Source: Nitrospirota bacterium
GTDB taxonomy: Bacteria > Nitrospirota > UBA9217
DNA: 64,000 nt
Direction of reading: 5' to 3'
Assembly (NCBI GenBank): GCA_963737155.1
Contig: CAVTRN010000002.1
Coordinates: 2,784,001-2,848,000 of the forward strand
Part shown: in pieces, positions 1 through 64,000 of the stretch
Position numbering within the stretch: the stretch's first letter is position 1
How the letters are laid out: every line of letters begins with the position of its first letter
Notes under the pieces: model-generated
Told to the model about the DNA's origin: nothing
The model's input: the letters and a program-made list of their open reading frames with translations, nothing else
Databases searched by the model: none
Made by a program: the position numbers and the translations under genes

Positions 1-296
1 CGGCTTTCAACCTCAAGAATCCGAACAAGGTGCGCGCACTTATAGGAGCATTTTCATCTAATACCGTCCGTTTTCATGCGCCCAACGGAGAGGGTTATAC
101 CTTTTTAGCGGATCAGGTCCTGACTATCGACAACCTGAACCCCCAGATTGCCGCGCGCCTCGTCGCGACTTTCACGATGTGGAAACGGTATGACGAGAAG
201 CGCAAGGTCTTGATGAAAGCGGAACTCGAGAGAATCCTCGCCGCTCCGAAACTTTCCAAGGACGTGCATGAAATAGTTTCGAAAAGCTTATCATGA
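1..296 (+). CDS. pepN: aminopeptidase N, C-terminal part (runs off the window start)
   Basis: NPNKVRALIGAF...GEGYTFLADQV...NPQIAARL...LSKDVHEIVSKSL is the typical PepN C-terminus. Confidence 0.9.
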   Translation, partial: AFNLKNPNKVRALIGAFSSNTVRFHAPNGEGYTFLADQVLTIDNLNPQIAARLVATFTMWKRYDEKRKVLMKAELERILAAPKLSKDVHEIVSKSLS

Positions 297-579
297 GCCG
301 CCAGTCCTCTTTGCTTCCCTGGACCCACGAACGCCATAAACGTAGGAAGAGCGGAATATGAAAATCTGTTTTCCAGTTCTAGGGGACGAGGAGATCGACA
401 ACACTGTGTTCAACGATTTTGGCTCAGCGCCTTTTTTGTAGTTTTTCGTCACGAGTACGAACAACGATAAGCAACCGGGACCGGATCCATTCCATGGAGC
501 GCGCAACCGTTCCTAAAACCATAGTATTTTATTTCTCATAACTATGACGGCAGCCGAACAGTGCTGCTGCCGGTTAACG

Positions 580-2268
580 TCAGGGATTCCCGCCCTGATT
601 CGCCCAAGTCCCGTTGTTTGCTGATCGGGATTGCTTCTGGCGCCTTTTCAGCAAGACTGCTGCTGGCAGGTGGCCCGGAGAATTGCGCTGTCGACGGGGT
701 GATGGCTTCTTCTGCAATTCAGCGCAGCCTGGGGAGTCCTGTAAGGACCGTCGTTGGTAGAGACTGTGATGATTTCCACAACCTCCCCGAGTCTTCATCT
801 TGCTCCAAAACTTCCAGATGTGCTCCTCTCGATTCCTTGCAGGTAGAGGGGAGGCGGTTCTGCCTGGTATGGGAGACTCGGAATATCCTTGAACTCTTCT
901 CGCGATAGCAAGCGCCGCTGCTTCATGCGGCGAGATGCCATGAATAGACATATAATTGTTTCTGCCGATAACGGATGTGTAAGCAGGATTCACGGAGAGC
1001 ACACCGACGCCTGCCTTAAATGCTCTGCGGTCAAGCATGTTTAAAAAGGTGGAATAGGCGAACCCGGACAGCATCCGCGCATACGTTACTCCCTGCTCCT
1101 TGAGAGATGCTTTCTTCTTTTCGAAGTCAAGAGTTTCATGAGCGACGGGTTTCCCTGTTTTAATTGACCGGTCGATAATGCCGACGCAGATATCACCGTA
1201 AGTTGCCTCGGTCTGTTCCGTGGTTCTGTCTTTTATACATGCAGCATACGTTGTGTGCCAGACAAAATTGCCGAACCGGTCAGTCTCGGAAACAGCAATC
1301 TCTTTTTCGTTTGCATCTACGCCAATACATCCGATTTCTTGCGGTTTCCCGGTAATTGTTTCTCTTTGGGGGATATCAACTGAAGAATACAGATACCAAC
1401 CCTTCTCGCCACGGACAAACCGGTGGGTGATTGCCTGGCTGCGCGGGAGTGCCTGCTCAATATATTCCTGCCCGTAAGGATATGTTACGGTAGGCACCAT
1501 GATGTGTTTACCGTATTTTTTGGCAAGATAGTTTGGGACCCGTATCCTGAGCGACCCGTCGATGCCAAGCGTGCAGGTCTGGTTGCCGGCCGTTTCATCC
1601 TTCGATCCCAGACAAAACGATGAAGAGCTTCGGGCAGCCTTCCAGGCAGACAGCCAGTTATTGTGGGATTTATAATCGTTTTCAGAAAGGCTGAACTGCT
1701 TGTGGAAAAGTTTCTTTGTCCCAAAGCAAATCCTGATTCGGCCTTTGCCCAAATCGTATTTTAGCTTTTCCAGTTTCTGCTCCGATGAATGGAGCTTCCG
1801 TTTTTTGTTGTGGACCGCAAAACGGAGAGAATCCACGCTGGTCGTTTTCTCATATTCGGACAATTCCGTGTCTTTGCGTATGTCAATGATACGGTTCTCT
1901 CTGGTTTTAATCCATTTTCTCGCAGATTTTATTTTGTGCTCGAGCTTTTCAATCCGTAGTTTTAATACCTCAACCGCGGAGCTGATATTGCCGTCAAGAT
2001 CGTAGCGGATAGCGTTAAACTGCCGGGCGGTGATACCATACCTGACAAGATACTCATTTTTGAATGAAATGGGTTTGTTGCCGGAACGAACGCTGTCTTT
2101 AAAGAGAGAGCGTTTGATGTGCCCGTATGAGTCGCCGATATCGTCAAGAACATGATAAAGAGACTTCTTTGTGTCCAGGTAAGACATGTCAATCAGCAAA
2201 GTTTGAGCGGTAAAAGAAAGTGCTTCACTTTTGCCGCTCTTGCCCATTTTATCCTTATTACTTGCCAT
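580..2268 (-). CDS. tnpB: TnpB-like RNA-guided endonuclease, large Zn-finger-less type, 562 aa
   Basis: RuvC-I IGVDAN, RuvC-II HETLDF, VNPAYTSVIG, RuvC-III region HEAAALAIARR; overlaps the tnpA stop. Confidence 0.88.
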   Translation of the reverse strand: MASNKDKMGKSGKSEALSFTAQTLLIDMSYLDTKKSLYHVLDDIGDSYGHIKRSLFKDSVRSGNKPISFKNEYLVRYGITARQFNAIRYDLDGNISSAVEVLKLRIEKLEHKIKSARKWIKTRENRIIDIRKDTELSEYEKTTSVDSLRFAVHNKKRKLHSSEQKLEKLKYDLGKGRIRICFGTKKLFHKQFSLSENDYKSHNNWLSAWKAARSSSSFCLGSKDETAGNQTCTLGIDGSLRIRVPNYLAKKYGKHIMVPTVTYPYGQEYIEQALPRSQAITHRFVRGEKGWYLYSSVDIPQRETITGKPQEIGCIGVDANEKEIAVSETDRFGNFVWHTTYAACIKDRTTEQTEATYGDICVGIIDRSIKTGKPVAHETLDFEKKKASLKEQGVTYARMLSGFAYSTFLNMLDRRAFKAGVGVLSVNPAYTSVIGRNNYMSIHGISPHEAAALAIARRVQGYSESPIPGRTASPLPARNREEHIWKFWSKMKTRGGCGNHHSLYQRRSLQDSPGCAELQKKPSPRRQRNSPGHLPAAVLLKRRQKQSRSANNGTWANQGGNP

Positions 2269-2824
2269 TTTCCATGGCCTCCAGAGCTTTTTTTGCTTTA
2301 TTGGCCGCTGACCGGCGTCCGTAGAGCCTTGCGCAAAACGATGTCAATACTTCAATCATGTCCTGCACCAGATCGTCCTTTAGCTCGGTCTGGTCTACAA
2401 TAATAAGTTGACGACCTTGAGCTCGAAGTGCCGATTCTACATACTCAGATCCAAACCGCATAAGCCGGTCACAATGCTCGATGACAATAATACTGACGTT
2501 GGAGTCGGCAAGCAGCTTCATGAGTTTTGGCCTGTGCCCATTAAGACCAGATCCAACCTCAGATACCGCTTTTGAAACTGACAACCCTTTGGAAGCGGCA
2601 TATACGGAAAGCCGCCCGAGCTGCCCGTCCAGGTCTTTCTTTTGGTCATGACTGGATACCCGGGCATAAAGAGCAACAGAACCTTGGGCAGTTTTCTGCT
2701 CTTTTATAATGATGGTTCCGGTAGGCATCTGCTCAGCCTCAACCGGCAGCTTGCCAGCCTTCCACCATTTCCATGCCGCTTGATAGGTTATACCTTGTTG
2801 CTTTGCCCATACGCTTAGCTTCAT
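2258..2824 (-). CDS. tnpA: IS607 transposase (N-terminal HTH + serine recombinase)
   Basis: MKLSVWAKQQGITYQAAWKW; YARVSSHDQKKDL; EVGSGLNGHRPKL; DRLMRFG; SFCARLYGRRS. Confidence 0.95.
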   Translation of the reverse strand: MKLSVWAKQQGITYQAAWKWWKAGKLPVEAEQMPTGTIIIKEQKTAQGSVALYARVSSHDQKKDLDGQLGRLSVYAASKGLSVSKAVSEVGSGLNGHRPKLMKLLADSNVSIIVIEHCDRLMRFGSEYVESALRAQGRQLIIVDQTELKDDLVQDMIEVLTSFCARLYGRRSAANKAKKALEAMENGK

Positions 2825-3233
2825 AAATACATTATATCATATAAAATTATATTATACAATATAAATATAAACAGTATTCTACCCTATGAAAGCATTCGAC
2901 AACCAGAAGGCTGACACCATCGTTGTAGAGAATTTGGCGCCGGAGCTCTCATCGGGCTCAACCAGATGGGCATTCGGGGTCATCGTTCCCGGGCAGCAAC
3001 AACCGGGAGAATATCACGATGATTGCCTCGCAAAGCATCCCCAGGTCGACACCCCGAGTCTGCTGTGGTGGACACTGCAAAGATGGTGGGTGTGCTCACT
3101 AACCTTTAGATGGCTGGCAGTATTGATGATCTCGCGAAAAAAACGGGTGAGTTACCCTTGTTGTCAGTAATGCTTGTAGAGCATCGTGCATTTCAGTATG
3201 ATTTCGTAATCACGTTTCACATAATAAGGAGAA

Positions 3234-3569
3234 ATGGACATGTCACTTCTAAATCAAGCTCGTGGGTACATTTATGTTTATGATATCCTTAGGCAACGGA
3301 AGGAAGACCCTTTCTGCCGGACTTGCAGCGCTTACAACAATACCATCACGGCGATACGTGAATCCCTCGCCAACTTCGAAAGCCAACTCGCCATTGACGA
3401 GAAGATACTGCCCGCTGAGTTCTCTCATCTTTTTTCCCAAGCCAGAGCCGGAATCGCTTCCCTGAAAATGCCGGAAAATCCGACAGGCCAGAAAAAAGCG
3501 GGCAACTGCAAACTGCCGGAAGGCGTTTGTTTCGTCAAATTGTCCTATATGATTTTTCAAAAACTCTGA
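3234..3569 (+). CDS. hypothetical Cys-containing protein (possible metal binder)
   Basis: Strong RBS AAGGAG; FCRTCSAY and GNCKLPEGVC motifs. Confidence 0.65.
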   Translation: MDMSLLNQARGYIYVYDILRQRKEDPFCRTCSAYNNTITAIRESLANFESQLAIDEKILPAEFSHLFSQARAGIASLKMPENPTGQKKAGNCKLPEGVCFVKLSYMIFQKL

Positions 3570-3611
3570 CTCGTTTTTTATACAAGCCCCAAACTTGAGC
3601 CGACCAACAGG

Positions 3612-3950
3612 ATGGATACAGGATCAGATTTACCGCCATTTTAGAAATGCCTGACAACTTCATGCCGACGTATACAAAACCTTTTCAAGGCCCAAAAGAC
3701 TGATGATCCTCAAAATTCTGAAGGCAGGCAAACTGTCGCCCTTCGACTTCATGAAAGAACCTGGCATGAAGGAAAACACGTCGCGGCGTCTGGCACTGAC
3801 GCGCCTTATTGGCATCCAGAGAACCCAGGGAGATGGCACCAAGATACATATATTACCGAATGGAGATTGATAATTTCTTCCCTGCCTGCGGACCAAAGAT
3901 TCCCGAATTAGCATCTCGTTCTATGAAAGTTTGCTGATTCTGTTGGCAGC
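3612..3950 (+). pseudogene. ArsR/SmtB transcriptional regulator relic (boundaries approximate)
   Basis: Reading QLHADVYKTFSRPKRLMILKILKAGKLS...GIQRTQGDGTKI / YYRM resembles an ArsR wHTH; frameshifted. Confidence 0.6.
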
Positions 3951-4737
3951 AGCAGGATGTTTTTTTTCGCGTTTAAGGTAGACGTCTTCCGGGATACTGA
4001 ATCGCACTTTGGAAAAGCGACGGTTGCCCTAGATAGCATTTTGCCTGAGTGTCGCGAAAGGTCGGATTTCTATCTGAAACCAAACGGTCTGGCTTTTATA
4101 GCTTTTTTATTTACGGAGAGCAAGCCAAGATTTATATGACTGCCAAAGCAATCCAGTGCTGCCTGAGCTCTTCGTGAGTGCAACCGAAACGACCACAGGA
4201 GCATTATTGCTTAAAAGCGACATCAAGGTCGAGTCGGTGGGTATCTTGCCGGCGGTTCTTCAATTTTCTTTAGTGTACCCCATGGTTGCATACCAGCGCT
4301 TTGTTGCAGAAAATGCAAGCAAACTAACTAAAGCGCTCAAAGAGGGGAATCGAAAATCCTCTTTTTTTGCGGCAGCGGCGCAGCTATGGAACACCGATAA
4401 GATAAAGACAACGGACTCACTCCTTTCCAGGGACATCGACCCCACCTTCTTGCTTGATCAACGAATTGAAGCCAAGTATCCACAAAAGGACTACCATCGG
4501 ATGGAAGTGGGGAAAATTAATAAATGCCTGTTTCACAAATTTTGGAACAACAGCCGGCCGCCGATGCTGTCCGGAGTCCGGCATCAACGCGCGAACCCTG
4601 TCCCACGAACAACATCAAGGCTCCATCCTACTTTTGTCTTTTTTAGGGGAATCGCCAAAATTTTAAAAAGTGAAAAGACGATAGTCGTCCCCTTTCTTGG
4701 CTCCTAAAAAATATTGCAACTGGATAAATTTAGTGCC

Positions 4738-4765
4738 TTGACACTGCGATATTCTTTGATACAAT
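4738..4765 (+). promoter_or_regulatory. sigma70-type promoter for the cytochrome operon (probably leaderless)
   Basis: TTGACA-16 nt-TACAAT with TG extended -10; ATG starts 7 nt downstream; no SD. Confidence 0.6.
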
Positions 4766-4771
4766 GTAGGC

Positions 4772-5755
4772 ATGCGAGAACCTTCTATCAAATCCCTCAT
4801 TCTGCTTTCACTTCTCATGGTATTCTTATCCCCTACAGTTGTTGTGTCGATGGAAAACTGTTATGACTGCCACGGGACAAAAGGCATGAAGGATTATATA
4901 GACCGTACTCTTTTTGAGCAATCCGTACATATGTTCCTGACCTGCGATAAGTGCCATATAGATGTGACCACAATTCCTCATGGTAAAGTTGCCAAGGTTC
5001 ATTGTGGCATCTGCCATTTCCTCGGGAGGGAGGGTGCTCCGAAGGAACAGGCCTCGGAATACAAGCTGAGCGTCCACGGCCGTGCGACTGCGGCGGGAAA
5101 TATGGCGGCGCCGACCTGCCAAACCTGTCATGGTTCTCATTATATCTATCCTTCTGCTGATGCGAGATCAGAGACAAACAGGTGGAAGATACCTTCACTC
5201 TGTTCCCAGTGTCATCTTCAGGAGTTCGAGGTTTATAAGGGAAGTATTCACGGAAAGGAGCTTCTGGACGATCATAAAACGGCCGCACCCACCTGCTTTG
5301 ATTGCCACCAAGAGCATATGACGCCGCCTACCGCGAGCAACCAGTGGCAGCTGTCGCTGATCAAAGAATGCGGGATGTGCCATTCCGCGGAAATGCAAAC
5401 CTACCGGGAAACTATTCACGGCAAGATTACCGAACTTGGCTATGCAACGGTGGCAAAGTGCTCGGACTGCCACGGATCACACAATATTCAGCCGCCCGAC
5501 AATCCTCAGTCGACCGTCTCGCAGCAGAACATCCTAAGTACTTGCAGAAAGTGTCATCCAGACGCCACGGTCGGTTTCACGAAATACTATGCCCATGGAG
5601 AGAAAAGTAACAAAGCAAAATACCCCCTACTCTACTATACGTATCTCTTCATGACGATACTCCTTATCGGCGTGTTCGCATTCTTCTTCACTCACACGTT
5701 CCTCTGGGCTTACCGCTCGATGAAAGAACGACTACATAAAAAGGGAGGCGAGTAA
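4772..5755 (+). CDS. nonaheme c-type cytochrome with signal peptide and C-terminal TM helix (CbcL-like c domain)
   Basis: 9 CxxCH: CYDCH, CDKCH, CGICH, CQTCH, CSQCH, CFDCH, CGMCH, CSDCH, CRKCH. Confidence 0.92.
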   Translation: MREPSIKSLILLSLLMVFLSPTVVVSMENCYDCHGTKGMKDYIDRTLFEQSVHMFLTCDKCHIDVTTIPHGKVAKVHCGICHFLGREGAPKEQASEYKLSVHGRATAAGNMAAPTCQTCHGSHYIYPSADARSETNRWKIPSLCSQCHLQEFEVYKGSIHGKELLDDHKTAAPTCFDCHQEHMTPPTASNQWQLSLIKECGMCHSAEMQTYRETIHGKITELGYATVAKCSDCHGSHNIQPPDNPQSTVSQQNILSTCRKCHPDATVGFTKYYAHGEKSNKAKYPLLYYTYLFMTILLIGVFAFFFTHTFLWAYRSMKERLHKKGGE

Positions 5756-5756
5756 C

Positions 5757-6572
5757 ATGGTATTGATAAAAAGGTTAAACGCCTACCATCGAATCCTCCA
5801 CATTACCATGGCTGTGAGTTTTATCGGGCTCGTTGCCTCCGGAATGCCACTCAAGTACGCCGGAGCTCCCTGGGCAGCATGGCTTATGAAACTGCTTGGC
5901 GGATACCATGCAGCCGGTGTCATCCACCGGACATGCGCCGTCATCACTTTCGGATATTTTGCGGCCCATATCGGTTACGTGCTGTATTACATCGCAATCG
6001 TCAGAAAATTCAGGTTTAACGTCCTCGGGCCGGAATCCATGGTTCCATGGATCAAGGATCTCACGGATATTTACGCCAGTTTCCGATGGTTTCTCGGTTT
6101 CGGCCCCCGGCCCCAATTTGACAGGTGGGCCTATTGGGAAAAATTCGATTACTGGGCCGTGTTCTGGGGCGTCGGCATGATTGGCGTTTCGGGCCTTTTT
6201 CTTTGGTTCCCCGAGTTTTTCGGCCGCTTTGTCCCGGGGTGGGCATTCAATATAGCAACGGTCATCCACAGCGATGAAGCACTCCTTGCAGCCGGTTTCA
6301 TTTTCACAATTCATTATTTCAATACCCATCTGCGGCCAGAGAAGTTCCCCATGGATCCAGTTATCTTTACCGGAACGCTCTCGCTCCAGGAATTACAGCA
6401 TGAGCGGCCCCTCGAATACCAACGTCTTACCGAGGCACACCGAATCGAACAGACTACGACCACGCCCCAAGCATCGTGGTTGACCAATACCGGCATCATC
6501 TTCGGCTTCCTTTTGGTGCTGAGCGGTTTTTTACTGCTCATCCTGATTATTATGGGTCAGTTCATCTACTGA
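5757..6572 (+). CDS. cytochrome b (FdnI/HydC-like), CbcL-like membrane domain
   Basis: HRILH...SGMPLKY; IHRTCAV; YWEKFDYWAVFWG; IHSDEALLA..FIFTIHYFNTHLRPEKFPMD. Confidence 0.9.
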   Translation: MVLIKRLNAYHRILHITMAVSFIGLVASGMPLKYAGAPWAAWLMKLLGGYHAAGVIHRTCAVITFGYFAAHIGYVLYYIAIVRKFRFNVLGPESMVPWIKDLTDIYASFRWFLGFGPRPQFDRWAYWEKFDYWAVFWGVGMIGVSGLFLWFPEFFGRFVPGWAFNIATVIHSDEALLAAGFIFTIHYFNTHLRPEKFPMDPVIFTGTLSLQELQHERPLEYQRLTEAHRIEQTTTTPQASWLTNTGIIFGFLLVLSGFLLLILIIMGQFIY

Positions 6573-6573
6573 T

Positions 6574-7281
6574 ATGTCATTAGCCCAACGGGATCTATTC
6601 ATAAAACATATATTCACGACCGTTGCCCCCTACGTCGATCTACTCAGCAGTGGCTTCAGCTTCGGGTTTGACCACTACTGGCGCAGACAGGCCATTCTGC
6701 TGTCTGGGATCGCTGAAGGAGACCGGGTGCTCGATGTCTGCACGGGTACCGGCGAACTGGCCATCCCCCTCGCCAAAAAAGTCGGGGACAAGGGGTCGGT
6801 AACTGGCGCCGATTTCTGTGAGGAAATGCTCATGCATGCCCGCAGAAAAACCGGCGCACGGTATAAAAATCTGTCCTTTCTCCTGTCCGATGCCAAAAGG
6901 CTCCCCTTCCGTGACAATACATTCGATGCCGTCACTGTTGCTTTCGGTATGCGAAACATCCCCGACACCTCACTGGCACTGCAGGAAATCAAGCGCGTGT
7001 TGAAACCGGGTGGGAAATTCATGTGCCTCGAACTCACTCGGCCCAAGGGAAACTGGTTCCGCACTGTTTATGAATGGTACGTCTTCCGGATCATGCCCCT
7101 GATCGGGAAAATGGTCGTCAAGACCTCCGCACCCTATCTCTACCTCCCCCGCTCCATTAATGCCTTTTATCCACCTACCGAGTTCCGATACATCATCGCC
7201 GAATCTGGGTACAAGAATGTAACTGTGGATTCCCTCACCATGGGAATCGCCACCATTTACCGGGCGGTAAAAAATGGATAA
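6574..7281 (+). CDS. ubiE: UbiE/MenG-family quinone C-methyltransferase
   Basis: LSFGFDHYWR-like, VLDVCTGTGE, LPFRDNTFDAVTVAFGMRN, Y.YLPRSI. Confidence 0.85.
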   Translation: MSLAQRDLFIKHIFTTVAPYVDLLSSGFSFGFDHYWRRQAILLSGIAEGDRVLDVCTGTGELAIPLAKKVGDKGSVTGADFCEEMLMHARRKTGARYKNLSFLLSDAKRLPFRDNTFDAVTVAFGMRNIPDTSLALQEIKRVLKPGGKFMCLELTRPKGNWFRTVYEWYVFRIMPLIGKMVVKTSAPYLYLPRSINAFYPPTEFRYIIAESGYKNVTVDSLTMGIATIYRAVKNG

Positions 7282-7921
7282 GGTAGCCATCCTATGCGAT
7301 AGGGACAGGATTCTGATGGAGCACTTTTCCCACCAAAGCCTGGACCGCATGAGCAACCACACAACGCTGCTCGGTTCACTCCCTTTTTTTTCGACCTATC
7401 AGAACGCGAACGTGAAAAAAGAAGTGGACAAAGACCGGCTCATCATCATGGAGGTGGCTGAGGCCTTTGAATCGGGAAAACCCGTGTGCGATATCGATCT
7501 TGAAGAAATTTTCGAGAATACGAAGGAAGTGGACAGGGGGTTTTTGAATAAACTCACGATCGCCCCATTTACCCTCTCGGTTCGTTATAGTGATTTTGCC
7601 GACATCCGCATTCAGCGCATTTGGCTCATTGCAAAAGCCGTTTACGCGCTGCTCGCGCACTGGCCGGAAGGTGCGTCATTCATAAATGCCGTAAGATATG
7701 CCTATTCGGAGAAAAAATTCAAGGATATCCTTGATGAAATCCTGCACCTGTACAACGAGGAAACGAGGATGCTGAGTAAATCCATACGGCACCTCGGGCC
7801 CTTCAGGCCGGCGGTGAGCGCCTATACCGATGCACTTTACCAAGCCATGGAAGAAGTGAAAGAAGAAATCACCGTGTCCGCCGTACGACGCATTTTTGGA
7901 GATAAAACAGTCTATGCCTAA
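7274..7921 (+). CDS. hypothetical protein, translationally coupled within the operon
   Basis: 215-aa ORF overlapping both neighbours. Confidence 0.7.
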   Translation: MDKVAILCDRDRILMEHFSHQSLDRMSNHTTLLGSLPFFSTYQNANVKKEVDKDRLIIMEVAEAFESGKPVCDIDLEEIFENTKEVDRGFLNKLTIAPFTLSVRYSDFADIRIQRIWLIAKAVYALLAHWPEGASFINAVRYAYSEKKFKDILDEILHLYNEETRMLSKSIRHLGPFRPAVSAYTDALYQAMEEVKEEITVSAVRRIFGDKTVYA

Positions 7922-9668
7922 ACCCGACCTGATGTTGCTCCATGCGCCGAGCGTCTTCAAATTCCGCGAGTTGCCGCTCTTCTTCGGCCCCGTGAGCGAT
8001 GTGGTTCCCTCTTCATCGATCTTCGAGATCTACCCGATTGGGTTCCTTACTATATCAGACTATCTAACTCGACACGGGATCTCCGTGAGGATCATGAACC
8101 TGGCGCTCAGAATGCTGCGCTCCCGATCATTTGATCCTGAGCGCTGCGTCAAGAACATGAATGCAACCGCCTTCGGCATCGACCTGCACTGGCTGCCCCA
8201 TGTCGACGGCAGTCTGAGTCTTGCCGAGCTTGTGAAAAAACATCATCCCGACAAACCAGTCATCCTCGGTGGCCTCAGCGCTACCTATTATCACGAAGAG
8301 ATCATGCGGGACTATCCCTTTGTAAATTTCGTCCTGTGTGGGGAATCGACAGAGGAACCGCTGCGAATGCTAATGGAGGCGATACGCGCGGGATCGGGTT
8401 ACGAGAACGTCCCGAACCTCGTCTGGAGAGACGAGAGTGGCCGCATGGTGAAGAACGAGTGGTCGTTCAAGCCAGAAAACCTCGACTATGTCGACTTTGA
8501 CTACTCACATCTTCTGAAGATGGCGATCAAGTACCGCGATCCGTCGGGGTATATCCCCTTCAAGTACTGGCTCAGCTACCCCGTAACGGCGGTTTTCTCC
8601 GTTCGTGGCTGCAACCACAACTGCGGAACCTGCGGCGGTTCAATATCCGCGTTCCGCACGGTCAGCGGGAGGTCACACGCCTGTTTTCGGTCTCCCGAGC
8701 GCGTGGCCAATGATATCCGGCGGATTGCCGATTATACCGGCGCTCCCGTCCTCGTTCTCGGCGATCTGCTCCAAGCCGGCCGCGCGTACAGCGATCGCTT
8801 TCTAGCTGCCGTCAAAAAATACCGCATAAAGAACGAAATCTGCGTCGAGTTCTTCAGCCCGCCTCCCGTCGAATTTCTGGAAAAAGTGGCCGGCTCCATT
8901 GAAACCTTCAACGTCGAAATCTCGCCGGAATCACATGACCTCAATATCCGGAAGATCTTCGGGAAAAACTATGACAATGCAGCGCTCGAAGATATGATTC
9001 GCACACTCCTTCGCGTAGGCTGCAGGCGGATCGACCTCTTCTTCATGGTCGGCCTACCGAACCAGACCTACCAATCCGTCATGGATACCGTCGCTTACTG
9101 TGGAGAGCTATTGGAAAAATACGGCAGCAACGGCAGGGTTCTCCCCTTGATCGCGCCGCTCGCTCCGTTCATCGATCCCGGCAGCGTTATCTTCGAGGAT
9201 CCCGGGAAATACGGCTACCGGTTTTTTTATAAGACACTCAAGGAACATAGGCAGGCCATGCTCAAACCGAGCTGGAAATTCGCGCTGAACTACGAAACTC
9301 AGTGGATGACGCGGGATGATATTGTTAGAGCCACATATGACGGAGCCCTGAAACTCCTCGCCATCAAGGAGCAGCACGGCGTAATCGGGCAGCATAACGC
9401 TCTGAAGATCCGGGACCATCTGGAACGTGCGGTCAAACTGAGCGAGAAGATTAGCAATCCGGAATATGTGGACGAGGCACTCAGGAAAGAAATTTTCAAA
9501 CTCAACACCCTAGACATCGTCTGCGGCAAGCATGAACTCGATTGGCCCATCAAGGGTTGGAAGCTGAACGTGCCAAATACCATGAAGCTCCTGGCCTCCG
9601 AAATCCACCGGGACATGAGGTCTCGAATTCCCTTTTTCCCCTTCCTGCCCGGCAAGCCAGATGTCTGA
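7914..9668 (+). CDS. B12-binding domain/radical SAM protein (resembles TIGR04190 family)
   Basis: LLHAPSV..FGPVSDVVPSS..FEIYPIGF; FGIDLHWLPH; CxxxCxxC (RGCNHNCGTC); PLAPFIDPGS. Confidence 0.85.
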   Translation: MPKPDLMLLHAPSVFKFRELPLFFGPVSDVVPSSSIFEIYPIGFLTISDYLTRHGISVRIMNLALRMLRSRSFDPERCVKNMNATAFGIDLHWLPHVDGSLSLAELVKKHHPDKPVILGGLSATYYHEEIMRDYPFVNFVLCGESTEEPLRMLMEAIRAGSGYENVPNLVWRDESGRMVKNEWSFKPENLDYVDFDYSHLLKMAIKYRDPSGYIPFKYWLSYPVTAVFSVRGCNHNCGTCGGSISAFRTVSGRSHACFRSPERVANDIRRIADYTGAPVLVLGDLLQAGRAYSDRFLAAVKKYRIKNEICVEFFSPPPVEFLEKVAGSIETFNVEISPESHDLNIRKIFGKNYDNAALEDMIRTLLRVGCRRIDLFFMVGLPNQTYQSVMDTVAYCGELLEKYGSNGRVLPLIAPLAPFIDPGSVIFEDPGKYGYRFFYKTLKEHRQAMLKPSWKFALNYETQWMTRDDIVRATYDGALKLLAIKEQHGVIGQHNALKIRDHLERAVKLSEKISNPEYVDEALRKEIFKLNTLDIVCGKHELDWPIKGWKLNVPNTMKLLASEIHRDMRSRIPFFPFLPGKPDV

Positions 9669-9678
9669 TAAAGCCGAC

Positions 9679-9717
9679 AAAAAAGGGTGAACCTGCCCTA
9701 GCTGGTTCATCCTTTTT
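9679..9717 (+). terminator. intrinsic terminator, probably bidirectional
   Basis: AAAAAAGGGTGAACC...GGTTCATCCTTTTT hairpin directly after the rSAM stop. Confidence 0.7.
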
Positions 9718-9899
9718 CCCGTCCGTTCGCCTCGCGAAAACAACAACGGGCTAAGCGTTATAGATTTGCATAAATGGTTTTGAATATGCGCCGTTATTGC
9801 CTTATCGGTGACTGACAGCCGGTATGTTACCGTCCTCTATAGTTACATCCCGTTTAATTCGCTCATGTCTAAGACCTTTTATTATTCCCGCTTTTTTCT

Positions 9900-10180
9900 T
9901 TTATCGATGCCTGAAGATCACGAGGTGCGGACGATATGGGAGTTGGCAGAACAACTGGATCTGAGCCGTTATTACGAGGACATTCACGCAGTAGAGGAAG
10001 TGGCCGACCGAGAAACGATATATCCGTGATTGCTTGTCAGTTCATGGATTAGCTCCTATTCGCAGGGAATCGGTTCGGTAATATCACCCCGCCTATCAAC
10101 GGCTGAACGGATGAAACCGGTCAATTATCACATGTTATCGAATTTTCGGGTAAACCGCAAGAATGCCTTGGAAAAATACT
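9900..10180 (+). pseudogene. IS1182-family transposase N-terminal relic
   Basis: PEDHEVRTIWELAEQLDLSRYYEDIHAVE...P*LLVSSWISSYSQGI...MKPVNYHMLSNFRV. Confidence 0.7.
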
Positions 10181-10434
10181 CATGTCCGTTTTCTTGTTTT
10201 CATGTTCCGCGCCTGAATGTAAGCATCATTTTGTCTTCAGTCACCCATTCTATGCTTTCTCTCTTTTCCAGCTCCAGCGCCTTTGCCAGGTTGCGGGACA
10301 AATCAAATAATACTGCCGGTTTTTATCGCCTCTTTGAATGACTTGTAGACTCGAGAAATAGCCCACGCTCACGCTTCAATCCGTTTTATTGAAGGGATAT
10401 CATATTACAAAATATTTAATTAATTCGCACCTTC

Positions 10435-10758
10435 TTACAGTTTAAGCACGAATTTAAAAAAACGATTCATGATCAGACCGGCGGCAGCACCCAGAAGCGC
10501 TCCAAACGCTGCAAGGAATCCCATGACGAGGACAAGAACCAGCATCACGGCGAAGGTATTCTGTCCACATGCCGGACCGAACATCCGGGTTACATCCTTT
10601 GCCGAGGCATCACGCCATGTGCCTTGTAGCGTGTCAGAGAAAAACATATCCATGGAGAAGGCTATCGCCAGTGTGACAACTGCGCCGATTCCCGCACCGA
10701 TGAGTACCGCTTTTTTCAATCCTTTATCGGACATGGTAATCTCACTATCCTTTCCCAA
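10435..10758 (-). CDS. small membrane protein
   Basis: Two hydrophobic helices; same strand as the upstream genes. Confidence 0.7.
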   Translation of the reverse strand: MGKDSEITMSDKGLKKAVLIGAGIGAVVTLAIAFSMDMFFSDTLQGTWRDASAKDVTRMFGPACGQNTFAVMLVLVLVMGFLAAFGALLGAAAGLIMNRFFKFVLKL

Positions 10759-10786
10759 TCTATCGCATGTCGGCAGTCATAAACCA

Positions 10787-11440
10787 CTACTTCAATATTT
10801 CTCCCGTCGCGCGAGACCACAGTAGAAGGTCCAGATGGTCCATATCGATGCCGATCTCCCCGGCGAACTGCCGAAGCTTCTTCTCAATGGCAAGATAACC
10901 CGTGCGGCCAGTAGGACGCATCTGCTTCGAAATCACACCCAGTTCACGGAGGCTATTCAGTATATGCTTATCCAGGATGGCATATCCCGGATACCCGATG
11001 TTCCGGAGAAAGTGGCTTGCCTCTTTATAGCCGAGCCCTTTGATCGATTTGTTCTGTGCCAGGAAGTCTCGTCTTGCGTCGGAAGAATCGAACGAGTCCA
11101 GCAAAACGCGAAGTTTCATCCCGCAGGCGTCCTTCAGGTATTCTCGTGTCTGAACGATATAGGAAGGCCGAAGGTGCCAGAATCGCACACGATGCGCCTG
11201 CGCGCGTTCCTGCAGTTCTCTCTCACTGCCGGTATGGAGAATATCTTTCAACGCTTCAACAGTACGCATCCCCATCTTCGCACTGCTGCCGGCCGTTAGG
11301 ATGCAATAGCAGAGTTCCTCGAAGATAATCCGGTCACCTTTGCTGGAAACAGCCTTGAATTCGGCGAGGCGCTTTACGATGCGCGGTTTTTTCCCCCGGT
11401 AGTCTCTTTTCAACTCACGGATGAATTCTTTTCCAGGCAT
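10787..11440 (-). CDS. ogg: 8-oxoguanine DNA glycosylase/AP lyase (thermophile/archaeal-type Ogg)
   Basis: FEELCYCILTA; IKGLGYKEASHFLRNIG; AILDKHIL; LDLLLW...TGEILK. Confidence 0.9.
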   Translation of the reverse strand: MPGKEFIRELKRDYRGKKPRIVKRLAEFKAVSSKGDRIIFEELCYCILTAGSSAKMGMRTVEALKDILHTGSERELQERAQAHRVRFWHLRPSYIVQTREYLKDACGMKLRVLLDSFDSSDARRDFLAQNKSIKGLGYKEASHFLRNIGYPGYAILDKHILNSLRELGVISKQMRPTGRTGYLAIEKKLRQFAGEIGIDMDHLDLLLWSRATGEILK

Positions 11441-11786
11441 TATAACCGCCCTTCAAATTATAAAGGTTCTTGTAGCCCATGCCCATTAGTCGTTTGATGG
11501 CCCAAATGCTCTGGTTCCCGTTCTGGCAGTAGACAACCAACTCCTTGTCCTTCTTCAGCTTTTTTACCTTATCACCGATTTCCGAAAGCTGCACATGCAC
11601 CGACCCGGGGATGTGCCCCTGCTCATACTCCTTGTCGGTCCGGACGTCGAGAATCACGATACCTCTTTTCTGGTCAAGCTTCTGTGCGGGAAGCTGTTTA
11701 ATCCCCACCCGGCTCAGGACACCGAAAATTCTATAGATGAGGTAGAGAGCAATGATAGAGAGCAGTATTGTTGATGCTGTGTCCAA
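11415..11786 (-). CDS. rhodanese-like protein with N-terminal membrane anchor
   Basis: ILDVRT..EYEQGHIPGS; VVYCQNGNQS; NLKGG. Confidence 0.88.
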   Translation of the reverse strand: MDTASTILLSIIALYLIYRIFGVLSRVGIKQLPAQKLDQKRGIVILDVRTDKEYEQGHIPGSVHVQLSEIGDKVKKLKKDKELVVYCQNGNQSIWAIKRLMGMGYKNLYNLKGGYNAWKRIHP

Positions 11787-11852
11787 ATAAAAACCTCCCC
11801 TGTTTTAGTTCAAAGATCAAAAGTCAGTGTCCAGCGCAAAAATAAATCCGGT

Positions 11853-14063
11853 TCAAGATTCAGAACTCTGAACTTTAAACTCTGCGCTCTGAACTCTTGA
11901 ACCTTGTGCAATCGGTAACTCGATGGTGAAACGGGCACCGTGCGGCATGTTCTGCTCCACGCGGATAGAACCGCTGTGGTCTTTTATGATCCTGAGTACA
12001 ATTGCAAGCCCCAGCCCGCTTTTTTTTCTCTTGCGCGAGAAGTCGGGCTGGAAGAGTTTCGGAACGTCTTCGGCCGAGATACCAGGCCCTTCGTCGGCCA
12101 CTTCTATTTGCGCCATGCCCGACGCGGTAACGTGCGCTGCGACCCATATCCGGCCTTTTCCGCGCATGGCTTCGACAGCATTTTCAAATAAATTGATGAA
12201 CACGCGCTTCATCTGCTCCTCGTCGAAAAGCACATCGGGCATGTCCGGCGCGATGTCGCGGAGGATGGAAATATCCTTGTGCGCCCCGCCATAGAGCTGG
12301 ACCACGCCTTCCAGAACCGGCGGCAACTGCAGGGGCACCGGGTTCGAGCTCGGCATGCGTGCGAAATTCGCGAACTCGTCGACGAGCTTTCGCAGTCCAT
12401 CCGCCTCATGAACGATCGTCCGGCTGCATTCGTCGAATACGGCATCAAAATCTGGCGCTCCATCCGCGTGTTTTTTCCGCAGCCGTTCTGCCGAAAGCTT
12501 GATCGGAGTCAATGGATTCTTGAACTCGTGGGCAATCCTCCGTGCCACGTCCTGCCAGGTTTCAGCTTTCTTCGCTCGCAGCAGCTCCGTCATGTCGTCG
12601 AAGGTGATAACCGACCCGGTCTGCGCGCCACCACCGTCCCGGAGCATCGTGATGCGCACTCTGAGTGTAAGCATCCGTCCGCGCACGCTGAGCGTCAATT
12701 CTTCCTCGGCTCGGCCATGCCCTTCTTCCAGCTTGCGGAAAAGTCCGCGGATTGGCTCCAGTTCTATAAATTCGAATGCCTCGTCGTAACGCTTGGTCAG
12801 TACATCTTCTTCCCGGATGCCGAGGATATCCGAAGCCGACTGATTGACCATCGTGATCCTTGCCGCACGGTCGATAGATACAACGCCCGTATCGATGTTC
12901 GACAGGATCGTTTTCTTAGAATTTACTTCCTGCTCAAGCTGCTCGCGGGAACTTTTAAGCTCCCGCGTCATTAAGTTAAACGAATCAATGAGAATGCCAA
13001 CCTCATCGCCGGACTTCTCATCAATCCTGTAATCAAATCTCCCCGCCGTGATAGCGGCTGTCCCTTCGGCCAGCTTCTTGATAGGCCCGGTGATGCCTGC
13101 TGCTACGCGGAGCGCGACCCAGATTGCGGCCAGAAGTAGTGCAAGCGTTACAGCAAGAAAACCAAGCCGATATGAAAGCTTGATAGGTTCCTTGCTTTTG
13201 AACGCCGACCGGTACTGCGCGTAGCCCTCACGAATGTCGGAGGCTTTCCGCGCCAAGTTCCAGGGTACATAATAGCTTACAGCAACAACGGCAGTCACCT
13301 GGCTCCCTTCCAGAGAATCATAGACGGGCACCACTGCCCTCAGGATATCTCCTTTACTTTCCGCGTTTGATACATCCGTAGCATTGTGTCCTGCGAAGGC
13401 ACCGGCCACAAGTCCGGCGGGAGTCTGCGTAAACGTTTTCGGGGGATAGTGATTGGTTACCACGGTTATGGCGCGCTTGTGCTGGTCTGTAAAAAGCTCC
13501 ACAGAACTCACACCGCATTCGGCAGCTTTTTTTATCAGGTATTCCTTGAGTTCCTGGTTCTCGAACCTAGACAGGAGCCTGGCTTCGGTCATCTGGCTGC
13601 TGATCTGCTTCCCGAACACCAAGGCGTCCTTCTGAAGCAGGTCGTAGTATTCCTGGGCTACGGAGACCGAATCCTTGAGCGAATTCTCAATGCGCAGGCT
13701 GAATAACCGCTCAATGCTGCTTGTGAACATGCCGCTTCCGATGAAAAACAGAAGGATGGGTGGAATGAATGACAAGCTGACAAAGGCAAAGACCAGTTTT
13801 GTCCTGAACCGAGCCCCCAGGACGCCGCGCTTTCGCTCCACCGAGAGTTTCCAGAGACTCTTGGCGATCATGAATATCACGGCCGCCAGGAGAAGGAAGT
13901 TCGCGTTGATGAGAAAAATGATCAGGAGGTTGTCGGAAAGGGGGCCTTCAAAACCCCGGTATTTGAGTTGAAGCACAATGACAAGCGCAGTAAGGGCCAG
14001 AAAAACAAATAAATAAATGACACCTCTCCAGCCGCTTTTACCCTTTTTTCTATCAATCACCAT
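11853..14063 (-). CDS. NtrY-like sensor histidine kinase (HAMP-PAS-HisKA-HATPase)
   Basis: WQDVARRIAHEFKNPLTPIKLSAERL; NLFENA; D.GPGI; GLGLAIV. Confidence 0.9.
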   Translation of the reverse strand: MVIDRKKGKSGWRGVIYLFVFLALTALVIVLQLKYRGFEGPLSDNLLIIFLINANFLLLAAVIFMIAKSLWKLSVERKRGVLGARFRTKLVFAFVSLSFIPPILLFFIGSGMFTSSIERLFSLRIENSLKDSVSVAQEYYDLLQKDALVFGKQISSQMTEARLLSRFENQELKEYLIKKAAECGVSSVELFTDQHKRAITVVTNHYPPKTFTQTPAGLVAGAFAGHNATDVSNAESKGDILRAVVPVYDSLEGSQVTAVVAVSYYVPWNLARKASDIREGYAQYRSAFKSKEPIKLSYRLGFLAVTLALLLAAIWVALRVAAGITGPIKKLAEGTAAITAGRFDYRIDEKSGDEVGILIDSFNLMTRELKSSREQLEQEVNSKKTILSNIDTGVVSIDRAARITMVNQSASDILGIREEDVLTKRYDEAFEFIELEPIRGLFRKLEEGHGRAEEELTLSVRGRMLTLRVRITMLRDGGGAQTGSVITFDDMTELLRAKKAETWQDVARRIAHEFKNPLTPIKLSAERLRKKHADGAPDFDAVFDECSRTIVHEADGLRKLVDEFANFARMPSSNPVPLQLPPVLEGVVQLYGGAHKDISILRDIAPDMPDVLFDEEQMKRVFINLFENAVEAMRGKGRIWVAAHVTASGMAQIEVADEGPGISAEDVPKLFQPDFSRKRKKSGLGLAIVLRIIKDHSGSIRVEQNMPHGARFTIELPIAQGSRVQSAEFKVQSSES

Positions 14064-14219
14064 TATATCGGCAGAATACCAAAATCATCAGCCAAAAGCA
14101 AGGTCTGGTTTGGCCGGGATTTCATTAATTGTCTTGACAAACAAGAGGTTTCTCGTATATCTTAAGAAAAATAGTTTGCATAAATGATTGTCTTAGCGAG
14201 GCACAATCAGGAGGCAGGA

Positions 14220-15473
14220 ATGACCACAAGGAAGAGCGCCCTTATTCAGGCAGCATGTATTTCATTACTGATCATGCTCATTCCGGTCACCGCCGTCCCT
14301 CAGGAACAGAATGAGCCATCTGCGCAGCAACCAGTGGCAGAACCGTCTCAGCCGCAATCCGGGCCGACGGGAACGACGAGCGGCACGGCTGAAGGTGCGA
14401 AGCAATTACTAGCCGCGCCACAAACGGAAGAACCGCAGACCACCACCCCCCTTGCGGAACACTCAAATTCTGCCGGCGAGGAAAATACCGAGTATGTCAT
14501 TAAACAGGGCGATACGCTCTGGGACATTTCGAATACCTATCTCAAGGATCCCTTCCTGTGGCCGTTTATTTGGCAAGCAAACCCCTTCGTTGTAAACCCG
14601 GACCTGATATACGCGGGACAAAAACTTACCATCCCGAGCCTTGCTACTCTCGAGCAGGCCATGCAGACACCTTCTCCGAAATCACAGATCGTGGAAAAGC
14701 AGGCACAAGCAAGGGAGGAGGCCAGTGTTTTGCAGCACAAACAGGTGCAACCTCCGGGAGAAGAGACTGGTGGAGGCAATATCCTAATCCTTCCAAAGGA
14801 ACAGCCCAAGCCGATCATTGACATGTATGCCATGCTGAGCGCCGGCTTCATAAATGATGTGGAAAGCTCCGGTGTCATCATCGGTGCTGCAGGAGAGCCC
14901 AAAAAAACCATCTTCGGATATGGCGATTCAGTTTATGTCAAGTTCGGTTCGGCTGGGGATGTCAATGTCGGAGATAAATTCCTCATTTATGCGCCACTGA
15001 GAAGAGTCGACCATCCCCGTACCGGGAAAACTTACGGACGGCTTATCGCCGGTGTTGGCATACTGCAGGTCACTGCGAAGGATCCGTCCTCTGCATTGGC
15101 CACGGCGAAGATCACGCTTTCCTTCGATACCATCGAAAAAGATAACCTGTTGACGCCTTACCATGAACCGGCGTTGATCTACCCCTCGTCGGTTAAAAAA
15201 ATAAAGGACATCTCTGGATACATTATTGCGGTGAGAAACAATCAAACTATCGCCGGTCAGATGGATTTCGTCTACCTCGACAAGGGAAGTTCAGATGGCG
15301 TTGATCCCGGGGACAATTTCGTCGTCTATGCTGATTCAGAAAACTCGAGTGAACCCCAGGTAAACATCGGTGAAGTACAGGTGATACTTGTAAAGGAGCA
15401 CTCTTCCACCGCCATTGTACGCAGGAGTACCGATGTCATGACCAGTGGCAATGCCGTTGATTTTAAAAAATAG
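14220..15473 (+). CDS. LysM peptidoglycan-binding protein
   Basis: Signal peptide; YVIKQGDTLWDIS..YLKDPFLWP.IWQANP...NPDLIY.GQKL.IP; RBS AGGAGG. Confidence 0.88.
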   Translation: MTTRKSALIQAACISLLIMLIPVTAVPQEQNEPSAQQPVAEPSQPQSGPTGTTSGTAEGAKQLLAAPQTEEPQTTTPLAEHSNSAGEENTEYVIKQGDTLWDISNTYLKDPFLWPFIWQANPFVVNPDLIYAGQKLTIPSLATLEQAMQTPSPKSQIVEKQAQAREEASVLQHKQVQPPGEETGGGNILILPKEQPKPIIDMYAMLSAGFINDVESSGVIIGAAGEPKKTIFGYGDSVYVKFGSAGDVNVGDKFLIYAPLRRVDHPRTGKTYGRLIAGVGILQVTAKDPSSALATAKITLSFDTIEKDNLLTPYHEPALIYPSSVKKIKDISGYIIAVRNNQTIAGQMDFVYLDKGSSDGVDPGDNFVVYADSENSSEPQVNIGEVQVILVKEHSSTAIVRRSTDVMTSGNAVDFKK

Positions 15474-15534
15474 TTTCGTCCATATTTCCCAGTCTCTTTC
15501 GGCCCGGACTTTTCGGAGCGTTCCTCAACTTTTT

Positions 15535-16074
15535 CTATTTCAGGAAGGCGAAGAATCCGTTGAAAAAGTATACCAAGCCGAAAACCCCGGACAGCATACC
15601 AAAATACCAAAAAAACTTCTTCTTCATCAGTGCCGCGATCGATGAGAGCAGGATAGCGATCTGGAGGAACATAGCGGCAAGACCGAAGGCGCGGGAATGC
15701 TTTTGAGCTTGGTCGCGGGCCATCTCGAGCGACTTGGCGACTTTCATGATCTCGGCCTTTTCGGATTCATATTTCGTTATCTTGTTGGCATAATCGTCTA
15801 TTTTCTGTTTATAGTCCGCGGCCAGCGAACGAGATACGGACCCTTTCAGGGCCTTGAGGTCCATCTCGAACCGTTCCTTCTGAACATCATAAACATATTC
15901 CTTGATGCTCTTAGCCTGGTAATACGTCCATTGATCCGAGGACTGGGACTGGGACATCATCGCTTTAGATCCGTAGCCACCGCCATTGAGCGTAGAGAGC
16001 GTGGCGCAGACTGCGAAAATAACAGTCGTGAGCGCAAGGAAATTGAGCCAAGGCTCTTTCTTTTCTTCCACCAT
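15535..16074 (-). CDS. DUF4337-like membrane protein
   Basis: SDQWTYYQAKSIK; LQIAILLSSIAAL. Confidence 0.75.
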   Translation of the reverse strand: MVEEKKEPWLNFLALTTVIFAVCATLSTLNGGGYGSKAMMSQSQSSDQWTYYQAKSIKEYVYDVQKERFEMDLKALKGSVSRSLAADYKQKIDDYANKITKYESEKAEIMKVAKSLEMARDQAQKHSRAFGLAAMFLQIAILLSSIAALMKKKFFWYFGMLSGVFGLVYFFNGFFAFLK

Positions 16075-16370
16075 GATAAAACCTCCAGGACGATAGGGTT
16101 GTATTATTAACTGCGCATAGTAACGAAATCACACTCCTTAGTCAATAGAAAGCAGATCCTTGCTCCTTCCGCTCCCATTCGCTCAATGCCCCCTGCAATA
16201 CCAAAAGATGCCCTTGCCGGACAAGCGTGCTTGAATAAATGATATAGAAAATGACGGGGGGCAAGTTAACCTATCCTGTAATGTAGCGAGCATAACGGTT
16301 CATTGCAATCTTATGGATTTCCTGCTACATTTTAAATGAACCTAATAAACGAAGAGGAAAGGACAACTAG

Positions 16371-17459
16371 ATGATTATCGGCATCCCCCGCGAAATCAAG
16401 GTCGAGGAGTTCCGTGTCGGAATAACGCCTTTCGGCGTGCAGGACCTTGTGCAGGAAGGCCACAGGCTCCTCATTGAAACTAATGCAGGAGCGGGCAGCG
16501 GCTTTGCAGACAGGGATTATTTAAAAGCCGGAGCGGAAATCGTTGACAATAATCAGGTATTCAGCCGGTCTGAACTCATCGTTAAGGTCAAGGAGCCAAT
16601 CCCGCTGGAATATGAGTTGATCAGGGAAGGGCAGGCGCTTTTCACATACCTTCACCTTGCCCCCAACCGCGAACTTACGGACGTATTGCTCAGAAAAAAA
16701 GTTACCGCTATTGGTTACGAAACGCTCACGAAGGACGGCAACCTTCCCCTTCTCGCCCCAATGAGCGAAATCGCCGGCAGAATGGCGCCGCTCATGGGCA
16801 TCCATTATCTTCAAAAATTTAAGGGCGGTTCGGGCATTCTCGCGACCGGCGCGAGCGGCGTCAAACCAGCCAAGATTGTGATACTGGGAGCCGGGGTAGT
16901 TGGTACGAACGCGGCCCGCGTCGCATCGAACCTCGGGATGGAAACCGTGGTCATGAACAAGGACATGGAGCGGCTTCAGAAAATCGATGAGATGTTCATG
17001 GGGCGGGTCATGACCCTTCCCGTCACGGTCCAGACCATAGCAGGGGAAATCAGGGACGCTGACATAATCATCGGAGCAGTTCTTGTTCCCGGCGGCAGGA
17101 CCCCCATTCTTATAACGCGTCAGATGCTCGGGACCTTGAAAAAGGGGTCGGTGATCGTGGATGTGGCAGTGGACCAGGGAGGTTGCATCGAAACATCCCG
17201 CCCCACCACGCACGACGACCCCGTGTACAAGGTCGACGATGTTATTCATTACTGCGTAGCGAACATGCCCGGCGCCTATCCGAGGACATCAACGCTGGCA
17301 CTCACGAACGCGACACTCCCCTATGTTAAAATCATCGCTGCTGACGGGATCAGGAAAGCGGTACAGACGGATTCGATCATACGGAGCGCGCTGAACACCT
17401 ATCAAGGTAAGATCGTAAACAAAGCTTTGTCGGAATCGATGGGGTTTACGAAGAATTAA
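16371..17459 (+). CDS. ald: alanine dehydrogenase
   Basis: IGIPREIK..EFRVG; LFTYLHLA; PMSEIAGR; VDVAVDQGGC; HYCVANMPGA. Confidence 0.96.
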   Translation: MIIGIPREIKVEEFRVGITPFGVQDLVQEGHRLLIETNAGAGSGFADRDYLKAGAEIVDNNQVFSRSELIVKVKEPIPLEYELIREGQALFTYLHLAPNRELTDVLLRKKVTAIGYETLTKDGNLPLLAPMSEIAGRMAPLMGIHYLQKFKGGSGILATGASGVKPAKIVILGAGVVGTNAARVASNLGMETVVMNKDMERLQKIDEMFMGRVMTLPVTVQTIAGEIRDADIIIGAVLVPGGRTPILITRQMLGTLKKGSVIVDVAVDQGGCIETSRPTTHDDPVYKVDDVIHYCVANMPGAYPRTSTLALTNATLPYVKIIAADGIRKAVQTDSIIRSALNTYQGKIVNKALSESMGFTKN

Positions 17460-17531
17460 CACGGCCTCGCCACACGAGAGCAGGTACTCCTGATCAAATT
17501 CGAAAACAAGTTTTCTTGTCAGCCTTCTGCA

Positions 17532-18383
17532 TTACTGAGCGGAGAACGCCTTTTCAATATCGGGCATGGCCTTAACCAGTTTGTCACCCACCACTTGTAA
17601 ATCCCCGTCGGATATTGAGTATTTCCTCAGCAGCGCTTCGAATTTATCGGACCACATGCTATCACCTTCCTTCCGGCTAACGTACCTCCCTGCAAGCGCA
17701 TCGGCAAGCGCAACTACGGCCGTTATTTCCTTTTGCTCCGTTGCAAGCTCCGGGTGATGGTGGAATTTGATGATCATCGAAAGGTCCTTGGGCATACCAA
17801 GTTCCTCAATGAGCCAAGCCCCAGCGTCCGCGTGGGTGCAGCCGAAAAGCGTCAGTTCCCACTCAAGCAAATCGGTTCCCGGAGCGATGGAGATGAATTT
17901 TTTCTGGTCTATATTGCAGAAAATGACCCGGCCAATGTCGTGCAGAAGACCGGCGAGAAAACACTCTCCCGGAATGGTCATAGGGATAAGATCGGTGAGC
18001 ACCGAGGCGAGGAACCCTACTTCATAACCGTGTATCCAGAGATTCTCAACAGTAAAAAAGCCTTTTGTAGGCATGACGTTCATAATCGTCATGCCGATGG
18101 CGATAAACTTGATTCGGTCGAAGCCGAGAAACATGATGGCCTGTTCAATGTCCTTGATCTGTCCTGAGCGGGCGAAGGCAGCGGAGTTCGCCATGCGCAG
18201 GACACGCTGGGCAAGCGCTTGGTCAAAAGTGATAAGCTTGTGGAGGTCACCGGTGGATGCGTTTTCATCCTTCACGGTATTGAGGATCTTGCCCAGGAGC
18301 ACGGGAATCGTGGACAGGTCTTGAATCCCCCTGATATACTGCTTAACGTCACTTTCTGTAATTGGTTGCCTCAAAGCAGACAT
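17532..18383 (-). CDS. HDOD domain protein
   Basis: DQALAQRVLRMANSA; AGLLHDIG; HADAGAWL. Confidence 0.9.
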   Translation of the reverse strand: MSALRQPITESDVKQYIRGIQDLSTIPVLLGKILNTVKDENASTGDLHKLITFDQALAQRVLRMANSAAFARSGQIKDIEQAIMFLGFDRIKFIAIGMTIMNVMPTKGFFTVENLWIHGYEVGFLASVLTDLIPMTIPGECFLAGLLHDIGRVIFCNIDQKKFISIAPGTDLLEWELTLFGCTHADAGAWLIEELGMPKDLSMIIKFHHHPELATEQKEITAVVALADALAGRYVSRKEGDSMWSDKFEALLRKYSISDGDLQVVGDKLVKAMPDIEKAFSAQ

Positions 18384-18455
18384 AGTTCTCACCTAGCTTC
18401 AATTTTAAAATCTTTTTTCTCTTATCGGCAACAGACATTATAACTTTAACGAGCG

Positions 18456-18626
18456 TTGACATCCTCCCCACCAGAAGGCCGAGGATTCCCGAATAAGTCT
18501 GTGTAACTGCTGAGAGGCACTGCAGGTTCGGTTCGCAGATGCGGCGGCAGGATGTTTGCCGCGTCCCCGGCTTATGGGCTGATGTAGCTGGGCTAGTATT
18601 TCTCCAGATAAACCGGTTAACCGCAG
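18456..18626 (-). mobile_element. orphan IS200/IS605 right end / omegaRNA scaffold (no tnpB)
   Basis: Minus strand ends GGAATCCTCGGCCTTCTGGTGGGGAGGATGTCAA; alignable by eye to 35575-35745. Confidence 0.7.
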
Positions 18627-18697
18627 GCAACGAAAACGAACATGAATAATAACCTTGAATAAACTACGAAAGATCAGCGAAAGGGCAAGCGTGAAGA

Positions 18698-19090
18698 ATC
18701 GGATAGGATGCGAGGTAGCCCCCCATCGTCCGTACACAGCACCGTACGGTCGTGTGTACAGTTAGACATGTTAGGCATCTCAAGTTCCCATTGAAGGACT
18801 TGCAGATTTGTGTTTTCCATTATCGCCGTAAACATTTTTCGTTCTCGCCATGTTCTCTTGCAGGCCCCACCAGCTACTTTCCTGAAGTCATCCGGCATTT
18901 TAGCCGTCCTGTGTGTGCGTTTCCTTCATTCAGCGAGACCTCGTTTCTATTCGTCAGGCCAGGATTTACTGACAGTTTCTTCATACTCTGAGCCACCCCT
19001 GACACCTTTGATGTTCGGATAATGGTTCCTGCCGATAAGGACATAAAGATCTTGCACCTCCGAGTCACCAATCACCATGGCTGACCAGCC
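18698..19090 (-). ncRNA. degenerate ORF-less group II intron relic (class C-like); 5' end approximate
   Basis: Domain I-like GGAACCATTATCCGAAC..AAGGTGTC..TGAAGAAAC..AAATCCTGGCCTGACGAATAGAAA; DV-like CCGTACGGTG; 3' end TCCTATCCGAT; lies just downstream of a terminator. Confidence 0.55.
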
Positions 19091-19125
19091 AATACTAAAA
19101 GGACGGAACGTCAAGCCTGACAAAC

Positions 19126-19163
19126 CAAAATAAAACCGCTGTCTACAGAGAAGAGACAGCGGT
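19126..19163 (-). terminator. intrinsic terminator of the HesB-like gene
   Basis: ACCGCTGTCT...AGACAGCGGT stem followed by a T-rich tract on the minus strand. Confidence 0.7.
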
Positions 19164-19186
19164 CGAGAAAGCCAGCCTATGATAAT

Positions 19187-19489
19187 TCAACAGCTGCAAG
19201 AGGGACTGCAGGAACTCGGCTGCATGCCCGTAAGCACAAATCCCTGGTTTTCCTGAAAGTCAATGGTGGTATTCGTAAGCATACCCGTTGCGCGCTCCTC
19301 CAAGAAAATCCTAAGCCCCTGCATATCCAAGGTCGTATCACCGGTCTGGGGCGCTTTGGCTATGTCCATAGCCAGAGAAGGGCTTCAACCGCCTGGAACG
19401 ACAAATATCCTTACTCCGTCTCCGGCTGTGCCCTGCTTAGAAACGATTTCCTTGAATTTCCCAACCGCGTTATTTGATATATTTACCAT
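19187..19489 (-). CDS. IscA/HesB-like selenoprotein, 100 aa (Sec at codon 35, TGA 19385-19387)
   Basis: RBS GAGGAGG; MVNISNNAVGKFKE...VRIFVVPGG-U-SPSLAMDI...IDF...CSPSCSC; in frame across the TGA. Confidence 0.88.
19358..19373 (-). promoter_or_regulatory. bacterial SECIS-like hairpin
   Basis: GGCTAT-GGAC-ATAGCC stem-loop beginning 11 nt after the UGA. Confidence 0.75.
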
Positions 19490-19702
19490 GCTTCCTCCTC
19501 GCTGTATGTCGATGTAACACACCCTGATAGTTCAGAGCTCATTTAATTCATATATATATTACCAGTCTGATTCTCCCTGCGCAACTGCTTTCTCATCGTA
19601 AAACAGCGTTTGATTGTAGCGGAATATCCAGCCAGAGATCAATTTAAGAATACAGATATCTGAAAAAAAGATAATGAAAAAGCAGGTCTCACTCATTGAG
19701 AA

Positions 19703-20170
19703 TTAACTTTTTGTCTGTTTCAGTGTCTCGATAAACTCTTCTATCCTTGCCCTGATTTCGTCCCTTGCCCTCCTAAAATCCTTCATAACCTCTTCCGCGG
19801 TGCCGATAGCGGTGATAGGGTCTTTGATTGGCCAGTGAATGTGTTGTATACTTGAAGGGGTCAGCGGGCATGGCTCATCCCCATAGCCGCAGAGCGTCAC
19901 AATAATATCCATGGTCATAAGAATTTTTTCATCGATTCTTTTAGATTTTTGCTTCGAAATATCAATATCAATTTCCTTCAACACGGAAACGGCCCGTGGA
20001 TGTACTCCCGCAGCAAGAAGACCCGCGCTGAAGGGCTCGATTAATCCCTTGCCGAACTCTCGCGCAAGTCCCTCAGCCATCTGGCTCCGGCATGCATTAC
20101 CGATACACAGGAACATCACTTTTAGGGGAGATGACTTTATCATACTTATTATATCATGCTCATGGATCAC
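19703..20170 (-). CDS. arsC: arsenate reductase (LMW-PTP/thioredoxin type)
   Basis: FLCIGNACRSQMAEG; HWPIKDP; FRRARDEI. Confidence 0.85.
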   Translation of the reverse strand: MIHEHDIISMIKSSPLKVMFLCIGNACRSQMAEGLAREFGKGLIEPFSAGLLAAGVHPRAVSVLKEIDIDISKQKSKRIDEKILMTMDIIVTLCGYGDEPCPLTPSSIQHIHWPIKDPITAIGTAEEVMKDFRRARDEIRARIEEFIETLKQTKS

Positions 20171-21168
20171 TGCATTGGCTTGTCCAGCAGATTTCTAATG
20201 CCATCGGTTGTATATACTTTTCCATTTTCGTCAACAATGATGGCCTCCGCGCCGACACTTTTCACGATCTGAAGACCCTTTTCCGGACCAAGAATAAATG
20301 GCGCCTTTGTGAGTGGATCAATGAGCGCTCCCTTGTTCCCGATCAGGGTCGCAGAGATGACTCCCTTCGACGGCTTCCCGGTCCGGGGGTCAATAATATG
20401 ATGATACCGCTTATTTCCTCTCATGACGTACCGTTCATAATCGCCCGAGGTGGAAATATATTTATCGCTTAGGTCGAGCACAGCCAGCGTCTTATCAAGC
20501 TCCCGCGGGTGCTGCACGCCAATATGCCACGGCTTGCCATCCTCGCGGTGTCCCATGACCCAGATATCGCCGGCAACGGCTATGATCGCATTGGTTATTC
20601 CGCGCTTTCTGATTACGTCTGCAGCTCGATCCGCCGTATATCCTTTCATGCCTCCTAAATCCAAGATCATGCCACGTTTCTTTAGAAATATCGTCGAAGC
20701 TTTCCGATCGACCTCTATATTCCGATAGTTAACCAGTGGCCTGATACGCGTGATTTCACCATCCGTGGGAATTTTCCCCTCCTTGAGCCGCATCTGCCAG
20801 AGAACTACAAGCGGTCCAATCGATATGTCGAAAACGCCGCCGGATAGCTTTGAAACCACTGAGGCATCATCAACAACTTCAATCATTTCCGGTGATACCT
20901 TGACCGGATGCTTCCCAGCCGCAAGGTTCACCCTCGTTATTTCACTATCATTCTTGTAAAGTGACATCATGGCATCAAGTCGGCGAAGCTCCGCCATGCC
21001 CGCGTCAATGGCCGCTGCGCCTTCTTTCACCGTCCTCGCCACAACCGTAATTGTCACATCGGTACCCATGATTGCTTCCGTCTTTTGAACAGTCTTGGGT
21101 CCGTAGGAGGAGCATCCGGCTGCGATAAGAATAAGTGTGGAAAAAATGATCCCTGAAAGTCTCGTCAT
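20167..21168 (-). CDS. apbE: FAD:protein FMN transferase lipoprotein
   Basis: Lipobox AAGC; MGT; FDISIGPL; LDLGGMKGY; STSGDYERY; HHIIDPRTG. Confidence 0.92.
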   Translation of the reverse strand: MTRLSGIIFSTLILIAAGCSSYGPKTVQKTEAIMGTDVTITVVARTVKEGAAAIDAGMAELRRLDAMMSLYKNDSEITRVNLAAGKHPVKVSPEMIEVVDDASVVSKLSGGVFDISIGPLVVLWQMRLKEGKIPTDGEITRIRPLVNYRNIEVDRKASTIFLKKRGMILDLGGMKGYTADRAADVIRKRGITNAIIAVAGDIWVMGHREDGKPWHIGVQHPRELDKTLAVLDLSDKYISTSGDYERYVMRGNKRYHHIIDPRTGKPSKGVISATLIGNKGALIDPLTKAPFILGPEKGLQIVKSVGAEAIIVDENGKVYTTDGIRNLLDKPMQ

Positions 21169-21236
21169 AATACTCCCGGAGCTGCAAAACAATTTAAACG
21201 GAACAAGAGACAATTGCCCAGAGCAAGGGTTGGAAT

Positions 21237-22031
21237 TTACCCCTTGCCGAACTTTTTCTTTATAAGATAGTTCTTTGCTGCAATCCTGACCGGCGTCGGG
21301 ATGTTGCGGCTTTTTTCAAGAATGTTGAGTTCGCGGTTGCTCAACCGGTTGATAAACCCGAGCGATATGCCAATCGGTGTTTTGGGATTGCTCACCAGTG
21401 CCGATGCTACCGATATTTTTTTTGACCACTCGCTGTTAGTCCCAATTTTGCGTATCACATCTTCGCTCATATTGGCCGATTTAGCGAAGAACTCGATCTC
21501 GCCTGTGGTAATCCGTGGATTGTCTAGTACGCTCGTAGCAATTATCTTGCTTGGTTCCCGGATCAGCAGGCCCCGAGCCTCTTTGCCACCCACCAGTGCA
21601 AGCTTAATCTTCTGCGGCATCGTCATCATCTGGATGAGCTGCAGGATGTTGAGCTTTTTCCCGCTTTCGGCATGTTCATCGCCGGAGGCTTCCCCCATCA
21701 CTACATCGACCACCCGCGTACTGGCAATGAAGTGCTTCATATTCTCCGAGGCCGTCAACGCAATGAAGGCGAGCGTTGTCTCTTCCACATTGGGACAACG
21801 GACAAGAGCCTGTAAAACTTCCTCGTCGTCACAGTAGACCTGGGCAATCTTGTCGAGGACGTCGGCGGGAGTGTGGACATCGAGAATGATAGCCCGAAGC
21901 GATATCGGCGAGCAGTGTTCTATGTCTAGGGGAAGCTGCCGCTTGTACCTCCTCGCGCATATGATTTTCCATTTTGAGCTCTGGTACATGTACTGCCTCA
22001 CTATCCCGCTGAAATGGCTGGCTCTCGGCAT
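21237..22031 (-). CDS. conserved hypothetical helical-repeat protein
   Basis: QKIKLAL.GGKEARGLLIRE; VLDNPRIT; LVSNPKTP. Confidence 0.7.
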   Translation of the reverse strand: MPRASHFSGIVRQYMYQSSKWKIICARRYKRQLPLDIEHCSPISLRAIILDVHTPADVLDKIAQVYCDDEEVLQALVRCPNVEETTLAFIALTASENMKHFIASTRVVDVVMGEASGDEHAESGKKLNILQLIQMMTMPQKIKLALVGGKEARGLLIREPSKIIATSVLDNPRITTGEIEFFAKSANMSEDVIRKIGTNSEWSKKISVASALVSNPKTPIGISLGFINRLSNRELNILEKSRNIPTPVRIAAKNYLIKKKFGKG

Positions 22032-22330
22032 GAGACTTTGGTTAATAAGTTCTATAAGTTTTTATGCAATCATTGCAAGCGAAACACGGCTAATGTTTGT
22101 AAGCCATTGAAAAATAAAATTGTAGTCCTGGCAATGGCGACTTAATAGAAATAGATTTACGTCCATAATAACTAACCCATTCTATATCGCCTCGAGCTAA
22201 CTGGATTAATGCGTGTGATAACAATTAAGGAGCCGCCGGGCGTTCGGCAGCAAAAGACGACCCTTCTCCCTGATGAGCGGGTAAAATAACAAAGAGCACT
22301 CCCTGCTTTTGCTCGATTCCGGGCCTCTTC

Positions 22331-22537
22331 TTAAATAACTTTGTAGCCAGCCTCGACAATGGCGAGTGACAATTTGTCCGGGGACACTTTGGCGTTGTCA
22401 TATGTTACCTCTGCTTCGGCCTTCTGCAGGTCTACCTGTGCATCCTGCACGCCTGGTATTGCCTTGAGCGCTTTCTCGACCCGCATCACACAGTGATTGC
22501 AGGTCATGCCCTGGATCTTGAGATTTGCTTTTGTCAT
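22331..22537 (-). CDS. copZ: CopZ-like heavy-metal chaperone
   Basis: IQGMTCNHC; AGY; RBS GAGGAGG. Confidence 0.9.
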   Translation of the reverse strand: MTKANLKIQGMTCNHCVMRVEKALKAIPGVQDAQVDLQKAEAEVTYDNAKVSPDKLSLAIVEAGYKVI

Positions 22538-22639
22538 TCGTTCCTCCTCATAACACTCAACAACACCAATTCCTGCTTCATGATACACAATTCATGATGG
22601 TATAAGCAAGATAACTGAAGACAGGGGAAAAGTGAAGTT

Positions 22640-23742
22640 TTTTTCGTACCAAAGCAAATCCTGATTCGGCCTTTGTCCAAATCGTACTTTAGCTTTTCCA
22701 GTTTCTGCACCGATGAATGGAGCTTCCGTTTTTTGTTATGGACCGCAAACCGGAGAGACTTCACCCTAGGCGTTTTCTCATGTCCGGACAATTTTTCGTC
22801 TTTGCGTATGTCAATGACATTGTTCTCTTTGGTTCTAATCCATTTTCGCACAGATTTTATTTTTTGTTCGAGCTTTACAACCCGCAGTTTCAATATCTCA
22901 ACCGCGGAACTGATATTGCCGTCAAGATCGTAGCGGATAGCGTTAAACTGCTGGGCGGTAATACCATACTTAACAAGATACTCATTTTTGAATGAAATGG
23001 GTTTGTTGCCGGAACGAATGCTGTCTTTAAAGAGAGAGCGTTTGATGTGCCCGTATGAGTCGCCGATATCGTCAAGAACATGATAAAGAGACTTCTTTGT
23101 GTCCAGGTAAGACATGTCAATTAGCAAAGTTTGAGCGGTAAAAGAAAGTGTTTCACTTTTGCCGCTCTTGGCCTTGTTATCCTTATTACTTGCCATTTTC
23201 CAAGGCCTCCAGAGCTTTTTTTGCTTTATTGGCCGCTAACCGGCGTCCGTAGAGCCTTGCGCAAAACGATGTCAATATTTCAATCATGTCCTGCACCAAA
23301 TCATCCTTACGTTCGGTTTGGTCTACAATAATAAGTTGACGACCTTGAGTTCGAAGTGCTGATTCTCAGATCCAAACCGCATAAGCCGGTCACGATGCAA
23401 GGCGACAATAATACTGACGTTGGAGTCGTTATAAGAAGTAATATTATACAATATATTTACACTCTTGTCCAAAATAGCTTTTTGTTTTGGACAGCATTTT
23501 GACTTGAAACGGAGCCCGAGAATTTATCGATTGTTTAATACAGCACTAAACCTCTTTGTTTTGCAGATAAAATGGCTTAATCATCGAGAAAACAAGTAAT
23601 TTGAGCGTCCTTCGATATAATTGGACAGCATACTGAACCGCAAAGGGACCTCGATATAGGGGCTGTATCATCATTCATAAAATCAAGGTGTTTTCTTCTC
23701 TATTTTGGACAGCAGTGATATAAATATTAACAGTATTCAACC
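22640..23742 (-). mobile_element. decayed second copy of the IS607 (5' third of tnpB, 3' fragment of tnpA, left end)
   Basis: Protein nearly identical to the N-terminus of 580-2268 up to RICFGTKK; tnpA has deletions and frameshifts; end AACAGTATTCAACC at 23729-23742 matches AACAGTATTCTACC of copy 1. Confidence 0.85.
23460..23717. mobile_element. 258-bp MITE nested in the IS607 left end
   Basis: 18-bp TIRs CACTCTTGTCCAAAATAG / CTATTTTGGACAGCAGTG (16/18 match); 9-bp TSD ATATATTTA / ATATAAATA; a single ATATAAATA at the equivalent site in copy 1. Confidence 0.8.
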
Positions 23743-24194
23743 CTTGGGATGTTTGTGGGTACCATAACTATCCACGATCAAATGCAGGCCAAGTTCAGCC
23801 GGGATTTCACTTTCTAGTTTATTAAGGAAACAGATACACTCGGATGCCGATGGCGAGGAATACATCATACATGACCTTATAATAAGTCATGTTATTTATG
23901 GGACATTTGATTCAGAGTTGCATTGTCGACACATTTGCTATTGCTGTCTTCAAAGGCTGATTTCTCATCAATAGTTTCTACTGAAAAACTCATAATTCAA
24001 TCTAACCGAATCACGTCCCTTTTGTCAAGAAATGGCTAACTACACGAGTATCATGGCCGCATCAGGTCAACAGTTCTCCAAAAATTAAGCTTCTTCGGTC
24101 TTACATGAGTTCATTCATTCTTTCTTTATTCTTGACAATAGATGTCGAATCTGTTAACTTAAGGAATCCTATAGAGGAAGGGAGGTGAAACAGA

Positions 24195-24428
24195 ATGAAG
24201 AAGATTATTGCTCTTTTCACGGCAATGGCATTTGCCCTGACCCTCGGCGTAGCTTTCGCACAGGAAACAGCACCGGCACCTGCACCAGAGAAGAAAATGG
24301 CAGCTCCGGCAAAGACAACAAAGAAGAAAGCTACCAAGAAGAAGACAACAACGAAAAAGAAAACTGCAAAGAAGAAGACAACAGCAGCTCCGGCGGCAGC
24401 CCCAGCGGCAGCTCCAGCAACAAAGTAG
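24195..24428 (+). CDS. small secreted Lys/Ala/Thr-rich basic protein
   Basis: Signal peptide AFA-Q; KKKATKKKTTT repeats; RBS GGAGG; TTGACA-17-TAACTT promoter at 24132-24160. Confidence 0.85.
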   Translation: MKKIIALFTAMAFALTLGVAFAQETAPAPAPEKKMAAPAKTTKKKATKKKTTTKKKTAKKKTTAAPAAAPAAAPATK

Positions 24429-24499
24429 TTTCACCCATACCGCTCATTTATTATTCCTAAGCGGAAAGAAAGTTATCTTGAATGAACAAGTGATTTTAG

Positions 24500-24528
24500 G
24501 CAGGCGGAAATACCGCCTGCTTTTTTTT
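24500..24528 (+). terminator. intrinsic terminator
   Basis: GCAGGCGG-AAATA-CCGCCTGC followed by T8. Confidence 0.85.
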
Positions 24529-24560
24529 GCGCTGAACGTTCCAGTTTTTTCCTCCGCACC

Positions 24561-25496
24561 CTAATCCCACACCAGGAACAGCCGCTTGGTCTTTTTTAAA
24601 TCTTTCACCATCCCTTCAGTGGTGCCCGGCCCCTCATCAATAGAATCGGGACTGAATTCGTAAACTTCTCTGGCAAACGCCTTCAGGTCTTTGGGCAGTT
24701 TCTTAAACTCGAGCTCGACCCACTCGCTGTCTGCACCGATGATCTCAAAGGAAGATATCTTCTCCCAGTCCCGAAGCCGGTCAATAATATCCCGGTTGGT
24801 AATTTCATACTCGTCACCGTTAGTATGCATGATACGAAGAATCTCATACTGGTCCGTGCCTTTAATGATACCTATTTTATCCGCCTTGAGCCCTGTATTC
24901 ATCTCTATGATGAATGCCATGTATTTATGGGGCAACAGCTTGCGGCGGAGCGAAGCAAGAATGCTGTCTGATTTATCTTCGGGGACAGATACGGCAATGC
25001 CTGAAGCGATAATCTGGTATCCATCCTCATCATAGCCGACCAGCCTCTGGATGCGTTCGTGGGTTTCCTCCTTGATCATGATGAGCACTAACCGGTCAAA
25101 CTTGAGGATTCGCGCGATTTCCTCGGCATATGGCGAAAGGGCAACATGGGTGACAGTCGGCCTGCTTACGGCTGTGGCAGCCGCGCTGGTGGTCATACTG
25201 CTCGTAATGCCGATGTGCAGGGTATTTGTTGTCCTAGTGGCTATGCTGGCCGTCATGCCGCTTACGAGGCTGTTCGTTGTCTTGGTGGCCATGCTGGCTG
25301 TCATGCCGCTTACGAGGCTATTCGTTGTTTTGGTGGCCATGCTGGCTGTCATGCCGCTCACCGGGCTATTTGCATCATTATTCCCCGCAGTGCGCGTCGT
25401 ATCGCTAATAGCATGACCAGTGATGGCCACAATCAGCAATGTAGCACCGATCGCGACAAGAAGCAACCGTCGTTGGAAGATCTTCTTTATAACCAC
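24561..25496 (-). CDS. DUF4253-like exported protein with Ser/Thr/Met-rich repeats
   Basis: TNGDEYEI; FAREVYEFSPDSID; LFLVWD C-terminus. Confidence 0.75.
   Translation of the reverse strand: MVIKKIFQRRLLLVAIGATLLIVAITGHAISDTTRTAGNNDANSPVSGMTASMATKTTNSLVSGMTASMATKTTNSLVSGMTASIATRTTNTLHIGITSSMTTSAAATAVSRPTVTHVALSPYAEEIARILKFDRLVLIMIKEETHERIQRLVGYDEDGYQIIASGIAVSVPEDKSDSILASLRRKLLPHKYMAFIIEMNTGLKADKIGIIKGTDQYEILRIMHTNGDEYEITNRDIIDRLRDWEKISSFEIIGADSEWVELEFKKLPKDLKAFAREVYEFSPDSIDEGPGTTEGMVKDLKKTKRLFLVWD
25172..25363 (-). repeat. 48-bp intragenic tandem repeat, 3 copies plus 1 degenerate
   Basis: VSGMTASMATKTTNSL x2, VSGMTASIATRTTNTL, HIGITSSMTTSAAATA. Confidence 0.85.
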
Positions 25497-25720
25497 AAAT
25501 ACTCTCCCTGAGGATAATCGACCGATCTGGATCGAATAATAATAAAATTATCAGCACGACTTAAAACAAGCGCTATTATACTATCATAGTATGAACTTTT
25601 ATACCAAAATGTTTTACATGCCCACATACACAATATACTGAGATGAATATGCTGGATTGGTTTGGTTTCGGAAATCTTTATGCCGAGAGACATCTTCAAA
25701 ATACTTATCGACCAAAAAAC

Positions 25721-26256
25721 AGTAGATACCCACGGGCTTACGCCCATAGTACTTTTAAAAACCTAACTTCAACTACCCTTATCAACTATTTCTTTAAATT
25801 TAGCATATCGCCTGAATATCTCTAATTTAATCCGTAGGTGAAAAAACCCGAGTGACCAGACTTGATCTCACCAATATCTGGTCTTGATCCAGGTAAACTT
25901 TTTTTGCCACTCTACTTGAATTCACCTTTACTTTTCCCACGATCATTGATACCGAATATCTCACTTACCGAATGCTCACGATCTTCATGACTGTACGTTC
26001 GATGTCTATGCCACGATGATACGTTTCAAGATCCTGCAGCCGCTTTTCTACTAATCGTTTCCGATCACCATTCAATGTTTCGCTTCCGATACTTGAATAT
26101 CCATAGTATGTAGTAAATGTAGCAACGGTGATGATATGCACCATCGGCACTATGTCGAAATTCCATGTTGCCATTGTATCATTAAAAACATTACCAGCCT
26201 ACGGCCGGTACGCTTTTATCCACGGGATTACATCCGTGATCTTCAACGCTTTTTTT
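25721..26256 (-). mobile_element. IS200-like element relic (Y1 transposase pseudogene), copy A
   Basis: Terminal hairpins TACCCACGGGCTTACGCCC and ATCCACGGGATTACATCCGTGAT; homologous to copy B. Confidence 0.75.
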
Positions 26257-26408
26257 TGACGAAATTATTCAACATCGTCCGCGAAGGGCATCCATGACTC
26301 CTTTTCACTTCGTCGATTTCCGGGTAGAGACCCCTATTTGTCCCATCCCCCCAGTTTGTGTGAATAGCATCGCAACGATAATGAGGGGACCTTGCAGAAA
26401 CATGTCGT

Positions 26409-27044
26409 TTAGATATGTCTTGAAGGGCAAATGTCGGACAAAACGCACACGTCATGATTGGGGTTCCTAGACATGCAAACTTTTCTACCGTGAAAGATAA
26501 GGAGATGAGACAAATTGCCCCACTCTTTATGCGGTGTTATCTTTACCAGGTCGGCTTCGATCTTCACCGGGTCCACCTGTTTGGTAAGACCTAAACGGTA
26601 GGCGAGACGCTTGACGTGGGTGTCGACGGCAATGCCTTCGTTGATTCCGTAAGCGCTCGATAGTACAATATTTGCCGTCTTCCGGGCCACGCCAGGAAGA
26701 GTGATTAGTTCCTTCATGGTTTTCGGAACATTCCCACCGTATTGCAAGAGAACCATCTTCGCGGTATTGCAAATATTCTTTGCCTTGTTCCGGTAAAAGT
26801 TAACCGATGCGACATCCTTTTCCAGCTTTTCGGGTGAACAATCCGCAAAGTCCTCGATGGTGCGGTACTTCTTGAATAGTTTCTCAGTCACTTTGTTCAC
26901 TTGGATGTCCGTGGTCTGCGCGGAGAGTATCGTTGCGGCGAGAAGTTCGAAAGGATTAGAATAATGCAAGGCCGTTTGCGGCGTTCCTGCATATTCTTTT
27001 TTGAGTCCTTTCAGGATTTTCGTTAAACGTTTTTTATTGTCCAT
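26409..27044 (-). CDS. nth: endonuclease III
   Basis: LLAATILSAQTTD; LPGVARKTAN; IAVDTHV; Fe-S region C-x6-H-x2-C-x5-C. Confidence 0.95.
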   Translation of the reverse strand: MDNKKRLTKILKGLKKEYAGTPQTALHYSNPFELLAATILSAQTTDIQVNKVTEKLFKKYRTIEDFADCSPEKLEKDVASVNFYRNKAKNICNTAKMVLLQYGGNVPKTMKELITLPGVARKTANIVLSSAYGINEGIAVDTHVKRLAYRLGLTKQVDPVKIEADLVKITPHKEWGNLSHLLIFHGRKVCMSRNPNHDVCVLSDICPSRHI

Positions 27045-27105
27045 GCCCCTCTCCTTTTTTCTCCGAAAGCAGCGATTGACCGAAAAAGATCGGTTATTGA
27101 CAAAT

Positions 27106-27655
27106 AGTAGATACCCACGGGCTTACGCCCGCGGTACTTTTTAAAAACCTAACCTCAATTACCCATTATCAACCTCTTCTTGAAATTTAGCATATCGCCT
27201 GATTATCTCTTCTTTAATCCAACCATAGGTGAAAAGAACCGGGGCGACCAGACTTCATCTCGCCAATATGTTTTCTTGATCCAGGCAAACTTTTTTCTTG
27301 CCGCTCTAATCGAGTTCGCTTTTACTTTTCCCACGATCGTCGATCCCGATAACCTCGCTGGTGTCACGATTACCAAATGCGCACGATCTTCCTGAATACT
27401 ATTCCGTTCGATGTCTATGCCAAGATGATACGTTTCATATCCTGCAGCTACTTTTCTACAAATTATTCCCACTCTTCATTCTTTTTTCGTTTCCGATACT
27501 TGGGTATCTATCATGCGTAGTACCAGAGATGATTTGCACCATAGGCACTTAGTCGAATTTCCATACAGCCATTGTATCATTAAAAACATTACCAGGCTAT
27601 GCATGGTACACTTTCATCCACGGGATTATATCCGTGATCTTCAGAGCGTTTTTTA
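27106..27655 (-). mobile_element. IS200-like element relic, copy B
   Basis: IQEDRAHLVI (eroded HUH)...KANS...WSPRFFS.MVG; same end hairpins as copy A. Confidence 0.8.
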
Positions 27656-27670
27656 ATGAATGTGCTGGAA

Positions 27671-28351
27671 CTAATCAGGAATGTTGTTACGAATGCTGTT
27701 AAGATACCGCAGGGTCCTCGAAACTGACGCATCACCGGAGCGCTGCTGCCCCAACAGTGTAATAAGATCTTCTTTTCTGTCCACATCAGTGCATTCAGGA
27801 AGGACATAGACTGAACGCAGCGCCTGGTGCAGCCTCCTGCTGGTTTCAACAAAGACCCCAGCTGTGCTCCAAGGCATGTGATGAAAAATATATGTGCAAA
27901 GTGTGTCCTTTTTGAAACCGATCAAGTAATATCCACCATCGCTGGCAGGGCCGATGACTGAGTCATGGGTAGCTAATGCTTCAAGGGCCTCGGCGATGAT
28001 TGCCGAAGTTATACCAGGGACATCGCTCCCGATGAGTACTGCCGCATCAATCCCTTTTGCAAAAACGTGAGAAAAAGCCTGCTCCATCTTTTCCCCGAGA
28101 TCGTTCCCGAGCTGCGGCATATAGGAATAATCATGGCCCAACCACTTTCGCATCCGATCGCCCGCTCCGGCTGGATCAAAGCAGATATGGAAGGAGTAAT
28201 GTCCGCTGTTCACCATATCGATTGTATCCAGGACCATGCATTCATATAAGCGCAGGACCACGTTCCCGTCCAATCGGTTTGCAAGGCGGGATTTGACCTT
28301 TCCCTTCTCCGGAAGCTTGACGAACAGAATAACGCAGCGTGTGTCGGACAT
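27671..28351 (-). CDS. TIGR04282/DUF2064-family glycosyltransferase-like protein
   Basis: FVKLPEKGKVKSRL; QLGNDLGEKM; LIGSDVP; GPASDGGYYLIG; DVD..EDL. Confidence 0.9.
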   Translation of the reverse strand: MSDTRCVILFVKLPEKGKVKSRLANRLDGNVVLRLYECMVLDTIDMVNSGHYSFHICFDPAGAGDRMRKWLGHDYSYMPQLGNDLGEKMEQAFSHVFAKGIDAAVLIGSDVPGITSAIIAEALEALATHDSVIGPASDGGYYLIGFKKDTLCTYIFHHMPWSTAGVFVETSRRLHQALRSVYVLPECTDVDRKEDLITLLGQQRSGDASVSRTLRYLNSIRNNIPD

Positions 28352-28355
28352 GGGG

Positions 28356-29040
28356 CTATCGAAAAACCTCGATATTTTCTATAATGGATACAGGACTCTC
28401 CTCGCTGTTGCCCGCATCGCTCGTGATCGCGATTCAAGCATGCGCGGAGAGAATTCTAAAGGCCTTCTTGTAATCAGCCACGATGTCAATCTCTTCGTCC
28501 CGCCAGACACCGACGTTTTTCGCGCTTTTCTCCAGAAAAATCATCTTCGACCAGTCGATGTAATGACTGGCCACAATCGATTAAGTGTTCCTTGTTCTCC
28601 CAAACATAATTGAATCTGGCCTGCAAGGATACTCTCCGAACAGCTTTTTTGCAAGCCCATATTACAGCCTTTCCAGAGCCTCCGCCTGCGCGGGATCACA
28701 TTCGAACATGATATACACACACATCGGGTAATCGTCGCTGGCTTTATTTCCTATCCCGTCTTTGTACATACATTGACCACTTTCCAACACCAGTTGACTT
28801 TGGGGTAGTCATAGACGTCAAAAGCAGCTTATACATAATTGCAGATGCCAATACGCTGTGTTCCCCTTTCAGAACGAAACGTTCGCCGTCTTTAAGTGAA
28901 TAGATCGAATACTTCTTGTTTTTGAAAATAAAAAACGGTTGCCAGTTGTTTATGCCGGAAAACTCTTCATAAAACAGAACCGGCGTATCCGATGCGCGGC
29001 TTGCCAACGATAGCATCAGAGCGAACAGGAATAAGCTCAA
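28356..29040 (-). pseudogene. DUF3047-like protein pseudogene
   Basis: Fragments SDDYPMCVYIMF, KKLFGEYP, DIVADYKKAF, IAITSDAGN, separated by stops and frameshifts. Confidence 0.6.
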
Positions 29041-29126
29041 TCAGATTTCATCAAAAAAGGAAAAACATTCGTCCTTATGCAGTGCTCATCAGGAGAGTCA
29101 TTGCCGTTGAAAACCCGGTTTTGCTC

Positions 29127-29945
29127 TTAATGGTACTCTTCGTGATCGTCGCCGAACACATAGTGGATAATTTCCCATGCGGTTTCCTCGATAGACTTGT
29201 TTGTGGTGTCAACAGCCCCCCAGCCTTGGTGGCGTCTAACAAGGTCCCGCACATACTCGACTTCGGTAAATATTTTTTTAAAATCACTATAACTCGCTTT
29301 GAGACCAGATTGTTTTTGGCGAACCCTCCTCACCTTTTGGAGGACTTCCGGGTCTATATTAAGACAGACGATCTTGTGCTGATCAATCTGAAACAGCTCT
29401 TCCGGCAGAGGGATGTCCGGCACGATCGGCACATTTGCAACCTTGTAGCCTTCCTGGGCCAGGAAAAAAGAGGTTGGAGTCTTGGAGGTGCGCGAGAGTC
29501 CGAGAATGACAATGTCGGCTTCATGTAAACGTTCAGCCCCCCTCCCATCGTCATGGTTGAGGGTATATTCGATCGCATCGATGCGCTTGAAATACCGTTC
29601 ATCGACTTTTCTAAGTAGAGTTGGGGTTTCAAGCGGCTCGAGTTTCAAATAGGCCGAGAGATTGTTGATGAGCGGTCCCAGGATATCGAGATGAAAAAGG
29701 TTGTGCATCCGGCAGTAATCTGTGGCGTGGAGTCGCATCTCCTTTTTTACAAAAGTAAATGCAATGAGAGCCTTGTCTGTCCTTGCCTGCTCAAGGACTC
29801 TCTTAAGGGCGGATTTTGTATCGATGTCGTGGAAAAGCAGTATTCTGGTGCGGGCGTGTTCGAATTGGACCAGGGCTGCCCTGAGAATGTGTAAGCCGCT
29901 CTGGCCTGTAGCATCGGAAATAATATAGATTTTTTTCGCTGCCAT
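29127..29945 (-). CDS. PPDK/PEP synthase regulatory kinase/pyrophosphorylase (DUF299)
   Basis: ISDATGQS; YFKRIDAIEYTLNHDDG; GLSRTSKTPTS; VANVPIVP; KSIEETA. Confidence 0.92.
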   Translation of the reverse strand: MAAKKIYIISDATGQSGLHILRAALVQFEHARTRILLFHDIDTKSALKRVLEQARTDKALIAFTFVKKEMRLHATDYCRMHNLFHLDILGPLINNLSAYLKLEPLETPTLLRKVDERYFKRIDAIEYTLNHDDGRGAERLHEADIVILGLSRTSKTPTSFFLAQEGYKVANVPIVPDIPLPEELFQIDQHKIVCLNIDPEVLQKVRRVRQKQSGLKASYSDFKKIFTEVEYVRDLVRRHQGWGAVDTTNKSIEETAWEIIHYVFGDDHEEYH

Positions 29946-30079
29946 TTTTCCCTACATTATGAACATTAGCCTGTCGAGCCTCGTCCATCGATAACAGCTG
30001 CGTCTGAGGATGCAGAGAACAAGGGAAACAACCATCAGCTTTAATTTCTTAAGCTCCCCGGAATGACATCCCCTAGCCC

Positions 30080-31846
30080 CTAGTACGCGAAATAGGGTCC
30101 TGTCCCCAGGCTGGATGCCTGGCCTTCAATCCCCGCATAAACGAATCTTCCAAAAAAGAATGGCAGCCCCCAGTCGAACATGTTCGGCAATTCCGCGCCA
30201 ATGTCACTAAACACATTATAATCGGAACTGGTTAAGGTGTTAAAGTTTCCTATCTGGAACGGGACCGTAGCGCTGGTGTATTCCGAAGCGCCGCTATTAA
30301 CTGCAGAAAAGTTCGTAACGATCAACGGGCAGAACCAGCCCCCCGAATTTGATGAACTGCATAAGGGAAGTATGCTGGCCGAAGATGGCGGGAAAAACAA
30401 CCCGTTCGAGCCACTGTCGATGATGCTGGTGTAGATCGAGCCGGGGACGGGAAATTCTGTGCTTATTTCTCCGACATCGTCGGTTTCATACGCCTCAACG
30501 CCCGATGGCGCGTTGTTTGACTGGGTGCCGATTCCAAGGACGAGATTGCCATTTGCTGAAGACATCCCTTCTTGAGGTACGCTCGGAAGCTCCACAATTA
30601 CGCCGTTGTTGTCCGTGGGGAGGCTAGTAACGGGATTCTGGACCTGATCAGTAAGCGCTACCGCGGCCCCTATACAGTTCGAGCTACTATTCGAACCGCT
30701 ACAGGAATAGTAGTTCTCATTATCAACAATACTTTGGCATCCCGGACCGCAGTCCTCGTTGAAAACGCCAACACCCAGAATACCGGTGAAGCCGGCTTCA
30801 CTGGGTAATGTATCCGGCGTATCACAGGCGTTTGGAACAGTACCAAATGCGGAATCGATTACCTGGATCGGAACCCGGACAGCGGGCTCATTCCCCAAGA
30901 TAACATCGGCCAATTGAACAGGCCCCCAGACCGATGAGCCATCGCCAAACGATGCGCACTCAGCAAGCAATCCTCCATTGCTAGCGAGAACCTGCGTCAG
31001 AGAAATGGTCAGCGCTTGACTGAAAATTCTCAGGCCGTAGCTTCCTGTATCTAGGAGAATATCATTGATTGTATTACAAGCTGTGGTCGAACCGGGAGTG
31101 CACACAGTCACGCTGACGCAAGGCTTGTTGATATAAGACGATGAAGTAGCCGGAGAACAGAGCGAGCCATTCACCGTGATGGATAGCACATTATCAACGG
31201 TCGTCGCATTCCCGCCGCTCACTGTCAGTGTCACCGAGCCTGAGATGGATCCAGACCTTGCAACAATCAACGTTGTACCCGATGCCAGTGACGTGACCAA
31301 CCCATTGGATCCCGTTGCATTGCTAACCACGGCGATTTCAGGGGTCGAAGAGGTCCAAGTGACCGATGTAGTCAGGTTCGTTGTCGTATTGTTCGTAAAT
31401 ATACCTGTGGCGGTAAACTGTTCAGTCGTCCCTACGGGAATACTTGAAAGTGTAGGCTCCACCGCGATTGATACCAATGCCGCCTGGGTCACTGTCAGCG
31501 TCGTGGATTGCGAAAAGCCCCCATAGGAGGCCGCAATCGTTGTGGTACCTATCGCAACGGATGTGACTACCCCTGTTGAACTGTCGATTGTTGCCACACC
31601 GGGATTGGAGGAATTCCACGTAGCCGCTGTTGTTATGATTTTTTGCGGGCCATCCGAATAATTCCCCGTAACGTAACATTGTTCCGACATCCCTTCAGAA
31701 AGGGTCGGATTAACCGGCGAGAGGGTAATAGATACAAGTGTCGATGTCCCACTGGATACTACCCCCCCGGTGGAGATTCCTCCTCCTCCACAACCGGCCG
31801 TTATAACAAGAACAGACAGAAGTACCAGTACGCTACTTGATTTCAT
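30080..31846 (-). CDS. DUF3443-family lipoprotein with two Ig-like (Big_2) domains and pepsin-like DTG/DSG motifs
   Basis: Lipobox TAGC; WNSSNPGVATI and WTSSTPEIAVV; LLDTGSYGLRI; IIDSGSNGLF; FDWGLPFFFGR. Confidence 0.85.
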   Translation of the reverse strand: MKSSSVLVLLSVLVITAGCGGGGISTGGVVSSGTSTLVSITLSPVNPTLSEGMSEQCYVTGNYSDGPQKIITTAATWNSSNPGVATIDSSTGVVTSVAIGTTTIAASYGGFSQSTTLTVTQAALVSIAVEPTLSSIPVGTTEQFTATGIFTNNTTTNLTTSVTWTSSTPEIAVVSNATGSNGLVTSLASGTTLIVARSGSISGSVTLTVSGGNATTVDNVLSITVNGSLCSPATSSSYINKPCVSVTVCTPGSTTACNTINDILLDTGSYGLRIFSQALTISLTQVLASNGGLLAECASFGDGSSVWGPVQLADVILGNEPAVRVPIQVIDSAFGTVPNACDTPDTLPSEAGFTGILGVGVFNEDCGPGCQSIVDNENYYSCSGSNSSSNCIGAAVALTDQVQNPVTSLPTDNNGVIVELPSVPQEGMSSANGNLVLGIGTQSNNAPSGVEAYETDDVGEISTEFPVPGSIYTSIIDSGSNGLFFPPSSASILPLCSSSNSGGWFCPLIVTNFSAVNSGASEYTSATVPFQIGNFNTLTSSDYNVFSDIGAELPNMFDWGLPFFFGRFVYAGIEGQASSLGTGPYFAY

Positions 31847-32325
31847 TAACACTTACTCCTTGCGGAATTAGAGCCGGAGCATAAGCACGGCCCTGTAGAT
31901 TCCTCATGTGCCCCCATTTCTCAACAACAACCCGGTCCGTTTTGATCTGGCGAAACCGGTGCCCGGGCGTGCGTGGAGACTGTTGAAGCGCTGTCCGGTA
32001 AGCATTGGCGTAAGAACCGAGAAGGGTGGTAAGATCGGGGCGGGACATACCATTCCAGGCAATGCCGAATACCATTCCAGGCAATGCCGAATACGATGCC
32101 AGACGGGGCAATATATTCCCGGACCGTAATTATATCGGACACGATTTCCTGAACTTGGTAACCATCGTGGACAATGACTAAACCCCGCGTTGCCGCAAGT
32201 GCCTTACGGTCAGAGCTAATTGAACCTACGGATTCACCGAGCACTGCCAAGGCAGGTTTGGCCACCACCAGCACTGTTACTAGAAAAGCGATGCGGATGA
32301 ACCAGGAACAGATTTCATTTTTCAT
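31833..32325 (-). pseudogene. DUF2844-family secreted protein frameshifted by a 22-bp tandem duplication
   Basis: VREYIAPSGIVFGIAW then shift; other frame GMSRPDLTTLLGSY...GHMRNLQGRAY.P; removing 22 bp gives a 471-nt ORF. Confidence 0.85.
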
Positions 32326-33089
32326 AAAAATGAACTCCTTCTTCCGGAATATTGAGTATTCGAGTCAACAGTCATCGCAAAAACTGTTTCATTCCGTAGA
32401 TCGTCGCTCGATATCCTATTCAGACTTCCCACGCTATTGAGATGCATGGCAAGGTCGCATATGGTTAATGATACAATTTCTCATGGTAATAAATCAAGAG
32501 TGAACAGCAATCCGCAGTAATTCCATAACAACATGGAAAAAAACTAAACAGTACGGGATAATACCTTATGATGATATCACTTGCGGCATATTCGGAAGGG
32601 TTTTTTAAAGACGTTTTTGACGAAAAAGGTTGCCCTAAAACATTATTTCCCCGGGAAGCGGGAATTAGCCCCTAATGCCAAACCGGCCGTTTTTAGTCGC
32701 GAAGAAACTCGCTTTACGCGTTATCACCTGCGAGGCATTCGACCCCGCATCTTACAAAAAAAGGGATGCTTACCACTCTTGGCCTGCCAAACATAAGGTT
32801 CCCCGCCATGGAGTTATAAACTCCGCGCTTATCGGGTTAGGTAACCATTCAAGTACTATTTTAAATACTAATTTAATCCTAGTGGGTTGTTTAGGATAGC
32901 TATCGTTTTTCTAAAAGATTTTCAGAGGGAAATATATTTGCTGCGTGATTACTGAGTATTCAGGTCTGTCTGGCTAATGATTTGTCTTTTTTGTGTAAAT
33001 TTGATTCATTTGATCGATGGAAACGAGAATGAGATGCATGCCTTACGGACCACCTCTTGCATGGTCAAAAACCTCTATGGCGTTCGCGG

Positions 33090-33827
33090 TCATCGCCGGT
33101 ACCATCTTTCCAGACGCTCAGGCGGCACGCCCAGGCAGTATAAGATCTGCAGCGTCAAGTTTCTTAACGTGCAGTACAGAATCCCTTCGGCCGTGTATCG
33201 GCGAGGCGAGGTTATCACTTTCGCAGAGATGAGAGCAATGCTGTCACCGCGCCTTCGTATGCGCCTCATCAATTCCACATCTTCCATGATGGGGATGTTC
33301 CGATATCCGCCTAGTTCCTGAAAATAACCACTGCGAATGAATATAGCCTGGTCACCGAAGGGGACCCGGGTGAGGCGAGTGCGGAGATGGACATATCTTT
33401 CCGTGATTTTGAAAATGCGCCGATTGGTATCGAACCCGAGATCAAAGGCTCCGGCAACGACACGCCGGTCGCTCATCGTTTTTTGGATCATGAGGAATGC
33501 CTCCGCAGGCAACAGTGTATCGACATGGAGGAAAACCAGGATTTCGCCCCTTGCAATCGTCGCTCCGTTATTCATCTGGCGGGCGCGGCCGCGCTCACAT
33601 ATTGTTTTCCGAACGCACCCCGCTGTTATGATTTTGATCGTGCTGCCCGACTGTTCACCGTCCACTACAATGATCTCTACACCACCGCTGGACTTCTGTT
33701 CAAGAAGACGGCTAATCGAAGCATTGATGATCGATGATTCCCGCCATACAGGCAAGATGACCGAAAATAGGGGAGGACTCAACTCAAAACAAGAGTCGAA
33801 TTGCATTATTTCCCCCGTGCATTCCAT
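33090..33827 (-). CDS. TIGR04283-family GT2 glycosyltransferase
   Basis: SVILPV; GRARQMNNGA; FLHVDT; PFGDQAIFI; PIMEDVEL; TSPRRY. Confidence 0.9.
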   Translation of the reverse strand: MECTGEIMQFDSCFELSPPLFSVILPVWRESSIINASISRLLEQKSSGGVEIIVVDGEQSGSTIKIITAGCVRKTICERGRARQMNNGATIARGEILVFLHVDTLLPAEAFLMIQKTMSDRRVVAGAFDLGFDTNRRIFKITERYVHLRTRLTRVPFGDQAIFIRSGYFQELGGYRNIPIMEDVELMRRIRRRGDSIALISAKVITSPRRYTAEGILYCTLRNLTLQILYCLGVPPERLERWYRR

Positions 33828-34230
33828 GCTATCCGTATGACCTCGATGCGTTCCTGTTTAAAACCAAAGTGCGATTATCCAAGGCGCCATACCGACTGAA
33901 CCTGGATTACGTGTGCGTTTTCGTCAAAAAAGATTTCGACATTGTCTACGAACCGCCAAATTGCGCTGGTGTAATCAGCACGGACATAGCTATCCCTTCC
34001 CTCGGTGATCATGGCCCGTTTCATCTGCCCGATAATTTTTCAGATCGGCCAAGGCTTCCTCCTTGGATCCTGAGTAAAGCCGCGGTTCAAATACTGCTCT
34101 CGGTCCGTGCTTCTGCCTTAAACTCAATTTGGCGTTTCCGGGCAAGGGCCAACCATCCATCTCGGAGCCCGAAAATTATCGGGGGCACACCAAAACATTC
34201 GAACAAAATAAACTTTCTGCGAGGCTCGAA
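33820..34230 (-). pseudogene. DUF1499-like protein pseudogene
   Basis: Fragments PCPETP, YSGSKEEALADL, YVRADYTSAIWRFVDNVEIFFD across frames. Confidence 0.55.
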
Positions 34231-34536
34231 ACCGCTTCTGTCGCAAGTCCACTATTCATCATTACGCCAATTGGGGGTAGACTATAAATATCGTCCAGAG
34301 AAAACATATCCCACCTCCCCAAAAAAGTATATAAAAATCGTTTCGCCTGATCTTCCACTCTTTATGAATCTCCCGCTCTTCAATAGAACTTTATTTCTTC
34401 CTTAGATTAACAGAACCGACCACCGCATTTCACCCCTAATTTCAACGTTGCTTGTTCCCACAAAAAATGCTCAACAAGGACTGGCATATGGATCCCCCAA
34501 TTTATCTGCGTTACTTTCGTATTTTGTCGATCCGGC

Positions 34537-35541
34537 CTATACATAATCCTCCCTCCTTACAACACCAATGACAGGCTCATTGTCCAGAAAACGCTTCACA
34601 TTCTCCATAGCCCGCCTTGTTGCTTCGTCAGCGGTTCCCGGGACCATTGTTGAATTGTGCGGCGAACCGATCAGGTTGGGCAACTCAAGAAAGGGATAAC
34701 TCGTATAAAATTCACCGTGCAAGAAGGGTTCGACCCACCAGGCGTCAATGCCCGCCGAAAAATCGGGGTTGCTTACAAGATGAGCAAAGAGCGCGGCTTC
34801 GACTATAATTTCGCCACGCGCCACATTGACCAGAATAGCATTCGGCTTCATCCAGTCGAGTTCCTGCTTGCCTATGAGGCCGCGCGTTTCTTTCTTGAGT
34901 GGCAGGGAAATAACAAGGACGTCCGATACAGAAAACACCTGTTTAAGACTGTCCAGTGTACCAATGAAATCGACCGGTTCATCGGTCCTACCGCTGGTGT
35001 TTACCGCGAAAATCCGCATGCCCAAGCCGCGCATCAGCCGGGCCGTTGCTCGGCCGATTCCGCCGAAACCGAGAATCCCGCAAATTGATCCCTTCAGTTT
35101 ACAGTTCAGCACCGATTGATTAAATTCTCCCCGCATGAGATTGCGATGCTGCCTAAAAAGATTCTTGGCCAGTGCAAGGGTCATGGCAAGAACGTGCTCA
35201 GCCATGGGTTCTGCATAGGCGCCGACGTTGCCGGCGATAACAATATTCTCGGGTACTTCAGCATAAGGTACGGAATCCGCGCCTGCCGAAAGCAGCTGTA
35301 TCATCCTGACGCTCTTCAGCAGGCCGAATTCACTCGGTCCCAATTCCTTCCGCAGATTCCAGGACAACATGGCTTCCCCATTGATGAGCGTTTGCTGCCT
35401 CAACCCGGACGGCATGTCGGTGAGGAATGACACGTATGATTCCCTTCCGAAATATTCCCTTATCTGAGCCCGCATCGACTCTCCTGCTTTATAGGTGACG
35501 ACGATAGAGTGTTTAAACTGATTTTCGGGCGAATTTGTCAT
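34537..35541 (-). CDS. D-2-hydroxyacid dehydrogenase
   Basis: GILGFGGIG; LPL..ETRGLI; LVNVARG; DAWWVEP; SPHN. Confidence 0.9.
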   Translation of the reverse strand: MTNSPENQFKHSIVVTYKAGESMRAQIREYFGRESYVSFLTDMPSGLRQQTLINGEAMLSWNLRKELGPSEFGLLKSVRMIQLLSAGADSVPYAEVPENIVIAGNVGAYAEPMAEHVLAMTLALAKNLFRQHRNLMRGEFNQSVLNCKLKGSICGILGFGGIGRATARLMRGLGMRIFAVNTSGRTDEPVDFIGTLDSLKQVFSVSDVLVISLPLKKETRGLIGKQELDWMKPNAILVNVARGEIIVEAALFAHLVSNPDFSAGIDAWWVEPFLHGEFYTSYPFLELPNLIGSPHNSTMVPGTADEATRRAMENVKRFLDNEPVIGVVRREDYV

Positions 35542-35574
35542 ACCTTAGTTCTTATCCTCTCTAATTCTTTCTTT

Positions 35575-37005
35575 TTGACATTTTCCCCGGCCTAAAGACC
35601 GAGGATTGCCGAATCAAGCCCTGTTACTACTACCAAGAACCACTGCAGATTCTGTTCGCAGATTCGGCAGAGATGTTTGCCACGTCCCCGGCTTGTGGGC
35701 TGATGTAATGGCCTGGTATTCTTCTAGGCACACCGGTTAACCGCTGGATGTGCCAAGCAGCCAGTACTCCAGGAAACCTTTATTTGCTCCGGGAGATTCT
35801 TTTCAAAATGTTGATTGCCCCTCTTACTTCAGCATTGATTACGGTGCCGTATTGGTTGCAAACGTAGAGACCACAATGCACACGATTGGATTTCCGCTTT
35901 AAATAACAATTACAACAGGTTTGGCTCGAGCAGCCTCATCTATTTTCACAACGCGGATACCCTTAGCACTGGCTTTGCACGTAAGCATTTTAATGATCAA
36001 GTCAAACGGCCATTTGTGGAGTTGCTGATTTCCCCTGTTTCCCCAGTCTTTGCCACCTCTAATTCCATGGAGGTCCCCCACGATGATCGTGGAGACGTCT
36101 GCATCGCTGACAAGAGCTTTGGTTAAGCGGTGAAGCAGGTGGGAACGTTGGCGAGACCGTTTTTGGTTAAGACTGGATGCTTTTCCGGATTTGCTCCTTT
36201 TGGTCTTTGATACTTCTTTGTCAAAATATCGCTCACCAGAAATTAATTCTCCACCAGGCCAAAGGGATGTAGTCCCCTCTGTACAAGCATAGCAGCAGAA
36301 TTTATTATACCAAGATCGATGGCCATCGTTTCCCCGGATCCTTTCAGTGCGGGGGGAAGGAATTGTATAGACGAGATGGACATACCACTCGTCATAGTGA
36401 TAGACCTATGTGTCTATCTGAATATTGTCTTCGGCCAGACGGGTTCCCTCAGGCAGACTGAGTTTAAGATATATGGATTTTTTGTCATAGATGCCTTTTG
36501 GTATGCTGAACCGGCCCGTAGATGTGCGTGAGTTCCAGGTAACAGCCTTTTCCTTAAAGGTAACAGAAGAGAGAATCGTTTTTCGTCTGAAACCAGGCGG
36601 CTTGGCTTTCTTATCTCCTTTTTTGCGAAGTGCATGACATGATTTATATAATTGCCACAGCACTTCCAGCACAGCTTGAGCACTTTGCGAGTGCAGTTGG
36701 CGATACCAGAGAGGGTGCTTTTGTTTAATAGCGACATCAAGATCGGCGTAGGTGAGTATCTTGCCTGTGGCGTCCCAGACTTCTTTTGCATGCTGCAGGG
36801 TTGTGTTCCAGAGCTTTGTTGCAGAATGCTTTACCGACAAGTGTCATTGTTTAGACCTTAGTATCTTTCGAGGGCTCAAACCATCATTATTGAGTATATC
36901 ATACTAGAGTGCATTTGCCACTCGATAGTGATAGAATCTCACTTTGTTGTTTTGCAACCAGTGTCTTATCTCCGACCTGAAGAGGCGAGATTTACGGTGT
37001 AGGAG
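35575..37005 (-). mobile_element. IS605/IS1341-type element with decayed tnpB
   Basis: LHSQSAQ, KAKPPGFRR, ETMAIDLGI, IIVGDL, NAEVRGAINILK in different frames; right end ...TGTCAA at 35575; left-end-like hairpin at about 36965-37000. Confidence 0.8.
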
Positions 37006-37400
37006 AATAAATATAACACGGGTTGAATATATATCGGATGCCAAGATCGGAGTTCATTGTTCGGCGTTCACTGCAAGTGAACTGAGTCGATATCTGACAG
37101 GTAGTGAGATTAAGTAAACTATCGCGCTTGTCCGCGTTTCCGCGCGATTTATTTGCTTTTCAATCGCTAAAAAACTCCATGAAATTGTTTTGCTCAGTAA
37201 TGTTCGTCCCGTGGCTTCGCGTGGCCGCACTGCCAGCCTTTGTTGCCCCTCTTCATGCGATGGATTGATCATGACTAGGATTGTCATGAAAGACGTCAAA
37301 GGCAACCGCCTAGCCGGATCCGGTATAGCGCAAGGAAAGCCCAATTACGGCAATCTCTGCCTCGGAACAGGAACACAGATTTACAATTTTGCAGTGGTTA

Positions 37401-38515
37401 TTAATCGTCTCATAATAGTATTAACACTAATTATGCCGCATACTTTGTTGTTTCGTTATTAAAGTAAGCGCGCACACGATCAGGAGACTTTTGGATAAAC
37501 CTCAAATGACTGACTACTGCACCATGTAATTGTTCCGGTGAACTAATTGCCTGACGACCAACTGCATTGTTCTTCAGGTCATTCCAGACTCTCTCATCGG
37601 GATTCAGCTCTGGAGAATACGGCGGTAAAAAGAACAGACGAAACTTTTCCTTAATGGTTTCAATATAGTTAGAAACCTTGCGAGACTTGTGTGACGGATG
37701 ACCATCAACGATGAGAAATATCATCCGTTTGCTGCCTTGAATAAGCCGCTTTATGAATTCAATAAATTGCTGCGACGCTACGCGACCTTTGACTACCATG
37801 AACCTAAATTCGCCTTGTGCACTAACAGCCGAAATCATATTCAATCCGAAGCGCGCTCCTGTGCTGCTCACAATCGGGGTCTCACCCTTCATGGCCCAAG
37901 TGGTGCCCGCATGATGATCAGAGCGAACGCCAGCTTCATCTCCAAAGAAGATTTGAGCCTTCATGCGACGCGCCATGCTTCGTATCCGAGGATACTCCTT
38001 CTCCAGCCACTCCTGAACCGCTGCCGGCTTTTGCTGATAGGCACGCCAAACAGGACGCTGTGGAGTCAATCCCAACTGTCCCAGCAAACGACAAACGGAT
38101 GCTTTGCTCAATCTCATACCAAATCGCTTATATATTACCTGCCCAATGATCTTCGCTGTCCACAGGGCATAGGTAAACTTCAACTGAAGCGGATTTTTCG
38201 TGGTCACAGTACGATAAACCCATTCTATAGCCTTAGCATCCATTTTTGGCGGGCGACCGCCTCGTTTGTTGGCATCAAGAGCACCCCAGCCCCCGTTTCG
38301 ATATCGTGCCAACCAGCCATAGATGGTGACGCGATTTATACCCAGGGCTTTGGCCACCAGTTCGGGGCTTTGTCCTTCCTGGACACTATTTACCGCACGC
38401 TTTCTGAGCTCAGTCAGAGTTTTATGGTCAAGATTTCTCGCATCTGCTTTTTTCTTCATGAAAATAACTATACCACAGATGCAAGATTATGTCAATACTA
38501 TTATGAGACGGTTAA
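37401..38515 (-). mobile_element. IS630-family IS, intact
   Basis: 26-bp TIRs (24/26 match) at 37401-37426 and 38490-38515, flanked by duplicated TA. Confidence 0.93.
37431..38459 (-). CDS. IS630 transposase
   Basis: HTH; FFGDEAG; IVDGHPSH; LPPYSPELNPDERVW. Confidence 0.95.
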   Translation of the reverse strand: MKKKADARNLDHKTLTELRKRAVNSVQEGQSPELVAKALGINRVTIYGWLARYRNGGWGALDANKRGGRPPKMDAKAIEWVYRTVTTKNPLQLKFTYALWTAKIIGQVIYKRFGMRLSKASVCRLLGQLGLTPQRPVWRAYQQKPAAVQEWLEKEYPRIRSMARRMKAQIFFGDEAGVRSDHHAGTTWAMKGETPIVSSTGARFGLNMISAVSAQGEFRFMVVKGRVASQQFIEFIKRLIQGSKRMIFLIVDGHPSHKSRKVSNYIETIKEKFRLFFLPPYSPELNPDERVWNDLKNNAVGRQAISSPEQLHGAVVSHLRFIQKSPDRVRAYFNNETTKYAA

Positions 38516-39112
38516 TAATATTGCCGTTTTCTCGAAAGCACTCTCGGAGAAGATGGCGGGTTTAGGATTTGCTTCCCTGTCTCACGATAGAGAAATCGAC
38601 ATACATAGTGGTTACCTAAATATCACGGTAATAACTATTCCTAAATCTATTCCCCGCGGCAAGCTGCGGGGAATAGCAAGTCTAATAACAAAACTATAAG
38701 TGAATTTCAGTGGCTACACATTTAGGGCAAACAATAACCTAACCCGTTGCAAGATAGGAGATTAATATCAATGAATCCGCGCCTCCCATGGGACGGGCAT
38801 CCGCTACGGTACACGCCAATTGGCACCTGGTGAGTTTCGACTATGACTAACATGTCCTTCACAGCCCCGGTTGAAGCTTTGGAGAGCTCAATTTCGATAT
38901 CAGCAATATCTTCTGATATGAACGTTCTCATTTATAAGAGAATCGGGCATAAAAATACATTTGCACGTTTTTATCAATTTGGCTGCTGAACTCTGGAGAT
39001 CAAACGTTTTTCTCCTGCTGGACGTCTGAGCCGCGGCGTGGTAATATATGTTAACAAGCATTACCGATCCCACACCGGGCTCCGCCCAGCGTGGGCTGGA
39101 AATGAATTGATC

Positions 39113-41047
39113 ATGTCCATACATAGAAAAATCATAATCATAATCGGCCTTGGAATGTTCCTGTTCATGGCGATCGTCTCATTGTCTCTCATGAGCGTAG
39201 TGACTACGTTTTCTTCCATAACAAGTGAGGTAGAGCACACTTCCGGCGAGACACAACTTATCGCGAATGTCGGAAAAGCGATCTTGGAAATGTCCTACTC
39301 AGTTCGCCATTACATCGTAGCGGGAGATAAAAAATACCGAAATGACTACGATACTGCGCGATTGCAAATGCATGAGGAGATAGACAGGCTTGCGGCATCT
39401 GAATTGAAAGCAACTTACCCTCACGTAATCGATTCCCTGCGGTTGAATGCCACCTGGCTCGAGATGCAAGCCGATCATCTCTTTGCTTTGGAACATCCCC
39501 TGGGAAAAGATCGGGTCAATGCCCGCAATCTGGTTATCGGAATAGATAATCTGACCGAAAGGACCAGAAAGGACATCGAGACTCACGTCAAGGAGGAATA
39601 CGCACTTCAGAATTCGCGTCTCTTCGACTACGTTTATTTTCAGAAGACACGGATAGTAGAACTCTTTGTCGTCATTCTGCTTCTGTCGCTCTGCTTTTTG
39701 ATCGGCTTCAGCATGTACATCCACCGCACGGTCGCCGAACCCTTTTCGGCGCTTTGGAACGGAGCTATGGAAATCAGCCGGGGCAATCTCGAATACCGCA
39801 TCCGGCTGGATGGAACTAGTGACGTTGCACAGCTCGCGGAGCGGTTCAATGACATGGCCGTGCAGCTCAAACGGTCGTATTCCGAGCTGGAAAAGAAGCT
39901 GCTAGACCGCACTAACGAACTGACCGCCATCGACGACGTGGCCCTTACCCTCAGTCAAGCAGCCAGTCTCAAGGAAATGTTGTCTCGGTCACTCGACAAG
40001 ATCATCGAGAGCCTATCCGGTCTGGAGTCTCGTGGCGGGGTGTTCCTCTGCGACCCTGATGGTGAAACGCTACGCCTTGTAGCGCACAGCAATCTGCCTC
40101 TCCTTTTCGTCGAGCAAGAGGAAACAATTAAAATGGGCGAGTGCCTTTGCGGTATAGTAGCCCAGAGCGGAGAAATTCTCTATACCGAGAACAGCTGCTC
40201 AGATGTGCATCACACGCGCAGTAAAGACACAAATCCCCACTCGCACATCATTATTCCGATCAAGTCGCGCGGCATCGTGCTTGGCGTCATCTTTCTGTAT
40301 CCCCAGAAAGAGTTCTCGCTCAAACCGTCAGACCTTCAGATGCTTGACACGATCGGCGCTCAGCTCGGGATGGCCGTCGAAAACCTTCGGTTTTACGCCG
40401 AGGTGAAGGATTCAAGTGAAAAATTTTGGGACTTGTTTGAGAACTCCAGTGATATTCTTTTTACCATTGACACATCGGGCACATTGACGGCAGCCAACAG
40501 CGCTGCGGAAAAATTTTCTGGCTACACCAAACCCGATCTTATCGGCAAAAGCGTGTTCGATTTTCTCACTCCCGAAGCAGCACAGATGGCGAAGCAGATG
40601 ATGAACCGCAAAGGCGTTGCTGCGCGGCAAGTGGTTGAGTTCGAAATACTCAAACGGGATGGAACCCGCGCATTTATCGAAATGAACGCACGCAGACTTT
40701 ACCGGCAGAGGATGCCAGCCGGATACCAGGTCTCGGCCCGGGACATGACGGAACAGAAACTTATCAGGGAAAAGCTTATGAAAGCTGAGCGGCTAGACGC
40801 CATCGGAGAAATAGTAATTGCCGTGCGGCATGAGGTCAACAACCCTCTCACAACCATCATTGGCAACCTTGAACTGCTCATTGAACGCTACGGAGATCAG
40901 GACAAGAATCTCCTGTACCGGCTTGAGAGCATTTTGAACAACTCTCTCAGGATAGCTGAAATCGTTAAACAGCTCCAAGCCATCAAGCGCGACAAAATTG
41001 TGGAGTACATCAACGGCGTTTCTATGACGGACTTGAAGCAAGAGTAA
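39113..41047 (+). CDS. membrane sensor HAMP-GAF-PAS-HisKA without an ATPase domain
   Basis: Two TM helices; HAMP (LAERFNDM); GAF (GECLCG); PAS; VRHEVNNPLT, then the protein ends. Confidence 0.85.
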   Translation: MSIHRKIIIIIGLGMFLFMAIVSLSLMSVVTTFSSITSEVEHTSGETQLIANVGKAILEMSYSVRHYIVAGDKKYRNDYDTARLQMHEEIDRLAASELKATYPHVIDSLRLNATWLEMQADHLFALEHPLGKDRVNARNLVIGIDNLTERTRKDIETHVKEEYALQNSRLFDYVYFQKTRIVELFVVILLLSLCFLIGFSMYIHRTVAEPFSALWNGAMEISRGNLEYRIRLDGTSDVAQLAERFNDMAVQLKRSYSELEKKLLDRTNELTAIDDVALTLSQAASLKEMLSRSLDKIIESLSGLESRGGVFLCDPDGETLRLVAHSNLPLLFVEQEETIKMGECLCGIVAQSGEILYTENSCSDVHHTRSKDTNPHSHIIIPIKSRGIVLGVIFLYPQKEFSLKPSDLQMLDTIGAQLGMAVENLRFYAEVKDSSEKFWDLFENSSDILFTIDTSGTLTAANSAAEKFSGYTKPDLIGKSVFDFLTPEAAQMAKQMMNRKGVAARQVVEFEILKRDGTRAFIEMNARRLYRQRMPAGYQVSARDMTEQKLIREKLMKAERLDAIGEIVIAVRHEVNNPLTTIIGNLELLIERYGDQDKNLLYRLESILNNSLRIAEIVKQLQAIKRDKIVEYINGVSMTDLKQE

Positions 41048-41811
41048 TGTGAGCCTTACGAGCATGCAGCGCCTGTCAAATTCTCCCGTGAGAATGATCG
41101 GGAGGCTCGGGTCCGGAATGTATCTGATCCACCGATCAGTGATGATCAGCGCACGCTAATTCGTGACTGCTTCCTTCTCGCGCCTTTTCCCTCCCTCTTC
41201 TCCCAACGGCGCACGCCGAGCTCCTACACCATTCTGTCGCTGCGGTAAGCAATGAGTGATTTTGGCAACATGCACAGATCACATGGCTTTGGACGTGCGC
41301 TTCGGTAAGCGCGGGCAAGACTGAAAAAAACCTGGGATCAAAACAATTGCGGGTCTGACGACACCTCCTGGTTCATGAAGCCAGACAGCTCAAATTTGTC
41401 GAAGTCTCGAAGCAGGAAAACAGCAGCGAGGTGGAAAAGCCAAAGACCCGGTTCGGTTCCAACGCTGCCTTTCCCGTTTTCATGAAAGCGCACGACCTGT
41501 TGTTGAAAGAAATCGCGCACATGTTCGGAGAACGACTGCTCATGCGGGTGACGCAGGAGACTCGCAGAGCTTTTTCGACACCCATCGGAGCAAGTTCCCA
41601 TACATGCAATTTACAGACGTTCTAAGGATTATTACCACAACTTAACGATAAAATTGTCGATCAGCAGCTCGATTTATCTAGATTTGAACGGATTTATCGA
41701 ACTCGGGACTCGGTTCCTGCATGTCTAGTGGGTCCTTACCCGGGGCACTGTCGTGGTTGACAGCGATACAGGCTCTATGCTATGGTAGTGTTAATCAGAA
41801 AGGAGTCCTAC

Positions 41812-42225
41812 ATGGGTAACAAGCATATAATGACATTCCTTGTTTTCCTTACGCTGGGGCTAGTCACTCTGACAGCGCATGCAGCCGACGAGCTTTTCGA
41901 CAATAAGGCCGCCGCAGCACATATCGACAAAGGCATTGCCTATCTGAAGGCGAATAATTTTGACGCGGCTGTCAGGGAATTCGATGAGTCCGCTTCAATA
42001 TCTCCCGAAGCTGAGCCCTATTATTATCTCGGCTATACCTATTATCTCAAGAGTAGGAAGGGGGACGAGGAAAGCCGCAAACTGTCCCTTGAAAACTTCA
42101 AGAAAGCTTACGAAATCGAACCGAATTTCACTCCAATGCGGTATGAACCGACGGAGCCAACTCCCCATCAGGACAAACAGCGACCGGAAACAGGCGCCAC
42201 CGAGTCGCCGTCTGGGGCACAGTAG
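41812..42225 (+). CDS. secreted TPR protein
   Basis: RBS AAGGAG; signal peptide; HIDKGIAYL, PYYYLGYTYY, FKKAYEIEP. Confidence 0.8.
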   Translation: MGNKHIMTFLVFLTLGLVTLTAHAADELFDNKAAAAHIDKGIAYLKANNFDAAVREFDESASISPEAEPYYYLGYTYYLKSRKGDEESRKLSLENFKKAYEIEPNFTPMRYEPTEPTPHQDKQRPETGATESPSGAQ

Positions 42226-42619
42226 CAGGCTGTCCCCTGCTCCGACGGCGTAACCCGAAGCACAGATGCCCACGACGGAGATGGTAACGCCCCCAGACAA
42301 TGTCGCAAACTCTCCTGCGTAACAGCCGAAACAATAGCAGTACAAATTGATTGCCCGAAGGGGCCTATCATGTACATCAGCTTTTGCCTTGCCCCTGAAG
42401 CCGTGCCGCACGGGAAAAACATTCTCTTCCTACCTAACTTTTCAGCAGAAATTGGCTATCAAGGGCCGCCTTAAACAGAACTCGGGTAATATTGACAGGC
42501 CCTCCTTCCAGCCTTCACCGCTCGGGAAAATGCGGCTGCTTTATTTCTTAAGTCGCAGGTCCTTGGTAAGTTGTTTTTCGATAAAGGTTTGATGAGAGCC
42601 CAGCTTCCGGTTTAATGCG

Positions 42620-43010
42620 AAGGAACTTAATACTCATACCTGGCAGACGCAACGGACGTTTGCTCTTATCAATACAGTTTAATACTTCTCCGTCGATCTT
42701 GATTTCCGTGTTCCCCCATCTACAGGGTCATGGGGCCCTGCGAGCGCGTCAACGTGGCCTCGGCGTGCCTACTATTTATGCCGTGCTCCAAAAACGCTGT
42801 AAAACAGCCCATGCGAGCACCCGTTTCAACGACCTGGCCACTTTCGATAATTATATTCAGACAGATGATGAGGCAAATATAGCTATGATGCATTGCCTTT
42901 GTCGTCCACTGACTGGCTAGATATAACGTGTGTGGATCGACCGGCTTCCTTAGAAATACAGCAGCCCCTTCCTTCAGGCAGGTTTCTTCGGTAACGAGGT
43001 TTTCCGGCGC
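42620..43010 (-). pseudogene. decayed paralog of the REC-PilZ gene at 43287-44069
   Basis: CLKEGAAVFLRKPVDPHTLY...CLNIII vs CLREGCNEYLQKPIDPDVLY...CLNVIV; PGMSIKF vs PGMGIKF. Confidence 0.65.
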
Positions 43011-43042
43011 AGGACAATTAAACACTCCTGAGATATAGGCAC

Positions 43043-43249
43043 CTACTTCCGCTCGTACTTTCTCAGTTCCGTAATGCTCTCACCACCAATTCCCCAGTTG
43101 TCGGTATCCACCTCTTCTATGACTACAACTGTGGTTTTAGGATTTTTCCCAAGGATATCCTGAAGCATCTTGGTGATTCCCTGGATCAGCTGCGCCTTCT
43201 GAGCAGGTGTAGCGCCTTCTCTGGTGATTTTTATATTCACATAAGGCAT
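43043..43249 (-). CDS. 4-oxalocrotonate tautomerase family protein
   Basis: MPYVNIKIT (catalytic Pro1); DNWGIGG. Confidence 0.9.
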   Translation of the reverse strand: MPYVNIKITREGATPAQKAQLIQGITKMLQDILGKNPKTTVVVIEEVDTDNWGIGGESITELRKYERK

Positions 43250-43286
43250 ATCATCCCTCCGGAATCATGCACATCAAGTTCCCGAT

Positions 43287-44069
43287 TTAAAGAACCGGCC
43301 CGCCACTACGCGCCATAGTCAGTCCTTTGGTAATCTCTCGTCCGATAAAGTACTTGATCATTCTTTGATCCTCGGGTTTAATACGGACAAACTTTATGCC
43401 CATCCCCGGTGTTTTTAATGGACCTTTACCGCGCTCGAAGCTGTAGAGTATCATCCCCTCAACGTGGATCTTCGTACCTTCCAGAAAAATCGTGATTGAT
43501 AGCTCAAGGCCGATCGGCTTAGGCTTTGATGTGCTGATGTATATCCCGTTCTCTGACAGGGCGGACACATAGTCTCCGATCACGTTATTCGAGTTCTCAT
43601 CATTGCCAACGATCACGTTGAGGCAGGTATTGAGCCGGATAAACTTGCGGGGGATCGATTCCGTCGCATTCTGAATGGCCGAATAGAGCACATCAGGATC
43701 GATCGGTTTCTGGAGATATTCGTTGCACCCTTCACGCAAGCAGGCATCTTTCATAGCGGGGTCTTTTGATGCGGTGAGAATAAAGACTGGAATTGCATAA
43801 GACTTCGGGTTCCGCCTGATCTTTTTTAGGAATTCCAACCCGCTCATTCCGCTGAGATTGATTTCCGTCAGAATAAGTGCCGGATGGGCGACGTCGACGA
43901 GTTCCAAGGCATCTTCGGCATTCTTAGTTGTGTGGATATTGTATTCCAGCCGTTGTAGCAGGATGCTTGTATAATGCAGGTGGGAGCTGTCGCCGTCGAT
44001 GACCGCGAGAAGGCGCGTCACCCGCTCCCCCGGTTCAGATCCCGTTTTACGACCGTCGGATTGAGACAT
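43287..44069 (-). CDS. atypical receiver domain + PilZ domain protein
   Basis: LILTEINLSGMSG (Asp to Glu), KP; RKFIRL...ALSENG...GMGIKF. Confidence 0.8.
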   Translation of the reverse strand: MSQSDGRKTGSEPGERVTRLLAVIDGDSSHLHYTSILLQRLEYNIHTTKNAEDALELVDVAHPALILTEINLSGMSGLEFLKKIRRNPKSYAIPVFILTASKDPAMKDACLREGCNEYLQKPIDPDVLYSAIQNATESIPRKFIRLNTCLNVIVGNDENSNNVIGDYVSALSENGIYISTSKPKPIGLELSITIFLEGTKIHVEGMILYSFERGKGPLKTPGMGIKFVRIKPEDQRMIKYFIGREITKGLTMARSGGPVL

Positions 44070-44158
44070 AAAACCTTCCCCTTACAACATGAATTTGCCG
44101 GAAAGCCTGCGGCCTACCTTTCCCGGCGAATGTTCATCGTGTAACTATTTTCCCGTTT

Positions 44159-44770
44159 TCAGAGAGGCAGTTTGATTTTATACTGGAGCGCAAGCATTCG
44201 CAAGATGAATGTTACCGCAATACAAGCGGCTACCGCCGCGATATTATTGCCGAAGAAACGGACCCCAAGAAGATAAGCCCAGGCGCCGACGAATGAGCAG
44301 GTTGCATACAACTCCGCTCTTCGAAAAACGTAGGGAATTTCATTGCAAATGATATCACGCATTACTCCGCCGAATACGCCGGTAATGACGCCGAGAAGCG
44401 ACGATATGAATAGAGCGCAGCCGAGCTGGTCAGCAATCGATGTGCCGGACGCGCTGAAGGAACCGAGGCCTAAAGCATCGAGTGCAAGTACGATATTTAC
44501 GAGGCCTTTTTTTTCGAAGATATCCTGCGCCGCCATGCTGGATACGATTGCCAGGACCAGAAGGAGAATGGCGTACTCGTAATGTTCTATCCAGAACAGG
44601 GGATGGCGGTTCAGGATGATGTCGCGCAGCGACCCGCCGCCCAGCCCCGTGACCATAGCCAAGGAGTAAATGCCGATAATATCCATCCCCTTCTTTTTAG
44701 CCGCGTAAATGCCGGTCAAGGCAAAGGCGATAATACCGACTACTTCAATAGACTTGACAAGGGTATTCAT
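44159..44770 (-). CDS. TRIC/UPF0126 (YadS-like) membrane protein
   Basis: GIIAFALTG; TGLGGGSLRD; DALGLG; TGVFGGVMRD; ELYAT. Confidence 0.9.
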   Translation of the reverse strand: MNTLVKSIEVVGIIAFALTGIYAAKKKGMDIIGIYSLAMVTGLGGGSLRDIILNRHPLFWIEHYEYAILLLVLAIVSSMAAQDIFEKKGLVNIVLALDALGLGSFSASGTSIADQLGCALFISSLLGVITGVFGGVMRDIICNEIPYVFRRAELYATCSFVGAWAYLLGVRFFGNNIAAVAACIAVTFILRMLALQYKIKLPL

Positions 44771-45246
44771 CAGATTGTGTTGTTATCGTCCGCCGATTCC
44801 CGGGGGTTTATCCTGATACCGAGAATCCGCCACTGGCCTTTCTGCTTAATCAGCGACAGCTGCAGATCGACGGATCCCTTGTCACAATCGGTGGAGGCGA
44901 CGTACAAAGCAGTTATCGTAACGCCAGTCAAGAATGAAAGGGTTATCTGCGCCTCCCCCGTTGATCCTTTATATTCGCGCAGCGGCCCCATTTTCCGAAG
45001 AATGGTGAAGTACCGTTTCAGATCGGCATAATCCACCGTGGCGTTGAACTCATCGCTGGCCCGGTTCTGAAGCTCTGCGATATCCCAATCCGCAGCAATT
45101 GCAGGAATAGCAGCATCGACAAAGGACTTGCTTTCTTTATCCAGCACGCTCCCCACGGAAGCCATGACTGCCGTCGCAAACGCAAGAAGCGCTCCGATTG
45201 CCAGCAATAAATTGCCAGTCCTCCTCAACATATTGTGTTTGGGCAT
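44770..45246 (-). CDS. hypothetical exported protein
   Basis: N-terminal hydrophobic segment; coupled to the TRIC gene. Confidence 0.65.
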   Translation of the reverse strand: MPKHNMLRRTGNLLLAIGALLAFATAVMASVGSVLDKESKSFVDAAIPAIAADWDIAELQNRASDEFNATVDYADLKRYFTILRKMGPLREYKGSTGEAQITLSFLTGVTITALYVASTDCDKGSVDLQLSLIKQKGQWRILGIRINPRESADDNNTI

Positions 45247-45299
45247 ACCACCTCTTGAGATACATCAAATTTTTTTCGGTCACGATGCCTTGTTCGCGC

Positions 45300-47237
45300 T
45301 CATGGTCGAACGGCAACGCTGAGCTCATTAATCACCAATGCCGCGCTCACCGCATCATGCATGGCAATCGTCTTCGCCTCTTTCCATTGGTGCCGCAGTT
45401 TTTTGACATCCTCGCCCTTCGACTCGTGCGCCTTCAACATCCGGTCGATGACATCAAGCCGCTTGAACGCTTCCCGGCGGGTCTTTATTAGGATCCTATA
45501 CTTCTGCGGATCAGATTTTGGTATCGAAAAATCGCCGCTCGTCTTCCAGATGTCGCCGAGATGCAGCCATGCGGCAAAATATTCTGTTTTGCCGCCCTCC
45601 ATGGGCGTTATCCTCGATGTAGCCCTGATACTCTGCACATGCAGACCGTTCCGATCGGCGACCACCTTCTGGCTTCCTGTGAAAGGTTCGGCGCCCTGGG
45701 AATCGTAGTACCTCCATTTCACCGTTGAGACCTGTGTCTGCGAATCGTGGCAGCTTCCGCAGACCCTCGACTTGCCGTAGGGATGAGCAACTTCCTCCAC
45801 CTGCAGCCATGCAAGATATTTGTTGTTCCCGCCGGGAAAACTGAATGTGCCGAGCTGTGCATACGCATCGTGTGTCTCTCCCTGAGGCCAGCGGAAAATC
45901 AGTCCAGGCTTGGCCGCAATGGTTTCCTTGATGCCACCAACGCTGTTCGGCCATATTTTCGTCGGCATCCAGCGGCCATTCTGGTCCTTGATCAATATGG
46001 GCGGCTCCTGCGGCCCGTAATATAGGGAATACTTCTTGAACGGGTTCGGCCGGGACTCTATCAGACCAGGTCCCCACGAAGTCATCTCGTAACCACCGAG
46101 AATATTTACATGGCAGGCCGCGCAGACCATGTTTTTGTGAACGCTCCCGGCCATAGCCGCCTCAATCTCGAGATGACAGTCCTGACACGTGGCATTCCGC
46201 TCCAAGTGCCCCATGCCTTCCGGACCCGTTTCGTGGCAATCAACACACTCGATCTTTTTGCCGACGTGGACATCCTCGGGTAGACCAGGGGGCTCTGATA
46301 AATCCTTGCCGAGATAACTATCTCCACGACGGCGTTCCGTAGTCCCTGCGTGGCAGACAAAGGTGCTTCTGCCTCCACCAGAGCAGTTCAGCGACGGCGG
46401 GGTGCGGCTGAATGCATGGACGCCCTGCTTGCGTGAGGGCACATAGTGGCAGTCAAGACAGCCGGCATGGCATATATTGCATGCTTTCTGCTTGGCAATC
46501 GCCTGATCGTTAGACAGCGGAAGGTTAATTTCGGCAACGATCTTTTCAGTATTTTTGGAGGAGAACCTGTCACCTTCCGCCCGGCCGACCGGCTGGGTAT
46601 CCGCAAAGGATGGCCCTCAATTATTTGGACCATGAATATCGTTCCACGTCCGCATGGAACGCTGACGAAAGTTTGCACCCATCATGCTGGTATTGAACTG
46701 TTTCACTTCCTCGGGGTGGCACGAGGGTTTACCGCATGTCGCACGGGCGATGACGGGGTCATATCCGAGGGTTAGCGTGTTTCTGTCCTGCCATAGCAGC
46801 GTTCCCACGTCATAGTCCAAGGATCCGTCCGGGAGGCGAGGCAACAGCTCGCGCATCCGATCGCTGCCTGACGGCAAAATCTTAGTGACGTGGTCTTTCC
46901 GGGCTATAATGTTGAAATCGTTGTCCAACACGATGAGTTTCAGCAAGCCTTTGTGGGCTGTAACTGGATTGTCGGACAAACCATTGCCGAGGTGGCAGTC
47001 GCGGCATTCCGTGTTCGGATGGCGTGATTCCTTCTGTACTTGCTCACGAGTCATCATGAGTGCAGGATAGCCAAGGTGTATCATCCGCTCCCTATCCGAG
47101 TGGCATTGGACACACTTATCGCTCACTTGATAGCCAGAATAGAAGTAGATGAAGAGAAATATAGCGATAAACTGGGCAACAATGATCGTCATTCCAGTTC
47201 TCGTGCCAAATAATTTCCAGAGTTTACCGATTGCCAT
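45300..47237 (-). CDS. multiheme cytochrome c with in-frame TGA at 46617-46619 (probable selenocysteine), 645 aa
   Basis: ORFs 46617-47237 and 45300-46442 are in one frame; the 58 codons between them are stop-free and encode CNICH and CLDCH; 8 CxxCH plus CX4CH and CX9CH. Confidence 0.82.
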
Positions 47238-48161
47238 GATGTACCAAGATTACCACAGGCAAATGCTCAAAACAATTAAAAATCATGGCTCGCTCAGTAT
47301 CAGACGCTACATGCCCTCAGGACATCGACGATGTCCATGCTTAATGCCTGTATAGCGTGGAGCACGCCGCCGATAAAACCCATGATAATCGAGAAAGGAC
47401 CGATTAGACTACTACGTCGGCGATCATCGTGAGAGAGAAAGCCAGTTCAGAAAAAGTATTCCAATCCACTGTTAAAATGGTGATGAGCTGCATGCAGGAG
47501 ACGAATAAAAAAGACCTGCCAGCTCGCCGTAGAGCCCCAAGAGCATGGTTTCCATGAAGATAGCAGAATGTATGCGCCTTCGAGAGCCTCCCCGTGCCCT
47601 TAGTGTCCCGATCTTGCTCGTCCGGTTCGCGACGGCCGACATGATATTTTGGAGCTAGTAGAAAAAATGTGGTCAGTATCAGGTCGAGGATGCGCAGAAT
47701 TTTCCATCACCATGCGGTCTGCATCACCCATACCTCGAAATTATAAACTGTTACTTCGTCGTCGAAAACGCCAACCGCCGTCCATTTCCCCATGCCGGAA
47801 CTCAGCTGCGCGCCGATATCCGCTCCCCTAATACACTTGGCGACACTCAGCTATACAAGAACTTCCGACAAGGCCGGACTGGATATGCGGCCTGAAGGTG
47901 AGCAGGAGGGAAAAACGATCATCACTGTTGCAATAATCGATGTTTTCAATCTTATACGGCTGTATTAGACCGTGCTCGTCTTGTCGATTTACGGTTTTGC
48001 AAGTTCTCATCCGCCATGTTCCGGCTCCGTAATGAAGATAGAAGGTCTTGCGCAAACCCTGGTTCAGATTGTTGTCGTCCCGCTGAGAATGCCAAAAGCC
48101 AGCTCATGTTCAAGATCCGTAGGTTTTCTTGAATAACGGCTCTTTTACGAATGAATCAACA

Positions 48162-49535
48162 TCAAAACAGTCGCTCCATGGCCTCGTCCACAGTTCGCAC
48201 CCCTATCAGTTCCATCTTTCCTGGGGCCGCAGACTTTTCAAGTCTATCGACATTTAGCTGAGGAAGCATGCATCGGGTGAAACCCAGTTTGGCCGCGTCC
48301 TTGAGCCGTGCCTCAGTCTGGCTGATTGCCCGCACTTCTCCTGCAAGACCCACTTCACCCATGACCACGGTCTGGGCATTAATTTGTTTTTCGCGGAAGC
48401 TCGAAGCAACTGCGGCAATCACGCCGAGGTCGACTGCCGGTTCGTCGATTGTGAGCCCACCCACGATATTGACGAACACATCCATGCCCATAAGGTGCAT
48501 GCCCATGCGCTTCTCGAGCACGGCAAGCAGGAGCGACACGCGGTTGAAGTCAACACCAATGCAAGTCCTGCGCGGCATGGCGAGCTTAGAAGGCGCCACG
48601 AGCGCCTGCAGCTCCGCGAGAATCGGCCGCGATCCTTCGAGGGACGATACGACCACTGAGCCCGTGGCGTCGGCTGGCCGCTCGGCAAGGAACATCTCGG
48701 ATGGGTTGACCACTTCGGCCAGTCCGCCTTCCTTCATCTCGAATACACCAATCTCGTTCGTGGAACCGAAGCGGTTCTTTACAGCGCGAAGAACGCGGAA
48801 AGCGTGCCCCTTGTCCCCCTCAAAATAGAGGACGGTATCAACGATATGTTCGAGTACACGAGGTCCGGCGATAGCTCCGTCCTTGGTAACATGGCCGATG
48901 AGGAACGTCGGTACGCCCGATCTCTTAGCATAGAGCATGAGTCGTCCGGACACCTCGCGCACCTGGCCGACGCTGCCTGGCGCTGACGGTAGCTCGGAAG
49001 TGAACACGGTCTGGACTGAATCTACGACCAGCACCTGAGGCTGGAGACCGTCGGCCGCGTGCAGAATTTCCTCCAACTGCGTTTCGGCCAGCACGTAAAG
49101 ATTCTCGCCCTTCACGCCGAGCCGGAGCGCGCGCATCTTAATTTGCGACGGAGATTCCTCGCCCGAGACATAGAGCGCTTTGCCCCGTAGGTCGGAAACT
49201 TGCTTGAGCATCTGAAGCACGAGTGTGGATTTGCCGATGCCGGGGTCACCACCAATTAGCACGACCGAGCCGGAAACAATCCCCCCACCGAGCACGCGAT
49301 CGAACTCCCTGATCTTTGTCACGAAGCGATCCTCGTCCCTCGCCTGGATATCTTCGAGCAGGAGGGGTTCGGCGCCATGACCGCGTTTTGCGCTCCCGAT
49401 GTCCTTTGCCTTTTCCATCCGCTCCTCGACCATGGTGTTCCATGCACCGCAGTCAGGGCACTTCCCCATCCATCGGGGAGACTGGCTGCCACATGACTGG
49501 CAGACGTAAACTGTTTTGGTTTTATGGGGTTTCAT
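48162..49535 (-). CDS. radA: DNA repair protein RadA/Sms
   Basis: C4 zinc finger; GDPGIGKST; KNRFG; Lon-like C-terminus. Confidence 0.97.
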   Translation of the reverse strand: MKPHKTKTVYVCQSCGSQSPRWMGKCPDCGAWNTMVEERMEKAKDIGSAKRGHGAEPLLLEDIQARDEDRFVTKIREFDRVLGGGIVSGSVVLIGGDPGIGKSTLVLQMLKQVSDLRGKALYVSGEESPSQIKMRALRLGVKGENLYVLAETQLEEILHAADGLQPQVLVVDSVQTVFTSELPSAPGSVGQVREVSGRLMLYAKRSGVPTFLIGHVTKDGAIAGPRVLEHIVDTVLYFEGDKGHAFRVLRAVKNRFGSTNEIGVFEMKEGGLAEVVNPSEMFLAERPADATGSVVVSSLEGSRPILAELQALVAPSKLAMPRRTCIGVDFNRVSLLLAVLEKRMGMHLMGMDVFVNIVGGLTIDEPAVDLGVIAAVASSFREKQINAQTVVMGEVGLAGEVRAISQTEARLKDAAKLGFTRCMLPQLNVDRLEKSAAPGKMELIGVRTVDEAMERLF

Positions 49536-49649
49536 GGGAAATCATTTTCTCCTTGCGAGTTCATCACTCCCCAGAGACCTCTTCGGGACTGGGCGGCCAG
49601 AAACATGTCAAAAATAGTAGCCCCCTCAAAAGGCAAGGTCAAATGATGA

Positions 49650-50165
49650 TTATCGGCTTTCGATACTATCCTGCTTAAAAATCCTGCCATACCATACGCG
49701 TGAGTAGGGCATGACATCTTCCACCTTTTCCCGCTTAATTTCTGTAAACACTGAGGGGATTTCAGGGAAGAACGCATCTCCTTCGACAAGACAATGAATG
49801 ACGGTTAAATAAATCCTGTCCACTAGGGCGATGGTCTGACGAAAGATATTCTCCCCGCCGCAGATGAACATTTCATCCGCCCCTGTACATGCGGCGTACG
49901 CCGACTTCAGGTCGTGAACAACCATGCACCCGGACGCGGAATAGTTCTCGTTGCGAGTTAACACAATGTTCGTTCTGCCGCTGAGCGGTTGGCCGATACT
50001 CTCATAGGTTTTTCTGCCCAGGATGATGGGATGTCCTCGAGTGATTGAGTGAAAGCGTCTGCGGTCCGAGGGCAAATGCCAGGGCATTTTATTATTCCTT
50101 CCAATCACCCTATTTTCGGCCATTACGGCGATAATTGAAACAACCATCCTTTGCGGTTTCCTCAT
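49650..50165 (-). CDS. folA: dihydrofolate reductase
   Basis: VIGRNNKMPWHLPSD; GRKTYESI; GG..IF; EGDAFFP. Confidence 0.93.
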   Translation of the reverse strand: MRKPQRMVVSIIAVMAENRVIGRNNKMPWHLPSDRRRFHSITRGHPIILGRKTYESIGQPLSGRTNIVLTRNENYSASGCMVVHDLKSAYAACTGADEMFICGGENIFRQTIALVDRIYLTVIHCLVEGDAFFPEIPSVFTEIKREKVEDVMPYSRVWYGRIFKQDSIESR

Positions 50166-50706
50166 TCCCTGACACAGCTGTCTTTCTTATTACAACATAT
50201 TTTGGCTCAATGTTCAATGGCAATAATACATTACGTGAATATAGTATGTTTTTTATAGCAAAATAATCCCAACTATAAAAAACTATAGGCTATGCCGACA
50301 ATCCTGCAAAATTAGGGTTCCGCTTACAGAAAGTCCGGAGCCATTCTATAGCGGTGCATGTACGCTCCCTATCTGACACGAACTTTTCGGTCAGAATATG
50401 GATAATGATTTCGCGCTTTTGTAAACGTCGATGCCGTGCAAGAAATTCCTGCATGGTGATAGCATGAATGGATGTATTATAACATTAACATTTAAATCAT
50501 AATTGAGTGGTTCTATCTCCTTTGTCTACATGTCCGCATAGGGAACATTCCTGGCATCGATAGCCATGTTCGTACTTCCGACATAACTAATACTATGTTA
50601 TTGCAAAAAGAGTCGCAAATAATTAAAATATTAGCCTTTCGTCGTATAACCCAAAAAAGTAAATTGACTCTCCCTTGATTCTGTGTTAAGTATCTTATGG
50701 ATCATT

Positions 50707-52062
50707 ATGAAAGCATCCCTGCACAGAACACTGAGATTCAAGATCGCACTGTTTATCATAATACTCTTGCTGGTCACTGCTTCCATTTTTTCTTGGCTGA
50801 CCATCCAGACCATGAACAGTCATATTCTCGATGAAGTGCTCAGACGGGCTGAATCAATATCCAAAAGCACGGCCGCCCTAGCGCCTTATAGCATACTATC
50901 CGGAGACATACTAGGCATCGACAACATCGTTTCTAAAGTCAAAGAAGCAAATTCCGATGTGGAGTACGTTGCGGTCACCGATGAGAATGGCAAAATTCTG
51001 GCCCACACGGATATCACAAAAAGAGGTTCGCTAATACAGCCGTCCCGCGGAGACACGCTTAAGGTGAATGGAGATGGCTTGCGCATCTCCGAAGTGAAAA
51101 GTGCAACGGATAATTTTTTTGAACTCACCGTTCCCATCGTCTTCAAAAACAAGCCGCTTGGCAATGTTATCATCGGAGTGAACAAGTCCGTGCTTCAACA
51201 TGCGAGGGAGGACACCCGGCGAAGGATCATGGTGGGACTCGTCATCGTCATGTTCCTGGGCATCGGGTGCATTATCGTTCTGTCTTCTCTCGTGACGCGG
51301 CCGATAAAGGAACTGTCCCGAGGCGTCCGCGATCTCCAGCAAGGAAGAAGAACAAAGCTTAGGATTTACTCTCACGATGAACTCGGGGGGTTGACGGAAG
51401 GTTTCAATCAGATGACCGATTTGATCTCGAAACAACAGGCTTCGCTCTGCGCTTCGGCGCAGGACCTGGAAGAGGCCTATGTTGCCACGGTCAAAGTCCT
51501 GTCAGCTGCAATTGATGCACGCGATCCCTACACGCTCGGTCATTCCACAAGGGTAGCAAAACTATCTCTGGAAATCGGAGAAATGCTAGGTTTTTCCCAT
51601 TCTGAACTGGAGGAGCTCGAGATTGCCAGCCTTTTCCACGACGTGGGCAAGCTGAAGACGCCCGACTATGTTCTACTTAAGGAGGGCCCTCTGAACCCCT
51701 TGGAGCATCGCGAGATGACCGACCACACCGAACAGGGTGCAGCGATCTTGAGCAGGGCAAAGTCCCTTCAGAAGTACATACCGGCCGTCAGGCACCATCA
51801 CGAATGGTACAATGGTGAAGGCTATCCAGATGGCCTGCGCGGCAACGACATCCCGCTCCACGCCGCGATCATTTCGGTTGCCGACGCCTTCGATGCTATG
51901 ACGTCGTCGCGCCCCTATAAAAAGCCACGCACCTGCGAGGAAGCGCTCCGCGAGCTGAACCGATACTCAGGAAAGCAGTTTGCGCCCCGCATTGTCAAGG
52001 TTTTTCAACAGGTCGTCGAATCCCATCCCTGGCTTGTTGAACAGTTTTCAAGCAGAATCTGA
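50707..52062 (+). CDS. membrane HAMP/HD-GYP phosphodiesterase
   Basis: DPYTLGHSTRV; HDVGK; HHEWYNGEGYPDGL; VADAFDAMTS.RPY. Confidence 0.93.
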   Translation: MKASLHRTLRFKIALFIIILLLVTASIFSWLTIQTMNSHILDEVLRRAESISKSTAALAPYSILSGDILGIDNIVSKVKEANSDVEYVAVTDENGKILAHTDITKRGSLIQPSRGDTLKVNGDGLRISEVKSATDNFFELTVPIVFKNKPLGNVIIGVNKSVLQHAREDTRRRIMVGLVIVMFLGIGCIIVLSSLVTRPIKELSRGVRDLQQGRRTKLRIYSHDELGGLTEGFNQMTDLISKQQASLCASAQDLEEAYVATVKVLSAAIDARDPYTLGHSTRVAKLSLEIGEMLGFSHSELEELEIASLFHDVGKLKTPDYVLLKEGPLNPLEHREMTDHTEQGAAILSRAKSLQKYIPAVRHHHEWYNGEGYPDGLRGNDIPLHAAIISVADAFDAMTSSRPYKKPRTCEEALRELNRYSGKQFAPRIVKVFQQVVESHPWLVEQFSSRI

Positions 52063-52065
52063 ATC

Positions 52066-52686
52066 ATGCGTCCATCCAAAGCATATCGATCCGCAGCCCT
52101 CTGGCTTGGCTTCCTTCTACTCCTTTATTCCTGCTCACCCCTCTCGCGAAGACAGCCGGAGGAACGGGAAGCAAGGAATAGTAATGAAACAACGAAACAG
52201 GCCAAGGAGCAATCTGCACTCGGCAACAATGAAACAGCAAAACAAGCCCAGGAGCAATTTGCGCTCGGCAGGTACAAAAATGCACTTGACATATATTCCT
52301 CCGCCTATGACAAGCACCACGATGCCGATCTTCGCCGCGGTTATGCTCGGCTGGGCGAACAGACCAAGGCTGCTGCTGACGTACTGTTTCAGGCGGGAAA
52401 TTTCGGGGAAGCCGGGATTATTTACAGAAATCTGTTCGATAGCGATATCACAACCAGGGACTTCGCACGGGAACTTTCGTTCAATGACGTAGACCTTATC
52501 AAAAAAATGGAGGCATGTTCCAAGTCGCTTATGGAGATCGGTCTCATGAGGTACCGCGAGGAAAAGCTCGAGGAAGCAATAGCAGTTTGGAGAAAGGTGC
52601 TCGTCTTCGACGCTGAAAACAAAAATGTTAGAAACGCCATCGATACCGCAACCCTGCAGCTGCAACAACTTAAGACGCTGAGATGA
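52066..52686 (+). CDS. TPR lipoprotein with a 15-aa internal duplication
   Basis: Lipobox LYSC; NETTKQAKEQSALGN / NETAKQAQEQFALGR; AIAVWRKVL. Confidence 0.75.
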   Translation: MRPSKAYRSAALWLGFLLLLYSCSPLSRRQPEEREARNSNETTKQAKEQSALGNNETAKQAQEQFALGRYKNALDIYSSAYDKHHDADLRRGYARLGEQTKAAADVLFQAGNFGEAGIIYRNLFDSDITTRDFARELSFNDVDLIKKMEACSKSLMEIGLMRYREEKLEEAIAVWRKVLVFDAENKNVRNAIDTATLQLQQLKTLR

Positions 52687-52739
52687 AGGTATCGGGAACA
52701 GCCGGCGCAGAACTGCTATTCCGCACCTGAATTTTGCTT

Positions 52740-52871
52740 CTTTCTATTAAAACGAACCTGCCCCCTTCCCCATGCTGACCCGATCCGGTCATGAAGAAGT
52801 CCTTAAGGATTATAGCCTTGTCCTTATCCGCCAGCCTGCGTAACCTACGCTGAATCTCCTTCACTCCCATG
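52740..52871 (-). pseudogene. N-terminal fragment of an AlkD-like DNA alkylation repair protein
   Basis: LRRLADKDKAIILKDFFMTGSGQHGEGGRF, then homology is lost. Confidence 0.55.
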
Positions 52872-52899
52872 ATCGCTCCGGAATCGACGTCTGGCAGCA

Positions 52900-53619
52900 T
52901 TACGTCTCTGCCTTTTCTGTCCCACCCATCTTTTCCGAAATTGCCAGATAATCGATAAATGACTTTAACTGCGCGGTCCCTGCTTCCGTAAGATACAAAA
53001 ACTCTACACCAATATCGTAGTATGCCTCACCTTCCTCTTCAATCGTGCGAATTGAGGCAACTCGTCCATTGAAATGCACAAAGTTATCGTCATGGAGTGC
53101 AAGCCCCATGGGGATGACGCTTTGCAAGTCAAGGCTCACATCGGTCTGGATGCGGATGCCGCAAAGGCTTATTTCCTTCACCTTGAACTGGGCAGGGTAA
53201 TTCAATATCTTCTCGCCAGGCATATGAATTTGGAACCGGATATCACTCCTGCGGTCGGAATCGGAAAGCACGGTCTCTTTTTTAATATGCTCAATTGATT
53301 TTAATAAGTCCGCTATCTGACTCGATGAGTCCTCCTTGAATCTCATCCCAGCCGAATAGATCATGGCCCGTTCGCCGTTGACTTTTTCCTCAATCCCGCT
53401 TAATTCTGACCGTACCACGATGCACTTCAGATCGAAGCTTTTTGCCTTGTCTCCCAGCTTGAGTAGATATTCCCTGCCCGGGTTAAGCCGACGATCAACC
53501 CGCAGGGCCACTCCTCCAAGGCTGATATCGATGATTTCCACTTTATCAGCCAGGCTCATTTTCCCGTTTACCTCCATCACTTCCAGCTTGTATCTCTTAT
53601 GCCGCCTATTGTCCTGCAT
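52900..53619 (-). CDS. tandem PilZ domain protein
   Basis: RRHKR...DISLGG; RRSDIR...EISLCG; YDIGVEF. Confidence 0.88.
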   Translation of the reverse strand: MQDNRRHKRYKLEVMEVNGKMSLADKVEIIDISLGGVALRVDRRLNPGREYLLKLGDKAKSFDLKCIVVRSELSGIEEKVNGERAMIYSAGMRFKEDSSSQIADLLKSIEHIKKETVLSDSDRRSDIRFQIHMPGEKILNYPAQFKVKEISLCGIRIQTDVSLDLQSVIPMGLALHDDNFVHFNGRVASIRTIEEEGEAYYDIGVEFLYLTEAGTAQLKSFIDYLAISEKMGGTEKAET

Positions 53620-53887
53620 GTCGGGAACTCCTCCAAATACATGTATATATCCTTAGATACGCTAGCCCCAAGTTGATTATGCTGTCATGCAATCGCGTAG
53701 TAGTGCGCACTCCCAACTTATGGTGCTTTATCCATACAAATTATAACTCTCTGTTTTTTTATCAAAAATCCCTTTGGAATGATCAGACAAATTTTAATTT
53801 AATAAGGCAAAGGTCGCATACATCGATATCAAGGGCAATAAAGTAGATCTACGGGCCCTCTATTGCGACAAATTCTCTTTCTGTCGG

Positions 53888-54364
53888 TTACCTGCCGCAG
53901 TTCCCCACGATCAGGCTACGCAGCTTCGACAAAAAACCAGCTACCTCTTCGCCTCCCTCCGGCGGCGACCATACTGCGAACTCCGAGGCCGATTGCGGAT
54001 CATAGGGACCTTCCTTTATTTCGAGAAAAATCGAATCATCAGCCATGGGTACCCAAGCATGCCAGACATCAGGGGGCATCTCAAAACCGCTGTTCTCCAA
54101 ATCTGGCCCCAGAGAAATCCTTGCCATTACTACCGCCTGATCATCGAATATAAGTAAGTCGAATTTACCGCGGAGAACAACGGCGAGTTCAAATCTTGAT
54201 CTATGCCGGTGCGGCCTGAAATAGGAACCAATTTTTGATGCAACAAGATATCGCTGAATTCTATCCTGGCTGGATTCATGGATGTTAAAATTTGACCGTT
54301 TTCTGGCCGATGAACCTGCCTTTGCTAAAAGATCGTCGAACAGGATTGCGTTTATAATCTTCAT
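53888..54364 (-). CDS. WbuC-family cupin metalloprotein
   Basis: RKRSNFNIH; YFRPHRH; WHA; EIKEGPY; WSPPE. Confidence 0.88.
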   Translation of the reverse strand: MKIINAILFDDLLAKAGSSARKRSNFNIHESSQDRIQRYLVASKIGSYFRPHRHRSRFELAVVLRGKFDLLIFDDQAVVMARISLGPDLENSGFEMPPDVWHAWVPMADDSIFLEIKEGPYDPQSASEFAVWSPPEGGEEVAGFLSKLRSLIVGNCGR

Positions 54365-54917
54365 GTTTATCGATACCACGAAGTTCCCGCCGGCTGGAAT
54401 ATGCATCCAAAGCGCTTTCCCGTGCGAGTATATTGGCTGCTCAGAAGTTTGTCAAGTCGATTAACTGAACCTGTTGTCCCAAAGCAGAAATGTCCTATTT
54501 TTACCAAAGTTGAATTGTCCGGTTTTGTGATACTGCCTTACGTGGACTTCATGCTTTAGCCATTGCCCTTGCTGGAGACTTCCACGGATGCGTCACTGGC
54601 TGCTGACGCTCCCTTATATCCTCGATTTCTTTGCCGACATCTCTCCCTTCACGGGGCGATCATCGATTTTCTTATAATTTAATCGTTGTCCCTCATGGAG
54701 TATATGCATGCTGCTCTCAGTTCTTTCTCCGCCTCACTCAGAATGATCTGGAAGAGCGCCAAATGGCGCTTCCAGATCATTTGAGTTTTTTGGCTCCTGC
54801 TAAAGTTTGCGCTACATATAAAAACCGCTAACCTTAGATTTGCTTTTCGTCCTTGAGCAGAGCGGGAAAATCTTCCTATTTACAAAGAACTTGAAGATGA
54901 TCGCTTCAAATGAGATG

Positions 54918-55721
54918 TTACTTCAATATTTCGACGAAAAAGGTCTTCATGGCCTGCCACGACTCTTTGTCGGCTTTTTCGTTGTACGCAATCGGAAGTT
55001 TAAATTTTTCCCCAAGAGCGGTTGCACGCGGATTCGAGAAGGCGTGGGTGGCGCCGGGATAAACAATCACCCGATAATCGGCATCGGCGGCTGTCATCTC
55101 CTTTTTAAACAATTCAACTTTATCTGGCGTAATGAAGGTGTCAGCGCCTCCCTGCAGGACAAGAATCTTTGCCTTGATTCCGCCGGGGCTGGCCGGTTTA
55201 ACTGCCCCCAGGTTGCCATGGAAGCTTACTACTCCTTTCAGGTCCGCTCCCTGGCGGGCCATGTTCAGGATGACGCCTCCGCCGAAACAGAAGCCGATCG
55301 CCGCGATTCTGGTATCATCAACGGTCGGCTGCCTCTTGAGAAAACCCTCGGCAGCATCAAACCGCGCTTGTGCAATATCAAAGTTTTTCATGATTTCCGA
55401 CGACATGGCTGACGCTTCCGTAGGATTGGACGCTTGCTTTCCTTCGCCGTACATATCGGCGGCAAGGGCCGTATACCCTAGCTCGGCCAGCATCCGTGCC
55501 CGTTTCCGACCATAGTCAGTCAGGCCCCACCACTCATCGACTACTATAATACCGGGTCCCTTGCTTTTCATACTGTTGCTGTAAGCAAGGTAGCCCTTCA
55601 TGACCGTGCCGGCGACGTTGTACTTTACGGTCTTCCCGATTATTTTTGCATGAGATATCGCCTGGCCGATGCACAGGACAAACGCCACGATGCCTACTAA
55701 AACAAGGGAAAATTTCTTCAT
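54918..55721 (-). CDS. dienelactone hydrolase family protein, secreted
   Basis: EWWGL; GFCFGG; SFHG; YPGATHAF; RBS GGAGG. Confidence 0.92.
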   Translation of the reverse strand: MKKFSLVLVGIVAFVLCIGQAISHAKIIGKTVKYNVAGTVMKGYLAYSNSMKSKGPGIIVVDEWWGLTDYGRKRARMLAELGYTALAADMYGEGKQASNPTEASAMSSEIMKNFDIAQARFDAAEGFLKRQPTVDDTRIAAIGFCFGGGVILNMARQGADLKGVVSFHGNLGAVKPASPGGIKAKILVLQGGADTFITPDKVELFKKEMTAADADYRVIVYPGATHAFSNPRATALGEKFKLPIAYNEKADKESWQAMKTFFVEILK

Positions 55722-55898
55722 ATTATCCTCCTTTAAGTCGCTATCGTAAAACTTATACATAGCAAACCGATCGTCTCGTTTCACTCGGTCATCTGTTCCA
55801 GTCGGCATGAGATGCCAGCTCGAACTCGAGACCATCCTGTATCAACAGGATACCTTTCAATTGTACCAGAAGAAGGGAGAAAAAATCGACTGGCAGGA

Positions 55899-56366
55899 TT
55901 AGCGGTTTCGCTCTTTTACCGTACGCTCCACTTCCCGTTTCGATTCCTTTTCCTTGATTGTGTCGCGCTTGTCAAAGGATTTCTTGCCCTTGGCGAGTCC
56001 GATCAGCACTTTGGCCTTGCCTCGAATAAAATAGATCTTGAGCGGAATGAGCGTATAGCCTTTTAAGGTCATCTTACCGATAAGCTTCTGTATCTCCTTG
56101 GCATGAAGTAGGAGTTTACGTGTTCGGAGCGGATCATGATTCATGATGTTACCGTGGGGATAAGGGCTTATGTTTGCATTCAGCAGGAAAATCTCATCCT
56201 TTTTCACGATGGCGTAGCTGTCTGTAAGGTTGGCGAGACCCAAGCGGAGGGATTTCACCTCTGTGCCATGAAGCACGATCCCCGCCTCAAGCGTCTCCTC
56301 GATGAAGTAGTCGTGGTGTGCCTTACGGTTGGTGGTAACCGTGGTATCAGTCTTTTTGTTTTCCAT
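55899..56366 (-). CDS. smpB: SsrA-binding protein
   Basis: NRKAHHDY; [14 protein letters not shown]; RKLLLH; GKK..DKR. Confidence 0.97.
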
Positions 56367-56517
56367 ACATGCAATTCCGTATTTCTATTGTAACGAAAAA
56401 CCCTTAAACTGCAACACCTTTGTTCAGGAGGCGGAGCGATCGAAAAGCAACAAGGAAATGAGAAAGTTTTTTATAAACAACCCAGATTTCAGGGTGTCAT
56501 ATCATCATGCAGGCTTC

Positions 56518-58692
56518 TTACATCAAATTCACCGGATCGACATCAATAATAACTTTGCACTTTCTGCCATATTTCTCCTCGATAATGTTCCTACCCTCGG
56601 TGGTAAGCGTTCTGATCACTTCCCTTCTAGTCGAGAGCAATATCATCTGGAACCGGTACTGGCCGCGAACCCGGGACACTGGGGCAGGCGCAGGGCCAAG
56701 CAGCACGGGATCCTTTCCTCGTATCAGGCTGCGGATATGGTTCTGGGCTGCCTTGGCGGCCTGTGCGGCCAACTCCGCGTCAGGACATCTAATCTCGATC
56801 TTGATCATGCGTGCGACGGGAGGGTAACCGAGCTGGGTACGAAACACGATCTCTTCGTTATAAAACCCGTCATAATCATGTGTGGTGCTGTGCCGTATCG
56901 AGTAATGATTCGCGTTCATCGTCTGGATTACCACCTCTCCGGAGACATCCCCCCTGCCAGCCCTGCCCGCGGCCTGGGTGATGATCTGGAAAGTTTTTTC
57001 TGCGGATCGGAAATCCGGCAGGTTGAGCCCCACGTCGGCATCCACCACGCCCACCAGCGTCACTGCCGGAAAGTCATGCCCTTTCGCGATCATCTGGGTA
57101 CCTAGTAGGATGTCCACTTCGCGACGGTCAACCTGTTGCAAAAGCTTTTCATAGGCGTCTCTCCCTCTGACCGAGTCGCTGTCCATGCGTTTCAGCCGCG
57201 CGCTGGGAAAAAGTGCCTGCAGTTCCTCTTCAATCTTCTGGGTGCCATAGCCAAGCAGCTTGAGTTCGATGCCTGAGCACGACGGGCAGGAGGACGGCGG
57301 TGTCATAAGAAACCCGCAGTAGTGGCACTTGAGTTTTTGTTCTGTTTTGTGAAAGGTGAGAGACACACTGCATCTCGGGCACTTCACAGCAACTCCACAG
57401 CTCCCGCAGATAAGCACCGATGAGAAGCCCCGCCGGTTTAACAACAGGAGTGTTTGCTCGCCCTTCTCGAGCCTCAGTCGAATGTCATCTATAAGTCGCG
57501 GGGAATAAAGGGTATGTTTCGGAAGGGTCTTGACGTCGACAATCAGCACCTCGGGCATGGGGCGGTGGTCAACGCGGTTCGCAAGGCGCAGATAGAGGTA
57601 CTTTCCGGACTTTGCATTGTAGTAGCTCTCGAGCGATGGCGTGGCCGAACCGAGCAGGGCCACAGCGTTCTGGAATTTAGCTCGCATGATCGCCACATCA
57701 CGAGCATGATAGCGAAGCCCTTCGTCCTGTTTGTAGGAGTTTTCGTGCTCTTCATCAACAACGATAAGACCCAGGTTTGCAAAGGGAGCGAAGACCGCAG
57801 ATCGAGCGCCTATGGCTACATCCACACGGCCAGACTGGATCCGGCGGTACTCGTCGGCTCGTTCGCGGTCCGTCAGCCCGCTGTGCAACACCGCAACGCG
57901 TCCACCGAAACGTTTTTTGAATCTGCGCAGCAACTGCGGTGTGAGCGCTATTTCGGGCACCAGAACAATGGCACCTTTTCCAGCGGCTGCAAGCCCGTTG
58001 ATGGAATGCAGATAGACTTCGGTCTTTCCGCTACCAGTCACGCCGTGCAGCAGTAACACGCCGAAGGTCTGCGCCGCGACCTGTTCGCTAATGCGTTTCA
58101 CGGCCTCAGCCTGCTCAGGCATAAGATGAGGCGGCACGCTCGGGACAAACGGTTCCCTTTCGATTTCCCCGCCAATGTCCTTTTCAATTATTTCCACCAT
58201 CCCAGCCGTGTACAGGGCTTTGATGGTGCCAGTGGAAAATGTCTTTAACTCCTCCATGCCAATTTCTTCGCGTTCGCATAAAAGCAGCAGAAGCTCCGCC
58301 TGTTTCGGTCCCCGCAGTAATTTCACGTCATGGTCGCCCAAGGCAAGCCGCAGAAATCTTCTTCGCTTTTGTTTTGCGCGGGACAAGGCCTTCGGCACAA
58401 TGGCATCAAGGGTCGGGCCCAGCGGGAACAGATAGTAGTCGGAAATCCATCGCGCGAGTCGAACAAGGTCGGGCGCAAGCGGCTGGCCGGAAACTTCGAT
58501 TATCGATTTGAGCCCGGAAACCCCTGCCTTTGCAGGGAATCCGACGACCGTTCCGGCTATACGACGGTTCCCGAACGGCACCAACACGCGCGAGCCCTCC
58601 ACGAGTTGCCCCTGCATCCCCTCGGGGATGCGATAATGGAATGTTTTATCGACGGAAACGCCGACAGCTATATCAGCAACTTGTTCTGGCAT
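56518..58692 (-). CDS. priA: primosomal protein N'
   Basis: GVTGSGKTEVY; DEEHE; LNRRG; Cys zinc motifs; QAAGRAGR. Confidence 0.97.
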   Translation of the reverse strand: MPEQVADIAVGVSVDKTFHYRIPEGMQGQLVEGSRVLVPFGNRRIAGTVVGFPAKAGVSGLKSIIEVSGQPLAPDLVRLARWISDYYLFPLGPTLDAIVPKALSRAKQKRRRFLRLALGDHDVKLLRGPKQAELLLLLCEREEIGMEELKTFSTGTIKALYTAGMVEIIEKDIGGEIEREPFVPSVPPHLMPEQAEAVKRISEQVAAQTFGVLLLHGVTGSGKTEVYLHSINGLAAAGKGAIVLVPEIALTPQLLRRFKKRFGGRVAVLHSGLTDRERADEYRRIQSGRVDVAIGARSAVFAPFANLGLIVVDEEHENSYKQDEGLRYHARDVAIMRAKFQNAVALLGSATPSLESYYNAKSGKYLYLRLANRVDHRPMPEVLIVDVKTLPKHTLYSPRLIDDIRLRLEKGEQTLLLLNRRGFSSVLICGSCGVAVKCPRCSVSLTFHKTEQKLKCHYCGFLMTPPSSCPSCSGIELKLLGYGTQKIEEELQALFPSARLKRMDSDSVRGRDAYEKLLQQVDRREVDILLGTQMIAKGHDFPAVTLVGVVDADVGLNLPDFRSAEKTFQIITQAAGRAGRGDVSGEVVIQTMNANHYSIRHSTTHDYDGFYNEEIVFRTQLGYPPVARMIKIEIRCPDAELAAQAAKAAQNHIRSLIRGKDPVLLGPAPAPVSRVRGQYRFQMILLSTRREVIRTLTTEGRNIIEEKYGRKCKVIIDVDPVNLM

Positions 58693-58814
58693 GGGGATTG
58701 GTCACGCGGGTAAACAGGCAAGGATCAAGTTATGTCAAAAACAGAGATCAAGGGAAAAAACCGCTGCATTCCAACTATCAATTAGTACGATCGATCTATC
58801 GCTGGAAGCATTAA

Positions 58815-59285
58815 TCAGGACGACTTTATTTCCTTATTGCCCAGAATGTCTTTGAGCTCGGTCATGAACTCGCTGATGTCCTTAAAGGAGCGGTAGACTG
58901 AGGCGAACCGTACATAGGCGACCTCGTCCAACTTATGCAACCGGTCCATTACTTCCTCGCCAATGACTGTACTGGGGATTTCCTTTAGCCCCTTCTCTTG
59001 GAGGTCCTTTTCGATTTCCTCGACGGCCCTTTCGAGCATTTCCAGACTGATGGGACGCTTTTCGCAGGCTTTCTTGAGTCCGTTCAGAATCTTCATCCGG
59101 TCGAAGGGCTCGCGCCGCCCATCCTTCTTGATAACGAGCGGCAAAACTTCCTCGACGCGCTCATGAGTTGTGAATCGTCCTTGGCACTTGAGACACTCAC
59201 GTCTCCGACGGATGGACTCGCCTTCCTTTCCCATTCGGGAGTCAACAACCTTATTATCGAGGCTTGTACAGTAAGGACAGCGCAT
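58815..59285 (-). CDS. nrdR: transcriptional repressor NrdR
   Basis: MRCPYC; RRRREC; ATP cone; [10 protein letters not shown]. Confidence 0.97.
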
Positions 59286-59380
59286 AGGACCAGTTCAAAG
59301 TTCAGGGTTCAGAGTTAGTCACACGCGGGAAAATAGACGGAATGCAAAGTCGCTACCGGCCGCGAAACATGTTTCATAAA

Positions 59381-59839
59381 TCACTTCTTATATTGTGTTA
59401 CTTTGATGCCCGATTCCTCCAGCATCTCCGCCGCCAGGGGGTCGGGATAGCCGTCTTCGAATATAATGTGCTTCACGCCCGCGTTGATGATCATCTTGGC
59501 GCAGATGCCGCATGGCTGATTCGTGCAATAGAGCGTCGCGCCGTCAATATTCGTTCCATGCTTGGCAGCCTGGATAATCGCATTTTGCTCGGCATGGAGA
59601 CCTCGGCAGATTTCGTGCCGCTCCCCGGAAGGGATTCCCCGTTGTTCGCGGAGACATCCGCGATCGAGACAATGCTCAATACCCGACGGTGTGCCGTTAT
59701 AGCCCGTGGCAAGAACATTCCTGTCCTTCACGATCACGGCACCAACTTGGCGGCGAAGGCAGGTAGCCCGTTTCTTCACCAAGTGGGCAATTTGCATGAA
59801 ATATTCGTCCCATGAGGGGCGCGTATGCTGGTTTGCCAT
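59381..59839 (-). CDS. dCMP deaminase family (ComEB-like)
   Basis: RPSWDEYFM; TGYNG; HAEQNA; PCGIC. Confidence 0.93.
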
Positions 59840-60017
59840 AATACACCGTGAAACCGATAACGAAAGATGAGCCCCAATAAAAATAAATATTTTTAAAGAG
59901 GGTCAAGGCCACGCGGCCTTGCTGCATGCATAGAATACCTGAGGGGGTCAATTACCGCGCTGTCTTCATCGCGCAGCGAAGCCCGCTCGTAACGAATTTC
60001 CCGCCGACCTTCGATTC

Positions 60018-61271
60018 TTACACTCCTGCTTTTTCCATCGCGAACATCGGGAACCTGGCACAGAACGTCTTGGTCCGCTCCATGATCGTGGCGAGTTTTT
60101 CCGGAGAATGACCGTTTGCAAGCGTCTCGCAGATGAGATCGCCGATGACCTTCATCTCCGGTTCGCGCATTCCACGCGTGGTCACGATGGGCGTTCCGAG
60201 GCGAATGCCGCTCGTTGTCACCGGCGGTTTCTGATCGTAGGGGATGCTGTTCTTGTTGCAAGTGATGCCAGCCGCGTCAAGCGCCGCTTCGGCGTCTTTG
60301 CCCGTAATATTTTTGGGCGTCAAGTCCACGAGCATGAGGTGATTTTCCGTCCCCCCCGAGACGATACGGAAACCATCTTCAGTAAGGCGTTGCGCAAGAG
60401 CTTTCGCGTTCTTCTTCACCTGCTGCTGGTAGTCCTTGAAACCGGGCATGAGCGCCTCCTTAAAGGAAACCGCCTTGGCCGCGATAACATGCACAAGCGG
60501 TCCGCCTTGGATGCCTGGGAAAATGATCTTGTCCACCGCCTTTGCGAATTGTTCCCTACACATGATCATTCCACCGCGCGGGCCGCGTAGGGTCTTGTGG
60601 GTGGTCGTGGTAACAAAGTCTGCGTAGGGCAACGGGCTCGGATGTTCGCCCACCGCCACGAGACCGGCGATGTGCGCTATGTCGGCCATCAGGTAGGCGC
60701 CCACTTTATCCGCGATCTTGCGGAACCGCTCAAAGTCGAGGATTCGAGAATAGGCACTGTAGCCGCACACAATTAACTTTGGCTTGTGCTGCACCGCCAG
60801 ACGCTCCACCTCGTCGTAGTCAAGCAGCTCCGTTGTCCTGTCCACGCCGTAGGAAAATGACTTATAGAGCATGCCCGAAAAGCTCACGCTAGCACCGTGG
60901 GTCAGATGCCCCCCATGGGGGAGGCTCATGCCCAGGATCGTGTCGCCGGGTTTGAGCACGCTGAAATAGACAGCCATATTTGCCGTCGAACCGGAATGGG
61001 GCTGCACGTTTACGTGTTCGGCGCCGAAGATCTGTTTTGCCCGGTCGATTGCCAGCGACTCCACCTGGTCGGCGAACTCACACCCGCCATAGTAACGGCG
61101 GTTCGGGTAGCCTTCAGCATACTTGTTCGTGAATACCGACCCCTGCGCCTCGAGCACGCCCGGGCTTACGTAATTCTCCGACGCGACAAGGACGATCTTG
61201 CTCAGCTCGCGCTCCTCTTCGCCTTTGATCGCGTTATACACTTCGGGATCTATCTGTTTCAGTTCTGACAT
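60018..61271 (-). CDS. glyA: serine hydroxymethyltransferase
   Basis: ASENY; NKYAEGYP; [13 protein letters not shown]; SGIRLGT. Confidence 0.98.
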
Positions 61272-61434
61272 GCCGTTGTCCTTTTAACCCTGGGAAGGAC
61301 TGCAGCCACAGAGGAGCATGGATGCAGCTTGATTGCATGCACGTGAATTTTTCAGGCTGCTGGCGCAATCTCCGTAACTTTGGCCGTGCAATGAAAAACC
61401 ATGTGAGTGAAGCTCTCGTGGTCCCTCTACATTT

Positions 61435-61887
61435 TTACAGTTTTATGGATTGTTCGATCACCTGTATCTTGTCAAGCCGCTTCTGGTGCCGACCGCCGGC
61501 AAATTCCGTTTCAAGCCAAGTTTTTACGATATCAAGAGCAACGCCCTTCCCGATCACCCGCTCACCCATGACTAGGATGTTGGCGTCGTTATGTTCCCGG
61601 CTCATCTGCGCAGTAAAATGATCATGACAGAGCGCGGCGCGAACCTTCGGATACCGGTTGGCCACGATGGACATGCCGATGCCCGTGCCGCAGATCAGGA
61701 TGCCGCGGTCCACCATCCCGTTCGCCACAGCTGCCGAGACTTTTGAACCGAAATCTGGGTAATCGACGGAATCCCTATTCGTGGGCCCGAAATCGGAGAC
61801 TTGGATATTTGCAACAGTCTTGATGAATTCGAGCACTTCTTCCTTCAGTTCAAAGCCGCCGTGATCGCAGCCGATCGCTAACTTCAT
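61435..61887 (-). CDS. rpiB: ribose-5-phosphate isomerase B
   Basis: GCDHGG; CGTGIGMS; HNDAN; GGRH..R. Confidence 0.97.
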   Translation of the reverse strand: MKLAIGCDHGGFELKEEVLEFIKTVANIQVSDFGPTNRDSVDYPDFGSKVSAAVANGMVDRGILICGTGIGMSIVANRYPKVRAALCHDHFTAQMSREHNDANILVMGERVIGKGVALDIVKTWLETEFAGGRHQKRLDKIQVIEQSIKL

Positions 61888-62054
61888 GCAAAACCCGCCT
61901 TTCAAAGAGAAGTTAATATTAACATCTCCGCTGTTTTTGTGTCAAGGAAAATACCCGTTACCCGCTACTGCATATCTGCATCCGGAGACTTTCAGCCTGC
62001 GCGAATCAACGACCAATCACGCGTTCTGAAGAATCGACCTGCAACAAGAAAGTA

Positions 62055-62789
62055 CTAAAAAAATTCGTAGCCAATCATGCTCAACACCGCCACAGCGGCT
62101 GTTTCCGTACGCAGAATGGCCGGCCCGAGACTTACAACATGAAAACCCCGAGACTTAGCCGCCCCCACCTCTCCGGCAGAGAAGCCGCCTTCCGAGCCAA
62201 TGAGGACTATGATCTCCCCGACGGCAGAATTTTGTCTTAAAACATTTTTGATGCGCTCGGTCCCTTCTTCCCAAGGCAGAAGAGATAGCGTCCGGGGACC
62301 GGGGGCTTGGGCCGCGATGAAATCGCCAAACGAAACAATGGGCCCAACAAGCGGGATGTCGGTACGGTTGCTTTGCATGGCAGCTTCCCGTGCAATCTTC
62401 CGCCATCGCGCCAGTCGTTTCTCTTCGTCCTTGACCTTAACAATTGTCCGTTCCGTCATAAGTGGAATTACAGTCGCAACGCCAAGTTCCGTGGCTTTCT
62501 GCACAATAAAATCCATTTTATCAGATTTCGGCAGTCCCTGGCCCAGCGTAACGCGGGGATGACTGAGCTCATTCTTTGTCTGCGTCAAAATTTCCGTCTT
62601 GACTTCCGTCTTGCTGAGTGCGGCTATCTTAGTCCTATATTCGGTTCCTTGCCCGTCGCACAGGAGCATTTCATCGCCGGCCTTCATTCGCAGGACCTTC
62701 ACAATATGTTGAACATCTTCTTCGGCAATCATGATGTTCATGCCGCTGATTCGATCAGATGATATGAAAAAACGCGGTGGTCGTGGCAT
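62055..62789 (-). CDS. rsmE: 16S rRNA m3U1498 methyltransferase
   Basis: HIVKVLR; QKATELGV; IGSEGGF; LGPAILRTETA. Confidence 0.95.
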   Translation of the reverse strand: MPRPPRFFISSDRISGMNIMIAEEDVQHIVKVLRMKAGDEMLLCDGQGTEYRTKIAALSKTEVKTEILTQTKNELSHPRVTLGQGLPKSDKMDFIVQKATELGVATVIPLMTERTIVKVKDEEKRLARWRKIAREAAMQSNRTDIPLVGPIVSFGDFIAAQAPGPRTLSLLPWEEGTERIKNVLRQNSAVGEIIVLIGSEGGFSAGEVGAAKSRGFHVVSLGPAILRTETAAVAVLSMIGYEFF

Positions 62790-62867
62790 ATAGACTTAAG
62801 TTACAAGTTCAGAGTTTAAAGATAAGGCAAGACATCTTACTCCGCGTCCAATGCGGAAAAAATATTA

Positions 62868-64000
62868 TCAGACCTTCGGATTCGGCACCGAGGGCCTGTT
62901 ATTTCCGCCTTTTCTCCTTCGTCTTCTGCGGTGCGGACTCATATGCTTCTCGCGGTTATCCTGAATTTCCTTTTGCTCAGCTTGCGTAAGAGGGTTGGCC
63001 CTGATAAATTCATTCCACCACGCCCGAAGCTCTTTTCGCTCTCCCGTGACCTCGCTTGTGAATTGGAGATACTCGTAAGCGTCTCTGAAACCCGGCCGGC
63101 GCAAGAAAAACCGTGGATGTTTGCCCTCACGCTTCTCGAACCGATGCTGGTTCCAGTAGATATCACGCATCATCAACCCAACTTTTTTGGGAATCATAAC
63201 CCGGTGCGCTTCTTCCGTAAGGGTTTCCGCAACCGCCTTTGTCGCGGCCTCCACTGAATTTGCCCCGTCGTTCCTCAGCAGGTCTGCCTTTTCCTCAATG
63301 TACTGTCCGAACAGCAGAGTAAACAGCATATGAGGCTGTACTGGCCGGCCCGACTGCACGCAGGTGTCGATCCACTCAAAGGCCTTCCCGAGCCTGGTGT
63401 GAGGAAATCCATCGGTCTCCGAATCTACCCACTCGTTGAGATGTGGGAAAATCACCCTGTAAAGGCCCGTCTTTCTGAGCAGCTGGTAGGTCCGTTCCCC
63501 TTCACCGAGCAGAAACAGCTTCAGGACTTCCTCGTACATGCGTGCGGGAGAAGCGAGTGCAACCTTTTCCTTCAGCTCCAGCAGGGCGTGATAAGTGTTT
63601 TCTTCGATTTCGAACCCAAGCTGGGCGGCAAAACGCACTGCGCGCACCATGCGTACAGGATCCTCGGTAAAGCGTATCACGGGGTCGCCGATGGTGCGGA
63701 TCATGCCTTTGCGGAGGTCTTCCATTCCACCCACATAGTCGATAACCGAGAAATCGCTTATATTATAGAACATTGCATTCACCGTAAAATCGCGCCGGAG
63801 GGCGTCTTCTTCCGGTGTGCCGAAAACATTATCGCGGAGAATCATACCGCCTTCGGTTTTGAGAATCCGCGATGACTTCGGTTTCAGGACAACACCGGAT
63901 GTCGAAAACGTCCCACCGTTGACTGACACCTTACCTTCTGGTACCGAAGGTGCTTCAAACCCAGACGGCGAAACTTGGTCAAGAGCCGGTGCCGCGGGTC
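62868..64000 (-). CDS. pcnB: poly(A) polymerase I, C-terminal part (starts beyond the window)
   Basis: RDNVFGTPEEDALRRDFTVNA; EDPVRMVRAVRF; Arg-rich tail. Confidence 0.92.
   Translation of the reverse strand, partial: PAAPALDQVSPSGFEAPSVPEGKVSVNGGTFSTSGVVLKPKSSRILKTEGGMILRDNVFGTPEEDALRRDFTVNAMFYNISDFSVIDYVGGMEDLRKGMIRTIGDPVIRFTEDPVRMVRAVRFAAQLGFEIEENTYHALLELKEKVALASPARMYEEVLKLFLLGEGERTYQLLRKTGLYRVIFPHLNEWVDSETDGFPHTRLGKAFEWIDTCVQSGRPVQPHMLFTLLFGQYIEEKADLLRNDGANSVEAATKAVAETLTEEAHRVMIPKKVGLMMRDIYWNQHRFEKREGKHPRFFLRRPGFRDAYEYLQFTSEVTGERKELRAWWNEFIRANPLTQAEQKEIQDNREKHMSPHRRRRRRKGGNNRPSVPNPKV

Follow-up and report, generated by a model that had tools for sequence, protein, structure and literature searches.

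In an anaerobic Nitrospirota bacterium, a five-gene operon would bring together a module that oxidises menaquinol and the last steps of menaquinone synthesis. It lies at 4772-9668 of the window, the whole 64,000-nucleotide stretch of DNA that was analysed, and encodes a nine-haem cytochrome c, a membrane cytochrome b, the methyltransferase UbiE/MenG, an orphan 215-aa protein and a B12-binding radical SAM enzyme of family TIGR04190. This gene content is tightly coupled and conserved, and across phyla TIGR04190 genes are linked and fused to menaquinone genes. The radical SAM enzyme probably acts on menaquinone in some way, and its most likely function would be cobalamin-dependent menaquinone C-methylation; our reading of the operon as a whole, this methylation included, stands at an even balance.

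All five open reading frames lie on the + strand, with spacers of 1 nt and 1 nt followed by two 8-nt overlaps, the last of them for a radical SAM start at ATG 7914; with TTG 7896 as the start, the 215-aa gene overlaps it by 26 nt. Upstream, a sigma-70-like promoter-like site (4738..4765, + strand; TTGACA, a 16-nt spacer and TACAAT with an upstream TG) matches the consensus at 11/12 positions, in a region without overall enrichment for such sites (8 against 8.9 expected from shuffles). Its -10 element ends 6 nt 5' of the ATG, so that a transcript from there would be leaderless. Downstream lies an intrinsic terminator (9685..9717, + strand) with a 9-bp stem, an A/U-pair extension, a 10-nt loop and TTTTT. 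With stem arms at 9685-9693 and 9704-9712 (-23.9 kcal/mol, z = -5.4) and a stability equalled by 0/200 shuffles, the hairpin is genuine as a structure, and the automated terminator scan overlooked it because of its 10-nt loop. Coordinates, spacing, promoter-like site and hairpin thus confirm the first-pass annotation's description of five tightly coupled genes running from promoter to terminator.

The first two genes are supported, at the level of sequence, as a split form of the CbcL-type architecture. CbcL of Geobacter sulfurreducens combines nine c-haems with a six-helix dihaem b domain (PMC9129911). The window's cytochrome c (4772..5755, + strand; 327 aa) has Pfam Cytochrome_C7 and c3 matches, nine CXXCH motifs spread over residues 30-262, a hydrophobic, signal-like segment at its N-terminus and a C-terminal hydrophobic membrane helix (284-314) that contains His308. 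The FdnI/HydC-like membrane cytochrome b (5757..6572, + strand; 271 aa) matches Ni_hydr_CYTB and FdnI weakly (23.1 bits, below the cut-off of 30.1, and 30.7 bits, below 115.85). In Acidobacteriota, a fused c-b protein (L072:4115-6025; 637 aa), whose own Ni_hydr_CYTB score is 55.2, has its two halves in the order of these genes. The cytochrome c is colinear with residues 29-411 of this protein at 28-30% identity; the cytochrome b aligns over 219 residues to residues 415-620 at 28% identity, and its His15, 57, 71, 171 and 186 each pair with a histidine in the fused b-half. Compared by description, CbcL and the window pair share the nine CXXCH and a membrane helix following the c part, and the window's b subunit is a candidate counterpart of the FdnI-like b domain. 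Unlike the single polypeptide of CbcL, the window module consists of two genes 1 nt apart (stop at 5753-5755, start at 5757), a split common to 25/25 five-gene loci. The split CbcL-like architecture first suggested for this DNA is supported by the CXXCH motifs, the helix and the colinearity with the fused protein. Its cytochrome c is predicted to be the periplasmic half and its cytochrome b the quinol-side half, and the pair may be used with low-potential acceptors.

The third gene (6574..7281, + strand; 235 aa) encodes the demethylmenaquinone C-methyltransferase UbiE/MenG, above the curated cut-offs of both TIGR01934 (232.8 bits; 158.35) and NF001244 (229.4 bits; 216). An assignment to MpqE, the methyl-plastoquinone methyltransferase of Nitrospirota, was rejected at 223.4 bits for NF052510, below its cut-off of 335. 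Profile searches of the genome gave two MqnA/D and two UbiA matches, and the genome is predicted to make menaquinone by the futalosine route. A separate housekeeping menG, for which the first-pass annotation advised a check, was not found in this 100%-complete genome: the runner-up PF01209 match is partial (61 bits), and one further UbiE match is full-length but weak (49 bits against a cut-off of 158). As the sole MenG-grade gene, the operon's UbiE serves as the normal final step in making menaquinone and not as an extra tailoring enzyme, which corrects its earlier description as a quinone modifier of the cassette's own.

The fifth gene (7896..9668, + strand; 590 aa from TTG 7896) encodes the Ta0216-type B12-binding radical SAM enzyme, and its start is probably ATG 7914 (584 aa), with GGAG at 7899-7902. 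The protein reaches 639.7 bits against TIGR04190 (cut-off 500) over profile positions 1-512 of 554, and the genome search found a single copy at 639.2 bits. It matches PF02310 (B12-binding, 42.5 bits, cut-off 32.1) at residues 43-153 and PF04055 (Radical_SAM, 44.8 bits) at residues 236-401, a domain architecture that places it among the putative class B (cobalamin-dependent) radical SAM enzymes. The CX3CX2C motif (C233/C237/C240, numbered from 7914) is invariant in 36 sequences and, together with one other cysteine, accounts for all invariant cysteines of the alignment, so that a second (auxiliary) Fe-S cluster site is not expected. The next named families, at weak scores, mix B12-radical SAM methylases (HpnR, KedN5, P-methyltransferases) with non-methylases, and no solved structure gave a sequence match. 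The window protein is thus a full member of a family whose entry (B12_SAM_Ta0216) assigns no function and for which our literature searches found no paper; the function proposed here comes from its context.

The counts behind this context overstate the support, since related genomes are not independent. The full five-gene order occurs in 25 of 67 fetched loci and is confined to one Nitrospirota family. The radical SAM family was found in 20/36 genomes of that family and 0/24 genomes of other Nitrospirota families, and is thus accessory, not essential. Same-family genomes without the radical SAM gene carry UbiE elsewhere, away from the cytochromes; two genomes with it (G061, G062) gave no strong UbiE match.

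Beyond the window, this orphan family is tied to menaquinone genes by fusion to UbiE, seen in two 50%-identity representatives (P0127, 826 aa; P0154, 893 aa). The architecture recurs in seven 90%-identity clusters (771-858 aa, on contigs up to 208 kb), two of them named as Actinobacteria / Candidatus Aquicultor MAGs. Adjacency extends the picture. Two Thermodesulfovibrionales loci (L032, L035) show the order UbiB - orphan - radical SAM - x - UbiE - UbiB. A MenA-like prenyltransferase lies immediately beside the radical SAM gene in two Chloroflexota loci (L054, L055), and a MenA-like gene also adjoins it in 6/14 further regions of that phylum, with a UbiE-like gene between in 2 of those. The complete Thermoplasmatota genome L104 has MqnC on one side of the gene (440.7 bits, cut-off 428.1) and an MqnC/E-like gene with MqnA/D on the other. 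None of the seed genes sought was present in the remaining 8/14 Chloroflexota and in most Thermoplasmatota regions. Quinone-using respiratory genes adjoin the family member in 13/28 annotated loci without the orphan gene, and include fused CbcL-like with NapC-like genes, NapC/NirT, MtrB with MtrA-like genes, OmcA-like genes, NiFe hydrogenase and Nuo. The fused CbcL-like gene of L072 brings the expected co-occurrence with CbcL-like genes to a second phylum. The linkage that the first-pass annotation had proposed thus held in part: the tie to menaquinone genes reappears in other phyla as fusions and adjacencies, while the five-gene order stays within one Nitrospirota family.

Because relatives in four other phyla adjoin menaquinone genes or are fused to them, the likely product of the TIGR04190 enzyme is a modified respiratory quinone. 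In the operon, menaquinol would deliver electrons to the predicted dihaem b subunit, and the nine-haem c subunit, anchored in the membrane, would hand them on to the periplasm. MenG would methylate demethylmenaquinone at C2, and genes 4 and 5 would form an accessory unit working on menaquinone itself, in which further C-methylation by gene 5 would yield a methyl-menaquinone of lower potential. We infer from context the substrate, the methyl transfer, the position methylated and the matching of the product to the cytochromes. To our knowledge, methylmenaquinone has not been reported for these uncultured Nitrospirota. The TIGR04190 model takes its name from a Ta0216 protein, and we take 'Ta' tags to be locus tags of Thermoplasma acidophilum. 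According to PMC6770870, T. acidophilum produces almost exclusively monomethylmenaquinone when grown anaerobically. The HemN_C domain was absent from 5/5 Thermoplasmatota genomes with top TIGR04190 scores, which therefore hold no class C MenK/MqnK candidate.

The proposed class B enzyme would do the job of MenK and MqnK with no relation to these class C enzymes. MenK, MqnK and MenK2 are HemN-like methyltransferases of menaquinone C8 and C7 (Hein et al. 2017, 2018, as presented in PMC10114718), in agreement with the earlier statement that known methylmenaquinone synthases belong to class C. They would share with the window enzyme the radical SAM modification of finished menaquinone in anaerobes to a lower-potential quinone, and both are encoded with menaquinone genes. 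They differ in that the window enzyme has no homology to them, carries an N-terminal B12-binding domain without HemN_C, and has an activity proposed from its context. It was rejected as a member of their class, the Pfam scan giving B12-binding and Radical_SAM only; the genome's one HemN_C gene sits away from the operon (C2:1828340).

B12-radical SAM enzymes can also cyclise, desaturate or rearrange, as BchE exemplifies. It is possible, though unlikely, that the enzyme targets the isoprenoid tail instead of the naphthoquinone ring and methylates, cyclises or desaturates the menaquinone chain, or membrane lipids in archaea. Such a target would suit the polyprenyl synthase and geranylgeranyl-reductase-like gene that adjoin the family member in 4/20 Thermoplasmatota regions, the UppS-type cis-prenyltransferase overlapping or adjoining it in three loci (L113, L116, L119) and a gene of the geranylgeranyl reductase family that in L036 lies 1 kb upstream; the archaeal prenyl-gene neighbours fit the chemistry of lipids or dolichol no less than that of quinones. 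The enzyme of omega-cyclic menaquinone is, moreover, stated as unknown (bioRxiv 10.1101/2025.09.17.676790). The archaeal enzymes Grs, Gmm, Cgm, Pgm and Ted share with TIGR04190 the B12-binding and radical SAM architecture and a presence in Thermoplasmatota; Grs, Cgm, Pgm and Ted all work on isoprenoid chains, Ted and Grs by chemistries other than methylation (bioRxiv 10.1101/2025.10.20.683597). Their substrates are hydrophobic and isoprenoid-bearing, as is proposed for the window enzyme. However, TIGR04190 is widespread in bacteria, and the genes that adjoin it or are fused to it belong to the quinone pathway and are not tes/grs. Sulfolobus acidocaldarius, the organism of Cgm characterisation, which also makes ring-bearing GDGTs (bioRxiv 10.1101/2025.10.20.683597), served as a control genome and has no TIGR04190 match above cut-off, which sets the family apart from the B12-radical SAM lipid enzymes of that organism. 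The fusion partner UbiE is a ring methylase, and the closest bacterial partners, MenA, UbiE and MqnC, are ring-side enzymes, which favours the ring.

Co-regulation or descent might alone account for the neighbourhood, with genes 4 and 5 acting on a non-quinone (lipid, cofactor or protein) needed in anaerobic respiration. This we regard as improbable. The family is indeed patchy and the five-gene order limited to one family; a respiratory or quinone neighbour is absent from 15/28 annotated loci without the orphan gene, where unrelated genes are found instead, such as selA-rluD in Syntrophaceae (a selA context in five Syntrophaceae-type loci) and ArsA/Get3-like genes in L040 and L041, and in two fused forms the partner is an unrelated one, TatC or a PGA_cap domain. 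Independent fusions and adjacencies nevertheless join the enzyme to UbiE, MenA-like, MqnC and MqnA/D, and UbiB in four phyla, and chance hardly explains links to four menaquinone-pathway families because a genome has only a handful of such genes. A role of genes 4 and 5 in maturing the cytochrome module, with a haem or a residue of the c/b proteins as the target of modification, has precedents in BchE on tetrapyrroles and Mmp10 on proteins, and multihaem and b-type cytochromes stand beside the gene in Nitrospirota and in L039, L072, L065, L066 and L067. It appears very unlikely: a cytochrome neighbour is missing from most of the family, the partners in the Actinobacteria fusions and in the Chloroflexota and Thermoplasmatota neighbourhoods are enzymes of quinone synthesis and not cytochromes, and one locus (L038) keeps the order UbiE - orphan - radical SAM with the cytochromes missing. 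Little probability likewise attaches to methionaquinone (2-methylthio-naphthoquinone) as the product. Its biosynthetic enzymes are stated as unknown (bioRxiv 10.1101/2025.09.17.676790) and, according to PMC6770870, T. acidophilum makes it aerobically. A conserved cysteine for a sulfur-donating auxiliary cluster is absent from the TIGR04190 alignment, which also makes the methylthiolated quinone of the earlier proposal unlikely, and methionaquinone lacks the C2 methyl, yet the gene is coupled or fused to a C2 methylase.

Under the preferred reading of menaquinone methylation, the orphan 215-aa protein (7274..7921, + strand) may assist the radical SAM enzyme as a partner or as a subunit that presents the substrate. 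Pfam and NCBIfam searches gave no family match. Its AlphaFold2 model (pLDDT 86.8) predicts a soluble, all-helical protein of seven helices, for which fold searches returned no convincing match (best E = 0.13 with Foldseek, best Z = 6.7 with VIA). A homologue was not detectable beside distant TIGR04190 members, so the orphan is not generally required. Where present, in 31/67 loci, its gene adjoins the radical SAM gene every time, and every Nitrospirota copy sits immediately upstream of that gene and overlaps it.

The genomic contexts of TIGR04190, the NCBIfam family to which the last gene of the operon belongs, argue strongly that the family takes part in tailoring menaquinone, and they suggest a probable product. 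The first-pass annotation had proposed that five tightly coupled genes at 4772-9668 may form a cassette making a modified quinone matched to its own oxidoreductase. The operon itself is borne out. Its ORFs run head to tail on the + strand, encoding a nine-haem cytochrome c (gene 1, 4772-5755, 327 aa), a cytochrome b (gene 2, 5757-6572, 271 aa), UbiE/MenG (gene 3, 6574-7281, 235 aa), an orphan protein (gene 4, 7274-7921, 215 aa) and the TIGR04190 enzyme (gene 5, 7896-9668, 590 aa), with two 1-nt gaps followed by two overlaps. The start of gene 5 is most likely ATG 7914, with GGAG at 7899-7902, which would leave an 8-nt overlap with the gene 4 stop.

A promoter-like site on the + strand at 4738-4765 (TTGACA-16 nt-TACAAT with a TG extension, 11/12 matches) stands on its own quality only, since a scan of the region found 8 sites against 8.9 expected from shuffles. 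It ends 6 nt 5' of the gene 1 ATG and the interval holds no Shine-Dalgarno sequence, so that an mRNA from this site would be leaderless; if the -35/-10 pair is a real promoter, transcription would start at or beside the cytochrome c ATG (4738-4772). At the other end, folding revealed a + strand terminator hairpin 3' of the gene 5 stop, with its stem at 9685-9693 and 9704-9712 followed by TTTTT (-23.9 kcal/mol, z = -5.4, equally stable shuffles 0/200). The terminator scan missed it because its loop is 10 nt long.

Gene 3 turned out to be an ordinary enzyme. It is a full UbiE/MenG: its scores pass the TIGR01934 and NF001244 cut-offs and fall short of the one for MpqE, the Nitrospirota methyl-plastoquinone enzyme. 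The genome (4.84 Mb, 100% complete, two contigs, with Nitrospirota MAGs as closest relatives) carries two MqnA/D and two UbiA-family genes, and therefore makes menaquinone by the futalosine route. Against PF01209 the operon UbiE, at 207 bits, is the only strong match. A second housekeeping menG, for which the first-pass annotation had proposed a check, is ruled out, as the next match is partial (61 bits) and the one other full-length match is weak (49 bits, where MenG requires 158). With no other strong match, the operon UbiE serves as the housekeeping MenG rather than as an extra tailoring enzyme, and the idea that it served as the cassette's own quinone modifier had to be abandoned. TIGR04190 is likewise single-copy, and the only HemN_C gene of the genome lies away from the operon.

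The candidate for tailoring is gene 5, which scores 639.7 bits against TIGR04190 'B12_SAM_Ta0216' (cut-off 500) and combines an N-terminal B12-binding domain with a radical SAM domain. Compared with PDB sequences, it matches no solved structure. Its nearest named families are HpnR, KedN5 and the P-methylases, together with BzaD, HpnJ and BchE, all at a weak 35-47 bits. In an alignment of 36 family members, no cysteine is invariant beyond a CX3CX2C triad and one further residue, so a second Fe-S cluster of the kind found in methylthiotransferases is not expected; methylthiolation of the quinone, the other chemistry first considered, is thereby disfavoured. An identity with Grs or Cgm, archaeal enzymes of isoprenoid lipids, was rejected, the S. 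acidocaldarius control genome having no TIGR04190 match over the cut-off. TIGR04190 is a catalogued but uncharacterised family: we found no paper naming TIGR04190 or Ta0216, and none pairing 'B12-binding radical SAM' with 'menaquinone'. Among the papers listed on methylmenaquinone, radical SAM and cobalamin, titles and abstract openings point to none about a class B quinone enzyme, and listings on thermoplasmaquinone and methionaquinone give no biosynthetic genes.

The functional inference rests on the context of TIGR04190 outside Nitrospirota. Among the best 150 representatives at 50% identity, two proteins (P0127, 826 aa, and P0154, 893 aa) join a TIGR04190-type enzyme to a complete UbiE domain on its C-terminal side. 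A search seeded with the junction plus UbiE portion of P0127 (residues 480-826) recovered seven 90%-identity clusters of this architecture, 771-858 aa in length, on contigs of up to 208 kb and sharing 47-100% identity with the query; taxon assignment consists of two source names, Actinobacteria and Candidatus Aquicultor MAGs. In the remaining UbiE fusions of this search the partner is a polyprenyl synthase, UbiD or a chorismate-binding (MenF-type) domain. As these partners are of its own pathway, UbiE tends to fuse within that pathway. The only two TIGR04190-type forms of 1023 aa and above each carry a PGA_cap domain. Such forms (P0121 and P0122, 1060-1071 aa, with a PGA_cap/CapA-type domain) and a TatC-bearing one (P0124, 814 aa) may be real fusions or gene-call read-throughs.

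Gene neighbourhoods point in the same direction as the UbiE fusions. TIGR04190 occurs in 14 of 301 sampled Chloroflexota genomes, and at two loci of this phylum (L054 and L055) a MenA-like prenyltransferase directly adjoins it, the top NCBIfam matches of which are all 1,4-dihydroxy-2-naphthoate prenyltransferases, below their cut-offs. Such a neighbour recurs in 6 of 14 further Chloroflexota regions, twice with a UbiE-like gene in between; the remaining 8 hold none of the seed genes looked for. Thermoplasmatota, with TIGR04190 in 46 of 251 sampled genomes, offer more varied arrangements. In a complete 1.56-Mb genome (L104) the gene is flanked by MqnC (440.7 bits, cut-off 428.1) on one side and by an MqnC/E-like and an MqnA/D gene on the other. 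In 4 of 20 regions the neighbours of TIGR04190 are a polyprenyl synthase and a geranylgeranyl-reductase-like gene; at L113, L116 and L119 a UppS-type prenyltransferase abuts TIGR04190 with nuo genes 1-3 kb off, and at L057 and L058 TIGR04190 diverges from a nuo operon, as it does, by arrangement, at L059, L060 and L062. Nothing related lies near it at L105 and L106. Acidobacteriota contributed one genome in 301, the seed genome itself.

Respiratory genes complete this picture. A fused CbcL-like gene, a NapC-like gene and a cytochrome c gene precede TIGR04190 on the same strand in a Thermoanaerobaculia MAG (L072), and single loci have nearby NapC/NirT (L065), a NiFe hydrogenase with an OmcA/MtrC-like gene (L066), or MtrB with a multihaem MtrA-like gene (L067). 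Hydrogenase genes occur at L061 and L074, and an FdnI-like cytochrome b directly downstream at L039. Of 28 Pfam-annotated loci without the orphan gene, a neighbour from quinone synthesis or quinone-using respiration is present at 13 and missing at the other 15, these scans covering neither L059, L060 and L062 (arranged like L058), L063, L064 and L075, nor the short contigs L026 and L045. Since related genomes share ancestry, these tallies are counts and not statistics. Chance adjacency cannot account for four different menaquinone-pathway families in four phyla together with a conserved fusion.

The 15 loci lacking a quinone neighbour include five of Syntrophaceae type and two with an ArsA/Get3-like ATPase. 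The former (L044, L046, L047, L050 and L051) share a fixed row of UshA-like (seleno)protein, radical SAM, selA, rluD and yfiH-like genes with no obvious quinone link. In the latter (L040 and L041:3254-5868) the ATPase gene lies directly beside TIGR04190, and L040:7255-11822 contains two TIGR04190 paralogues.

Within Nitrospirota, the linkage supposed by the first-pass annotation is conserved to a limited extent. With the radical SAM protein as query, contigs representing one genome per species yielded 67 loci, of which 25 hold all five genes in the same order, with radical SAM identities of at least about 58%; all are Nitrospirota-type, one record being labelled Betaproteobacteria. Shorter versions exist: UbiE, orphan and radical SAM at L038 and L020 (contig cut short), and orphan and radical SAM alone at L028 and L036. 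Two Thermodesulfovibrionales loci (L032 and L035) show the order UbiB-like, orphan, radical SAM, small protein, UbiE, UbiB-like. Linkage is tightest between the orphan and radical SAM genes, then with UbiE, and loosest with the cytochromes. Of 60 relatives, 36 belong to the same family and 20 of these carry TIGR04190, as against none of the 24 drawn from eleven other Nitrospirota families; TIGR04190 is thus accessory and patchy. Three genomes of the family without it (G024, G025 and G018) have an orthologous UbiE elsewhere (56-63% identity), adjoining FAD-oxidoreductase and PF0610-like genes, and the cytochrome pair is absent there. In two others, the 97% and 100% complete yet fragmented G006 and G020, MqnA/D is present, TIGR04190 was not found and a search with the window's UbiE protein at E <= 1e-20 gave no UbiE; the cassette could lie in an assembly gap or the organisms could use demethylmenaquinone, and we draw no conclusion.

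Two loci deserve a further remark. At L036:7136-7366 a 78-bit cytochrome c gene remnant directly precedes the orphan and radical SAM genes, the rest of the pair and UbiE being lost, and the Ogg and rhodanese genes downstream are those of window 10787-11786. At L087:9473-10942, in G018, a different 490-aa B12-binding radical SAM protein (100 bits for B12-binding and 89 for Radical_SAM, with a score of just 27 bits against gene 5) is convergent to UbiE.

The orphan protein was present in 31 of the 67 loci, each time directly upstream of the radical SAM gene. It has no family in Pfam, NCBIfam or the ESM Atlas, and a profile of the 31 homologues found no distant relative beside distant TIGR04190 members. 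An AlphaFold2 model from their alignment is a seven-helix soluble bundle (pLDDT 86.8, pTM 0.86) with no convincing structural neighbour: the best Foldseek match in the PDB had E = 0.13, and the best Z of 6.7 from VIA-align wide falls inside the noise range of generic helical bundles. A metagenomic fragment incomplete at both ends (P0130) holds orphan-like and radical SAM parts in one frame, which is only suggestive. Prediction of a complex between the two proteins scored 0.00, a value that, without controls, gives no verdict.

What reaction could this enzyme perform? Close relatives and family members with UbiE and Mqn genes exist without TIGR04190, which is therefore not an essential menaquinone step; a tailoring role would fit better. 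Most class B radical SAM enzymes methylate carbon or phosphorus. The 'Ta0216' tag of the NCBIfam model presumably belongs to Thermoplasma acidophilum. Anaerobic cells of this archaeon contain almost only monomethylmenaquinone, according to an extract of PMC6770870. The extra menaquinone methylations described in an excerpt of PMC10114718, at C8 by MqnK/MenK and at C7 by MenK2, are due to class C HemN-like enzymes, unlike gene 5. The five Thermoplasmatota genomes scoring highest against TIGR04190 have no HemN_C domain, which leaves them without a class C enzyme. Cobalamin-dependent C-methylation of menaquinone is therefore favoured, with the Thermoplasma data as a further point in agreement.

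A serious rival is modification of the isoprenoid tail of menaquinone. Related archaeal enzymes of the B12-radical SAM type, Grs, Cgm, Pgm and Ted, all act on isoprenoid chains, as stated in bioRxiv 10.1101/2025.10.20.683597, and several archaeal TIGR04190 neighbours are prenyl-chain enzymes. Omega-cyclic menaquinone and methionaquinone are among the quinones whose enzymes are stated to be unknown in a section of a 2025 survey (bioRxiv 10.1101/2025.09.17.676790). Candidate products would be methylmenaquinone where class C MenK is absent, as in archaea of the Thermoplasma type, or a menaquinone with a ring or tail modification yet to be described. Of the modified-quinone proposal, which is supported in part, what stands is the linkage and fusion of TIGR04190 to menaquinone genes across phyla, the part played by UbiE being that of an ordinary MenG.

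The cytochrome pair probably has a split CbcL-like architecture. Gene 1, which matches cytochromes c7 and c3 in Pfam, combines nine CXXCH motifs with hydrophobic segments at both ends, the C-terminal one a helix (284-314) bearing His308; gene 2 matches Ni_hydr_CYTB and FdnI, both sub-threshold. Together they are colinear with the single fused 637-aa protein of the Thermoanaerobaculia MAG (L072:4115-6025), residues 29-411 of which span gene 1 including its membrane helix and residues 415-620 gene 2, with five histidines of gene 2 aligned. Geobacter CbcL, with a six-helix dihaem b domain and nine c haems, is required for acceptors below about -100 mV, according to a portion of PMC9129911; the likeness of the window's module, which is split over two genes, is one of domain layout and not of direct sequence comparison.

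Methylation lowers quinone potential. As CbcL serves low-potential acceptors, the notion of a product tuned to a CbcL-type oxidase is attractive, and on thin evidence it may be entertained: predicted co-transcription in one family, and CbcL-like, NapC and Mtr neighbours in a few other lineages. The unit of UbiE, orphan and radical SAM genes also occurs without cytochromes, at L038 and at the Thermodesulfovibrionales loci. If the tuning were real, the Nitrospirota cell would produce, side by side, a quinone of low potential and the exit route dedicated to it. The full proposal, that TIGR04190 is the missing cobalamin-dependent enzyme of an orphan quinone modification, with a new helical partner and in one transcript with a CbcL-type quinol oxidase, is one we consider possible and rather doubtful as a whole.

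Quinone potential sets the electron acceptors usable by an anaerobe, and methylated menaquinones serve low-potential respiration. To our knowledge, the sole methylmenaquinone synthases are class C radical SAM enzymes. The menaquinone-tailoring hypothesis is readily testable and, if true, would add a second, unrelated, cobalamin-dependent route to methylated menaquinone, give a function to a family found in 46/251 Thermoplasmatota, 14/301 Chloroflexota and 20/36 genomes of a Nitrospirota family, and connect the tuning of quinones with modules for extracellular or low-potential electron transfer. It would also improve the genome-based prediction of quinone types, which the 2025 survey considers unreliable where methylated forms are concerned and, for several rare quinones, impossible (bioRxiv 10.1101/2025.09.17.676790).

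Probable mobile elements also lie in the window. About 2 kb upstream of the operon, on the - strand, a 562-aa ORF without a Pfam family (583-2268) is overlapped by the gene for a serine recombinase (Resolvase domain, 2258-2824), and the two (583-2824) look like an IS607-type pair. Between it and the operon, 2886-4707 holds only short overlapping ORFs without families. Further downstream, a DDE_3 transposase with helix-turn-helix domains (37434-38459, - strand) represents an insertion sequence.
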